Shown: in pieces, positions 1-39,883 of the stretch | Numbering within the stretch: position 1 is the first letter of the stretch | Layout: each line of letters opens with the position of its first letter | Sequence record: NC_048002.1 | Origin: Escherichia phage SRT7 | Strand: one strand, 5' to 3' | Length of the DNA stretch: 39,883 bases | Translations under genes and position numbers: made by a program | The notes under the pieces: model-generated | Database searches by the model: none | Told to the model about the DNA's origin: nothing | The model's input: the letters and a program-made list of their open reading frames with translations, nothing else

Positions 1-175
1 AGGGACTGAGGCATAACCAAATGTCACCAAAGGTCTCCCAAATGTCACCAAATGTCTCACCGCACCACCTCAGGAGAACCAAAGGTGAACTGAAAGAGGA
101 ACCAAAGGGGAAAGGGACACCAAAGGTGAACTGAAAGAGGCCTATGGGGGAACTTTGGGAGTTGTATCTTTGAGA
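1..175. repeat. Direct terminal repeat, 175 bp, identical to 39709-39883 (phage right-end copy in conventional orientation)
   Basis: First 175 nt match the last 175 nt of the window exactly; contains short CCAAAGG repeats. Confidence 0.95.
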
Positions 176-565
176 TAGTCACTCAGATTTTTCTGTAGGA
201 TTCTTAAAGGGACCTCCAAAGGTATCACCAAAGGGTACGGCCTAACCAAAGGTAGACCACAAGAGGCCATGAGAGACCCTTGGATGGTTAACGTTTAGGT
301 GGTCAGGTGTGAGTGATGTGATAGTGTGTATCATCATATCAGGAACACCTATAGACCCATTTGAGTACACCGTAGCGTTTACCTCTTTAGGATATAACTA
401 TAGGATAGCTATGTGCCTCTAAGTACCATTAGGATAGGGTGATTATAATAATATCCACCCTCTCATAAGGACACTCTAAGTAATCTGTTAATGGTCATAA
501 TGGTCTTGAATGAATACTTATGGTGAATAACTATAATGATAACTTAAGGTAGTCTTTGAGTACCC

Positions 566-587
566 TCTCCCTATAGTGTGGGTTAAT
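566..587 (-). promoter_or_regulatory. Phage RNAP promoter (phiOR-like), downstream of terminase gene
   Basis: Minus strand reads ATTAACCCACACTATAGGGAGA; one of 12 near-identical copies. Confidence 0.85.
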
Positions 588-690
588 GCAAACCTATTGA
601 TTCATAAGGAATTTCTAAAAGAGGCACATCCTTGTGTCCTCTCATAGTTATTCACTTAAAGTGCATAAGCACTCAATGTGACCTAAGGTA

Positions 691-2442
691 TTACCATCCC
701 ATGATGTTACCACTAGACAAGTCGTCATCCTCATAGTAGACATCAAGTGCACCAAAGGTCATCTGGTGGATGTGCTTGTTGCTCACTAAGGACGACTCCA
801 TGTGGTGCTCAAGGAACTCCAGCACCTTCTCTTCTTCAACCTTAACGCTGTCCAACTTCATGGACTCACGAAGGAACTCTACGCCTAACGCTAAGGCATC
901 CAGCCTATCGTCATGCTTAAGGGCTCCCTTAACGCGCGTGATGCGTGTGAACTGGTGGAAGAGACTGTAGGACACATCGGGTTTACCATCCTTGTCACGA
1001 GCTGTCTGATAGTCCTCACGGATGACCTCATCACGAATGACAAGACGGTGAGTCGTTAAGACTGGCTCTAAGGTATCGCAGATGCGCAACTCCTTCATCC
1101 CTCGTGCACGAATCTCCTCAAGTGTAGCAGGATGATACTGTAGCAGGATTGGCTGGAATACCTTACCGAACATGCCGTCACCGAAGTTGGACTCAAAGAC
1201 CACTGTCTGTACTTTCCACTTCTTGGCAATCTTGGCTAACTCAATCAACGTCTTCTCTTCGTACCCGTCCTTGCCGCCAGCTTCCATCAGATAGATGTAG
1301 CCATTCAGCGCATACAGGACGCAATAACCCGTCTCATCCTTGCCTCGACCACTAGGGTCAATCACAAGAATCTTCTGGGTATACTCAGAGGAACGGTTAG
1401 AGCACTCATGGTAACTGTGCAGGGAATCGCCCTTAAGTCCCACGTTAGGAAGCTCGTCATTCACGTTCTGACGGTTCGGTAGCCATTGGTAATGCATTGG
1501 TGCCTTCTCGATGTCCAAGGCCGCTACGATGCAATCACGCATACGTAATGGGTACTTCTCGGCATCACTGAGGTTGGGGTTAAGCATGAACTGCAACGTG
1601 TAACCAGCCTTCCCATATTCAAGCTCACGCTCACGAAGGTCATCGTGGTCGAATCGCACAGGGTCGGTAGGTTGACCAGCAAGCATCTCAGGGTACTCGT
1701 CGTACTCCTCACGTAGCATCGGGGCCAGTCGCTGAGAGTAATACAAATCCTCTTCCTTGTTGCGTGGGTATTGAGCTGGCCAGATTGTGGTCGTGTAACC
1801 ACGGTTATCTTCCAGTTCCTTATAGAGAGTCATTTCGGTCTGTGGTGTACCCAAGTAGATAACCCGAGAGCTATCCAAAGGCTTCAGCAAGGCCGCAAAC
1901 TCCTGTACCAGAGTCCATAGCTTCTCACGAGCACCAGCAGTAGCACTGTTGCCGGGAACCTCTACGTCATCTGCTAGGATGATATCAGCACGACTACCAG
2001 TCAACTGACCAGTAATACCTACTGACTTCACGCTCGGACTATGGTCAGGCATAGCTGGTCCAACGTCAAAGCTAATCACACTGTCACGCTGTCCCGGACG
2101 AGGCTTAAGCTCATGAAGGAAAGGCAACAAGTCAATGATGTTCTTAATGAAGATACTGTTAGCATCCGCACGTTCCTTGGAGGCCGACACAATGAGGACC
2201 TTTAGTTGCGGGTTACGCCATAGCGTCCAGACCACAAAGGCACACAAGATGAACGACTTCCCGATACCTCGGAATGCCTGAAGGATGAACTTCTTGTTAC
2301 GCTCGTCAGCTACTACCTTCGCCATGTCAATCTGACACTTGGTTGGCTTGGGTAGATTCAGTGCCCTCCATAATACAAACAGGAAGGCAACGAAGTCTGA
2401 TTTGAGCTGTTGGATAATCTTATCGTTATCGTAGTCGCTCAC
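691..2442 (-). CDS. gp19: Terminase large subunit (T7 gp19-like)
   Basis: 583 aa; strong similarity to recalled T7 gp19; GTG start at 2442 preceded by AAGGAGA; last gene before right end. Confidence 0.93.
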
Positions 2443-2890
2443 TGTTGTTCTCCTTATGGTTAGCTATCAGTTTACGAATAGTGTCTTGAAGGGCTTTCTC
2501 CTTCAGGTCAGCAGCCTCTGTTATTTTGACAAGGCTTCTAACAGTTGACTCGTGTAGTTCGACGGGGATAACAGACTCGCATCGACCGTCACTGCTTCTG
2601 GCTGAGCCGGGGGCGCATACTTTGGCGTACAGCCGCCTGTTATCAGACTTAAGGTCAGCAATAACCCTATCAGTGCTGCCTTCCAGCGCGGAGTAGTCTT
2701 CTTGGTACTTAGCGCTAATCTTGTTGACCGCATCCTGAGTAGCTTGTTTAGCTTCTGTCTTCGTAACGTACTCATTGTGTATCTCCTCCTTCCATTTGGT
2801 CTCCACCTTGGTGCTACCAACGTTATACCCTAAGGCAAACACGCCGATTAACACTAGGATTGGGAGAGCCTTCTTTAAAATCTCCAGCAT
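2426..2890 (-). CDS. gp18.5: i-spanin (Rz-like, T7 gp18.5-like)
   Basis: 154 aa; N-terminal TM segment; similarity to T7 gp18.5; overlaps gene 19 start. Confidence 0.85.
2521..2775 (-). CDS. gp18.7: o-spanin (Rz1-like, T7 gp18.7-like), embedded in gp18.5 in another frame
   Basis: Internal ATG at 2775 gives MSTLRRQ..., 84 aa; AGGAGGA RBS; hydrophobic signal then Cys (LITGGC); matches T7 gp18.7 N-terminus. Confidence 0.7.
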   Translation of the reverse strand: MSTLRRQKLNKLLRMRSTRLALSTKKTTPRWKAALIGLLLTLSLITGGCTPKYAPPAQPEAVTVDASLLSPSNYTSQLLEALSK

Positions 2891-2944
2891 AATGCCTCCC
2901 GTCTTTTATCAGATTTCACGTAGGAACGCCTACAGTTGTGTTAA

Positions 2945-2992
2945 GCATTCATAAAGGCCACCACATGTAGTGACCTTGAGTATGCCTATCAG
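2945..2992 (-). promoter_or_regulatory. RNase III-type processing hairpin (R18.5-like), overlaps gene 18 stop
   Basis: Minus RNA CTGATAGG...AAGGTCAC-loop-GTGGCCTT; 8-bp upper stem; same motif family at 25527, 36021, 37847. Confidence 0.5.
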
Positions 2993-3261
2993 TTGAGCGT
3001 TGGTCGCTCGTCTTCGGTTAGACCATCGGAGCCTACCTGAGCGTTATAGTCGCCAAGTGCTCCAGCCAGTCCACCAAGGATGTTTGCATCAGGTTTCAGC
3101 TTAGCAATCTGGAACTTATGGCGCTCCAGCAGTTTACCTATGGCGTTATAGAGCTGAGGGGTTCTACGCTCAGGGTTCTGTAGGTCCATCAGCATCTGCT
3201 GTGCCATGTTGGTGTCCAGCATCTCAAGGAGAGACATAAGGGTTGCATCAGGTTTACTCAT
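2989..3261 (-). CDS. gp18: Terminase small subunit (T7 gp18-like)
   Basis: 90 aa; LLEMLDT...PQLYNAIGKLLERHKFQI matches T7 gp18. Confidence 0.9.
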   Translation of the reverse strand: MSKPDATLMSLLEMLDTNMAQQMLMDLQNPERRTPQLYNAIGKLLERHKFQIAKLKPDANILGGLAGALGDYNAQVGSDGLTEDERPTLN

Positions 3262-3460
3262 TGCGACCTCCTAATTCCATCTTCTTGTACTCAAGCCACT
3301 TGTCGAACATCTTGGAGCCAATCTGCACGAGGGTGTAGACGATAGCCGCCACGTAGAACCATTCGTTCAACGATAGGCCCCAAAAGGTACGCAAGGCGAC
3401 ATCTCCAGCAGCAGCCGCAGGAATGGCAATCGTACCATTGTTAAAATCCAATGACATCAT
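3254..3460 (-). CDS. gp17.5: Holin (T7 gp17.5-like, class II)
   Basis: 68 aa; MMSLDFNN...GLSLNEWFYVAAIVYTLVQIG matches T7 gp17.5. Confidence 0.88.
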   Translation of the reverse strand: MMSLDFNNGTIAIPAAAAGDVALRTFWGLSLNEWFYVAAIVYTLVQIGSKMFDKWLEYKKMELGGRNE

Positions 3461-3523
3461 GTGTCACCTCCTTATTGTGTGGGACTATCCGTGTCCCTGC
3501 TCGTGTTCCTTACGTTTGATTGA

Positions 3524-5359
3524 TTACAGAAGTTCCAGAACCTCCACCTTCTGTACCGGTCCTGCGGTACTCGACTGAAGCATCCTAATTGACGTCTCGG
3601 AAGGAGCATCATACTGCTGGCTCCAGCTACCCATCTGTGTATAGATTCTGATTCCCGGCTCAGGTAGGATTATGCCTACAACACTCTTTAACCCCGTGCC
3701 GGGGATGAAGTGTAGTCGCAGGTGGCGGTTGATAATATTCTCACCAAGGTCAATCTCCCCTTGGGATACTCCAAACGACCCCTCATACAATGTTCGTGGA
3801 GTATATTGGGAGAGTTTCACACGGTTCTCCAGAGAGAGGGTGCGGTTAGTCAGCTCAGTATACACCTGCTCGACTCGTGAAGCTAACACAGCGGCATCCA
3901 CCGAACCCGGATTGTTGACAACACCATGAGTCCTGATAACCCAGACAATCACGATGCCATTCATACGGGCTTCATTAATGTCCTTCTTGTATACGTCGTT
4001 CCACAGTGACGCGTCGAAACCTAACTGAGCACCACTGGTATCGTTAGTTGCACCTTTGTTGGAGCGCCCAGCGTTGTAGAATGCACCAGAGGCACTGGAG
4101 GCCAGCTCATTATCGGCAAGTGCAATCAGACCCTCAATGTTTGGTAGAGCTGACTTCTGAACGTCACCTACAGTAAACCCAGCGTCACCACGGAACACAG
4201 GAGCCTTAATGGAACCCGCATAGACACCGTTGAGGTCAGGTACGCGGAAAGTGGTCGTACCGTTACCTAAGGTATAACAACCACGTTTACCGGGGTCAGA
4301 CAGCCATACGGCGTCAGAGACAACCGGGAGGCGTCCTGCCAGTAACTCAGCTACTAGTGCAGGGAACTGGTTGCGGTTCAGCAGTTGACCGTCCCCATAC
4401 ACTGTACCCGGCTTAGCGTAAGTACGAGAGTTGTGGACCTCAAACTCACCAACCTGACGTACAGCCACTCCGTTAATCCGGTCAACCAGAGTGTTAAACT
4501 GAATTAGCTTATCGGATTCAGTCTTTGCGTTACTTGCAGATGTCGCAGCGTTGCCCTCAGATACAGCGGCCTGTTGAGCAGACGTGTTGGCTGCATCGCG
4601 GTAACCCATAGCGTCGTTGGCGTAACCACCAGCACGGTCAGCCTGTGCCTTAGCGTTCGCTACTTGTGCCTGAGAGTTACCCGCAGAGGTTGCAGACGCA
4701 TTAGCGCTATCCTCAGAGGTCAACGCCCAATGCTTAGCGGAATACTGACTGGAGACCACAGGTGTTCCTTTAGGGTTCTCAGCCCACTTCTGGGCTAACA
4801 GCTCGGAAGCCTTTGAGTTTGTCTCAGAGGTCTTGGCGTTGGTCTCGGACACCTTGGCTTTATTGGCGCTGTCGGCAGCACTACCAGACCAACGGTTCAT
4901 CTGGCCTACGGTAACAACGTCACCAGCGTCCACACCATCTGCCACGTTAACGATACGACGACCACGACCATCAAGGTTGCCATCGTTGTTAACGCCAATG
5001 GTATCAGCGGTCAGGTCTCGCGCTTCTTCAGCAACGTGCAGGGTCTGAATCTGAGATACGTTAAGGTCTGTAGCTCGCAGGATGGAACCATCACTGAAGT
5101 CAACCAGACGTTCACTTGCAGAAGTGTATCGACGAATCTCAATCTGTTGATAGTTATCGGCTGGGCCCCATGCCTTAGTCGTAGATATAAGGTTGCGGGT
5201 AGCGAAGCGATAATCGGTCACAACAACCAGCTCTTTACGGTCTTGACCAATGAGCGTTACCACCACGAACTTACGTGACAGGTACTCAAAGGGAATCGCA
5301 AAGTCAGTCGTGGTGCCATCTAATGGGTACGTATAAACTGTCTTAATGACGTTTGCCAT
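3524..5359 (-). CDS. gp17: Tail fibre protein (T7 gp17-like N-terminus, divergent C-terminal domain)
   Basis: 611 aa; N-terminal ~150 aa closely match T7 gp17; AGGAGG RBS; phi17 promoter upstream. Confidence 0.9.
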   Translation of the reverse strand: MANVIKTVYTYPLDGTTTDFAIPFEYLSRKFVVVTLIGQDRKELVVVTDYRFATRNLISTTKAWGPADNYQQIEIRRYTSASERLVDFSDGSILRATDLNVSQIQTLHVAEEARDLTADTIGVNNDGNLDGRGRRIVNVADGVDAGDVVTVGQMNRWSGSAADSANKAKVSETNAKTSETNSKASELLAQKWAENPKGTPVVSSQYSAKHWALTSEDSANASATSAGNSQAQVANAKAQADRAGGYANDAMGYRDAANTSAQQAAVSEGNAATSASNAKTESDKLIQFNTLVDRINGVAVRQVGEFEVHNSRTYAKPGTVYGDGQLLNRNQFPALVAELLAGRLPVVSDAVWLSDPGKRGCYTLGNGTTTFRVPDLNGVYAGSIKAPVFRGDAGFTVGDVQKSALPNIEGLIALADNELASSASGAFYNAGRSNKGATNDTSGAQLGFDASLWNDVYKKDINEARMNGIVIVWVIRTHGVVNNPGSVDAAVLASRVEQVYTELTNRTLSLENRVKLSQYTPRTLYEGSFGVSQGEIDLGENIINRHLRLHFIPGTGLKSVVGIILPEPGIRIYTQMGSWSQQYDAPSETSIRMLQSSTAGPVQKVEVLELL

Positions 5360-5399
5360 GTGGCCTCCTTATGAAAACTAGAGGGAGGACGTGATTGCC

Positions 5400-5421
5400 T
5401 CTCCCTATAGTGTGGGTTAAT
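5400..5421 (-). promoter_or_regulatory. Phage RNAP promoter (phi17-like)
   Basis: tctccctatagtgtgggttaat on plus strand, i.e. consensus promoter on minus strand. Confidence 0.88.
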
Positions 5422-5423
5422 GA

Positions 5424-8400
5424 TTACCAGCGCTCTGAACGCTTAGGTCGCTCGGTTGTGTAGATGTGCTCTTCGAAAGCACCCAGAAGTAGTCTCTGAG
5501 TAATCGGGTCGTTCGGGAGAACTTCCTTCATATTCTGATAGACACCTGTAGTGAACTCCGTGGAGTCGCGAGGGCCATTGGCACCTCCGAGGTTCCAGAG
5601 GTTCTGACCGAGAGACACCGTAGAGCCAACGTAGTTAGCCACAGGGAACTGTTGACCAATAGCACCCATCAGCTCAGCCGTACCGGAACGACCAGAGGAA
5701 GCCTTGTTAGGGTCTCGCTGTGGTGCATCCTTAGGACTGATAGTGGTACGCATGTACTGACTAGGGGTTAGACCTAATGGGCCAAGTAGCATATCGGCTA
5801 CACCTAATGGCGCACCAGTGATAGAGCTTCGGGAGGCCGCAGCGTAGGTAACCATCTCAGGCGATAAAGCCTTGAAGAGATAGGCCTCACGTTGGTTCTC
5901 AGGAAGACCAGCAGCTTTCATGTGTGACTGCATCACATAGAACGAACCAGCCAACATTCCAGAGATACCAGTAGACAACGCAGCATCCATAGCTCGACCA
6001 TCTCGAGTCGCCTGATAGTAAGTACGTAGGGTCTTACCATTGAGGGACTTAATGACGAACGTCTTAAACTGGAGAGCAGCACCCACAATCGGGCCCAACT
6101 GTTTCACGTTCTGAGCGTTCAGCTTGGAAGGACGAAGCATGGTCTCATCGGCTACCTTGTCAGCCATACGCCACAAGTCCATAGCCCGAGGGTCAAGGCT
6201 CATTGCGTGTTGGTCTGGGAAGCTCCACTTACCGTTAGCGTCCACCTTGGCGTGGTCTTTGAGGAACTGAATGATACCCTTGGACTGCTCAGGCGTGATG
6301 CTGGCAGACTTCAGGAAGTTCTCATTGAGCCACTTGGATGACTTACCAGTCGCAGCGTGTTCAATCAGGTTCCCAATGAGACCCTGACGTGCAGCGCTAA
6401 GCAGGTAGTTCGTGGTGCCTTGTAGCAGCTTACTCATAGGCCACGCAGCGGCAATCTCCTGAGTCCCGAACTTAAGGGAACCCAGAGCGTTTGCACCGAA
6501 TGAACCCATACCAGAGTTGTCACGAAGAGACTGAATGAGGTCTGCCCGTTGAGGGCGAATCATATTGTCCACTTCACGACCCATCAAGCCATACTCCAGC
6601 TTCTGAAGGTCAGTCCCGGAGACAGCCTTAGTGGAACGCATCATGTCACGAACCACAGGGATACCGTGGAACAGAGCACGAACGTTACCCTTGGCAATCA
6701 TACCACCAATCTCCGTCAGGTTCAGAAGACCCATGTAGGCGTTCTTAGCGACAAAGCTCAGGTCTTTAAGAACACCCATAGCCATGTCCACAGCGCCGTT
6801 AGGGTCACGACGAGCACGACCAGTGAGTAACTTCACGGTATCTTCGAGGGCGTTAGCGTCCTGCTTCAGCTTACCGGAAGGGTCACTCTTGGCTCGCTCA
6901 CGGATAGCGGTAATCTTATCCAGCAAGTCCTGAGTAGTCTGACCCGTAGAGTGAATCGCAATGTCACCATTGGTTCGACGGGCATAATTACGCAGCAGCT
7001 TGTTAGCGTCAAAGCTACGAAGGTCATTCAGGGAGAACATCGTACCATCTGGCAGTTGAGACTTGAAGCCCATGCTAAACCCATGACGGCTCTCAAGGAA
7101 GTTGTTCTTCCCGAGGTTCATAGAGTTCGACGCAGAGGCGATATCGTCCAGTGCAAGGTTGGTAGTAAACTCACCATTTACAATACCGAATGCCTTATCA
7201 TTGGCCCACTTCTCAACCATCTCAGGTGTAACTGCGGCTGGGCTATCCAGACCGTTCTTAGCGGCTACCATCTCGTCTACCACAGACTTCGTGTTAGGGT
7301 TGGACGCATAGTCAGCCAAGAAGTGGCGCTGCATGGCACCTTGAGCATCCTCAATGGAGTTCCCAAAGACATTACGGAATGCAGCCACCTTCTCAGGTAC
7401 ATAAGCCACCGGGAAGTATTTGCCGCTAAGTTTCGTCTTGTTCATCACAGGGATTGCTTTAGGGTTACCGAACATCGCAGGGTTAGACATAGCGTCTTCC
7501 TTGCTGGTGGTGAACCGGAAGATTTCATCACGCAGCTTGGATTCACCCTTGGTCAACTTAGAGACGCCAATACCATCTTCCTGTGCTTCCACTGCACGAC
7601 GCACCACGGTCTCACGTGCCAGAGCATCCCCACGGTTAGCGCCCATAGTCCACTCAGGGTCTTTGATTGCATCACGTGTGAACTGCTCAATAGCCGTTAG
7701 GTCGGACGTATCGGTGTAGTGCAGACGCTCAGCCACGTCAGAGGCAACCGTACCGGACTTACCGGAGCCGCCTTTAACGTAACCTGTAGTGGAACGCAGG
7801 AGGTCATAGGCAACACCACGGACTTCATCGTCGGCAGAGCGAGACAGGTGCAGGGAGATATCGGTCATGGAACCCATACGTACACCCATAGAGCCCTTAG
7901 TCACCTCAGGGTCTACCGAAGCAAACTGAGAGGCACTATTAGGGTTCAGAGGGTTACTGGTTGACAGCACTTGACCATCCGGCAGGACTACTTCGCCACT
8001 GTCGAGGGTTGCATATTGAGAGCCATTCGGAGAGGTCTTAAAGTCCAGACCCTCGGTACTCACAGCAGAGTTATCCGGTAGGCCACGCATGGCTGCATCA
8101 CGAGACTCAGCGCGAGCTGTTGCCGCAAGGACGCTCTCAGCTTCACGAGGGTTGGCACGATGTAACACACCAGTCAGGCCAGCACCGAACAGTAAGCCAC
8201 CACCAGCCGCCATCATGTAGTCTGCATGTCCACCACCAACACCCACACGTAAACCTTCAGAGGCTACGTTCAGAGCACCAGCTTGAGTACCTACAGTCAC
8301 CATACGACGACCTAGGGAGATACCCTTGGAAGCCGCACCAGCAATCGGGATGTAGCTCACAGGGTCTACAGCAGCACCAGCGAGAGCACCCACGAGGTGG

Positions 8401-9386
8401 GCACCCATACCAGCATCGGCTACAGAGTCCTGACGGTCCTGACGTTCCTTAGCCAGCTTAATCATCTCATCGAGAGTCTCAGCGTTGGACCCAAGGACAG
8501 ACTGAGCGTACTCAGCACGAAGACCACTCTCACGAATCTTTTGGATATCATCAGGAGTGAACGTGTAGCTGTTCCACTTGGATGGTGTAATAGTTGCAGA
8601 CCAAACGTCATACCCGTTGTCGCCAAGGGCTGCATCAGCCATCGTAGCTAGAGCGGAGTTCTGTACCTCAACCTTAGCCACGTCACCAGTCTTATAGAAT
8701 AACCCTTTGTCAGCTCCCTGAGGCTTATAGTTCTCCTCTGGCTGGTCGTTCTGTACTGCCCACGTATTGGCAGCAGTACGTTCGTTCAATTGGTCATACT
8801 TAAGGTTAGACGTGTCCATGTTGACGCTTGCAGTCTCTGGACCGGGAGCCCCACGAGTTACCTTAGAGGCTGGGGCTTCGACCTCATAGATTCCCTTTGC
8901 GAAGTCACCGAACTTCTCAATGGCTTCTGAGCGCAGGGACTTAGCGGAACCTACCAGTTTACGGATGTACAGGCGACCTTCATCACCAATGCTACCGTAG
9001 TCCTGCTTATCGTAGGCTTCAATCTGAGGCATACCAGTCGGGCCTTCCCCAACGTTATACATCAGGGCGGCTCGCAGCTCATCACCATTAGACTTCTTAA
9101 CGAAGCCAGCAAGCAACTTAGCAGCAGCCGGGATTGCTTTCTCAGGGTTGTAACGGTCATCAGCCGGGTTGTCCTCTTTGAAGACATTGAGTCCCATAGC
9201 CCGACCAGTACCAGCAGTCATCTGCATGATACCCTTAGGTCCTGTAGGTGACTTAGCGTTAGCGTTAAAGCTGGACTCATTGAACGTTAAGTGTCGAAGG
9301 AGGTCATAAGAGACCCCGTTGGCATCGGCAGCTTGACGAATCAGTCCATCGTATTGGTTAGGGATAGTTTTGTCATATTTAGCCAT
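5424..9386 (-). CDS. gp16: Internal virion protein D (T7 gp16-like) with N-terminal lytic transglycosylase domain
   Basis: 1320 aa; N-terminus MAKYDK...GLIRQAADANGVSYDLLR matches T7 gp16. Confidence 0.92.
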   Translation of the reverse strand: MAKYDKTIPNQYDGLIRQAADANGVSYDLLRHLTFNESSFNANAKSPTGPKGIMQMTAGTGRAMGLNVFKEDNPADDRYNPEKAIPAAAKLLAGFVKKSNGDELRAALMYNVGEGPTGMPQIEAYDKQDYGSIGDEGRLYIRKLVGSAKSLRSEAIEKFGDFAKGIYEVEAPASKVTRGAPGPETASVNMDTSNLKYDQLNERTAANTWAVQNDQPEENYKPQGADKGLFYKTGDVAKVEVQNSALATMADAALGDNGYDVWSATITPSKWNSYTFTPDDIQKIRESGLRAEYAQSVLGSNAETLDEMIKLAKERQDRQDSVADAGMGAHLVGALAGAAVDPVSYIPIAGAASKGISLGRRMVTVGTQAGALNVASEGLRVGVGGGHADYMMAAGGGLLFGAGLTGVLHRANPREAESVLAATARAESRDAAMRGLPDNSAVSTEGLDFKTSPNGSQYATLDSGEVVLPDGQVLSTSNPLNPNSASQFASVDPEVTKGSMGVRMGSMTDISLHLSRSADDEVRGVAYDLLRSTTGYVKGGSGKSGTVASDVAERLHYTDTSDLTAIEQFTRDAIKDPEWTMGANRGDALARETVVRRAVEAQEDGIGVSKLTKGESKLRDEIFRFTTSKEDAMSNPAMFGNPKAIPVMNKTKLSGKYFPVAYVPEKVAAFRNVFGNSIEDAQGAMQRHFLADYASNPNTKSVVDEMVAAKNGLDSPAAVTPEMVEKWANDKAFGIVNGEFTTNLALDDIASASNSMNLGKNNFLESRHGFSMGFKSQLPDGTMFSLNDLRSFDANKLLRNYARRTNGDIAIHSTGQTTQDLLDKITAIRERAKSDPSGKLKQDANALEDTVKLLTGRARRDPNGAVDMAMGVLKDLSFVAKNAYMGLLNLTEIGGMIAKGNVRALFHGIPVVRDMMRSTKAVSGTDLQKLEYGLMGREVDNMIRPQRADLIQSLRDNSGMGSFGANALGSLKFGTQEIAAAWPMSKLLQGTTNYLLSAARQGLIGNLIEHAATGKSSKWLNENFLKSASITPEQSKGIIQFLKDHAKVDANGKWSFPDQHAMSLDPRAMDLWRMADKVADETMLRPSKLNAQNVKQLGPIVGAALQFKTFVIKSLNGKTLRTYYQATRDGRAMDAALSTGISGMLAGSFYVMQSHMKAAGLPENQREAYLFKALSPEMVTYAAASRSSITGAPLGVADMLLGPLGLTPSQYMRTTISPKDAPQRDPNKASSGRSGTAELMGAIGQQFPVANYVGSTVSLGQNLWNLGGANGPRDSTEFTTGVYQNMKEVLPNDPITQRLLLGAFEEHIYTTERPKRSERW

Positions 9387-9404
9387 CTCAGGGTCTCCTT
9401 ATGG

Positions 9405-11822
9405 TTAGTCAATTAGACGGTTAATCTTCGCTTTGGTGTCCTTAGGTGCCTTGGCGGTTTTCCGCTTAGGCTTTGGTGCGATAGGCTCACCGGACTGGAG
9501 GTCCTTACGAATCTCACCACCGTAGATGCTGTTAGGCACCTGAGCTTTCTTAGCGCGTACACGTTTAGAGCCAGCTTCACGAGCAGACTTAGCCGCCGTG
9601 ATAGGTGCTCGCTTATTGGCGTCCTTCAGGGCCTGTTCAAGTTTAGCCTTGTCCTTCGCCTGTTGCTCAGCAGCACGTTTAGCGTTCGCATCGTCTTCGG
9701 CCTTCTGTGCCTCAATCATATCAGCGCGAGAGATAATCTTAGGCATCTGACCAGCAGCACCAGTGATAAGCACGATATCTTGGTCAGCGTTGTAGTTCAC
9801 ATTAACGTAGGCGCTTGAGATTTTACCCTCGGTAGCCACTTGGTTAATGAACCCTTCCATGTGACGCTTGCCGTTGGTTGCATCAAACCCGTTGCCATTC
9901 TCAAGGAATGACGTAGGGATAGCACCCTGTAGGCGACCAGCAGTGTTCCCAGAGCCACCGGCGCTAAACGTGGTAGTGAACCCCTCAGCCATCCTATCGG
10001 CGGCTTTAAGGGCTTTCCGTGTGTCTCCGTGGTCGTGCATCTCAGCGAGGTACACTTGGTAAGCTGCACCAGCCTCATCGTGGCTCATGTAGTTCAGGTG
10101 CGGATACTGACCGGAGTTCGTCAGGAAATTCTCATAGGAGGCAGCACCTTTATCAGGCTTCTTACTCAGAGAGTTTCGCTCACGTTCGCCTTTAACGAAC
10201 TGCTCGTTAGTCAGGCCGTACTTCTTCATGGTGTACATCTGGGCAATCAGCTCGCCCTGCTCAGGGAATAACTTAACGAACCCCGCAGGGTCAGCCTCGT
10301 AGTACGCCTTGAGTTGGTCCAGCTCGGTCCCTTTAAGTTCAGCACCACGAAGGATAGCACCAGACAAATCGTTGGTTGCAGCTTCAACGCTTGGAGCCAT
10401 AACCTTCTGAGGCCACCCGGTCTTCCCGGAGACACTCGCCAGCTTCATCCACTGTTGAGCCTTTTGCTCAGGGGACAGGTTCGGGTCATTCATGATATCA
10501 TTACGATACTTGTTGAATGCGTTCGTGAAGTCTTCCTCTTTGTACTCACCAGTGTTGTCGTCGGTAGGCATCGTTGAGGTACTCAAAGGAACCGCAAAGT
10601 CACCATTCATCGCTCGCGTAATGTTTCCGTACACGTTTGTCTCACGGTTGAACTTCTGGTTGGCCTTATCATTCTCAGTTGTCTTCTTAGCCGTCTCACG
10701 CGCAAGTCGGTCCTTAAGGGACTGCTCAACACGGTCGATACGGTCTAGGGCTGCTGTTTGTGCGCTACCCGGCTGCATCTTGTTGTAGAAGTCCCGCTGC
10801 TTACGCAACTCCTCCAGACCCAGATTGATGTCGGTAGAGCGCTCAATACCGCCCATAGTTGACTCAAAGATACTCGCACGTTCACGGTCCTGTGTCATTA
10901 AGGATTGGTTAGCGTTAGCGAGATATGAATCCCACGACTCCTTACCTACGTAGTCCTTAATCTTCACACGGCTACCGTATAGTTCAACTTCCTGTTCGCC
11001 AAGAGCTACCAGAGCGGCACCACCTTGCGCATGATTGGAAGTGTTCTTTACGGCATCTAGTAATACAGACTCGCGCTGCTTATCATTCAATAGGGCACCC
11101 TGACGGGTCTGCTCCAGATAGCCAGTCACCGAGGTCGCATATTGTTCACCGTTCGTCGCATTAAGACCGTGGAGTGAACCACTTAAAGTCTGCTTAGCGT
11201 TGACGATTGCAGCATTCTCGTTGAACTGAGCCTTATGTGAATCCCACACGTCATTCGTTGAGATTTCACGTTGCTGAATGTTGGACGCTAAGCCGAACTG
11301 GAAGTGCTCGTCGTTGGTGTCGATACCGTACAGCTTGGCATCCTGCTCAGCGAAGAGCTTGCGCAACTCGGCTTTGTCCTTGTTCATCTGGGCTTCATCT
11401 TCCTGACTGAACGACCCATACTTACCGTCTTTGATTCTCTGCTGAATCTCAGCGTCTGCCCGGAACGAAGCGTTAGACCCCATGTTCTCACGCATGAACT
11501 GCATGGCGAACTTGTTGTCTTGGTAACGCAAGGTCCCATCGTTGAACGCCTTACGATATTCATCAGGATTCTCACGAGCGAACTTGGTCAGCCATTCGGC
11601 CTGTTGCTTGCCAGCTTTCTCCTGTTCGTCCTCGTAGCGCCCAAAGGCAGCACCAGCCGACTTCCCGAAGTTCTCAAGGGAATCCAGAAGACCACTCTTG
11701 ACGTTGTTCGGTGTGCCAACCTGTGCAGCCTGATAGTTAGCCCCAGCGAGGGAGCCACCACGCAGACGCGAGGCAGCAGCTTGAGGATTACTCTGGAGAG
11801 CTGTTTGAATACGACTAGCCAT
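9405..11822 (-). CDS. gp15: Internal virion protein C (T7 gp15-like)
   Basis: 805 aa; position between gp14 and gp16; size and composition. Confidence 0.85.
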   Translation of the reverse strand: MASRIQTALQSNPQAAASRLRGGSLAGANYQAAQVGTPNNVKSGLLDSLENFGKSAGAAFGRYEDEQEKAGKQQAEWLTKFARENPDEYRKAFNDGTLRYQDNKFAMQFMRENMGSNASFRADAEIQQRIKDGKYGSFSQEDEAQMNKDKAELRKLFAEQDAKLYGIDTNDEHFQFGLASNIQQREISTNDVWDSHKAQFNENAAIVNAKQTLSGSLHGLNATNGEQYATSVTGYLEQTRQGALLNDKQRESVLLDAVKNTSNHAQGGAALVALGEQEVELYGSRVKIKDYVGKESWDSYLANANQSLMTQDRERASIFESTMGGIERSTDINLGLEELRKQRDFYNKMQPGSAQTAALDRIDRVEQSLKDRLARETAKKTTENDKANQKFNRETNVYGNITRAMNGDFAVPLSTSTMPTDDNTGEYKEEDFTNAFNKYRNDIMNDPNLSPEQKAQQWMKLASVSGKTGWPQKVMAPSVEAATNDLSGAILRGAELKGTELDQLKAYYEADPAGFVKLFPEQGELIAQMYTMKKYGLTNEQFVKGERERNSLSKKPDKGAASYENFLTNSGQYPHLNYMSHDEAGAAYQVYLAEMHDHGDTRKALKAADRMAEGFTTTFSAGGSGNTAGRLQGAIPTSFLENGNGFDATNGKRHMEGFINQVATEGKISSAYVNVNYNADQDIVLITGAAGQMPKIISRADMIEAQKAEDDANAKRAAEQQAKDKAKLEQALKDANKRAPITAAKSAREAGSKRVRAKKAQVPNSIYGGEIRKDLQSGEPIAPKPKRKTAKAPKDTKAKINRLID

Positions 11823-11834
11823 AATTAGACCTCC

Positions 11835-12371
11835 TTATTTCTTCCCGCCGGAAGCATACGATTGAAGTGCACCAGAACCAGCAGCAAGACCAACACCAAG
11901 TGCTTGTGACAGTTTTGACTGACCCTTTTGTTCGTTGCGTTGATTAAGTTTAACCTGTGAGTTCACAGAGTCTTGACGGGCAACGTTACCAGCAAACATT
12001 GACTGATAGTCTCGCTTGAAGTTCTCGTTGACCATTGCGTTGGCTCGGATGGACTCAGCGTCCGTAATGCGCTGTACTCGGTCCATTGAGTTACCTCCAA
12101 GAAGTCCTTCACCAATAGCGGCCCTAACAGCACCTTGGGTCTGGATAGCTTGAAGGTTGTTATTCGTAATCTCGTTGGAAGCCTCTTCGTACTTAGAGCG
12201 AATGTCCAAGTTTGTCGAAGCGTTCTCCCAGCGAGCCTGTTTCATTAGCTCAGCGTTCTGACGACGAGAGGCATCGGTCTGTTGACCAATCATCTTCGCG
12301 GTGTCATATGAACCCTTAATTGAGCTTGCAGCGCTCATAGCCGCCATACCAATCATCACAGGCCAGCACAT
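11835..12371 (-). CDS. gp14: Internal virion protein B (T7 gp14-like)
   Basis: 178 aa; MCW start and similarity to T7 gp14. Confidence 0.85.
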   Translation of the reverse strand: MCWPVMIGMAAMSAASSIKGSYDTAKMIGQQTDASRRQNAELMKQARWENASTNLDIRSKYEEASNEITNNNLQAIQTQGAVRAAIGEGLLGGNSMDRVQRITDAESIRANAMVNENFKRDYQSMFAGNVARQDSVNSQVKLNQRNEQKGQSKLSQALGVGLAAGSGALQSYASGGKK

Positions 12372-12373
12372 AG

Positions 12374-12781
12374 CTACCTCCTTATGGTGAACAGTTGGAA
12401 TTGACCATCGGCTGTAAATGTGTCTTCGAATACAGCGCCGATAGCCTTAAGGAACCGGATGTGAGACTTGTTTCCTATCCAAACGTAGTTCCAGAGAACT
12501 GGATAGCTGGCAAGCATCTTATCACGGTATTCGACGATACACTTAAAGAACTCTACCTTATGTTGTCTGTTAAGTCTCCACACTTGGTCTGACGTAACGA
12601 ACCACACTTGGTCTCCACAGTTTCCACCGATAGCAAGCGGGAACCCGGAGAGGTCTAAGGTCACACATTCGGAAGCATCCGGGAAAGCGGGTTCATGTCC
12701 AGCAGCCTTAGCTTCCATAGTATCATGGTGTGACGGGGTGAATAACTCAAAGTCATTACTTACAGTATTCCTAATGAACAT
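12374..12781 (-). CDS. gp13: Internal virion protein A (T7 gp13-like)
   Basis: 135 aa; FTPSHHD..EAKAAG..PDASECVTL..GFPLAIGGNCGDQ motif as in T7 gp13. Confidence 0.85.
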   Translation of the reverse strand: MFIRNTVSNDFELFTPSHHDTMEAKAAGHEPAFPDASECVTLDLSGFPLAIGGNCGDQVWFVTSDQVWRLNRQHKVEFFKCIVEYRDKMLASYPVLWNYVWIGNKSHIRFLKAIGAVFEDTFTADGQFQLFTIRR

Positions 12782-12807
12782 AATGTAATCCTCTTATGAA
12801 TTAGGTC

Positions 12808-12829
12808 TCTCCCTATAGTGTGGGTTAAT
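12808..12829 (-). promoter_or_regulatory. Phage RNAP promoter (phi13-like)
   Basis: Consensus 22-mer on minus strand. Confidence 0.88.
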
Positions 12830-12853
12830 GCACACCACAAGGAGAGCCTATTG

Positions 12854-15268
12854 TTAGATACCTGAAGTGCGGGACGTGTAGGCACCTTCCCAACCACAGC
12901 CGATAACGTTCAGTGGAGTTGTGTGGTCACTGAGAATACGCACAGTGTTGTACAAGGCGTTGCCAGCTACAGGGAATCGGAACTGACCAGTACCTAACGA
13001 CAACCATCCGACCCTTACGTTGTCCGAGCCTAATCGTCCCCCACCCATCGTATAGGTCCACAGTCGGCTAAGGTTCTCAACCTCAACGTCAAACGCTCCA
13101 GTGTTCTCATAGTTCAACCACGCTCGGCGTAACTGTAAGCGCCCGGTGTCTTCGGTAGAGATTGTCCCATCGTCTGCGGTCTTCTTAATGAGGAACTTAC
13201 TGAAGACATAGCGGAAGTCGAAGTTGAACCCAATGTACATCTTGACACCCTCAAGATTCCCATCGTAGACCAGCTTTGGCGCATTGTTCCAACCCACCTC
13301 TGGCTCCTCGAATCTCCACACTTTACCGTCAGGAGCTACAGAACTAATTGTTCCCTTTTCGAACTTCATGTCGTAGATGGTCATGAGGTCGATGGTGGTC
13401 TCGTTATAGTCCTCGTTGTAGGTTCCCGTTGGAATCGTGTATGGGACCTTAGCGTCCAGATAGATTCGATATGGCTCATCAGCGAAGTCCACGGTGTCCT
13501 TAGTGAACGGGATGTATCCCATGAAGACATTCTCCCCGTTCTCCATAATGACGAACATGTTGCTGTTGATGGAGCTTGCAGCAAGAATACGCACATTACT
13601 GCCGAACTCCCAATGTGACCAAGAGGCCTGACGGAGTTCTTCGTTGAGGTACAGGAACTTGTAGATGTAGATGCGAGACTCTGCACCAGACGTTAAGACA
13701 CTCGCGAAGTTCTCCGTAGAGGACCCATGAATGTTGAACACACCGTTCGGGATGTAGCTCGGTACGTGGGCTGTCATGTCCTCAGCGTTCTTGACGGCAC
13801 TCACATCCTGCACAGCGTAATACCGTGAGATTGACGTGAAGGTGGCTCGTGGTGACGCAAAGTAGACGTTACGCCCGATACCGTAAGGACGCGCCCGGTC
13901 ATACACATCGAACTGAGTCGTCAGGTTCAATTCAATGGTCTTGCTAGTCAGGACCCCAGAGGCACTCATGGTGAACTGAGCTTCATCAGACCACAGGAGC
14001 AGCTCCTCAGTGAACGGTACGGCATACTTCAGGATGGACACTCGGTTGTGCGATACTGCCACATCAATCGGGTCATCATCACTAAGGTTAGCCACACTGG
14101 ATGGGAAGAAGTTAAAGTAACGAGCTGTGCGGGAAAGAATAACGTTCTCACCAGAAAGGAACCCTAAACGATTTCGATAGAAGAACACATCGTTAATCGT
14201 AGAGCCGACGAAGGATGGGAAAGGGTTGGTATCATCATCCCCAGACTTACGGTCATTCCAATCGAGAGGCTTAAGGTCAAAGTTACCATCAGCCGCACGA
14301 ATCAGTGCATGTGGCATTGTCTCTTTGACGAACGTTAGGTCTTGGTTCCACCCAATGACTTCCTTCCAGACCTTACGGTCAGCGTCATACTGAACGTAGT
14401 ACGCATCGGCTGTCTTTGAGGTATCGCCAACGATGTGCACTAAGTAGCCATCAGGGGCAACCGGAGGTAACTTGGCGAACGTCTGGGCGTAGTGACTCAC
14501 CGGGTAGATGAGCTGGTCTGCGTAACCATCCTTCGTCGAGAAGTCCGTGATGTCAACTCCAGCAGGTGACTCAATGTAAATGTAACCTTGACCAACTGTC
14601 ACCGTCCACGTGCCGTTATTCAACTTAGCGAGGTTGGTGCGTAGCTGTGTGGCAAGGCTTTCAGCAATCACCTGAGCATCGGTCTGCTTTGAGTGTGCTG
14701 GCTGGGAACCATCAGGAAGGTCCAGTTTGGCTTGCTGTCCACCGTTAAGGTTAACGTAAAGGCTACGACCGTACTGACCACCACGTACCACAATAAGTAC
14801 GCTCTCCTTCTCCTTGAAGGTTCCACCGTTGGACTTATCCGTAGTGTTTCGACCTACAGTCTTCTTGTTGTTTGCAATGAAGGTGTAGTCGGCAATGGTA
14901 ATCATGCGCAGGTCATCGCGAGGGTTAGGTGACTGGATGTAGGACATGTCGCCACGGACCAGATACTCCTTCCCAGACAGGTCGAATACCTTAACGTCGC
15001 TCCCGGAGAAACACGCATAATACTGTTCGTACTCGTCTCGGTTAATCAGGTGGACATACGGATATTCCCCGATGTGTCCCTTAGGCCCAAGGTTCTTAGT
15101 GAACACGATAGGAGAGCGCTTCTGGAGACCTTCAGACTCTGAAGACCATCCGTTAATCTGTTCGCTACCCTGCTCGGCAAATCGTAGAATCTCCGGCTGT
15201 TGACTAATACCGCTCTTGAGGTTCTTAACGGTCTGACTTACTAATGATGTGGAACTAAAACGAGCCAT
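12854..15268 (-). CDS. gp12: Tail tubular protein B (T7 gp12-like)
   Basis: 804 aa; N-terminus ...KNLKSGISQQPEILRF matches T7 gp12. Confidence 0.92.
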   Translation of the reverse strand: MARFSSTSLVSQTVKNLKSGISQQPEILRFAEQGSEQINGWSSESEGLQKRSPIVFTKNLGPKGHIGEYPYVHLINRDEYEQYYACFSGSDVKVFDLSGKEYLVRGDMSYIQSPNPRDDLRMITIADYTFIANNKKTVGRNTTDKSNGGTFKEKESVLIVVRGGQYGRSLYVNLNGGQQAKLDLPDGSQPAHSKQTDAQVIAESLATQLRTNLAKLNNGTWTVTVGQGYIYIESPAGVDITDFSTKDGYADQLIYPVSHYAQTFAKLPPVAPDGYLVHIVGDTSKTADAYYVQYDADRKVWKEVIGWNQDLTFVKETMPHALIRAADGNFDLKPLDWNDRKSGDDDTNPFPSFVGSTINDVFFYRNRLGFLSGENVILSRTARYFNFFPSSVANLSDDDPIDVAVSHNRVSILKYAVPFTEELLLWSDEAQFTMSASGVLTSKTIELNLTTQFDVYDRARPYGIGRNVYFASPRATFTSISRYYAVQDVSAVKNAEDMTAHVPSYIPNGVFNIHGSSTENFASVLTSGAESRIYIYKFLYLNEELRQASWSHWEFGSNVRILAASSINSNMFVIMENGENVFMGYIPFTKDTVDFADEPYRIYLDAKVPYTIPTGTYNEDYNETTIDLMTIYDMKFEKGTISSVAPDGKVWRFEEPEVGWNNAPKLVYDGNLEGVKMYIGFNFDFRYVFSKFLIKKTADDGTISTEDTGRLQLRRAWLNYENTGAFDVEVENLSRLWTYTMGGGRLGSDNVRVGWLSLGTGQFRFPVAGNALYNTVRILSDHTTPLNVIGCGWEGAYTSRTSGI

Positions 15269-15283
15269 AGCGCCCTCCTTATA

Positions 15284-15874
15284 TTATCGGCTAATCTGAC
15301 CCTGAACGAACGTATCGCCATCCAGCATGTTGTAGACACCGTAATCCATTTCGTACTCCATGCACATCTGACGGGCCTCCAGCTCCTCATCTGCCAGCAT
15401 AGCCTCAACCTCAGCGGCCCCAAAGAATGAACTGTTGAATCGACGAGCAGCCTTGGTCACGATGTACGTTCGGAAACACTCAGGCATCTCATCGTAGTCA
15501 CGAAGTTTAATCATGGTCACTGTGATGCTATTGTCGAACCTGTCGGTCTTGTTCACACGGTCATAAACGTAACCACCACGGTTAACGTAAGGAGTCGCAG
15601 ACCCCTCTTGGAATATCGAAAGGAAGTCGTCGCTGTAGACAATTAGTTTACTGAAAGCATCTGGCATCAGTACAGCACCTTCCTCAATGTTGAATGTCCA
15701 GCCTCGTGATTGAACCTGACGGTTAATCTTATCGAGGACTCGACGGGCGTTCGCTACATCAGCGTTAGCGTCACCCTCAAGGGTAGAGACTGGAGGTTCA
15801 CCGATAGCAGCCAGAATGTCATTCACAGCGTACAGCTCAGCCCCTGTCTCAACGTTCATATCAAAAGCGCGCAT
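15284..15874 (-). CDS. gp11: Tail tubular protein A (T7 gp11-like)
   Basis: Start moved to internal ATG at 15874 (MRAFDMNVE..., 196 aa) with AGGAGG RBS; matches T7 gp11 N-terminus; the track N-terminal extension runs into the terminator. Confidence 0.9.
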
Positions 15875-15895
15875 AAAGCACCTCCTGTTGTCAAG

Positions 15896-15938
15896 CAAAA
15901 AACCCCTCAAGCATCCCGAAGGACACCCAAGGGGTTTC
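15896..15938 (-). terminator. T-phi-like terminator for phage RNAP, downstream of capsid gene
   Basis: Minus RNA AACCCCUUGGGUGUCCUUCGGGAUGCUUGAGGGGUUUUUUG: GU-rich hairpin plus U6; same position as T7 T-phi. Confidence 0.85.
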
Positions 15939-15940
15939 TG

Positions 15941-17136
15941 TTAGTTAGTCGTTTCGCCAGCCTCCAGAGCGGCCTTAGCAGCCCTGTTTGCAGCACGAGT
16001 GCGAGCGGCTTTCTGTTGTGGCGTAAGCTCCTCAACGACAACCTCCGGTGCATCAGCCATTAGGGCACTGAATTGGACCGGAGGAGGACTTGGAGTTACA
16101 CCAGTTTGAAAACCAGTGCACCAGCAGCTTCTGGGCGCAGACCGCCGTGACCCATCGCGTACTTAGCGATAATCTGGTCAGCCTGATACTCGGCACGACG
16201 AGCACGTTCCAGAGCCAAATCACGCAGCTTCACAGTACCGACCGCAGAACGGTGATGGAACAGGCCAGCCACGTTATCCTCAGCAACCTTAACGGTAGAG
16301 CTGGAGGTAGCCGGGAATGCGTGTTTCTGGTTGGTCGGAGCATCGTCCTTATCGTCACCTGCACCACCTGCGGTGAAGTGCGGAACCTCGACAACCTCGA
16401 AGCCCATTACGTTACGGATAGAACCAGTTTCCGGGTCAATCAGCGCAGCGTAGTTAGCAGCGTTAGGCATCAGGGCCGCCAGAATCGCAGAGTAGTACTC
16501 CGGCTTGGTGTAGAACACACGGTCACCAGCAGGTACGTAGTTGGAGGTCAGCTTAGCGCGAGCCTGAGTCAGGCCAGCAATCAGGGCTTTACCCAGAGCC
16601 ACGGAGTCAGCTTCCAGAGCGTCTTTCAGGCCACCTTCCAGAGTCAGTACGGACGGCTTACCCAGACCCGCGATGTTCTCATCAGAGGCCGCTGGCAGGT
16701 TACACAGAGCCGCAGCTTCAGCCAGAACGGAGCCATCAGCAGCCATCGCCAGAGATTCACCGAGCTGTGCGGTGTACTCAGCGGAAACGTCATAGTGGTT
16801 CATTGCGTCTTCGATGTCGTAAATCAGAACGTCAGCAGTCAGGAGACCATCAATGTTGATGACCTTCTCGGTGTGCTTGATGTCTTTACGTTTATCGTCG
16901 AGGTTCTCACCCGGTTGCAGATAGGCTGCACGAGTACGACCCAGCACAGGGAACTGCGCGGATTTACCGGAAGCAATGGAGCGAACCATATGTCGGTTAG
17001 CGGTCACGGATGCGCGAGTAAACGCGGTCAGTACTTCACCTGCGAATACCTTCAGGAACAGAGCCAGTTTGTCTGCTGCGGATTGACCTTTACCTTGGTT
17101 AGTACCAATCTGCTGTCCACCAGTTGCGTTTGCCAT
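15941..17136 (-). CDS. gp10B: Minor capsid protein 10B, made by -1 frameshift near the end of 10A
   Basis: Slippery G GTT TTC at 16109-16115; -1 frame open 55 codons to TAA at 15941; predicted 398 aa as in T7. Confidence 0.7.
16096..17136 (-). CDS. gp10A: Major capsid protein 10A
   Basis: 346 aa; MANATGGQQIGTNQGKG... near-identical in many blocks to T7 gp10A; strong RBS. Confidence 0.97.
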   Translation of the reverse strand: MANATGGQQIGTNQGKGQSAADKLALFLKVFAGEVLTAFTRASVTANRHMVRSIASGKSAQFPVLGRTRAAYLQPGENLDDKRKDIKHTEKVINIDGLLTADVLIYDIEDAMNHYDVSAEYTAQLGESLAMAADGSVLAEAAALCNLPAASDENIAGLGKPSVLTLEGGLKDALEADSVALGKALIAGLTQARAKLTSNYVPAGDRVFYTKPEYYSAILAALMPNAANYAALIDPETGSIRNVMGFEVVEVPHFTAGGAGDDKDDAPTNQKHAFPATSSSTVKVAEDNVAGLFHHRSAVGTVKLRDLALERARRAEYQADQIIAKYAMGHGGLRPEAAGALVFKLV

Positions 17137-17241
17137 GTTGAATCTCCTTCTATAAGTTTATCGAAAGTGTTTGTTGGGAGCTTACTCGCAGTGTTCCATA
17201 GTCGGCTACCTAATGGTCGGCTCTATGGGTCTTACTTTCTG

Positions 17242-17263
17242 TCTCCCTATAGTGTGGGTTAAT
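17242..17263 (-). promoter_or_regulatory. Phage RNAP promoter (phi10-like)
   Basis: Consensus 22-mer; ~110-nt leader ending AGAAGGAGATTCAACATG. Confidence 0.9.
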
Positions 17264-17268
17264 GCAAA

Positions 17269-18192
17269 TTACCAATGGAAGTTACTTGCAGCAACCTTAG
17301 CGGCTACCTCATTGCGGTACTTTGCGTCTGAGCGGTAGCGGCTATCTGACATCGCCTTGACCATATCTGCCTGTGTCTCGAAGCCTTCTACCTTAGCGGT
17401 AACGGCCTTACTCGGAGTGGCACGAGTGGTCACTGAACGTTCGGCAGGTTTACCGAAACGCTTAGCGCGGGATTGACCCGTAGCATTCAGGAGGGCCTTA
17501 ACGGTTCCCAAATCGCGGCGCATAATGGCCTCTTGGAGAGACTCAAAGCCGTCCGGGTCGTTGGTTTCCATGTGGGTAATCAACTTGTCGAACTGCTCAG
17601 CACCGCCAGCGAGGTCACGAATCTGAGACACGTAGCCCTCAACGAGAGCTTCCTGTCCCTTGATGTAACTGTCAACGAAAGCCTTAGAGTAGCCAGCAGC
17701 AGCCAGTTCCTCATAGGTTGCATCCGTGAGACCATCACCTTGATATTCTTCTTGAATACGCGCAATGGACTCGATAGGCAAACCACGCTCAGCAGCCTGA
17801 TTGACCATCTCTTGGAAGCCCTCTTCGTGCTGACCCAGCAGATCAGATGATTCGACTAGTTCGCTTGGGACTTCACCCAGAGGCGTAAACTCACCGTCTT
17901 CACCATCAGTGCCCTCAGGGGTCTGCTCAGTGCTTTCACCGTCAACGGTGGTCTCACCATTCTCAGCGTTTACTCGAACCTGCATCCGGCTCTCATCTGC
18001 TTCAGAAGCAAACTTATCGCCAGACTGATAGAGGTCTGGTTCGTTCTGGTCAAGCTCAATAGAGTCATCGCCATCACGTACCGCAACGTCCATCTCCAAC
18101 ATGTTCTGTCGGTGCTCCTCAATGTTGTTACTTGACATAACCGCATTGTTAACACCTAATGACGCATAAACGTCAGCATTTGATTCAGCCAT
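17269..18192 (-). CDS. gp9: Capsid assembly (scaffolding) protein (T7 gp9-like)
   Basis: 307 aa, highly acidic; N-terminus MAESNADVYAS matches T7 gp9. Confidence 0.92.
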   Translation of the reverse strand: MAESNADVYASLGVNNAVMSSNNIEEHRQNMLEMDVAVRDGDDSIELDQNEPDLYQSGDKFASEADESRMQVRVNAENGETTVDGESTEQTPEGTDGEDGEFTPLGEVPSELVESSDLLGQHEEGFQEMVNQAAERGLPIESIARIQEEYQGDGLTDATYEELAAAGYSKAFVDSYIKGQEALVEGYVSQIRDLAGGAEQFDKLITHMETNDPDGFESLQEAIMRRDLGTVKALLNATGQSRAKRFGKPAERSVTTRATPSKAVTAKVEGFETQADMVKAMSDSRYRSDAKYRNEVAAKVAASNFHW

Positions 18193-18271
18193 TTAGTGGA
18201 CTCCTTTAAGTTGAACGATAGGGAAGACTGAGGACTCTAACCTCTAGACTGGACTCATTTCAAACCAGTGG

Positions 18272-18293
18272 TCTCCCTATAGTGTGGGTTAAT
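18272..18293 (-). promoter_or_regulatory. Phage RNAP promoter (phi9-like)
   Basis: Consensus 22-mer on minus strand. Confidence 0.88.
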
Positions 18294-18301
18294 GCAATTT
18301 G

Positions 18302-19924
18302 TTACGCTCCCGGCATTCCAGGTTGCATCCCTACAGTGTCGGCAGCGTTAGCCATCGCCTCTGGACTTGCTGTAGCCTGTTGAGCCATACCAGCGCCACC
18401 AGCAGCAGCCATACTTTGAGTAGCCGTTTCCATACCACGTTGGGCCATAGCAGCTTGCTTCTCTTCTTCGGACATAAGGAGACCTGTGGTATCCAGCCCA
18501 ATAGAGTTCGCAATGCGCAGCTTAAGGTTGTACAGGTTGAGGTCCGGGTCCTGAGCGAGAGCGCCAAGGCCAGCACATGCGTTGATGAACTGCTCAATCT
18601 TATTCATGTCCTGACCGCGACCAATAGCTTCCAGACCAGTACTAATGGTCGGCTCTACGGCTTCGGCAGGTAACTCAGGAATCTGTTGCGTAGCTTGAAG
18701 TTGAGTCAATAAGACTCGTACCAGAGGCAATTGGAGTTCCTGAGACAGAATAGAATAGACACCACCTAAGGTATCTTCTAGTTCAGACGCAACGTATCGA
18801 ATCTCTTCGGCAGTCACTCGCTCGCCAGTACGTTGAACCGCACTGTTAAGCATAAAGGCAAACGACAAGCGACCTTCAATCTGGTCGGCAATACTCTTGG
18901 CAATCGTAAAGTCGGCAGTCTTCTCAAGTTGCAGGAAGTCAATGTCTGCACGAATACCCGGAACGTAGTCACCAGTAGCCGCCTTTGTGAGACGACGAGG
19001 CTGTGTGATACCTGCTGGGTTTACCAGACCGATTACCTTGGAGCTAATCATAGCGAACTTAATGATAGCCTCTTGGATATTCTCTAGGGACTTGAGGTCT
19101 CCCAGATACTCTTCACAATAGGATCGGCCATAAGACTCACCGTCGATGCGTACCATTCGAATCGGAATATACGGACAGGCAGTCGTTGGGTATTGTGCAT
19201 CGGTCCCATCGAGTTCGACTCCATCAACCTCTTCGTACTTCAAGAAGTCACCAGATTCGTCGTCAAGGTAGATGTGAGTATACACGTCGATTACCTCTTC
19301 ACCTTCCTTGTCACCGCTGTTAGCCACCACAGTCTTACGGACATCCTCAGGAAGGGCACCAAACGCAATCTGGTCGCGTGTTACGATTTGCAATACGTTA
19401 CCGTAGGCATCTCGTTGAACAACGTAAGCACCCAACCTGTAGAGCTTCATAGGGTTATATTTACCAGACTCAGGCTCGGGCAGGAAGAGCAGCGTGTTAC
19501 CGGATACCACCAGTTGCTTTAGTGCCTCAAAGAGAGTCACTCGGTAACTATTGGATTCCATGTAGTTCATGATGACACGCTCGACCATCGAGAGACCCTC
19601 GTCAACCTTAGCGAGTGCCGCTGGGTCTTCGAGTAGCTGCTTAGCTTCATATTCACTAATGGTCAGCTTCATCCACGTCTGCATCGGGAACAAGGCCAGC
19701 ATCAACTTGGACGCTAGGTTGTTTAACCCTCGGGCACCTACGGACTGCCACGGAGTAGCATAATCGGTAGACGAGTTGTCGGAGTCCTTAGGGAACAACG
19801 AGGGAATCGTTACTACCGCACAGTTCTCCGCACGAGTGATATAAGGTGCGCGGTCGTTGCTCAATCGGTCATAAACCGTCTTGGCCCCGTTAGCTGCAAA
19901 CCCTTCACGCTTTTGAGTAGCCAT
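18302..19924 (-). CDS. gp8: Portal / head-tail connector protein (T7 gp8-like)
   Basis: 540 aa; long identical blocks with recalled T7 gp8. Confidence 0.95.
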   Translation of the reverse strand: MATQKREGFAANGAKTVYDRLSNDRAPYITRAENCAVVTIPSLFPKDSDNSSTDYATPWQSVGARGLNNLASKLMLALFPMQTWMKLTISEYEAKQLLEDPAALAKVDEGLSMVERVIMNYMESNSYRVTLFEALKQLVVSGNTLLFLPEPESGKYNPMKLYRLGAYVVQRDAYGNVLQIVTRDQIAFGALPEDVRKTVVANSGDKEGEEVIDVYTHIYLDDESGDFLKYEEVDGVELDGTDAQYPTTACPYIPIRMVRIDGESYGRSYCEEYLGDLKSLENIQEAIIKFAMISSKVIGLVNPAGITQPRRLTKAATGDYVPGIRADIDFLQLEKTADFTIAKSIADQIEGRLSFAFMLNSAVQRTGERVTAEEIRYVASELEDTLGGVYSILSQELQLPLVRVLLTQLQATQQIPELPAEAVEPTISTGLEAIGRGQDMNKIEQFINACAGLGALAQDPDLNLYNLKLRIANSIGLDTTGLLMSEEEKQAAMAQRGMETATQSMAAAGGAGMAQQATASPEAMANAADTVGMQPGMPGA

Positions 19925-19939
19925 TGGTCACCTCCCGGT

Positions 19940-20227
19940 TTACAGGTTGATGCCACCGCCACCAGAGCGGGATACACTCAGCGACTTCTTGCCACCAGCT
20001 CGGGCCTTCTTACGGTCACTTTCGGTGCTCGCATCGGTCTCCGTTTCGGTGGTCGTTGGGGTTGCTACCTCTACCGCAGCCGCAGGTGGAATAACCTCCT
20101 GTTGAGCAATCTCAGGGGCGGTAGGTTGAGCACCAAGACCCACAGCTCCAGCTACTTGTTTAACAGGGCGTGTGACGGCTTTACGTACCTTCTTAAAGGC
20201 TTTCTTGAAAGATGAACCGAATCCCAT
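19940..20227 (-). CDS. gp7.3: Tail assembly protein (T7 gp7.3-like)
   Basis: Start moved to ATG at 20227 (MGFGSSFKK..., 95 aa) with AAGGAGA RBS; C-terminus RKKARAGGKKSLSV..GGGINL matches T7 gp7.3. Confidence 0.8.
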   Translation of the reverse strand: MGFGSSFKKAFKKVRKAVTRPVKQVAGAVGLGAQPTAPEIAQQEVIPPAAAVEVATPTTTETETDASTESDRKKARAGGKKSLSVSRSGGGGINL

Positions 20228-20237
20228 GATGGTCTCC

Positions 20238-20471
20238 TTATTTCTTAGTTGATGTTTTGGCCTTGATAGCCGCTCGGATACCACCAGACCCACTAGTGGT
20301 CTTATTGATGGTTGCAGACTTAACGCCTGTCTCAGAGGTGGACTTATCGTCCTCTGGTGCTTGGCCTCCGAACTCAACACCCTGAGTATTCTCAGCGGTC
20401 AATGGGGCTGGGTCAATTGCACGTTGGGTGACCTCTTGTTTAGGCATCTTAACTTTAGGTGAGAAACACAT
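20238..20471 (-). CDS. gp6.7: Head protein (T7 gp6.7-like)
   Basis: 77 aa; MCFSPK N-terminus and VEFGG motif as in T7 gp6.7. Confidence 0.75.
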   Translation of the reverse strand: MCFSPKVKMPKQEVTQRAIDPAPLTAENTQGVEFGGQAPEDDKSTSETGVKSATINKTTSGSGGIRAAIKAKTSTKK

Positions 20472-20473
20472 AG

Positions 20474-20716
20474 TTAGTCCTCCCGGTTGTTGCGAATCTC
20501 CATCATGTCAATTACCAGAGACCCATGCTCACAGCCAGCAATGAAGCCAGCGATGTATGCCTCAGAGAACCCAGAGGCTCTCAAGGTCTCCAGCTTGTTA
20601 GACTTGGAGAGATACGAGTAGTTAAGCACAACTTGTAGATACTCCTTGACCAAACGGGGTACGTCAGGTACATCATTAGGATTCTCTAAGATGTGCTGGA
20701 TAGGCTTGAGTGACAT
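20474..20716 (-). CDS. Hypothetical protein at T7 gene 6.5 position
   Basis: 80 aa ORF directly downstream of phi6.5-like promoter. Confidence 0.65.
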   Translation of the reverse strand: MSLKPIQHILENPNDVPDVPRLVKEYLQVVLNYSYLSKSNKLETLRASGFSEAYIAGFIAGCEHGSLVIDMMEIRNNRED

Positions 20717-20803
20717 AAAGTCCTCCTTAAGTTATTGGTAATACATAATCATAAACTCTTAAATAGAACTTTAAGTAGCTTACAATAGGGTCTTTAAGTG
20801 TAC

Positions 20804-20825
20804 TCTCCCTATAGTGTGGGTTAAT
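20804..20825 (-). promoter_or_regulatory. Phage RNAP promoter (phi6.5-like)
   Basis: Consensus 22-mer on minus strand. Confidence 0.88.
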
Positions 20826-20846
20826 ACACAAAGACCCTATAATCAG

Positions 20847-20963
20847 TTACTTAGGCTCGGTCAGCCATTTGTACGCTAACCAGCTTGCAGACCACAGGCA
20901 CTTAGCTAAGCCACCCATGAAAATCAGAATGCTGACGTACTTGAGGATGATGGTGGGTTCCAT
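20847..20963 (-). CDS. Small hydrophobic peptide (38 aa) at gene 6.3 position
   Basis: Hand translation MEPTIILKYVSILIFMGGLAKCLWSASWLAYKWLTEPK; AAGGAG RBS; overlaps 3' end of gene 6 in another frame. Confidence 0.4.
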   Translation of the reverse strand: MEPTIILKYVSILIFMGGLAKCLWSASWLAYKWLTEPK

Positions 20964-21853
20964 AAGTAAATCTCCTTGTCAATAAAGTTATACTCTTCGA
21001 ATCGCAAGATGCGAGCCATACGCGCCTGAGCGATTACACCATCTTCATCCATACCAGCCTTAGCTGCGATGCTTACAATGCACTCCCACAAACTCCGACC
21101 ATCTGGGTCCGACTTGACCCACTTAGTCACCTCCTGTCCTTTGTTCTTGCCGGACTTAAGGATAGACGTTACGGGTTCCGTGAAGAACGGTTCATTCAGG
21201 AACTCTTCAGCCGTATCGCCCCATCCCGGAATCCCACCGTAACCATCAGTAATATCGCCCTTGATGGTCTGATAGAGGTGCCAGAAGTCGGCAGACTTAA
21301 GGTCCTGCACGAGGATGTTACCAGTCGTACACCACAGGAAGTCCACGTTAGGTATGGTCTTAAAGTCCTTGTCACAGGAGACCAATACAGCCTTATCGAA
21401 GCCAAACTCGGAGTGACCTGAACCAAGTATACCCATAACGTCATCACCTTCTAGTTTGTCCTCTCGGATGCATATATAGTCAGGGTTATTGAATAACGCT
21501 TCGAGGAACTCAAAGTAACCTACAGGTTTCTTCGTGGCCTTTCGGTTGGACTTGTAGTTCTCGTCAACGAGGACCTTACGCCAGTTGATTGAGTCAGTGA
21601 ACGCAAGGACAATCTTGGCAGTTGCCCAGCCTTTCTTACGGGTACGATAGGTCTCGATAGAGCTGAACAGGAACTCACGAGCCTTGGCGTGGTCACAACA
21701 ACGCTGCCAAATCTCCTCTTCCCACGAAGCGTCGAACTCAGCCGCAGACATAGCTTGGAACACCAGCCAGTCACCATCCATGACCAGTAGTCCCTTCTCT
21801 CGTGGCTGAGTCTTTCGGTAGTCGTAGAAGTCCTTAAGTGTCATTAAGCTCAT
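20924..21853 (-). CDS. gp6: 5'-3' exonuclease (T7 gp6-like)
   Basis: 309 aa; GLLVMDGDWLVFQAMSAAEFDASWEEEIW and C-terminal blocks match T7 gp6. Confidence 0.93.
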   Translation of the reverse strand: MSLMTLKDFYDYRKTQPREKGLLVMDGDWLVFQAMSAAEFDASWEEEIWQRCCDHAKAREFLFSSIETYRTRKKGWATAKIVLAFTDSINWRKVLVDENYKSNRKATKKPVGYFEFLEALFNNPDYICIREDKLEGDDVMGILGSGHSEFGFDKAVLVSCDKDFKTIPNVDFLWCTTGNILVQDLKSADFWHLYQTIKGDITDGYGGIPGWGDTAEEFLNEPFFTEPVTSILKSGKNKGQEVTKWVKSDPDGRSLWECIVSIAAKAGMDEDGVIAQARMARILRFEEYNFIDKEIYLWNPPSSSSTSAF

Positions 21854-22242
21854 GAAAGCTCCTTAGCGGTGCTCATGGCAACCGGAACGATATCTAGCAG
21901 CTTGCGCTCAGGGTCGAGAGTTGGGCCAGCAGCGTGAACCCAAGTGGTCACAACGCGAGTCTCACGGCGTTCTTCGAGAACGTTAATCTCTTCACCGTAG
22001 GTCTCGAACCCATCGTATGCGGTAGTATAACCATCAATGGTCAGACGCTTACCGACATACATCGCCAGAACCACAGCCAGCTCGCGGTCGTCGTCCAGCT
22101 CATCTTCGGCTCGCTCAGCGGTCACGTCAAGGAACATCGTAGCGTCCACCATATCGTGCTTCAGGCGACCACCTTCCTCGCACTCACCACACTCCATGAT
22201 GTAGTGCCACAGGGACAAGTTGTCTTTCTTAGTGAGAATCAT
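21850..22242 (-). CDS. Hypothetical protein (130 aa) at the gene 5.9 locus
   Basis: ATG at 22242 with GGAGG RBS; ATGA overlaps with gp5.7 stop and gp6 start; no resemblance to recalled 52-aa T7 gp5.9. Confidence 0.7.
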   Translation of the reverse strand: MILTKKDNLSLWHYIMECGECEEGGRLKHDMVDATMFLDVTAERAEDELDDDRELAVVLAMYVGKRLTIDGYTTAYDGFETYGEEINVLEERRETRVVTTWVHAAGPTLDPERKLLDIVPVAMSTAKELS

Positions 22243-22448
22243 ACACAACCTCCGTTAGCTTTCAGGAACTTAACACCAGACGCAGTGATTTCCCACGCGC
22301 CACCATTACGTCCACTCGCAGTCAAACACGAAAGGTGGCCCCGAGAGGCCGCCTCCGCTACCAGTGCCATGTTGTTACGCACATAGTTTGACTGAAAGGA
22401 CTTAGGGCACTGCTTGATTGCAGCCAGTACTTTCAGATAGTCAGACAT
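22239..22448 (-). CDS. gp5.7: T7 gp5.7-like protein
   Basis: 69 aa; MSDYLKVLAAIKQCPKSFQSNYVRNN...GRNGGAWEITASG nearly identical to T7 gp5.7. Confidence 0.9.
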   Translation of the reverse strand: MSDYLKVLAAIKQCPKSFQSNYVRNNMALVAEAASRGHLSCLTASGRNGGAWEITASGVKFLKANGGCV

Positions 22449-22744
22449 TATTTCACCACCCGTACAGTTGCTGGTGATGCTTTGAAGAGACGCTTATCGC
22501 CAATCTCTTCGAACATCTCCTTGACACCCTCACGGATGGACTTACGGATAATGAACGCTACCGCACCGTCCGGGCCACCAGTTAACGCCTGAACCAGAAG
22601 TTCCTTATTGGTGTGGTCAACGTCCTCTCGTGCCGCTACCTGTTTGGCGATGCGCTGAATGGTCTCTTTGAGTTGTTCCTCTTCAACTGAACCCAGCTTC
22701 ACGGTTACGTCGAATGATACTTTGAATTTCTTAGTGATAGCCAT
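22448..22744 (-). CDS. gp5.5: T7 gp5.5-like protein
   Basis: Start at ATG 22744 (MAITKKFKVSFDV..., 98 aa) with GAGGAGA RBS; matches T7 gp5.5; stop overlaps gp5.7 start as TAATG. Confidence 0.85.
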   Translation of the reverse strand: MAITKKFKVSFDVTVKLGSVEEEQLKETIQRIAKQVAAREDVDHTNKELLVQALTGGPDGAVAFIIRKSIREGVKEMFEEIGDKRLFKASPATVRVVK

Positions 22745-22907
22745 GTTGTTTCTCCTCTGTCGGTTCTTCATGTAATTTAAGGTTCTCCCGCACGTCTTTC
22801 GCACAGGAGCCTGATAAGTTCGGACAATAGTTACTGGTCCCATGACCGTCCCACCACGATTGTTTCATCAGGTCTATAACTTCTTGTCTCGTAAAGTTCT
22901 GCTTCAT
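22731..22907 (-). CDS. Hypothetical small protein (58 aa) at gene 5.3 position
   Basis: ATG at 22907, 10 nt after DNA polymerase stop; overlaps gp5.5 start by 14 nt. Confidence 0.5.
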   Translation of the reverse strand: MKQNFTRQEVIDLMKQSWWDGHGTSNYCPNLSGSCAKDVRENLKLHEEPTEEKQHGYH

Positions 22908-22917
22908 GCTATCTACC

Positions 22918-25110
22918 TTAGTGGCACTCAAGCCAGTTCTTACCGATTTTACCTTCAGTGTCCAGCACACAGCGGAACTTAAAGGCTTCTCCGACGATAC
23001 GCATTGCTTTCTGAGCGATTCTCACCGCATCTTCGGCAATCTCCTGTGTACGGCAAGCAATCTGCACCTCATCGTGCACCCACGCCATGTACGCAAAGTC
23101 ACCATCCCAGCCATGCTTATAGCCAGCCTCGACCATCAGACGCTCGGTCTCGATAATCCAGAGCTTACAAATAAGCGCACCTGCGGATTGCAGTAATGTG
23201 TTCAACGCTGCGTGTGGATAACGAACGTGGACCTTGCGACCATCAAGGCCCTTAATCCAACGACGCTTCCACTTAACCTGCTGCTCGCCGCCGACCCACT
23301 TAGATGACTCAACGAGGGTCTGTTGGATTGACTCACGGAGCGCTGCGATTGCTGGAGTGTTCTCAAGGAACTTGGTCTTAAGGCGCTTACCTTCAGCCTT
23401 ATCCCCACCAACAATCTGCCCGGTCTTCTCATCACCAGCTCCGTAAAGGAACCCATAGATGAACGTCTTGGCGTTGTCACGGCACATCTCGTGGTACTCA
23501 TTGTGCTTATCACGTTCAACGTTAGGTGCTAAATCAGCAGCCACTGCGTTTACCCAATGAATGTCACCATTGAGGATAATGTCACCATAAGCTCCACCAT
23601 CAAATGGAGCCATGAAGTGAGCAAGGCAACGAAGCTCCAGACCACTAGCATCAATACCAGCTTGGACCCAAGGTAAACCAGTGATACCGTCAAGATGATG
23701 CTCAGCACCAAAGGCTGCACGACAAGGCTTACCGTAAGGTGCTCGCCCGGAAGGGACCTGAGCCAGATTAGGAAAAGCGTGAGTAGCACGACCAGTAACA
23801 GCACCATTAGGGTTAACGCTACCATGAATTTTACCGTCCTCTGCAACGTAACGAAGCCAAGCCTTGTCGCCTTCCGCTGCCTGTCCGATCCGTTTCTGAA
23901 TGGTCAAGTAATCTCGGATAAGTTCAATAGCCTTCTGCTTCTCAGGGTCATCCACATGAACCTTCATGAGCTGCTCATCGTCCACAATTGGTGCACCCTT
24001 TTCGGTGAACTCAGTCGGAACCCATCCAGCTTCCTGAAGTTTCTTGGCTATGTGGTCTCGGGATGTTGGGGTGAACTCAACGTACACTACAGGAGTATAC
24101 GGAGCACCCTCAACGTAATCGCGGGTGTCCAGCTCACAAGGTTCTCGACCTTCACGTTGAGCTTTGTTCTTCGGTTTCTTGAAGATACCACCAGCTTTCG
24201 GATACTTAACGCGAGGTATGGGCTGACCTTGACACGGACCGTTGCGCCACTCAAGGAGAGGCTTACCGGAGACCGGATGTCTGAACGGTTCGGTCCCGCC
24301 TTTAGGTTCCCACCAGACACCAAAGGTATCTATGAGTTTCTGACGGAGCTGAGCACGTTCGGCTGACCACTCGACGTAGCACTCTTCGATAGACTTAGCG
24401 TCAAACGGGAAGCCATTGCGCTCCTGCTTCGCTAACAGCCACGCCGCATCGTGCTCGATAGAGATGGACCAACCAGACTTATTCCAAAACTCCTCACTGG
24501 AGAACTGAACGATGTCAAAGATACTCGATGTCGGGAAGTAGTGTTTGTCCTGCAAGAAGTACTCAAAGAGTTTCTTGGTGACCACAACGTCCTGAACGTT
24601 ATACTCCATCATGTCTTCGTTGAAGTACAACCATTCCATACCCGGCTCGTAGGCTTCACCCTCAGCCTCCAGACGAGCCTTGAAGTCGTCCTTGTACTCA
24701 CCCTTCATCTCACCCAGACGATAGCCCCACGCCTCCAGAGCTTGGCTCCCGTAGCGCTTACCGGGCAACTTACCGGAACGCAGCAGACCCATATCGGTGT
24801 CCTTCAGGTTCGCGTGAAGTAAACGCCCGATGACTAAGGTGTCGATGTTGGCTTCTTTCGGAATGTGGAAGTCACGGTCAAGGATTAACTTAGCGAGCTT
24901 CTCAAGGGCCGGGATGTCGTACTTCGTCCCGTTGTGCATTACGATGCAACCACCACGATTGACCTCAGCTTCGAGAGCGTCAAGGAAAGCAGAGAAGTCA
25001 CCCGGACGATACCGGACGTACTGGTCTGTGTGGTAATCGTAGATAACACCGCAATGGAACTTAGAGACTTTCTCAAGGAGATTGTCTGCTTCGATATCCA
25101 TTACTAACAT
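22918..25110 (-). CDS. gp5: DNA polymerase (T7 gp5-like, family A)
   Basis: Start moved to ATG 25110 (MLVMDIEADN..., 730 aa) with AAGGAGA RBS; extensive identity to T7 gp5. Confidence 0.95.
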   Translation of the reverse strand: MLVMDIEADNLLEKVSKFHCGVIYDYHTDQYVRYRPGDFSAFLDALEAEVNRGGCIVMHNGTKYDIPALEKLAKLILDRDFHIPKEANIDTLVIGRLLHANLKDTDMGLLRSGKLPGKRYGSQALEAWGYRLGEMKGEYKDDFKARLEAEGEAYEPGMEWLYFNEDMMEYNVQDVVVTKKLFEYFLQDKHYFPTSSIFDIVQFSSEEFWNKSGWSISIEHDAAWLLAKQERNGFPFDAKSIEECYVEWSAERAQLRQKLIDTFGVWWEPKGGTEPFRHPVSGKPLLEWRNGPCQGQPIPRVKYPKAGGIFKKPKNKAQREGREPCELDTRDYVEGAPYTPVVYVEFTPTSRDHIAKKLQEAGWVPTEFTEKGAPIVDDEQLMKVHVDDPEKQKAIELIRDYLTIQKRIGQAAEGDKAWLRYVAEDGKIHGSVNPNGAVTGRATHAFPNLAQVPSGRAPYGKPCRAAFGAEHHLDGITGLPWVQAGIDASGLELRCLAHFMAPFDGGAYGDIILNGDIHWVNAVAADLAPNVERDKHNEYHEMCRDNAKTFIYGFLYGAGDEKTGQIVGGDKAEGKRLKTKFLENTPAIAALRESIQQTLVESSKWVGGEQQVKWKRRWIKGLDGRKVHVRYPHAALNTLLQSAGALICKLWIIETERLMVEAGYKHGWDGDFAYMAWVHDEVQIACRTQEIAEDAVRIAQKAMRIVGEAFKFRCVLDTEGKIGKNWLECH

Positions 25111-25120
25111 AGTGTTCTCC

Positions 25121-25498
25121 TTACAGTGAGGACGATGGGATTGAGCGATAGTTATCCGCACTGACCCACGTCATTGCTTTGTGAGTTAACAGGCGAGCGC
25201 CTACGCGCATGGCAAACTGTTGAACCAGAATGCGACCATCCTTAACGTCGGATACACGATAGGCAACCTTAGACGTGCGACCCTCTACCCAATCACCCGG
25301 ACGGAACGGGTTGTGTACCTTAGCGTCAAACGCTTCTGCGATGAACTTAGGTTTCACCCAAGACTTACCATCCCAAGACCACCCAAGGTTGTGCAGAACG
25401 GCAACCGCACCATTCTTACGTGACTCCACGGCCTCAGCCGATTTCAGTTCGGATTGCAGCTTAACGATTTCTTCACGGATAGTATGAATGTTACGCAT
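25121..25498 (-). CDS. Hypothetical protein at gene 4.7 position
   Basis: 125 aa; AAAGGAG RBS; preceded by RNase III-type hairpin as T7 gene 4.7 is by R4.7. Confidence 0.7.
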   Translation of the reverse strand: MRNIHTIREEIVKLQSELKSAEAVESRKNGAVAVLHNLGWSWDGKSWVKPKFIAEAFDAKVHNPFRPGDWVEGRTSKVAYRVSDVKDGRILVQQFAMRVGARLLTHKAMTWVSADNYRSIPSSSL

Positions 25499-25526
25499 AA
25501 TTTGTACTCCTTTGTAATTAATAGAT

Positions 25527-25570
25527 AATCATAAAGGCCACCTTTCGATGACCTTGAGTTTACCTATCAG
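25527..25570 (-). promoter_or_regulatory. RNase III-type processing hairpin (R4.7-like)
   Basis: Minus RNA CTGATAGG...AAGGTCATC-GAAA-GGTGGCCTT, 9-bp stem with GNRA-like loop; overlaps stop of upstream ORF. Confidence 0.5.
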
Positions 25571-25845
25571 CTACTCAGCTCATCCAGATACGCCTTAGCG
25601 AACGCTTTGGTACGCGCTTCATCACGTTCTGGGATTGCTTTCTGTACTTGCTTGGTCAGGAGACCTAACAGGCGAGCTGCCTGAGTGTCATCTAACGTGG
25701 TACGTTGAGTGTGCATTTTCGGTGACGTACGGTCCTTCCAGCGGTAGACCATAGTGACCTTACCATTACGGACGTTAACGTGGATGCGACGATTGAAGTG
25801 GTCAACCGTATCGGACAGGTGCAGGGTCTGGGATGATTTAGACAT
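25567..25845 (-). CDS. Hypothetical protein (92 aa) at gene 4.5 position
   Basis: ATG with TAAGGAGA RBS; stop embedded in conserved CTGATAGG motif. Confidence 0.65.
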   Translation of the reverse strand: MSKSSQTLHLSDTVDHFNRRIHVNVRNGKVTMVYRWKDRTSPKMHTQRTTLDDTQAARLLGLLTKQVQKAIPERDEARTKAFAKAYLDELSS

Positions 25846-25856
25846 TATGTGTCTCC

Positions 25857-25922
25857 TTACGAGTTTGCGATGAGGATAAATACGAGACCGAGAGCTACGC
25901 CCAGCAGAAAGTAACCGTCCAT
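25857..25922 (-). CDS. Tiny hydrophobic peptide (21 aa), speculative
   Basis: MDGYFLLGVALGLVFILIANS; ATG 1 nt after upstream stop (TAAGATG); fills the gap between neighbours. Confidence 0.3.
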   Translation of the reverse strand: MDGYFLLGVALGLVFILIANS

Positions 25923-25923
25923 C

Positions 25924-26133
25924 TTAGAAGAACTCCTTCAGTTTCTGAGCCTGAGCAGCAACCTTAGCGGCCTCTGCGGTATTATCCATTGAGCCTTGAG
26001 TTAACTCTTGAACACGGCGAGCCAGCTTCTGGGCCATAGCTGCTTCAGTACGTGCCTTTGCGTTCAGACGCTTGGCTTCAACGTTGTACATTTTGATTAC
26101 TAACTTTCCGAGGGACTTAATGAACTTAAACAT
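25924..26133 (-). CDS. Hypothetical protein (69 aa) at gene 4.3 position
   Basis: AAGGAG RBS; directly downstream of phi4.3-like promoter. Confidence 0.65.
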   Translation of the reverse strand: MFKFIKSLGKLVIKMYNVEAKRLNAKARTEAAMAQKLARRVQELTQGSMDNTAEAAKVAAQAQKLKEFF

Positions 26134-26164
26134 AATGGACTCCTTAAAGTAGTTGATGGGAAGT

Positions 26165-26186
26165 GTTCCCTATAGTGTGGGTTAAT
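26165..26186 (-). promoter_or_regulatory. Phage RNAP promoter (phi4.3-like; GGGAAC initiating variant)
   Basis: Minus ATTAACCCACACTATAGGGAAC. Confidence 0.8.
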
Positions 26187-26263
26187 GTCGTGAAGGACAG
26201 ACACAAGGTCTATCCCAAGGGCAGTTGCATTGTGTGGTCAGCTTCCAGTCAGGTTCTAGTTGA

Positions 26264-28092
<1,829 letters not shown>

Positions 28093-28109
28093 AGAGTCCT
28101 CCTATAGAA

Positions 28110-28559
28110 TTACTTAGCCGTCACCAGCTCGTTTGTGTCAAGCCAACGCTTCACGTCAAAACTCGGACAAGCCTTAGCAGCAAAGTCACGGTGGCCCTTA
28201 ATGGCTACACCGGGGAACTTAACTTTCAGTTCGTCCAGAAGTTTACGCAGGGTAGCCATCTGCTGAGGCGTAAAGTTAGCCTGTGGCTGCATCTTATCGT
28301 CAACACCACCAACCAAGCAGATGCCTACGGATGAGTCGTTCTGACCTACCGTATGTGCACCAACCTGATTAACGTCACGACCAGTCTCGATAGTACCATC
28401 GCGTCGAATGATGAAGTGATAACCAACATCCAGAAAGCCACGCTCTTTATGCCACTGACGGATTTCACGCAGACCAATGTTCATGGTGGGCTTAGTTGCC
28501 GCACAGTGGACAATCAGGGTCTTGGTAGCTGCTCGTTCCTTGAACTTTACGTTAGCCAC
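28110..28559 (-). CDS. gp3.5: Lysozyme / N-acetylmuramoyl-L-alanine amidase (T7 gp3.5-like)
   Basis: GTG start at 28559 (MANVKFKERA..., 149 aa) with AAGGTGG RBS; HCAATKP...REIRQWHKE..DVGYHFII matches T7 gp3.5. Confidence 0.92.
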   Translation of the reverse strand: MANVKFKERAATKTLIVHCAATKPTMNIGLREIRQWHKERGFLDVGYHFIIRRDGTIETGRDVNQVGAHTVGQNDSSVGICLVGGVDDKMQPQANFTPQQMATLRKLLDELKVKFPGVAIKGHRDFAAKACPSFDVKRWLDTNELVTAK

Positions 28560-28785
28560 GAGACACCACCTTAGCTTCAATCTCAACCAGCGTCACCATC
28601 TCATCAGGCTTGATGCTGTAACGGGAACCAGTGGTCAGGTCAACGGATGCTACCCACGCACAGTCACCGTCATGATCTGTCTTAATCATGATGACACCGT
28701 TTGGGTGCTCAAAGGTCACACCAGCGCGGATAGAACCGTAGGCTACCTTGCGCTCTTCAGGGTGTTTATTGGTCAGTTTAATCAT
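28552..28785 (-). CDS. Hypothetical protein (77 aa) between endonuclease I and lysozyme genes
   Basis: ATG overlaps gp3 stop (ATGA); stop overlaps gp3.5 GTG start; GAGGGG RBS; no gene at this position in recalled T7 map. Confidence 0.6.
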   Translation of the reverse strand: MIKLTNKHPEERKVAYGSIRAGVTFEHPNGVIMIKTDHDGDCAWVASVDLTTGSRYSIKPDEMVTLVEIEAKVVSRG

Positions 28786-29231
28786 TTTCGTTTCCCCTCT
28801 TTAAGTTTATCGAATGGTACTTCACGCTTAGGCTCCTTTAGCCAACTTACCGGAATCAACTTGTCAGCGAACTGAATGTTGTGCTTCTCGCAAAATTCCG
28901 CATAACTGGTAGGAGACCCCTTGTAAATCTTGGTGCGACTGCTTGAGAACACCATGCGAATATCCAGTTCAGGATACTGTTCGCGAATCAATAGATGCTT
29001 CTTGCGGTCTTCGGCTTCCCAGAGCCCTTTGGTTTCCACGAAGATACCATTAGGTAACAGGAAGTCAGGCGTGTAATGGTGATTACTGGCTGGCACCACA
29101 TAGGGAACCTTCCAGACCTCATAGTCGAACTTCACGCCCTTGGCCTCAAGCTGCTTTGAGACCTTATCCTCAAGGCCGGAGCGGTATGCCCCGACCCGAA
29201 GATTACCTTTCGCAGCGTATGGATTAGCCAC
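28782..29231 (-). CDS. gp3: Endonuclease I, Holliday junction resolvase (T7 gp3-like)
   Basis: 149 aa; GTG start; FRSGLEDKVSKQLE..VPYV.PASNH.YTPDFLLPNGIFVETKGLWE matches T7 gp3. Confidence 0.93.
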   Translation of the reverse strand: MANPYAAKGNLRVGAYRSGLEDKVSKQLEAKGVKFDYEVWKVPYVVPASNHHYTPDFLLPNGIFVETKGLWEAEDRKKHLLIREQYPELDIRMVFSSSRTKIYKGSPTSYAEFCEKHNIQFADKLIPVSWLKEPKREVPFDKLKEGKRK

Positions 29232-29239
29232 GGTAGACC

Positions 29240-29944
29240 TTAGAAGTCGTCGTTGTCGTCAGCTTGACCATCGGACTCATCACCCTGTTGCCAAGACTGC
29301 TCATCACGTTGACCCTGCGACTGCTGAGCTTCGTAGCCACCTTCCTCGGTGTCGTCGCCCCAATCATCACCACCACCAGCGCCACCCGCAGCCAGCTCGA
29401 CCAGCATTACGCTAGACAGTTGCAGCTTAACGGAAGCGCCAACGGTAGGGTTCCAAGTGTAAGGCATCAGGCTGTACTTCAGCTTCAGCTTAGAGCCACC
29501 GCCAATGAAAGCTGGCAGGTCTTCGATGCGTTTACCTTTGGAGTCCACGATGGTCACGTTAATGGCCTTGGTCTCTTTGGTCTTCTTGTCTGTGTAGGAC
29601 GCATAGCAAGAGAACTTAAAGGTAGTCGTACCGTCACCGTTGTCGATGAACGGTAGGTCACCTTCATACGGCAGCAGCGGTTTCTTGCCACGCTGTACCT
29701 GCGGTGGGTTCTCTTCGTACTCTGCCTTGCGCTGAGCGAAGTGCTCTTCGTGCGCCTTAACGATTTCGTCAATCATGGCTTGACAACGCGGGTTCTTATT
29801 GTCGATGGTCAGGTTGACCTTATAGACACCACGAGGATTACCGAAGCCACGCTCTTCGTTGCCATAGTCAGGCTTGGTCAGGTACGCATACGGTTCACAA
29901 ATACCCAGAGCGGTAGTCAGGATTGCTTTACGATTGAATGACAT
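29240..29944 (-). CDS. gp2.5: Single-stranded DNA-binding protein (T7 gp2.5-like)
   Basis: 234 aa; EPYAYL.KPDYGNEERGFGNPRGVYKV and acidic C-terminus ending DF as in T7 gp2.5. Confidence 0.95.
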   Translation of the reverse strand: MSFNRKAILTTALGICEPYAYLTKPDYGNEERGFGNPRGVYKVNLTIDNKNPRCQAMIDEIVKAHEEHFAQRKAEYEENPPQVQRGKKPLLPYEGDLPFIDNGDGTTTFKFSCYASYTDKKTKETKAINVTIVDSKGKRIEDLPAFIGGGSKLKLKYSLMPYTWNPTVGASVKLQLSSVMLVELAAGGAGGGDDWGDDTEEGGYEAQQSQGQRDEQSWQQGDESDGQADDNDDF

Positions 29945-30018
29945 AATGAATCTCCTTTAAGTTAACGTTGGGTTGGGACAGGGAGCATAAAGCAGAGCGC
30001 CACTCGAATGGTGTGCTG

Positions 30019-30040
30019 TGTCCCTATAGTGTGGGTTATT
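30019..30040 (-). promoter_or_regulatory. Phage RNAP promoter (phi2.5-like; variant -17..-13 and GGGACA)
   Basis: Minus TAATAACCCACACTATAGGGACA; overlaps 3' end of gene 2. Confidence 0.75.
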
Positions 30041-30221
30041 AGACGGCTGGACGAACTCGGAGCACCTCAAAGCCTACCGGAGTATACTTAAAGGTTGCCA
30101 AATCGTGTGCCTCTTCGAGAGACCCTGCGAATACAGGCACCTCCAGCTCGCCATCAACGTAACTGAGCGTCACGAAGTACTTCTTATCGGTTGGGACGAG
30201 GCGTCCCTTCTCAATGGTCAT
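30039..30221 (-). CDS. gp2: Host RNA polymerase inhibitor (T7 gp2-like)
   Basis: Start at ATG 30221 (MTIEKGR..., 60 aa) with AAGGAGAAAGG RBS; C-terminus VGFEVLRVRP resembles T7 gp2. Confidence 0.75.
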   Translation of the reverse strand: MTIEKGRLVPTDKKYFVTLSYVDGELEVPVFAGSLEEAHDLATFKYTPVGFEVLRVRPAV

Positions 30222-30313
30222 TGGCCTTTCTCCTTCCAATGGTTGTACATAGCGAGGTAGTTCACGTCGCCAGTGCGTTCAAACATCATCTCGCACCACT
30301 CACTTGGCTTCAT
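30218..30313 (-). CDS. Small protein (31 aa) at gene 1.8 position, speculative
   Basis: ATG at 30313 overlaps gp1.7 stop; stop overlaps gp2 start; weak RBS. Confidence 0.4.
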   Translation of the reverse strand: MKPSEWCEMMFERTGDVNYLAMYNHWKEKGQ

Positions 30314-30794
30314 AACACTCTGCCTTGTGCTTCTCAAACAGTTCCTTATAGAACTCAGCTTTCGCGAGGTCTTTATGGATGTTCGCTTGGTCAGACTTCT
30401 TGCCAGCGCGTAGGCGGTACTTAAGGGTATTGCCCATACAGAACCCACGGAACTGCTCAACGGTCATCGACCGGGCAATCACCTCAATGGATTCCAGACC
30501 GTCGAACACTTGGTAGTGACTTGGCTGTTTAACCGCTGGGTCTTCGCCCGGAGATGCCCCATCAACCTGTTTAACAGGGATGCTTCCCTTTAGGATTGCC
30601 TCTTGGCGGACAAGACTTCTGCGAGCCTCACTCAATGTCTTGAACGTACCGTTCCCGGTAGCAGCTCCGACCATAGGGCACGTTGAGCAGCCAACACCAC
30701 GACACGACATTTCGCTACAGGTTGCCGTACCAGCTTTCAGTTGGTTCTGCGAAACGATATTGCGCAGGGTCTCGATAGTGTATGGCTTAGTCAT
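30300..30794 (-). CDS. gp1.7: gp1.7-like protein (putative nucleotide kinase, DUF3310-like C-terminus)
   Basis: 164 aa; C-terminal HY...GLESIEVI...FCMGNTLKYRLRAG motif; N-terminal Cys cluster; AAAGGAG RBS. Confidence 0.65.
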   Translation of the reverse strand: MTKPYTIETLRNIVSQNQLKAGTATCSEMSCRGVGCSTCPMVGAATGNGTFKTLSEARRSLVRQEAILKGSIPVKQVDGASPGEDPAVKQPSHYQVFDGLESIEVIARSMTVEQFRGFCMGNTLKYRLRAGKKSDQANIHKDLAKAEFYKELFEKHKAECYEAK

Positions 30795-31053
30795 TGATAA
30801 TCTCCTTTACGGTTGCAATGAACAGACGAACGCGAGGCCACTTTGAGACAACAACTGGTACTTCCGGGCGCTCACCTTTGGAGGCACTAACCAGAAGACC
30901 ATTGGTCATAATTGCGTGGACGCTAGGCGCGAACGAATGGAACGTACCGAAGCGAGGAATCTTGGCGTGTTTCTCGGAGGCGAACGCAGTTGAGCGGTCT
31001 ACCCGTCGAGCGCTAAAGATACCGTTGGCTTTGTTGAAGTGTAAACGAATCAT
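30787..31053 (-). CDS. Hypothetical protein (88 aa) at gene 1.6 position
   Basis: Same length as T7 gp1.6; RBS GGAGAAC; overlaps gp1.7 start. Confidence 0.65.
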   Translation of the reverse strand: MIRLHFNKANGIFSARRVDRSTAFASEKHAKIPRFGTFHSFAPSVHAIMTNGLLVSASKGERPEVPVVVSKWPRVRLFIATVKEIIND

Positions 31054-31063
31054 AATGTTCTCC

Positions 31064-31150
31064 TTATGGTGGCGTTAAGTCATCGTCATTGTCAGTAAGT
31101 GACAGAATGAACAACATTAAGAATGCAATAGATAACACGAAATTTATCAT
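31064..31150 (-). CDS. Small hydrophobic peptide (28 aa) at gene 1.5 position, speculative
   Basis: MINFVLSIAFLMLFILSLTDNDDDLTPP; ATG 7 nt after GGGAGA start of phi1.5 transcript. Confidence 0.4.
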   Translation of the reverse strand: MINFVLSIAFLMLFILSLTDNDDDLTPP

Positions 31151-31157
31151 AACGTAG

Positions 31158-31179
31158 TCTCCCTATAGTGTGGGTTAAT
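31158..31179 (-). promoter_or_regulatory. Phage RNAP promoter (phi1.5-like)
   Basis: Consensus 22-mer on minus strand. Confidence 0.88.
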
Positions 31180-31182
31180 AGG

Positions 31183-31296
31183 CTAGTCATCTAGTGGGCA
31201 GTAGTCGGACAGTTTGTCTTTAGCCCACTTGTGGCCTACCCAAAGTCCAAATATGAATACCAGCACGAGGCTGAGCGAGATTTCTAAAGGTGTCAT
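31183..31296 (-). CDS. Small membrane-type protein (37 aa) at gene 1.4 position, speculative
   Basis: MTPLEISLSLVLVFIFGLWVGHKWAKDKLSDYCPLDD; AAGGATT RBS. Confidence 0.45.
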   Translation of the reverse strand: MTPLEISLSLVLVFIFGLWVGHKWAKDKLSDYCPLDD

Positions 31297-31311
31297 AGCG
31301 TAATCCTTAAG

Positions 31312-31357
31312 TTGTAGAAACGACAAAAGGCCCACCCGTTAAGGTAGACCTTTTAGC
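31312..31357 (-). terminator. Hairpin plus U-tract after ligase gene (TE-like early terminator candidate)
   Basis: Minus RNA AAAAGGUCUACC-UUAACG-GGUGGGCCUUUU then GUCGUUUCU; 12-bp stem with GU pairs; stem resembles the RNase III hairpin family. Confidence 0.6.
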
Positions 31358-31360
31358 GTC

Positions 31361-32422
31361 TTACATCTTCACCGTTGGGTCACTTTCAGTCCCTCGCCAG
31401 CAATCCCAGCTAGGGTGACGGAGCGAGCCATCTTCGGTGTATTCCATGAACTTTACTTGGCATTGCCAGCCCTCGTAGGGGTTCATGTACCAGCATCCAG
31501 CTTCGTTAGCGTTACACTCAGTGGTGTACTCCTTAACGCGCTTCGTGAACTCGTCCATCAAATCCTGAGAGATGTTATTAGCGTCAACCGTGACACCGTT
31601 CTCAAGTTGTACTTGGAAGCCGATAACCTTACCTTCGTTAGCGAGACCCGGAGTGCCCCAATTGAGACCAACAACTACGCCATCGGCTTCGTCTTCTGGC
31701 TTCATCTTCCACCAGCCAGTTTTCTTACCGCGACGATAAGTCCCTGTTGGGTCCTTAATGATGAGACCCTCATGGCCCTCTGCACGTTTCTCTGCGTAGA
31801 GTTCGTTCAGGGACTGCATGTCATACACATCGTAGGTCTCAGCGAGTTCCCAAGAGACTTCAGGGAAGTGGTCACGCAGCACCATAATCATCTGCTGACA
31901 GTGGACCTGCATTAAGCAGTTCATCACGTCGATATCTTCACCAGACTCAACTTTGTCGAGCGGCAGGATAGCATAGAGGCGAACGCACAGGTGCTCAACG
32001 GAGAGGTTGAATGGTTGCTTGTTCTTAGACTTCCACACATCGTGGAACACACGGTGCTCGGTGAACTCAAAGTTGTTCAGCTTGAGCCACTTGGTACGCA
32101 GCAATCCAGAGCCCTTCTGGAACGACACACCTTTGACCATCAGTTCACCATCAAGCATGAACCCTTCCGGGTAAATCCAGCGGTCATCCTTCAGGAGCTT
32201 CTCCCAGCGACGGTCGTAACCGTTCAGGTGCTCCAGTGCAGGGATGGTCTTCGCTACACGGGACAGCCACAGGCCACGAGCGTCATCGGCTACCACAATG
32301 TTACCACGAACGCCATCATACTTAACGTCAGCAATAAGTGAACCGTTCTTCTCAAGAGCTTTCTCTACGGCAGACTGGACGAAACTTACAGCTTTATATG
32401 GGTTGGTTTTAATAGATGTCAT
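31361..32422 (-). CDS. gp1.3: ATP-dependent DNA ligase (T7 gp1.3-like)
   Basis: Start at ATG 32422 (MTSIKTNPYKAVSF..., 353 aa) overlapping gp1.2 stop; KYDGVRG adenylation motif; matches T7 ligase. Confidence 0.93.
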   Translation of the reverse strand: MTSIKTNPYKAVSFVQSAVEKALEKNGSLIADVKYDGVRGNIVVADDARGLWLSRVAKTIPALEHLNGYDRRWEKLLKDDRWIYPEGFMLDGELMVKGVSFQKGSGLLRTKWLKLNNFEFTEHRVFHDVWKSKNKQPFNLSVEHLCVRLYAILPLDKVESGEDIDVMNCLMQVHCQQMIMVLRDHFPEVSWELAETYDVYDMQSLNELYAEKRAEGHEGLIIKDPTGTYRRGKKTGWWKMKPEDEADGVVVGLNWGTPGLANEGKVIGFQVQLENGVTVDANNISQDLMDEFTKRVKEYTTECNANEAGCWYMNPYEGWQCQVKFMEYTEDGSLRHPSWDCWRGTESDPTVKM

Positions 32423-32643
32423 TGTTTGATTTCCTTCATGAATTGTGGGTTGTATTGCTCGATGATTTTCCATGCGTATAACTTAGCGGTAGTCTCGCCA
32501 TCTTTCGCATAAGGTTGTTCGAGACGTCCAAGCTCAAGGCCGAACGCATCACAAATAACTGTAACGTGCAACATCCGGCAATCGTCATAGTACATGATCA
32601 TTTCCAGACCAGTGAACCAGAGTGCATCTTTCAGGCTAACCAT
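32419..32643 (-). CDS. gp1.2: gp1.2-like protein (dGTPase inhibitor family)
   Basis: 74 aa; position and YYDDC motif resemble T7 gp1.2 (IYDDW). Confidence 0.6.
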   Translation of the reverse strand: MVSLKDALWFTGLEMIMYYDDCRMLHVTVICDAFGLELGRLEQPYAKDGETTAKLYAWKIIEQYNPQFMKEIKQ

Positions 32644-32653
32644 AAGTCACCTC

Positions 32654-32842
32654 TCAGTAGTCGCGGTATTGTTTACCACAGGAAGTGTACTTGCGTTCCA
32701 TCTTATCGGCAATGTGGTCGAAGACTTCACGCTTCTCAGAGCGGTCAGCTTTACGGTCACGCTTGTTTAACTTAGCGCCTTTACGACCAGTGAAACCTTC
32801 AGTTGGAGCCTTGCGAGTGATGCGCTCGAAATTGGTATTCAT
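32654..32842 (-). CDS. gp1.1: gp1.1-like basic protein
   Basis: 62 aa, lysine/arginine rich; NFE...GRKGAKLNKRDRK resembles T7 gp1.1. Confidence 0.7.
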   Translation of the reverse strand: MNTNFERITRKAPTEGFTGRKGAKLNKRDRKADRSEKREVFDHIADKMERKYTSCGKQYRDY

Positions 32843-32882
32843 AATGTGTTCCTTAAAGTGTTCGAAAGGGGAGAGCGGATTG

Positions 32883-32904
32883 TCTCCCTATAGTGTGGGT
32901 TAAT
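32883..32904 (-). promoter_or_regulatory. Phage RNAP promoter (phi1.1B-like)
   Basis: Consensus 22-mer; transcript 5' end can form GGGAGA-loop-UCUCCC hairpin. Confidence 0.88.
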
Positions 32905-32908
32905 ATAC

Positions 32909-33187
32909 TTAGCGGGTGGTCTCAATAACTATGCGACCGAGTACATCATGCTTCTTAAAGATGAACTCTTTACGAGACCCATCGGTGTGCGTCTGTGTCA
33001 GTACATACAGCAGAGGACCTCGTGGGGACCACTTCAGTTTACTGACTGTCTTGCCGCAAGGCCCAAGTCCCAACACAAAGTCTGTCTTGTGGAGGCGACC
33101 ATCAGGCTTCACAGCATAGAACAGCACGCGGGTAACTTTAGGTATCTTAAAGAGTTTCTTTAGGTATGAAAAGATTGAAGTAATCAT
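32909..33187 (-). CDS. Hypothetical protein (92 aa) between the two phi1.1-type promoters
   Basis: ATG at 33187 with GAGG RBS; no counterpart in recalled T7 map. Confidence 0.55.
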   Translation of the reverse strand: MITSIFSYLKKLFKIPKVTRVLFYAVKPDGRLHKTDFVLGLGPCGKTVSKLKWSPRGPLLYVLTQTHTDGSRKEFIFKKHDVLGRIVIETTR

Positions 33188-33203
33188 GTTTGTAAACCTC
33201 GTT

Positions 33204-33242
33204 GGTTAACTTTAAGTATCTTTATGTTTAACTTTAAGTATT
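33204..33242. repeat. AT-rich segment with two copies of TTAACTTTAAGTAT downstream of phi1.1A (candidate primary origin region)
   Basis: Direct repeats at 33205-33218 and 33228-33241; position mirrors the T7 primary origin. Confidence 0.4.
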
Positions 33243-33281
33243 GGGACCATCCGGCATCGCATCTAGGCGATAGGCCATCTG

Positions 33282-33303
33282 GTTCCCTATAGTGTGGGTT
33301 AAT
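33282..33303 (-). promoter_or_regulatory. Phage RNAP promoter (phi1.1A-like; GGGAAC variant)
   Basis: Minus ATTAACCCACACTATAGGGAAC. Confidence 0.8.
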
Positions 33304-33348
33304 GATAAGACCCTGAAGATTCAAGGCCTTAGGTATTAACCGACGCTG

Positions 33349-35997
33349 TTAGGCGAACGCAAAGTCAGACTTTAAGATTTCCTGAAGATTCAGAGACCCT
33401 TTAGCTGGAATCGCTGGCATCTTCTCAAGCTGACTTTCGTGAAGCTGGTCGTAGAACTGGTCGTAGAACTCTTGGATTACGTCATGCTCCTCATAGGTCT
33501 CCACAAGGGTCTCACGTACTGCGTTAAACAGGTTGCGAGCGTCTGCGGCTACCGTACCGAAGCTATCGTGAATCAGAGCGAACGACTTAATGCCATACTT
33601 ATTGTGACCGTGCACTACCGTCTGACGCAGGTGGCTACCATCCATGCTGTGCACGAAGTTAGGCGCAATCCCGGACTCCTGTTTGTGTGCGTCAATCCCG
33701 CTATCCTTTGTTGTGTTGATGGTCAGAGCCATGCGAATCTTACCAAGGAAAATCAGGTCGAGACGCTTCTGGACTGGCTTCTTGTACTCCTGCCACACAG
33801 GGAACCCATCAGGAGTAACCCAATGTACAGCACAGCGGTTGCGCAGGATTGTCCCGTCCTTATCCTTCACCTCAGCGGCTAACAGCTTAGCAGCACTCTG
33901 GAGCCACTTCATGGCATCAACCGCAGCCACCACAGTGACACTTACAGCTTCCCAGATGAGCTTCGCCATGTAACCTGCGGCTTGGTTCGGCTGGGTAAAC
34001 ATGAGGCCCTTCCCGTTGTCAATAGCTGGACGGATGGTGTCCTCCAGTACTTGGTCACGGAAGCCATACTCTTTGGAACCATACGCCAGCGTCATGACAG
34101 AACGTTTAGTGACCCCACGGTTGACCCCAAAGGCCAGCCACTGACCAGCCAGCTCGCGAGTACCCAGCTTAGGCTTCTCGGTAATCTCACCAGTGGTCTT
34201 ATTGGTAATCACTTCGATTTCGTTGTCGGTCCCGCCGATAGCATCAGCCTGAAGACGGATGTTAACCTTGTCGGAGACGATACGATAGATATCCTGCACG
34301 GTCTCGCTCGGTAGCAGGTTAACTGCACGACCACCAACCTCATCACGCAGCATAGCAGAGAAGTGCTGAATCCCTGAGCATGAGCCATCGAAGGCCAGCG
34401 GCAGAGAGGACACGTAGGACTTACCGTGACGGAACGCTCCAGCGTACTCAAAGCAGAACGCGAGGAAACAGAACGGTGAATCTTGCTCGGCCCACCAAAG
34501 GTTCTCTAAAGGAGCCTCAGCGCAAGCCATAATATCTGCGTGGTGACTCTCAATGAAGTCGATGCGCTCCGGGAATGGGACCTTATCAACACCTGCGGTA
34601 TTCGCACCGTGAATCTTCAGCCAGTACATTCCGTCCTCACCGATAGGCTTGCCAGTGGCGAACGTCAGGAGGCCCTTTGTCATATCGTTGCCCTGTGGGT
34701 TAAACATCGGGCAAGCATACACGCGACCGCGCCAGTCTAGGTTGTACGGGAACCAGATTGCCTTAAACTGTGCAAACTTATTGGCCTGACCGAGAGCGAA
34801 CTCGAGGGACAGGCGCTTAGACACGCGAGCCTTATCCTGACGATACACGGCTGCGGCTGCTTTCTTCCACGACTTGAGAGACGCTTCATTCGTGTCGATG
34901 TCCTCAGGTTTCTCCGGGAGTTCTTTACGCTCCAGCGCTGGGATATCCTCCACCGGACAGTTCTTCCAGTTGACCACCTGATTGACGACCGCCAGAACCT
35001 TCGTGTTAATCTTCCACGCTGTATTCTGAGCGATGTTTACCGCTTCATATACCTCAGGCATAGACACATCGTTGTAGCGCATGAGAGCCTTACGAGAGCC
35101 TACACGAATCAACTGAATCGGCTTACGACCAGCCGCCCAATAGCCGCCACCTTCGATGGACGTCCAAGGTTTCGGAGGGACTACACAAGGTTGATACATT
35201 GGTGCGATTGCAGCCAGTGCCCCAGCGCGTTTACTGATAGCTTCTACCCATTCGTCAGCCAGAAAGACAAACTGACCGTCTGACTTAACGTTCCCGGCGT
35301 TCATACGCTCGACCTCAACGAGACCTGTAGACTCAATAAGCAATTCAAGCATCTTGATACCTGTGTGCTCCAGCTCCTCGGTGGTCCAGTGCTCCCACGT
35401 GGATTTAAGCTCTTTGCGCTCAATCATCTGTTTCTCTACGACCTGCATGTAAGCCTTTTTGTAGAGCAAGCCGTTGCGCTTGTTGAGCCCGTCCTCTACG
35501 TACTTCTTAAAGAACTTGGCTTCCTCATCACGGATACGACCGAAGCGTAACTCATCTTCGATTGCACGACCTATGGCGAACGCTACGTTCTGCATTGATG
35601 CCAGTTCCTGCTTGGCTACCTGTGCCAGTGTCTGCTTGACCACGATTGCCGCACAGTTGTCGGCTTTGATTGCCGCTGTGGTCTTTGTAGCTACGTGCTT
35701 ACGTCCTTTCTTCACGCGCATCTCTTCGTGCCACTCAGTGAAACGAGCAGACAACCGAGGGATTAACGTCTGGACTACACCTTTAGCCGCTGCGTTATCT
35801 GCAAACTCGCCAGCCTCAATCTGACGCTGTAACTGCTTATGGAAACGCTTCTCACCTTCCGTGTATGCCTCGTGCTCTAACTCAAGTTGAACAGCCGCCA
35901 GATGTTCGCCGTAATGGTCTGCCAATACGTTGAACGGTTCGATATCGTGTTTGATATCAGAAAAGTCATTCACTGCCGGATTAATTACGTTGCTCAT
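33349..35997 (-). CDS. gp1: Single-subunit DNA-dependent RNA polymerase (T7 gp1-like)
   Basis: 882 aa; extensive identity to T7 RNAP including catalytic HDSFGT and C-terminal FAFA. Confidence 0.97.
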   Translation of the reverse strand: MSNVINPAVNDFSDIKHDIEPFNVLADHYGEHLAAVQLELEHEAYTEGEKRFHKQLQRQIEAGEFADNAAAKGVVQTLIPRLSARFTEWHEEMRVKKGRKHVATKTTAAIKADNCAAIVVKQTLAQVAKQELASMQNVAFAIGRAIEDELRFGRIRDEEAKFFKKYVEDGLNKRNGLLYKKAYMQVVEKQMIERKELKSTWEHWTTEELEHTGIKMLELLIESTGLVEVERMNAGNVKSDGQFVFLADEWVEAISKRAGALAAIAPMYQPCVVPPKPWTSIEGGGYWAAGRKPIQLIRVGSRKALMRYNDVSMPEVYEAVNIAQNTAWKINTKVLAVVNQVVNWKNCPVEDIPALERKELPEKPEDIDTNEASLKSWKKAAAAVYRQDKARVSKRLSLEFALGQANKFAQFKAIWFPYNLDWRGRVYACPMFNPQGNDMTKGLLTFATGKPIGEDGMYWLKIHGANTAGVDKVPFPERIDFIESHHADIMACAEAPLENLWWAEQDSPFCFLAFCFEYAGAFRHGKSYVSSLPLAFDGSCSGIQHFSAMLRDEVGGRAVNLLPSETVQDIYRIVSDKVNIRLQADAIGGTDNEIEVITNKTTGEITEKPKLGTRELAGQWLAFGVNRGVTKRSVMTLAYGSKEYGFRDQVLEDTIRPAIDNGKGLMFTQPNQAAGYMAKLIWEAVSVTVVAAVDAMKWLQSAAKLLAAEVKDKDGTILRNRCAVHWVTPDGFPVWQEYKKPVQKRLDLIFLGKIRMALTINTTKDSGIDAHKQESGIAPNFVHSMDGSHLRQTVVHGHNKYGIKSFALIHDSFGTVAADARNLFNAVRETLVETYEEHDVIQEFYDQFYDQLHESQLEKMPAIPAKGSLNLQEILKSDFAFA

Positions 35998-36020
35998 TAT
36001 TGCCTCGCTTGTTTAAGAAT

Positions 36021-36072
36021 CTTCACTCTCAGAGGCCACCGCTTGGCGACCTCTTGAAGTGTAGACTATCAG
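36021..36072 (-). promoter_or_regulatory. RNase III-type processing hairpin (R1-like) between kinase and RNAP genes
   Basis: Minus RNA CTGATAG...GAGGUCGCC-AAGC-GGUGGCCUC with lower stem CACU/AGUG; overlaps kinase stop. Confidence 0.5.
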
Positions 36073-37223
36073 CCCATAAACATTGCGTCAAGACGCTTAT
36101 CAATATCAAGCGGTCTGCCCATATTGATTTGCTCTACCATTCGGTTGTGGCGCTCCACGTTCTTCTCATGGATGACCCGGATGCCGTTCCTGTGGTGAAT
36201 CTTAAGACCCTCAGGGATTGCCCACTTCACACCGCGACCACAGATGTACTTAGCGTCCGGCTTAATTCCTACCACCAGTTCCCACGCTCGGTCATCATCC
36301 TTGCGAACCATATTGGCTTTCGCTTGGCGTTCTTCACGCTCGGCTCTAATCTTAGCCAGTTGAATCTTACGGCGGCGATGTGCCTTTCGGTTCTCCAGCT
36401 TGTTCAACTTACGGAGGTGACGTTGTTGCCACTTCTCAATAGCTTCCTCAAGTTTCATCGCTTGGATTTCCTCAAGTAGCGCCTCAAAGTCTACCCGGAA
36501 GTCATCCGGCTCACCGAGACCGTTTGTGTAGCTCACCGGGTCAGTGATGACGATGTTGTCGTTATGGTCCAGCATCACGTTACCTTCATGCATGTCGAAG
36601 CCAGCCACCCCATAGAAGAACTCGCGGATGTGCGCTGCGGTTCCCTGTAGACCCTGAGTGACCTCATCGTATGCCTCGCAGAAGTCCCATGCGTCACTGT
36701 CGCGATTCAGAATCTGAGTCTTCACGATGTTGTACTGGTCGAGGACTTCAGGTGACTTTGCACTGTATGGCTTAAGGTGGTCCAGAACGACCGTGTAACA
36801 GGCATCATGTCGTGCAATCGCATGGATTACTGGCAACCCTTGTAGACCCGGATTAGCTCGGCAGAATGCAGCGTACGCAGCGCCTGAGTCTTCTTTCTTA
36901 AAGCCCACCTTAATGACGCGACCCGGCAGACTTACGTGGCTGAATACTGCACTGAAGAATCCATTCCCTAGGAACGTATAGCCCAGCTCGCGAGCCATCG
37001 CCACCAGCGAACCCCACCAGTCCTGTGAGTTAACGAACTCGGTATCGTCCACGCCACAGCCGCAATCAGTCTCGTAGTTTACAAGGTCAGCAAGAATACC
37101 CACGAGACCCGGTTGGCGTTCATCGAGTCGGTCGATAGGTAGCGCTTTCAGTGCTTTCATTCGGTACTCAAGTGCTTGATACACGGTAGGGACCACGTGA
37201 TGTGCTGCGTTCATTGGGTTCAT
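36069..37223 (-). CDS. gp0.7: Serine/threonine protein kinase, host shut-off (T7 gp0.7-like)
   Basis: 384 aa; NGHFSA/NGFFSA, RVIKVGFKKEDSGAAY, FDMH.GN, ITDPVS and C-terminal DKQLDAMLMG-type blocks as in T7 gp0.7. Confidence 0.9.
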   Translation of the reverse strand: MNPMNAAHHVVPTVYQALEYRMKALKALPIDRLDERQPGLVGILADLVNYETDCGCGVDDTEFVNSQDWWGSLVAMARELGYTFLGNGFFSAVFSHVSLPGRVIKVGFKKEDSGAAYAAFCRANPGLQGLPVIHAIARHDACYTVVLDHLKPYSAKSPEVLDQYNIVKTQILNRDSDAWDFCEAYDEVTQGLQGTAAHIREFFYGVAGFDMHEGNVMLDHNDNIVITDPVSYTNGLGEPDDFRVDFEALLEEIQAMKLEEAIEKWQQRHLRKLNKLENRKAHRRRKIQLAKIRAEREERQAKANMVRKDDDRAWELVVGIKPDAKYICGRGVKWAIPEGLKIHHRNGIRVIHEKNVERHNRMVEQINMGRPLDIDKRLDAMFMG

Positions 37224-37247
37224 TTCAGTTACTCCAGAGGTTGACTA

Positions 37248-37604
37248 TTAGAATGTTACAGATTCGTGGATTGTGCGGGTTACAGTGATGCCACCGGCAA
37301 GCTCTACAGCGTAGCGAATAGCCTCCTCTTTGGTGCGGAAGTCCCGTCCAGATACATGATAGGTGTCACCATTAACCACGTTATCAGGCTTACGGGCTAC
37401 GCTCACGGCATTAGATAGACTAAGCACTCCGTTGCGGTAATCCGTCACCCACTTATTGAGGCTCGGGACGGACACGCCAAGCTCAACAGCCAAACTTGTA
37501 GTTCCTGTCTTCCCGCGAGGGCCATCCGGTAGTGCAAGGTAACGCTGTACGGCTGCAATGCGGAAACCTACGGTGTACATAATGCGAGTATTGATGGTAG
37601 TCAT
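37248..37604 (-). CDS. Hypothetical helix-turn-helix protein (118 aa), early region
   Basis: GGAGA RBS; segment FRIAAVQRYL...GTTSLAVELGVSVPSLNKWVTDY resembles IS3 OrfA / HTH_Tnp_1-type DNA-binding motifs. Confidence 0.7.
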   Translation of the reverse strand: MTTINTRIMYTVGFRIAAVQRYLALPDGPRGKTGTTSLAVELGVSVPSLNKWVTDYRNGVLSLSNAVSVARKPDNVVNGDTYHVSGRDFRTKEEAIRYAVELAGGITVTRTIHESVTF

Positions 37605-37625
37605 TTGGTATCTCCAGAATATTAA

Positions 37626-37823
37626 TTAGTGAGTTGCTACGTAAAACATCCCGACCTTATTGGCCTTAAAGCGCCCATTCGGTTCCCGTACAGTGAATCG
37701 CGGCAGGACGTACCATTTGAAGTACGCTAGGTTCGCGCTGTGTACAATGAGACCCTTACGGAAGTCTCGCACAAAGAGAGCCACAATGGCTGCGTACACT
37801 GCTATGATGAAAGCTATAGTCAT
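37626..37823 (-). CDS. Small membrane protein (65 aa), early region
   Basis: N-terminal hydrophobic helix TIAFIIAVYAAIVALFV; GGAGACC RBS. Confidence 0.65.
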   Translation of the reverse strand: MTIAFIIAVYAAIVALFVRDFRKGLIVHSANLAYFKWYVLPRFTVREPNGRFKANKVGMFYVATH

Positions 37824-37846
37824 TCGCTAGGTCTCCATTAGGTTAT

Positions 37847-37886
37847 CTTTGAGCGCCCACCTGTGACGCTCTCGTTAGCCTATCAG
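37847..37886 (-). promoter_or_regulatory. RNase III-type processing hairpin (R0.5-like)
   Basis: Minus RNA CTGATAGG...GAGCGUCAC..GGGCGCUC; same CTGATAGG stop-containing motif as the other three copies. Confidence 0.45.
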
Positions 37887-38005
37887 TAACCACCTGTGAG
37901 TTTAACAGTAAGTGTCTCGGTGTCTGCCTCGAACTGAGCGCCACGCTTCAGTAGGTCGTAACAAACATCCATAAACCACTCGTAATCGTGACAACGTATA
38001 ATCAC
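37883..38005 (-). CDS. Small early protein (40 aa, GTG start), speculative
   Basis: GGGAGG 7 nt upstream of GTG; GTGA overlap with upstream ORF; stop sits in conserved CTGATAGG motif. Confidence 0.35.
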   Translation of the reverse strand: MIIRCHDYEWFMDVCYDLLKRGAQFEADTETLTVKLTGGY

Positions 38006-38154
38006 TCTACAACCTCCCATACAACCGTCCCACTAGGTAAGCGCTTGCCGAATCCTTGTTGGTTCCTGAAGCGTGCACGAGCGTCCCTTTCGTTGTACCC
38101 GTAGCATGTCATTGAGTAACACCAGCCCGGAACGTGGATAGAGTAGCGTTTCAT
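38002..38154 (-). CDS. Small early protein (50 aa)
   Basis: ATG overlaps upstream stop (ATGA); MKRYSIHVPGWCYSMTCYGYNERDARARF... Confidence 0.5.
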   Translation of the reverse strand: MKRYSIHVPGWCYSMTCYGYNERDARARFRNQQGFGKRLPSGTVVWEVVE

Positions 38155-38312
38155 TTGAATAGCCCCTCACGTTTATCATAATCGCGCTTGTTAGCGTCAT
38201 GCCATGCCTTAAGTTTAGCCATAGTTTCATCATGTGAGCGGTCGCCCAGTTGGTACAAGAGGCGATACATGACCATGATACTTTGAGAGATACCATAAGT
38301 TGGCTTGTTCAT
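38151..38312 (-). CDS. Small early protein (53 aa)
   Basis: ATG directly after SAMase stop (TAAATG) with GGGAGG RBS 8 nt upstream. Confidence 0.6.
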   Translation of the reverse strand: MNKPTYGISQSIMVMYRLLYQLGDRSHDETMAKLKAWHDANKRDYDKREGLFK

Positions 38313-38765
38313 TTAGATTACCTCCCAGATACGCCCTTCAGCGTCCATTGTGTAGCACTCACCCTCAGGTGCATCCACTTGCTGGAAGGAGCCATTCAGT
38401 CGAGTCGCCTTGTACCCCTCCAGACCCTTACAGAACAGTAGACCAGCGGTGTGAGTCTGTGACTTATAAACCATCACACAGTCTTGCTCAAAGTCATTAC
38501 AGGCCAAACGTGCCACGTTGATAGCTTGCGCCTTGTTGTCACACAATACACGATAGGTGCGCTCGGTGGTAGCGACCTCCTGACCCTCTTCACGATAGCA
38601 GCCAGTCAGACCAGTACACTCAAGGACACCGTAATATTCCGGCTCAGCCTGTAAGAGCGCCTTAAGGTCCAGTTGACGTGCCATGTTGACCATATCGGAC
38701 AGGTTAGCACGTGCAGCGGAGACCAGTACATAGAATTTGTTAGCTGGTTCGTTCGTGTAAATCAT
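38313..38765 (-). CDS. gp0.3: S-adenosyl-L-methionine hydrolase/lyase (T3 gp0.3-like SAMase, anti-restriction)
   Basis: 150 aa; EPAN.FYVLVSA...DLTGCYRE...KAQA.NVARLACN..EQDC..VYKSQTHTAGL matches recalled T3 SAMase; first gene after early promoters. Confidence 0.85.
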   Translation of the reverse strand: MIYTNEPANKFYVLVSAARANLSDMVNMARQLDLKALLQAEPEYYGVLECTGLTGCYREEGQEVATTERTYRVLCDNKAQAINVARLACNDFEQDCVMVYKSQTHTAGLLFCKGLEGYKATRLNGSFQQVDAPEGECYTMDAEGRIWEVI

Positions 38766-38990
38766 GATGTTTCTCCATAGGTTAGATTAGTGATTATCAT
38801 AATGGGACACTGGACGCTCATCTTGAGCCCGTCTCGCGGTAGTCTGTTACAGTGCCCATGAGTTAATCGCTATTGTCGCTATCGTTCTCATGAGTGTTGA
38901 TTATCCAAATTGTTAAAGAACATTCGGTTCATCCAGAGGGAATCACCTAGACCCTTTCAGTGTCGGTCATCACGTTGCTTGTTGGACACT

Positions 38991-39019
38991 AAGTTACTAC
39001 GCTAAGTACACATTGTCAA
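38991..39019 (-). promoter_or_regulatory. Candidate host sigma70 early promoter (A3-like)
   Basis: Minus TTGACA-17nt-TAACTT; near-duplicate of the promoter at 39153-39181. Confidence 0.5.
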
Positions 39020-39066
39020 GCTATTTGTTCACTTAGCGTAGCACCTTAAGTATCGTGCTAATCGTT

Positions 39067-39091
39067 CACCTCAGGTATTCGCGCTGAGGCA
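39067..39091 (-). promoter_or_regulatory. Stable hairpin in early leader (possible processing site)
   Basis: Plus cacctcag-gtattcgcg-ctgaggca; 8-bp stem on minus RNA including two GU pairs; followed by CATGTAG..TATCAG resembling the RNase III motif family. Confidence 0.35.
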
Positions 39092-39152
39092 CCGCATAGA
39101 CCATGTAGTTTATCAGTTCGGTCTCGCTGTACTGCTGTGTTGCTTGCTATCT

Positions 39153-39181
39153 AAGTTACTGCGTTTCGTTCTGCATGTCAA
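39153..39181 (-). promoter_or_regulatory. Candidate host sigma70 early promoter (A2-like)
   Basis: Minus TTGACA-17nt-TAACTT. Confidence 0.5.
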
Positions 39182-39305
39182 CACTTTATTTCGTTAGGTG
39201 GCTCTGCGTAGTTCCTTAGGCGTTCTATCGTGTGGACTCGAACCCGTCAACCTATCAGACCACTTAGAGACGCTATCGCAGCGTGTCGTCGTGTTGATGG
39301 ATGCT

Positions 39306-39334
39306 ATTAAGCCATAGACCGATGAGGATGTCAA
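39306..39334 (-). promoter_or_regulatory. Candidate host sigma70 early promoter (A1-like)
   Basis: Minus TTGACA-17nt-CTTAAT; spacing to A2/A3 candidates (~150 bp) mirrors T7 A1-A3. Confidence 0.4.
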
Positions 39335-39384
39335 CACTTAATGATAAACTTTATGAAATACTTTAAGTATGGGCTTATAGGTTA

Positions 39385-39406
39385 GCTCCTTATAGTGTGG
39401 GTTAAT
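39385..39406 (-). promoter_or_regulatory. Phage RNAP promoter (phiOL-like; AAGGAGC initiating variant)
   Basis: Minus ATTAACCCACACTATAAGGAGC, ~300 bp inside the left terminal repeat. Confidence 0.7.
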
Positions 39407-39708
39407 AGGCCGTGATAATAGCTATTGACTCTTTGGTCTCTTTAAGTTACCTTATAAGCGTACCACAGATAGACCGCTCTTTAACAATCTGACCAGTAGC
39501 ACCAGCATCACAGCAAAGATGCGACCAATAAGCCCTGAGAGCCTAGCTAATCACCTCTCTGATAAACTGATAGCAAACCATAAGCCATGAGACTGACGGT
39601 CTCTGATAAGCGTCACAGCGCTACTGAGAGTAAACCAAAGGATGGGCACCGACCAAAGGTGATGACCTGAGGTGACATTGAGTGATGACCTTATGATGTC
39701 CAACAGAT

Positions 39709-39883
39709 AGGGACTGAGGCATAACCAAATGTCACCAAAGGTCTCCCAAATGTCACCAAATGTCTCACCGCACCACCTCAGGAGAACCAAAGGTGAACTG
39801 AAAGAGGAACCAAAGGGGAAAGGGACACCAAAGGTGAACTGAAAGAGGCCTATGGGGGAACTTTGGGAGTTGTATCTTTGAGA
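39709..39883. repeat. Direct terminal repeat, 175 bp, identical to 1-175 (phage left-end copy)
   Basis: Exact match to the first 175 nt of the window. Confidence 0.95.

Follow-up and report, generated by a model that had tools for sequence, protein, structure and literature searches.

A transposase-type helix-turn-helix protein with a conserved orphan C-terminal module in the early regions of T7-like phages

Expression in T7-like phages begins with the left-end early genes, and almost every one of these that has been characterised, for example Ocr, SAM lyase, Gp0.4 and Gp0.7, disarms the host or takes it over. OrfA-type proteins of insertion sequences are small helix-turn-helix (HTH) regulators that carry a C-terminal oligomerisation element, and AcrIIA1 is a bifunctional protein in which an HTH repressor forms the N-domain and an inhibitor forms the C-domain. 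Aca repressors are HTH proteins encoded beside anti-defence effectors (PMC9410906), and T7 Gp5.7 is a small winged-HTH repressor of host-RNAP promoters on the phage genome (PMC5569994). What is new in the present analysis is a conserved tail: a 118-aa protein of Escherichia phage SRT7 (NC_048002.1; the window is the whole stretch of 39,883 nucleotides that was analysed) joins a transposase-type HTH to an alpha/beta module that is conserved yet matches no known family, an architecture of phage early operons.

The protein differs from each of these systems in its own way, beginning with IS3 OrfA. Its N-terminal HTH is like that of IS3 OrfA and PF01527 proteins (IS629 OrfA, 2rn7; Cgl2762, 2jn6), but where an IS3-family OrfA continues into a leucine-zipper or coiled-coil segment, residues 74-118 are modelled as a hairpin and a helix and belong to an unrelated alpha/beta module. 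Moreover, the ORF has neither a frameshift site nor an adjacent orfB/DDE transposase gene, no inverted repeats were found flanking it, and it is part of the early operon of a lytic phage; the IS3 OrfA type proposed in the sequence-only reading thus holds for the HTH domain and fails for full family membership. T7 Gp5.7 is likewise small, belongs to a T7-type phage and carries an HTH; by acting in transcription takeover it sets a precedent for a possible role, but it is a class-II gene product with a winged HTH and no equivalent of the C-module, and no sequence relationship to the 118-aa protein was detected. With AcrIIA1 and the Aca repressors the protein shares a logic, an HTH coupled or adjacent to an effector, in that its family includes versions with the C-module alone and versions in which the HTH carries another C-terminus; there is no sequence or fold similarity to these proteins. 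Among the canonical T7/T3 early proteins 0.3-1.3, no Pfam or PHROG match to the 118-aa protein was obtained.

The source genome is that of a Foetvirus-type T7/T3-like phage, read on the minus strand, and it is most closely related to Escherichia phage P1723 (genus Foetvirus), which is 96% identical at the nucleotide level over the early region and whose copy of the protein is 99% identical (QKM75933.1). The 118-aa ORF that had been described as having a good ribosome-binding site is present together with its GGAG element (Table 1), and the peptide segments quoted for it were found in its translation; its position by a kinase gene and a small early ORF is also as described, with a 0.6A-like ORF before it and a gp0.7-type kinase gene after it. 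Relative to the metagenomic locus L014, whose product is 95% identical in amino acids, the ORF shows 18 synonymous and 6 non-synonymous changes (dN/dS 0.10), and 19 of the 24 differences fall at third codon positions. Homologues at 45-50% identity are found in several other genera. Taken together, the dN/dS value, the ribosome-binding site and the homologues across genera establish the 118-aa ORF as a real gene under purifying selection. As a side observation, the neighbouring kinase matches PHROG 2828 at E 1e-100, yet has no significant Pfam match in the copy used; its homologue in the metagenomic contig L005 bears the precomputed family PF27024 Phage_T7_kinase, and the missing match seems to come from the version of the library and not from the biology.

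Table 1. Coordinates of the 118-aa ORF, its parts and neighbours, and related loci (coordinates without a prefix are those of the window)
Feature	Coordinates	Strand	Basis or remark
118-aa ORF (HTH + C-terminal module)	37248-37604, stop included	minus	ORF list, ATG start
Shine-Dalgarno GGAG	37612-37615	minus	sequence reading; 7 nt 5' of the ATG
Three-helix HTH_Tnp_1 / homeodomain-like domain, residues 10-58	37431-37577	minus	
Linker motif, residues 59-73 (GVLSLSNAVSVARKP)	37386-37430	minus	alignments A1, A2
C-terminal module, residues 74-118	37251-37385	minus	alignment and AF2 model; no known family
0.6A-like 65-aa ORF (phrog_2385)	37626-37823	minus	transcribed just before the 118-aa ORF
gp0.7-type kinase gene, 384 aa (phrog_2828)	36069-37223	minus	transcribed just after the 118-aa ORF
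Gene 1 (RNA polymerase)	33349-35997	minus	downstream of the kinase gene
SAM lyase gene	38313-38765	minus	
Three sigma-70-type early promoters, -35 TTGACA (39014-39334 overall)	39329-39334, 39176-39181, 39014-39019	minus	sequence reading
Phage-polymerase promoter, phiOL-like	39386-39405	minus	pattern search; upstream of the early promoters
Next phage-polymerase promoter	33283-33302	minus	pattern search; downstream of gene 1
23-nt imperfect inverted repeat	38990-39012 and 39026-39048		flanks the -35 of the third early promoter
Genome-end direct repeats	39725-39766 and 39786-39848		
P1723 copy of the protein	L001:2117-2473		
Dev2 gp0.2	L003:759-1076		
IMEP24 'Ocr'	L004:1275-1835		
P0021, stand-alone C-module gene	L015:2825-2995, L016:951-1121		
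22-nt palindrome upstream of the L005 homologue	L005:659-680		

By analogy with T7 A1-A3, the three TTGACA promoters should drive the early operon that holds the 118-aa ORF; a consensus promoter scan, at the thresholds used, did not return them. A pattern search with the phage RNA-polymerase promoter consensus TTAACCCACACTATAGGGAG gave 12 sites, all on the minus strand and ranging from 567-586 to the phiOL-like copy, where 0.08 would be expected. Set beside the T3 and T7 consensus sequences, it is T3-like in its upstream half (AACCC) and T7-like in its start region (ACTATAGGGAG), and the copy upstream of the host-type early promoters resembles T7 phiOL. Because host-type promoters stand upstream of the ORF and the next phage promoter comes past gene 1, the ORF lies inside the class-I (early) transcription unit, and the promoter layout points to its early expression. 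The end of the genome also holds short direct repeats, a 21-nt tandem pair CCAAATGTCACCAAAGGTCTC and a 22-nt pair ACCAAAGGTGAACTGAAAGAGG 41 nt apart, which resemble the arrays beside T7-type terminal repeats.

For the N-terminal half, two AlphaFold models concur on a three-helix, homeodomain-like HTH fold, with helices at residues 12-23, 32/35-42 and 46-57 and a pLDDT of about 85 in the better model. Against Pfam HTH_Tnp_1 (PF01527), the 118-aa protein itself scores 16.5 bits (E 0.01), which is below the gathering threshold of 24.1 bits; the family is matched by 16 of 17 close relatives and by 24 of 27 diverse aligned relatives (best E 3.5e-10), and precomputed matches to it are on record for P0018, P0020, P0032 and P0035. 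The diverse relatives also match HTH_23, HTH_28, Brinker and CENP-B_N, of which the Brinker and CENP-B N-terminal domains (eukaryotic, transposase-derived homeodomain-like HTHs) are like the 118-aa protein in fold class only, a likeness that says nothing about function apart from DNA binding. No PHROG family is matched by the protein, and its relatives match phrog_151 'transposase' and phrog_17819 (function unknown). Similarly, NCBIfam returned zero matches for the protein and, for the SH3 homologue, weak N-terminal ones only, to IS3, IS66, IS630 and IS481. A PDB sequence search with the family profile yielded weak matches only, the best being the RacA HTH (E 0.029), and one with P0069 yielded nothing meaningful; Foldseek against the PDB gave HTH matches of the same kinds as the profile searches, none below E 0.1, and the BFVD viral structure library returned only the family's own members. 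On the strength of the family-level PF01527 matches and the agreeing three-helix models, the N-terminal half is supported, at the level of family and fold, as an HTH of transposase-OrfA type, and such a domain would be expected to bind DNA. The profile search and structure prediction that had been proposed as a check thus recovered the HTH fold; the HTH_Tnp_1 pattern noticed earlier stands by virtue of the relatives and the models, and the window's own protein stays below threshold.

The names under which the family is already in the databases are 'hypothetical protein', 'Transposase' and 'F-box protein'. The P1723 copy is annotated as a 'putative F-box domain-containing protein', a name that is unsupported, since none of the family searches returned an F-box family. 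'Transposase' is the automatic UniProt name of the SFPH2 (BFVD A0A345AV87) and Phoria (A0A3G8FJI6) homologues, and reflects the HTH_Tnp_1-type N-terminus alone, the catalytic domain being absent. One source's label for P0069, 'SiR5 protein', could not be traced in the literature, in which no paper was found on the family of the 118-aa protein or on the early genes of P1723.

Between the HTH and the C-terminal module lies a linker whose motif, written as G-x-L-S-L-S-N-A-V/I-x-V-x-R-K-P or as G-x-L-x-L-x-N-A-I-A-V-S-R/H-K-P, is kept even in distant relatives with other C-termini. The segment has a net charge of +2 and low confidence in the AlphaFold model, and the weak NCBIfam alignments of the SH3 homologue to IS630 and IS481 extend through it. 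The linker is probably inherited from the basic stretch located behind the first HTH in the N-terminal regions of transposases, and may contact DNA.

The C-terminal module is modelled by AF2 as a beta hairpin (residues 82-89) and a helix (residues 92-102), with a pLDDT of 77-79 for both, and without confident placement of the last 14 residues (GGITVTRTIHESVTF); the segment G-G-I-T-V-T-R is probably a strand, and the last 14 residues probably form one or two strands. In comparison with Kayfunavirus-type homologues, residues 1-58 are 27% identical and residues 59-118 are 64% identical, so that, judged by sequence identity, constraint on the protein is stronger in its C-terminal 'tail' than in its N-terminal half. 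A PDB profile search with the module found no solved relative, and a word-indexed profile search gained only P0021 and a 31-aa fragment. The description of the tail as being of unknown type is upheld, as residues 74-118 belong to no known family and give only a sub-threshold match to DUF2188 (PF09954; 13.4 bits, E 0.089, against a gathering threshold of 22 bits), which covers about 18 residues (88-105) and lays the helix of the module (…F.TKEEAI.YAVELAGG) on profile positions 24-41. Matches to the same family, again sub-threshold, were obtained for 6 of the 27 relatives (best E 0.03). DUF2188 is itself uncharacterised and has been tied to defence islands through gene neighbourhood in two papers.

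The protein is rare. A tblastn search found it in 22 of 50,697 phage records, namely P1723, the Przondovirus VLCpiA3d, two Pectobacterium phages and roughly a dozen isolates of Kayfunavirus that include SH3, GW1, SFPH2 and Mt1B1_P3; the set contains no record under the name T7 or T3, which agrees with the earlier placement of the gene outside the canonical T7 early set. The flanking DNA, with the 0.6A-like ORF and the kinase gene, matches 820 records, and in Dickeya phage Ninurta these two genes are immediately adjacent to each other. When 1.84 billion representative proteins were searched exhaustively with the profile, only 53 matches were obtained at E <= 0.001, several of the weaker of which are long multi-stretch alignments and likely spurious, and a locus search with alignment A1 recovered only four Kayfunavirus-type loci. 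All recovered contexts are early regions of Autographiviridae-type genomes, in which the slot varies. The gene is the first one, before ocr, in Klebsiella phage VLCpiA3d and in the T7-like metagenomic contig L005; it follows ocr in SH3, and it stands between 0.6A and 0.7 in the source phage and P1723. In the permuted short contig L006 no called gene separates it from the terminase-end genes, and it probably opens the early region; in the Phoria-like contig L007 one gene stands between it and the tail-spike gene, at a place where the early region seems to begin. The comparison of presence and absence across related phages that had been called for therefore describes a rare and patchy gene confined to early regions, and its behaviour is that of a small mobile cassette of these regions that brings its own ribosome-binding site along.

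Such patchiness, along with an HTH of transposase type and the automatic name 'Transposase', might be taken to indicate an orphan OrfA that is functionless for the phage, left over from an insertion sequence or another selfish element and in decay. This explanation is very improbable, because the gene is under strong purifying selection, its neighbours are the 0.6A-like ORF and the kinase gene with neither a DDE/OrfB gene nor flanking inverted repeats, its C-terminal module is not of transposase type, and no homologue exists among 72,556 plasmids, all the recovered contexts being phage early regions. Selection, context and the lack of a transposase led to the rejection of both the transposon-remnant and the non-coding readings.

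In other phages, four independent in-frame deletions have left products that retain the C-module without the HTH. Dev2 gp0.2 is a fusion of the first 46 residues of SAM lyase to the C-module, the IMEP24 'Ocr' is an Ocr-like protein fused to the C-module, and in P0017 a 41-aa upstream ORF is joined at helix 3 and runs on into the C-module; the fourth, P0021, is a stand-alone 56-aa C-module gene located directly after SAM lyase in three contigs. The junctions show microhomology of 1-3 residues and occur in Kayfunavirus-type early regions, and the dN/dS of the C-module among the deletion derivatives is 0.04-0.21, although part of this divergence may predate the deletions. The database names 'SAM-dependent methyltransferase' and 'DNA mimic ocr' cover only the N-terminal fragment of the fusions. 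Most family members retain the HTH, and some depart from the common architecture in other ways: P0023 is a frameshifted copy with the HTH only, a coiled-coil-like tail replaces the C-module in two distant relatives alone (P0029 and P0044), and P0025, P0026, P0054, P0061 and P0048 (129-164 aa) carry an extra N-terminal HTH before the HTH and C-module, a tandem form that has no isolate in the phage collection. Since the frameshifted P0023 and an ESh23 copy annotated as mutated both exist, the gene is dispensable.

That the HTH-less derivatives are retained and conserved invites an explanation in which the C-module is itself the effector, an inhibitor or sponge acting against a host defence or housekeeping factor, and the HTH is an optional autoregulatory add-on in the manner of AcrIIA1. 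The gene is among the first to enter the cell, beside Ocr or SAM lyase, and the weak C-module similarity to DUF2188, with its contextual link to defence islands, would fit the same picture; however, that similarity is short and below threshold, PADLOC-DB gave no defence-system match for the 118-aa protein or three relatives, no solved relative is at hand, and most members keep the HTH, so this account is considered unlikely. It is doubtful that the C-module is a new stand-alone early effector of the Autographiviridae, a host-factor inhibitor or immune-signal sponge to which the transposase-type HTH would be attached as an exchangeable part for regulation or DNA tethering.

A further feature of the early region bears on what the HTH might recognise. 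The imperfect inverted repeat at the third early promoter is 83% complementary, and its RNA form has a folding energy of -30 kcal/mol (z -4.8), a stability equalled by 0 of 200 shuffles; its role might be that of an operator or of an RNA-processing hairpin in read-through transcripts. A plain dimeric transcription factor would suit the former role: the C-module would be an oligomerisation domain that replaces the leucine zipper of IS3 OrfA, and the protein would repress or tune the phage early promoters, in an Aca-like damping, or a few host promoters. Such a reading matches the architecture of IS OrfA proteins and the coiled-coil-like tails of P0029 and P0044, and draws on the bracketing of the third -35 in the source phage and P1723 and on the homologue gene lying directly upstream of ocr in two phages. 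The palindrome, however, is common only to these two phages and absent from the other HTH-bearing phages examined, and its half-site has 7 matches genome-wide against 2.8 expected (3 of 100 shuffles reach 7), which is not a clear enrichment; on both grounds it is no more than a lead and is not attributable to the HTH. At the same time, a dimerisation tail should not outstrip the DNA-reading head in conservation, as it does here, and a pure dimerisation domain is unlikely to be retained in-frame and under selection in four HTH-less lineages, one of them stand-alone. With the derivatives weakening it in this way, the plain-dimer interpretation is judged somewhat unlikely. In a separate observation, the L005 homologue is preceded by a 22-nt palindrome, GTCATTAGGTATACCGCATGAC, about 70 nt upstream of its start codon, which is a possible autoregulatory site.

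The explanation that is tentatively preferred, with slightly less than an even chance of being right, is that of an early protein that docks on DNA and uses its conserved C-module to contact a conserved partner, in the service of host takeover or counter-defence. The HTH would dock the 118-aa protein on DNA, the short basic linker (…SLSNAVSVARKP) would follow it, and the C-module of about 45 residues, with a beta-beta-alpha(-beta) arrangement, would contact the partner, for which a host protein is the likeliest candidate; early host takeover or counter-defence, and not transposition, would then be the purpose of the gene. Binding to DNA and expression in the early phase, like the partner and the role, are what we infer. 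This DNA-docking explanation is favoured by the reality of the gene, its steady early-region placement, the constraint on the C-module and the four HTH-less derivatives, and it is weakened by a C-module that is only moderately modelled and has no relatives, by fold or sequence, that would hint at a partner, by the sub-threshold Pfam score and missing PHROG match of the 118-aa protein, and by the dispensability of the gene. It may also be that in the full-length protein the C-module merely dimerises the HTH.

On present evidence, the 118-aa protein is an ordinary uncharacterised HTH protein and not a demonstrated new mechanism. The analysis corrects database names that mislead, 'F-box domain protein' for P1723 and 'Transposase' for SFPH2 and Phoria. 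If the C-module were indeed a stand-alone effector, the family would be AcrIIA1-like, with an effector half that works alone, as in Dev2, IMEP24 and the 56-aa P0021. The natural HTH-less derivatives mark the minimal candidate piece, and the combination of a rare early-region cassette with a conserved 45-residue orphan module makes the gene a reasonable candidate for a new function in host takeover or counter-defence.

What the first reader, a model, noticed from the sequence alone, without database searches (positions are those of the whole stretch)
37626..38312. Chain of translationally coupled small early ORFs between SAMase and the HTH gene
Immediately after the SAMase stop come ORFs of 53, 50 and 40 aa linked by TAAATG, ATGA and GTGA junctions, then a 65-aa protein with a hydrophobic N-terminal helix. 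The first has a GGGAGG RBS. This is the T7 0.4-0.6 region, known to hold small host-manipulating proteins, and these sequences do not obviously match the ones I recall. The track's alternative 87-aa ORF in the third frame lacks an RBS.
Basis: partly seen in the sequence, partly recalled or inferred. Interest (0 to 1): 0.5.

Follow-up and report, generated by a model that had tools for sequence, protein, structure and literature searches.

The report
Four small early phage genes
The stretch holds four real, tightly packed small early genes of a T7-like coliphage; all four belong to existing phage protein families and one is a divergent relative of the T7 cell-division inhibitor Gp0.4, so the finding is correct but ordinary.

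Summary
On the minus strand, right after the SAM lyase gene, lie ORFs of 53, 50, 40 (GTG start) and 65 aa. Their junctions are TAAATG, ATGA and GTGA, and each has its own Shine-Dalgarno site. The window is a nearly complete Foetvirus (T7-like) genome in reverse orientation, and this is the 0.3-0.7 early region.

All four ORFs are under purifying selection and match PHROG families:
- ORF1 is a divergent T7 Gp0.4-family protein (the FtsZ inhibitor). It keeps four of six FtsZ-contact positions in family-typical states.
- ORF2 is a 50-aa beta-beta-alpha-beta domain, also found in unrelated myoviruses and Pseudomonas phages.
- ORF3 belongs to a family that is always 40 aa long.
- ORF4 is 65% identical to T3 gp0.6, with an N-terminal membrane anchor.

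The 87-aa alternative frame has no ribosome-binding site and no family match, and its start codon is missing in a close relative.

Related phages fill the same fixed order of slots with different subsets of these genes. Phage P1723 lost most of ORF2 and ORF3 through a 194-bp deletion, so these two are dispensable.

These are new members of known kinds, and functions other than ORF1's are unknown. Translational coupling itself is untested.

The parts
38313..38765 (-). Gene 0.3 equivalent: SAM lyase ('SAMase'), 150 aa. It is the upstream neighbour, and its TAA stop abuts the ORF1 ATG.
   Evidence: Pfam PF23780 S-AdoMet_lyase, E 2.2e-40. phrog_2226. P1723 annotates it as S-adenosyl-L-methionine hydrolase.
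38151..38312 (-). ORF1, 53 aa, pI 9.4. A divergent member of the T7 Gp0.4 family and a candidate FtsZ-binding division inhibitor.
   Evidence: - Hits phrog_5058 (1.6e-7) and phrog_25044, the same two profiles that T7 gp0.4 cross-hits.
- Iterative HMM searches started from ORF1 and from T7 gp0.4 converge on the same number of ORFs (67), and each result list contains both ORF1 and T7 gp0.4.
- hhalign against the intermediate family gives probability 94.6% for ORF1 and 96.9% for T7-type gp0.4.
- A 96%-identical protein carries a precomputed PF26807 Phage_T7_GP04 hit.
- 11 synonymous against 2 nonsynonymous codon changes relative to L092.
- SD GGGAGG.
38002..38154 (-). ORF2, 50 aa, pI 9.5. A stand-alone beta-beta-alpha-beta domain of unknown function. 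It is an accessory cassette.
   Evidence: - phrog_13225, E 7e-31.
- Found in 87 phage records, including Certrevirus myoviruses and Pseudomonas phages.
- 182 clusters at 50% identity in the 1.84-billion-protein library.
- dN/dS 0.07-0.28.
- AlphaFold2 model with pLDDT 93.6.
- Mostly deleted in P1723 and absent in L093.
37883..38005 (-). ORF3, 40 aa, pI 4.6, GTG start overlapping the ORF2 stop (GTGA). Function unknown. It is an accessory cassette.
   Evidence: - phrog_33188, E 1.2e-11, aligned from residue 6 of the 45-aa version.
- All five homologues aligned are exactly 40 aa and start at the same codon.
- The start is ATG in L092 and L093.
- Found in 93 phage records, including Vibrio phages.
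- pN 0.13 against pS 0.80 relative to Cronobacter phage B1.
- SD GGGAGG, 7 nt upstream.
37824..37882 (-). 59-nt spacer between ORF3 and ORF4, carrying the ORF4 SD (GGAG). It holds only a weak 7-bp hairpin.
   Evidence: RNA fold gives -20.7 kcal/mol with z-score -1.15, against z-score -3.05 for the T3 R0.5 RNase III site. The spacer is identical in L092. No Rfam match.
37626..37823 (-). ORF4, 65 aa, pI 10.4. A T3 gp0.6-family protein with an N-terminal transmembrane anchor and a conserved basic C-terminal tail (PRFTVREPNGRFKANKVGxFYxATH).
   Evidence: - phrog_2385, E 1e-25.
- 65% and 62% identity to T3 gp0.6 and AP10 0.6.
- 77 related loci in viral contigs.
- dN/dS about 0.1-0.19.
- Residues 2-18 are hydrophobic in 57 distinct homologues, median Kyte-Doolittle value 1.96.
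- The AP5 genome paper reports a TMHMM-predicted transmembrane domain in gene 0.6 (PMC4283147).
38033..38296 (-). 87-aa alternative-frame ORF overlapping ORF1 and ORF2. Judged not to be a gene.
   Evidence: - No SD (+0.1 kcal/mol).
- No PHROG or Pfam hit.
- The start codon is absent and many residues are changed in L092.
- The frame is only 30 aa long in AP10.
37916..38109 (-). Stretch missing in phage P1723: a 194-bp deletion between GACA microhomologies. It fuses the first 15 codons of ORF2 in frame to the last 10 codons of ORF3.
   Evidence: Alignment. Breakpoints and the fusion peptide MKRYGIHVPGWCYSMTLTVKLTGGY.
39019..39334 (-). Context only: three perfect TTGACA -35 hexamers on the minus strand, at 39334, 39181 and 39019. 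They sit where the host-RNAP early promoters A1-A3 lie in T7 and T3.
   Evidence: Direct pattern search. The stricter consensus scan found no minus-strand promoter, so these are candidates only.

Best explanation
The interval is the '0.4-0.6' segment of the class I (early) operon of a Foetvirus-type T7-like coliphage, read on the minus strand. It encodes four separate, real small proteins.

Expression (inferred). By synteny with T7 and T3, the genes are presumably transcribed by host RNA polymerase from the left-end promoters, on the same transcript as the SAM lyase. Each ORF has its own SD. Abutting or overlapping stop and start codons would allow ribosomes to pass from one ORF to the next.

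The four proteins:
- ORF1 is a divergent member of the T7 Gp0.4 family. Most likely (inferred) it is a two-helix hairpin that binds monomeric FtsZ and blocks cell division.
- ORF2 is a 50-aa beta-beta-alpha-beta domain. ORF3 is a 40-aa acidic protein. Both are independent accessory cassettes of unknown target, and most plausibly small binders or inhibitors of host proteins.
- ORF4 is a T3 gp0.6-family protein. It is anchored in the inner membrane by its N-terminal helix, with a conserved basic tail in the cytoplasm.

Related phages fill a fixed order of slots: 0.3, then 0.4-like, [AP10 ORF3], [ORF2], [0.45], [ORF3], 0.6, [0.65 or HTH], then 0.7. They use different subsets of these cassettes. 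This genome is one combination.

Shown here: coding status, family membership, cassette modularity, and dispensability of ORF2 and ORF3. Inferred: transcription, coupling and all molecular functions.
For: Genome context:
- The closest genome is Escherichia phage P1723 (Foetvirus), 96% identical over the left 10 kb.
- P1723 has the same order: SAM lyase, 53-aa gene, 65-aa gene, 118-aa gene, kinase.

Coding status:
- PHROG hits for all four ORFs.
- SDs and junctions verified.
- Synonymous-biased substitution.
- Identical independent gene calls on Logan contig L092.

ORF1 as a Gp0.4-family member:
- Shared PHROG cross-hits with T7 gp0.4.
- Reciprocal HMM convergence on a 67-member set containing both proteins.
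- Profile-profile links through the intermediate family.
- tblastn matches at 51-55% identity to Klebsiella-phage members.
- Precomputed Pfam Phage_T7_GP04 hit on a 96%-identical protein.
- Of the six T7 Gp0.4 residues whose substitution abolishes FtsZ inhibition (PMC13423816), M32 and L35 are identical in ORF1. V15 to M and W28 to H are the commonest states in the family.

Modularity:
- Slot order across the fetched T7-like early regions.
- The P1723 deletion.
- ORF2 is precisely absent in L093, with an ATGA joint.
- ORF3 plus the spacer is 99-100% identical to L092, while the flanking ORFs are 87-91% identical.

ORF2 fold: pLDDT 93.6.

ORF4 membrane anchor: and PMC4283147.
Against: - No expression data of any kind.
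- The simple sigma-70 scan found no minus-strand promoter. Only perfect -35 hexamers with weak -10s were seen.
- ORF1 against T7 gp0.4 gives no pairwise BLASTP alignment. The direct profile comparison is weak, so homology is transitive.
- ORF1 carries H38 where 60 of 62 family members have Tyr, and Y39A kills T7 Gp0.4 activity. It also has an unusual Y20 at the V22 position. FtsZ binding may therefore be lost or altered.
- ORF3 and ORF4 have no functional annotation anywhere.
- The ORF4 model was made from a single sequence and only its N-terminal helix is confident.
Confidence: 0.8

Rival explanations
1. The 87-aa ORF (38033..38296, minus strand) is the real gene. ORF1 and ORF2 are then chance frames.
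For: It is the longest open frame in the interval.
Against: - No SD (+0.1 kcal/mol).
- No family hit.
- Its ATG is absent in L092, and differences from L092 are scattered through the frame.
- It is cut to 30 aa in AP10.
- Substitutions follow the codon phase of ORF1 and ORF2.
Confidence: 0.02
2. ORF3 starts at the upstream ATG (38020), giving a 45-aa protein that overlaps ORF2 by 19 nt. The GTGA junction would then not be a start.
For: ATG is the commoner start codon, and the mechanical ORF list reports the 45-aa form.
Against: - All five aligned homologues are 40 aa and begin at the codon aligned with the GTG.
- That codon is ATG in L092 and L093.
- The PHROG profile aligns from residue 6.
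- GGGAGG lies 7 nt before the GTG, giving -10.9 against -7.1 kcal/mol for the ATG.
- The independent caller chose 40 aa.
Confidence: 0.04
3. ORF1 is a Gp0.4-family protein by descent but no longer acts on FtsZ. It may have another target, or it may be an immune-evasive or neutralised allele.
For: - H38 replaces the near-invariant Tyr, and Y39A inactivates T7 Gp0.4. Y20 is a unique state.
- Five of the six residues that T7 Gp0.4 needs to activate CapRel-Ebc differ in ORF1: A12 to Q, T14 to I, L16 to V, S19 to R, R23 to Q.
- ORF1 is rare: only two clusters at 90% identity were found in 5.8 billion proteins.
Against: - Strong purifying selection, 11 synonymous against 2 nonsynonymous codon changes.
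- The invariant Met, the Leu and the hydrophobic contact positions are kept.
- It keeps the family's position right after gene 0.3.
Confidence: 0.3
4. ORF2 and ORF3 are decaying remnants or functionless filler. P1723 lacks them and still grows on E. coli K-12.
For: - The 194-bp deletion in P1723, which was isolated on MG1655.
- ORF2 is absent in L093.
Against: - dN/dS well below 1.
- Intact ORFs of fixed length in 87 and 93 phage records across several phage families.
- A confident compact fold for ORF2.
- Dispensability in the laboratory is normal for T7 class I genes; Gp0.4 itself can be lost in viable T7 escape mutants.
Confidence: 0.05
5. ORF2 and ORF3 are joined by a programmed -1 frameshift into one fusion protein, by analogy with T7 0.6A/0.6B.
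For: ORF3 lies in the -1 frame of ORF2. T7 annotates a possible frameshift product, 0.6B, in this region.
Against: - There is no X XXY YYZ slippery heptamer in ORF2.
- The ORF3 frame is open for only 30 nt upstream of its start.
- ORF2 and ORF3 occur separately in other phages.
Confidence: 0.02

Closest known systems
T7 Gp0.4 (gene 0.4; Pfam PF26807 Phage_T7_GP04), the FtsZ-sequestering division inhibitor
   Same: - ORF1 sits immediately after gene 0.3 and is about 50 aa.
- It carries the family motif YG(L/I)(T/S)...Y...G...M-A-x-L-K...K.
- The invariant Met and Leu contact residues are kept.
- It falls in the same HMM-converged family.
   Different: - There is no detectable pairwise similarity to T7 Gp0.4.
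- W28 is replaced by H, V22 by Y and Y39 by H. There is one extra loop residue.
- Five of the six CapRel-Ebc-activating surface residues differ.
- Activity on FtsZ is untested.
T3 gp0.6 / AP10 0.6 / phiYeO3-12 0.6 (phrog_2385)
   Same: - ORF4 is 62-65% identical and has the same 65-aa length.
- It has the same hydrophobic N-terminus and C-terminal motif.
- It occupies the same slot just upstream of the kinase region.
   Different: In this genome and in P1723 it is followed by a 118-aa HTH-like gene rather than by gene 0.65. The function of the whole family is unknown.
T7 gp0.6A/0.6B (reported MreB inhibitor)
   Same: Same gene-number neighbourhood. P1723 labels the ORF4 homologue 'putative 0.6A protein'.
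   Different: It is not homologous. T7 0.6A hits phrog_8393 and ORF4 hits phrog_2385. The 0.6B extension shows no similarity to ORF4. The MreB function must not be transferred to ORF4.
Yersinia phage vB_YenP_AP10 ORF4 and ORF6 (hypothetical proteins)
   Same: ORF2 is 88% identical to AP10 ORF4, and ORF3 is 48% identical to AP10 ORF6, which is also 40 aa. They appear in the same relative order.
   Different: In AP10 gene 0.45 lies between them, and an Ocr gene replaces the SAM lyase.
Small phage inhibitor proteins with a three-strand, one-helix fold (T7 Gp2, AcrIE2, AcrIF9)
   Different: The scores are at the level expected for any small alpha/beta unit, and Foldseek finds nothing significant. 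This is a resemblance in shape only, not evidence of membership.

Membership tests
T7 Gp0.4 family (PF26807 Phage_T7_GP04), tested for ORF1 | Sequence or profile similarity to the family | tested here: met
   - phrog_5058 and phrog_25044 are hit by both ORF1 and T7 gp0.4.
- Reciprocal HMM convergence.
- hhalign probabilities of 94.6% and 96.9% through the intermediate family.
- Precomputed PF26807 hit on the 96%-identical protein P0001.
- The local Pfam copy lacks this model, so ORF1 itself could not be scored against it.
T7 Gp0.4 family, tested for ORF1 | Gene position directly downstream of gene 0.3 (Ocr or SAM lyase) in the early operon | tested here: met
   The TAAATG junction with the SAM lyase. 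The 0.4-like gene directly follows gene 0.3 in most of the fetched T7-like early regions.
T7 Gp0.4 family, tested for ORF1 | The six FtsZ-contact residues needed for activity in T7 (V15, V22, W28, M32, L35, Y39) | tested here: inconclusive
   ORF1 has M13, Y20, H27, M31, L34 and H38. Two are identical to T7, two are the commonest family states, and two (Y20, H38) are unique in the family.
T7 Gp0.4 family, tested for ORF1 | Two antiparallel helices; binding of monomeric FtsZ; filamentation on expression | not testable with these tools
This needs AlphaFold-Multimer or AlphaFold3, or an experiment.
T3 gp0.6 family (phrog_2385), tested for ORF4 | Full-length profile match, about 65 aa, N-terminal transmembrane helix, conserved NGRFKANKVG tail | tested here: met
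   E 1e-25 over residues 1-65. 35 invariant columns shared with T3 and AP10. Hydrophobic residues 2-18 across 57 homologues.
T7 gp0.6A/B (MreB inhibitor), tested for ORF4 | Sequence similarity to T7 0.6A or 0.6B | tested here: not met
   The two fall in different PHROGs with no cross-hit. The 0.6B extension is unrelated.
phrog_13225, tested for ORF2 | Full-length profile match; stand-alone protein of about 50 aa | tested here: met
   E 6.9e-31 over residues 1-48. Invariant P9, G19, E22, A25, R26, R30, R38, P40 and G42 across distant members.
phrog_33188, tested for ORF3 | Profile match; 40 aa ending in LTGGY | tested here: met
   E 1.2e-11. Alignment A3 has 13 invariant columns and every member is 40 aa.
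Translationally coupled gene chain | Stop and start codons abutting or overlapping | tested here: met
   TAAATG, ATGA and GTGA in the window. The same overlaps appear in L092.
Translationally coupled gene chain | Downstream translation depends on upstream translation | not testable with these tools
   This needs reporter fusions with upstream stop mutations. Each ORF has its own SD, so coupling may be unnecessary.

The most novel reading that the evidence does not exclude
ORF1 may be a still-active FtsZ-binding Gp0.4 variant whose outward face has been remodelled. Five of the six residues that T7 Gp0.4 needs to trigger the CapRel-Ebc defence differ in ORF1. That would make it a natural immune-evasive allele of a division inhibitor. 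It would also mean the Gp0.4 family is far more widespread in T7-like phages (most SAM-lyase and Ocr early regions sampled here) than the recent literature states. In addition, ORF2, which is shared by unrelated podo-, myo- and siphoviruses, could be a mobile inhibitor of a conserved host or defence protein.
Probability: 0.2. Interest if true: 0.55.

Novelty: new member of a known kind. Interest (0 to 1): 0.27.

Why it matters
The finding mainly corrects annotation. The four small genes, including a GTG-started 40-aa one, are real. The 87-aa frame should be dropped. The '0.6A' and 'gp0.35' labels in the sister phage P1723 are misleading.

The more useful by-product concerns Gp0.4. Its family appears in most of the T7-like early regions sampled here, including Klebsiella phages. 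This genome carries an outlier allele with changes at positions known to matter for FtsZ inhibition and for sensing by a CapRel defence. That gives a cheap, direct test of how a phage effector diversifies under immune pressure.

The precise cassette gain and loss at NTGA joints shows how this region is shuffled.

Tried and rejected
- Pairwise BLASTP of ORF1 against T7 gp0.4 gave no alignment. Homology only emerged through profiles.
- The local Pfam copy had no hit for any of the four ORFs, or for T7 gp0.4 itself; it lacks PF26807. NCBIfam had no hits.
- PDB sequence searches for all four found nothing meaningful.
- A word-based search in viral contigs with ORF1 found no relatives.
- The ORF3/ORF4 spacer was tested as an RNase III site like T3 R0.5. 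It has only a weak hairpin, z-score -1.15, so this was rejected. Rfam had nothing relevant.
- The consensus promoter and terminator scan found no minus-strand promoter. One terminator-like hit lies inside ORF4 and is at chance level.
- An ORF2-ORF3 frameshift fusion was rejected: no slippery site.
- Homology between ORF3 and ORF2, or between ORF3 and the second domain of the 107-aa fusion proteins, was rejected (hhalign probability below 1%).
- The T7 0.6B extension is unrelated to ORF4.
- Fold searches with the ORF2 model gave only generic small alpha/beta matches in PDB and uncharacterised family members in BFVD. The afdb50 library was unavailable.
- Longer proteins containing the ORF2-like domain gave no usable functional hint; the only Pfam hit was pentapeptide repeats in a single protein.
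- Literature searches found no functional study of T3-type gp0.6, ORF2 or ORF3.

Full report
**What is there.**
The window is an almost complete T7-like genome in reverse orientation. Its last 10 kb is 96% identical to the left end of Escherichia phage P1723 (Studiervirinae, Foetvirus). On the minus strand the gene order is as follows:
- SAM lyase, 38313..38765
- ORF1, 53 aa, 38151..38312
- ORF2, 50 aa, 38002..38154
- ORF3, 40 aa from GTG at 38005 to 37883
- a 59-nt spacer
- ORF4, 65 aa, 37626..37823
- a 118-aa HTH-like gene, 37248..37604
- the gp0.7 kinase, 36069..37223

Each ORF has its own SD. Pairing energies to the anti-SD are -11.5, -7.6, -10.9 and -6.4 kcal/mol. The 87-aa alternative frame has none (+0.1).

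**Are they genes?**
All four hit PHROG families: phrog_5058 at 1.6e-7, phrog_13225 at 7e-31, phrog_33188 at 1e-11 and phrog_2385 at 1e-25. The 87-aa frame hits nothing.

Substitutions are concentrated at third codon positions, and dN/dS is about 0.07-0.28 for ORF2 and 0.1-0.19 for ORF4. For ORF3, pN is 0.13 against pS 0.80.

A 39.5-kb Logan contig (L092) carries the same chain, and an independent gene caller called it as 53/50/40/65 aa. Against that contig, synonymous versus nonsynonymous codon changes are 11:2 for ORF1, 10:6 for ORF2 and 15:4 for ORF4. The only change in ORF3 is GTG to ATG at the start codon. The 87-aa frame loses its ATG there.

All five ORF3 homologues aligned are exactly 40 aa and start at the same codon. 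That settles the GTG start.

Tight junctions are normal in this genome type: 12 of 46 junctions in P1723 have a gap of 0 or less.

**What each ORF is.**

*ORF1.* It shows no BLASTP similarity to T7 gp0.4. However, the two proteins share cross-hits to phrog_5058 and phrog_25044 in the same register. Iterative HMM searches over 81 T7-like early regions, started from either protein, each return 67 ORFs, and both result lists contain ORF1 and T7 gp0.4. Profile-profile comparison links each of them to the intermediate family over the same 39 columns, with probabilities 94.6% and 96.9%. tblastn finds Klebsiella-phage members at 51-55% identity. The 96%-identical protein P0001 carries a precomputed Pfam hit to PF26807 'Phage_T7_GP04'. 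That model is missing from the local Pfam copy.

T7 Gp0.4 is a two-helix protein that sequesters monomeric FtsZ. Substituting V15, V22, W28, M32, L35 or Y39 abolishes its activity. A12, T14, L16, S19, R23 and K36 are needed to trigger the CapRel-Ebc defence (PMC13423816). In the family alignment ORF1 has M, Y, H, M, L and H at the six FtsZ positions. Met and Leu are family-invariant or nearly so. M13 and H27 are the commonest family states or among them. Y20 and H38 are unique to ORF1. Five of the six CapRel positions differ. FtsZ inhibition is therefore the best-supported function, but it is inferred, and I put it at roughly 0.55-0.6.

*ORF4.* It is 65% identical to T3 gp0.6 and 62% identical to AP10 0.6. 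Its N-terminal hydrophobic helix is conserved in 57 distinct homologues and is modelled confidently. A transmembrane domain in gene 0.6 was also noted for phage AP5 (PMC4283147). ORF4 is not related to T7 gp0.6A/B, so the MreB-inhibitor function must not be transferred to it.

*ORF3.* It equals AP10 'ORF6' and occurs in 93 phage records, including Vibrio phages. No function is known for either ORF2 or ORF3.

**How the region is organised.**
Across the fetched loci the early region follows one collinear slot order: 0.3 (SAM lyase or Ocr), then 0.4-like, [AP10 ORF3], [ORF2], [0.45], [ORF3], 0.6, [0.65 or HTH], then 0.7. Different phages fill different subsets of the bracketed slots.

Close relatives show the turnover directly:
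- P1723 has a 194-bp deletion between GACA microhomologies. It fuses ORF2 codons 1-15 in frame to the last 10 codons of ORF3.
- An ENA contig joins the ORF1 stop to the ORF3 start as ATGA, with ORF2 precisely absent.
- L092 lacks the 118-aa gene.
- ORF3 plus the spacer is 99-100% identical between the window and L092, while the neighbouring ORFs are 87-91% identical.

ORF2 and ORF3 are therefore independent accessory cassettes that are dispensable in the laboratory.

**Expression.**
No RNase III-type hairpin or Rfam element lies in the interval. No slippery site supports an ORF2-ORF3 frameshift. Three perfect TTGACA hexamers on the minus strand (39334, 39181, 39019) sit where the A promoters lie in T7 and T3, but the stricter scan did not call them. 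Early transcription by host polymerase and translational coupling are inferences from synteny and architecture.

**Verdict.**
The genes are ordinary members of existing, mostly uncharacterised, phage small-protein families. The only point of more than routine interest is the outlier Gp0.4-family allele, together with the breadth of that family.

Noticed in passing
window 37248..37604 (-): The 118-aa 'HTH' gene is itself a variable cassette. It is present in the window and in P1723, where it is labelled 'F-box domain-containing', which looks spurious. It is absent from the otherwise collinear contig L092, where the kinase follows ORF4 directly. Relatives at 44-50% identity occur in 22 phage records (Kayfunavirus, Citrobacter SH3, Cronobacter GW1). 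Pfam gives only a weak HTH_Tnp_1 hit (E 0.01).
   Followed up: partly
L004:915-1082 (T3 gene 0.65) and homologues: The T3 gp0.65 family aligns with the Gp0.4-like family profile (hhalign probability 94.7%, E 5.6e-8, 27 columns, shared AMAYGAS motif). One contig (L080) has a Gp0.4-like N-terminus fused to a gp0.65-like C-terminus. This suggests possible paralogy between genes 0.4 and 0.65.
   Followed up: partly
window 37824..38005 compared with L092:2808-2989: ORF3 plus the 59-nt spacer differs by one base from contig L092. ORF1, ORF2 and ORF4 on either side are only 87-91% identical. This suggests recent recombinational exchange of that segment.
   Followed up: partly
L093 (ENA contig NODE_617888, 508 bp): ORF2 is precisely absent, and the ORF1 stop and ORF3 start are joined as ATGA. 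Cassette gain or loss therefore seems to occur exactly at the overlapping stop/start joints. The contig has very low coverage and probably a 1-nt error that makes the caller fuse ORF1 and ORF3.
   Followed up: partly
proteins P0028, P0034, P0035, P0047, P0053, P0057, P0144, P0196: Some relatives of ORF2 are 107-110 aa, with a second small domain added at the C-terminus. Two proteins carry the domain twice in tandem, and one of these is followed by pentapeptide repeats. No Pfam family covers the ORF2-like domain.
   Followed up: partly
window 39019..39334 (-): Three perfect TTGACA hexamers lie about 155-160 nt apart on the minus strand. Two of them have the same TAACTT element 17 nt downstream. 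They are likely early promoters, but the consensus scan missed them because the -10 elements are weak.
   Followed up: no
window 39560..39883: An array of short repeated motifs (ACCAAAGG, GTCACCAAA, GGTGAACTGAAAGAGG) lies at the right end of the window, which is the phage left end. It resembles the repeat arrays next to the terminal repeat of T7-like genomes.
   Followed up: no
L001:1761-1838 (P1723): The in-frame ORF2-ORF3 fusion remnant (25 aa, MKRYGIHVPGWCYSMTLTVKLTGGY) keeps the ORF2 start, SD and ATGA junction. It is not annotated in the P1723 record.
   Followed up: no

Follow-up and report, generated by a model that had tools for sequence, protein, structure and literature searches.

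A T3-type SAM lyase gene in the ocr slot of Escherichia phage SRT7

Introduction

Phages T3 and T7 carry unrelated anti-restriction proteins in the same first early position, and the left end of the genome of Escherichia phage SRT7 (NC_048002.1) raises the question of which of the two kinds this phage encodes, how much of the known functional machinery its product retains, and which host defences it would be expected to counter. T3-type SAM lyases in the ocr slot have been textbook matter since the 1960s-70s; work of 2021-2023 then solved their structure and dual mechanism. The syntenic alternation between the SAMase and Ocr has been described in reviews (PMC12707154). An initial annotation, made from the letters alone, had proposed that positions 38313-38765 hold a SAMase-type gene in place of an Ocr-type gene. 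Here we examined this locus, its upstream signals and its neighbours. The SAM lyase in the first early slot of SRT7 is well known and already annotated, and the exact protein is deposited; our search of the literature on SRT7, Foetvirus and P1723 found no title or abstract concerning the SAM lyase gene.

Results

The locus is the first gene of a complete T7-like genome

The window, by which we mean the whole 39,883-nt stretch of DNA that was analysed, has exact direct repeats as its first and last 175 bases. A search with a phage-RNA-polymerase promoter 20-mer (consensus TTAACCCACACTATAGGGAG, at most three mismatches to this one 20-mer) returned 12 matches, all on the minus strand, where 0.01 would be expected by chance. 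The protein encoded at 38313-38765 is identical to one on record (AXC34611.1 / YP_009804641.1) from Escherichia phage SRT7, which is classed in Autographiviridae, Studiervirinae, genus Foetvirus. Because of the end repeats, the 12 minus-strand phage promoters and the identical SRT7 protein, the window is a T7-like phage genome, linear and complete, and is written as the reverse complement of the customary T7 orientation. The repeat copy at 39709-39883 marks the left end in T7 orientation, so that the SAM lyase gene is the first from that end; it starts at nucleotide 1119 in this orientation, downstream of a promoter cluster. At 39650-39850, in and beside the terminal repeat, short direct repeats of the type ACCAAAGGTGA / CCAAATGTCACC (plus strand) are densely packed, and they resemble the short repeat arrays near the ends of T7-like genomes.

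39709-39883, no strand assigned: terminal repeat, left-end copy in T7 orientation, 175 bp, exact; the other copy is at 1-175
38773-38776, minus strand: Shine-Dalgarno GGAG, 7 nt upstream of the SAM lyase ATG, read from the sequence
38313-38765, minus strand: SAM lyase gene (gene 0.3 homologue), 150-aa open reading frame, stop codon included

The open reading frame runs on the minus strand from an ATG at 38765-38763 to a TAA at 38315-38313, and the limits given by the initial annotation are exact, with the stop codon included.

The 150-aa protein is a homologue of T3 gp0.3

In Pfam, the only family that the 150-aa protein matched significantly was PF23780 (S-AdoMet_lyase), with E = 2.2e-40 and 138.1 bits where the gathering cut-off is 28 bits, over profile positions 1-132 of 133. 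Its PHROGs match was phrog_2226 (E = 3.8e-47), and in a search of all PDB sequences the only real match was the T3 SAM lyase in its complexes with MetK (7OCK/8BB1; E = 3.3e-55, residues 1-149). By tblastn, the protein matched T3 genome positions 901-1353, which are gene 0.3, with 60.9% identity and E = 3e-54, and in a global alignment with T3 gp0.3 (152 aa; PF23780) 92 of 150 residues were identical (61%), with a single two-residue gap near the C-terminus. Since the Pfam, PHROGs, PDB, tblastn and global alignment matches all agree, the homology to the T3 SAM lyase is real and far beyond chance; the identification as a SAMase-type gene is thereby borne out, including in the direct comparison with T3 gp0.3 that had been proposed as a check.

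The labels attached to this family in databases are at odds with one another. GenBank names the exact protein "S-adenosyl-L-methionine hydrolase", while phrog_2226, the RefSeq entry YP_009804641.1 and the T3 RefSeq entry all carry "SAM-dependent methyltransferase". Were the latter label taken at face value, the protein would transfer methyl groups, a reading to which we attach practically no weight: no methyltransferase family of Pfam was matched, only S-AdoMet_lyase scored above the cut-off, and the T3 homologue has been shown by biochemistry and structure to cleave SAM without methyl transfer (PMC7877911, PMC8406200). We therefore rejected it and regard the label as a propagated misnomer. 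Both names, methyltransferase in RefSeq and PHROGs and hydrolase in GenBank, are historical misnomers, the characterised activity being that of a lyase. T3 SAMase and its distant relatives convert SAM to 5'-methylthioadenosine (MTA) and homoserine lactone (Guo et al., PMC7877911).

A 90% protein cluster around the SRT7 SAM lyase has 109 members, many of them from phage contigs, and includes proteins of Shigella phages SFPH2 and SFP21A/B and of Enterobacter phages EV136_1 and IME278. One 160-aa member is attributed to Mesorhizobium ciceri; it lies on a 936-bp contig and is probably phage contamination of the assembly.

The T3-type SAM lyase fold is a nine-stranded β-barrel with two outer helices. 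Prediction by AlphaFold2 from the single SRT7 sequence gave a mean pLDDT of 39, so the fold assignment rests on the 61% identity to the solved T3 chain, which implies the T3-type fold for the SRT7 protein as well.

Catalytic residues are conserved and the gene is under strong purifying selection

Three residues have been linked to the activity of the T3 enzyme. E68 matters for activity whereas the adjacent E67 does not (Guo et al., PMC7877911); E68Q and Q94A each lower in vitro activity five-fold, the double variant E68Q/Q94A is inactive, and D95A, for which no in vitro assay was reported, has reduced anti-BREX activity (Andriianov et al., bioRxiv 10.1101/2023.02.27.530186). E68, Q94 and D95 are the same in SRT7 as in T3. 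In an alignment of 12 family members taken from phage records, with 32-97% identity to the SRT7 protein, these three residues are invariant together with N9 and G55. The stretches that diverge most from T3 gp0.3 are residues 29-45 and 60-67, and at functional sites the two proteins differ only by F3Y and K5N in the MetK-binding tail and by E67T.

The SAM lyases of environmental phages Svi3-3 and Orf1 (PDB 6ZMG and related entries) catalyse the same conversion of SAM to MTA and homoserine lactone as the T3-type family, with equivalent key Glu and Gln-Asp/Glu substrate-binding residues (PMC7877911). T3 E68, Q94 and D95 are the equivalents of Svi3-3 E69, Q104 and E105 (PMC7877911). When a sequence profile of the T3-type family was run on the PDB, Svi3-3 was not among the matches, and these equivalences consequently rest on the published structure-guided alignment. 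From the spacing, we infer that G55 and Y57 correspond to Svi3-3 G56 and Y58; position 57 is Y in SRT7 and Y or F across the 12-member alignment.

Measured on the SAM lyase gene, dN/dS was 0.051 in comparison with Escherichia phage P1723 and 0.094 in comparison with Enterobacter phage NJ2, values that show strong purifying selection. It is very improbable that the gene has decayed into an inactive remnant that plays no part in counter-defence: the reading frame is full length, the Shine-Dalgarno sequence is intact, the catalytic and binding residues are kept, and the 90% cluster counts 109 members. We rejected this reading on the conserved residues in the 12-member alignment and the dN/dS of 0.05-0.09.

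Most MetK contacts of the T3 enzyme are retained

A second action of T3 gp0.3 is on MetK, the SAM synthetase of the host, which it binds and inhibits; the binding in turn stabilises the lyase (PMC8406200). The T3 residues that touch MetK are M1, I2, F3, T4, K5, A8 and N9 in the N-terminal tail and Q103, T104 and T106, and T4, N9, Q103, T104 and H105 are strictly conserved in homologues of at least 30% identity (bioRxiv 10.1101/2023.02.27.530186). SRT7 has the T3 residue at M1, I2, T4, A8, N9, Q103, T104, H105 and T106. In our 12-member alignment, T4, A8, Q103, T104 and H105 are at least 90% conserved.

The two tail substitutions bear on the main rival to a dual mechanism, namely that the SRT7 protein is an active SAM lyase that neither binds nor inhibits MetK and acts in counter-defence by SAM cleavage alone. 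Of the seven contact residues in the N-terminal tail, two are not those of T3 (F3Y, K5N), the T3 triple mutant I2A/T4S/K5S lost MetK binding, and the more distant SAM lyases Svi3-3 and Orf1 are without the MetK-binding residues (bioRxiv 10.1101/2023.02.27.530186). However, the strictly conserved and individually tested contacts T4, N9, Q103, T104 and H105 are all present, and Y at position 3 and N at position 5 are the majority residues of the 12-member alignment, so that the substitutions are the commonest state in the family. In addition, the host of SRT7 is E. coli, and it is the E. coli K-12 MetK that T3 SAMase binds (PMC8406200). Because the validated contacts are kept and Y3 and N5 are the commonest in the family, we consider cleavage without MetK binding unlikely, and favour a SRT7 protein that, like T3 gp0.3, both cleaves SAM and binds MetK.

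No Ocr counterpart was found in the genome

A tblastn search with T7 Ocr against the whole window gave chance-level matches only, the best (E = 0.063) lying inside a 370-aa open reading frame at 31361-32473, outside the early region. The Pfam Ocr family matched none of the six downstream early open reading frames scanned. Among open reading frames of at least 50 aa in the genome, none had a net acidity above 0.11, compared with 0.24 for Ocr. Because there is neither an Ocr match nor a comparably acidic open reading frame, "SAMase in place of Ocr", as the initial annotation put it, is an accurate description: the SAM lyase holds the slot of T7 ocr, and Ocr was absent by tblastn, Pfam and the acidity scan.

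T7 Ocr (gp0.3) shares its position and its timing, as the first early gene, with the SRT7 SAM lyase, but the two are unrelated in sequence. They also differ in charge, the SRT7 protein having a pI of 4.73 with 21 D+E and 14 K+R and Ocr a pI of 4.05 with 34 D+E and 6 K+R. In outline, the literature (PMC12707154, PMC11317158) gives Ocr the same targets as the SAM lyase, type I restriction-modification and BREX. Whereas Ocr is a DNA mimic that binds the enzymes, the SRT7 protein would remove their cofactor. The phage collection that we searched has 509 records with a SAM lyase homologue and 572 with an Ocr homologue, which makes either choice a common one.

Upstream signals follow the T3 and T7 order

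In T3, the left end carries, in this order, the terminal repeat, phiOL, A1, A2, A3, the RNase III site R0.3 and gene 0.3, an order shared by SRT7; the left end of T7 is arranged likewise, except that its last element is ocr. The corresponding SRT7 features upstream of the gene are as follows.

39386-39405, minus strand: phage-RNA-polymerase promoter at the phiOL position, TTAACCCACACTATAAGGAG, one of the 12 matches to the 20-mer
39306-39334, minus strand: candidate host promoter 'A1', TTGACA, 17 nt, CTTAAT, from pattern and position, with an upstream aagtgTTGAC context like that of T3 A1
39153-39181, minus strand: candidate host promoter 'A2', TTGACA, 17 nt, TAACTT, from pattern and position, conserved in P1723
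38991-39019, minus strand: candidate host sigma-70 promoter 'A3', TTGACA, 17 nt, TAACTT, from pattern and position
38802-38859, minus strand: branched hairpin in the 5' leader, candidate RNase III site like T3 R0.3, from fold and position

The phiOL promoter is annotated just upstream of A1 in both T3 and T7, and A1-A3 stand at the equivalent place in these phages. By direct pattern search, the leftmost 1200 nt contain only three TTGAC[AT] hexamers, at 39334, 39181 and 39019, which are those of the three candidates. A strict sigma-70 consensus and terminator scan of 37800-39883 returned no minus-strand promoter; it missed 'A3' because the -10 box matches at only three of six positions. As the -10 boxes are weak, the three remain candidate host promoters, assigned from pattern, position and the comparison with T3 and T7.

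The leader hairpin spans 58 nt, folds at -21.8 kcal/mol (z = -2.3; equalled by 5 of 200 shuffles) and ends 36 nt before the SAM lyase ATG, while the annotated R0.3 stem-loop of T3 ends 25 nt before its ATG. Its position suggests an RNase III processing site like R0.3. One stem pair is G-C in SRT7 and U-G in P1723, with both sides changed, which lends the structure slight support. When the whole 231-nt leader was folded it showed no significant structure (z = -0.73), and only the 58-nt sub-hairpin beat shuffles. Neither Rfam, at its gathering thresholds, nor ARAGORN gave any match in the whole window.

Two further elements were noticed in the leader. The -35 TTGACA of the host-type promoter closest to gene 0.3 is enclosed by a 23-nt imperfect palindrome, with arms at 38990-39012 and 39026-39048 (minus strand; 83% complementary). 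Transcripts starting at the two promoters further upstream would contain it, and its RNA folds at -26.1 kcal/mol (z = -4.6), with 0 of 200 shuffles as good. Possible roles for the palindrome at 38990-39048 are those of an operator or of an element for RNA processing or attenuation; P1723 has the identical sequence, which therefore carries no covariation information. A tRNA T-arm-like motif, GGGTTCGAGTCC (39235-39250, minus strand), lies between 'A1' and 'A2'; ARAGORN found no tRNA anywhere in the window.

Comparison with P1723 and T3 across the early region

Among the records of the phage collection, the one closest to SRT7 is that of Escherichia phage P1723, with 96.5-98% DNA identity; P1723 was isolated on E. 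coli K-12. Its SAM lyase has 96.7% protein identity to that of SRT7, from which it differs by five substitutions (M25I, A29G, E63A, V64E and T66S), and the two phages share their gene order up to and including the gp0.7 kinase and the RNA polymerase. Over its first 25 kb, the window is 98.2% identical to P1723. At the SAM lyase gene (38316-38765 against P1723 3923-4372), 34 of 450 nt differ, which corresponds to 92.4% identity and a dS of 0.34. The early region is either more diverged from P1723 than the first 25 kb or has been exchanged. Upstream of A2 the leaders of the two phages are unrelated, and the SRT7 leader is a mosaic, since P1723 does not share the stretch from 'A1' to 'A2'.

In T3, an in-frame internal start is annotated within the gene (gene 0.3B, M28; T3 position 982) and is preceded by GAGGTG. 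SRT7 keeps M28 (codon 28, 38682-38684) and adds M25, but there is no Shine-Dalgarno sequence there, so a shorter product of the 0.3B type is probably not made in SRT7. The downstream border of the gene differs as well: in T3 the RNase III site R0.5 comes right after gene 0.3, whereas in SRT7 the next open reading frame abuts the stop codon.

38151-38312, minus strand: next early gene, 53 aa, gp0.35-like, phrog_5058 with E = 1.6e-7, 'putative gp0.35' in P1723

The ATG of the gp0.35-like gene joins the SAM lyase stop codon directly (TAA-ATG), and its GGAGG lies inside the end of gene 0.3. Three small open reading frames, a 118-aa open reading frame, the gp0.7 kinase (phrog_2828, E = 1e-100) and the RNA polymerase, placed by the P1723 annotation, come next in this order. 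Two of the early open reading frames, at 38002-38154 (50 aa) and 37883-38020 (45 aa) on the minus strand, overlap by 19 nt; the PHROG families that they match, phrog_13225 (7e-31) and phrog_33188 (1e-11) respectively, are of unknown function, and both reading frames are without annotation in the closest relative P1723. The 118-aa open reading frame (37248-37604, minus strand) lies between a gp0.6-like gene and the gp0.7 kinase. No PHROG family matched it, its one helix-turn-helix match was weak (HTH_Tnp_1, E = 0.01), and its label in P1723 is 'F-box domain-containing'.

Discussion

We consider it highly probable that the gene at 38313-38765 is the orthologue of T3 gene 0.3, an early SAM lyase that serves SRT7 as its anti-restriction and anti-BREX protein. 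The enzymatic activity, the binding of MetK and the range of defence systems defeated are ascribed to it here by analogy with the work on T3. There, the counter-defence by SAMase covers type I restriction-modification and BREX; type I restriction needs SAM for cleavage, and BREX has been shown to be SAM-dependent (bioRxiv 10.1101/2023.02.27.530186; PMC12707154). A counter-defence by SAM depletion against these two systems in SRT7 would fit what T3 shows. This supports the prediction of the initial annotation, which named SAM-dependent restriction and possibly further SAM-dependent host systems, BREX being one of the latter.

The course of events that we propose is the following. After entry of the DNA, host RNA polymerase would transcribe from the three leftmost host-type promoters, and the leader would probably be processed at the R0.3-like hairpin. 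The 150-aa SAM lyase would then be the first protein translated. By homology with T3 gp0.3, it would cleave SAM to 5'-methylthioadenosine and homoserine lactone, while its N-terminal tail and β4-β5 loop would bind and inhibit the host MetK. Together, SAM cleavage and MetK inhibition may lead to collapse of the SAM pool. With SAM lost, the type I restriction enzymes and BREX, which require it, would be powerless on unmodified phage DNA.

The SRT7 protein is 39% different from T3 gp0.3 and carries F3Y and K5N, and it is conceivable, if quite improbable, that this diverged gp0.3 acts on other partners or substrates, for example SAM-AMP, or that the 23-nt palindrome at the -35 nearest the gene controls its expression. 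SAM-AMP, the second messenger of CorA-type type III CRISPR, is degradable by a SAM-lyase-like enzyme (PMC10600005). If SAM-AMP or a wider range of partners were indeed involved, the protein would be a broader anti-defence enzyme.

For the family as a whole, the analysis flags the labels 'SAM-dependent methyltransferase' and 'hydrolase' as wrong for these lyases. For SRT7 itself, the T3-type counter-defence proposed here predicts that the phage would plate well on hosts equipped with type I restriction-modification and BREX, which bears on its host range and on choices in phage therapy.
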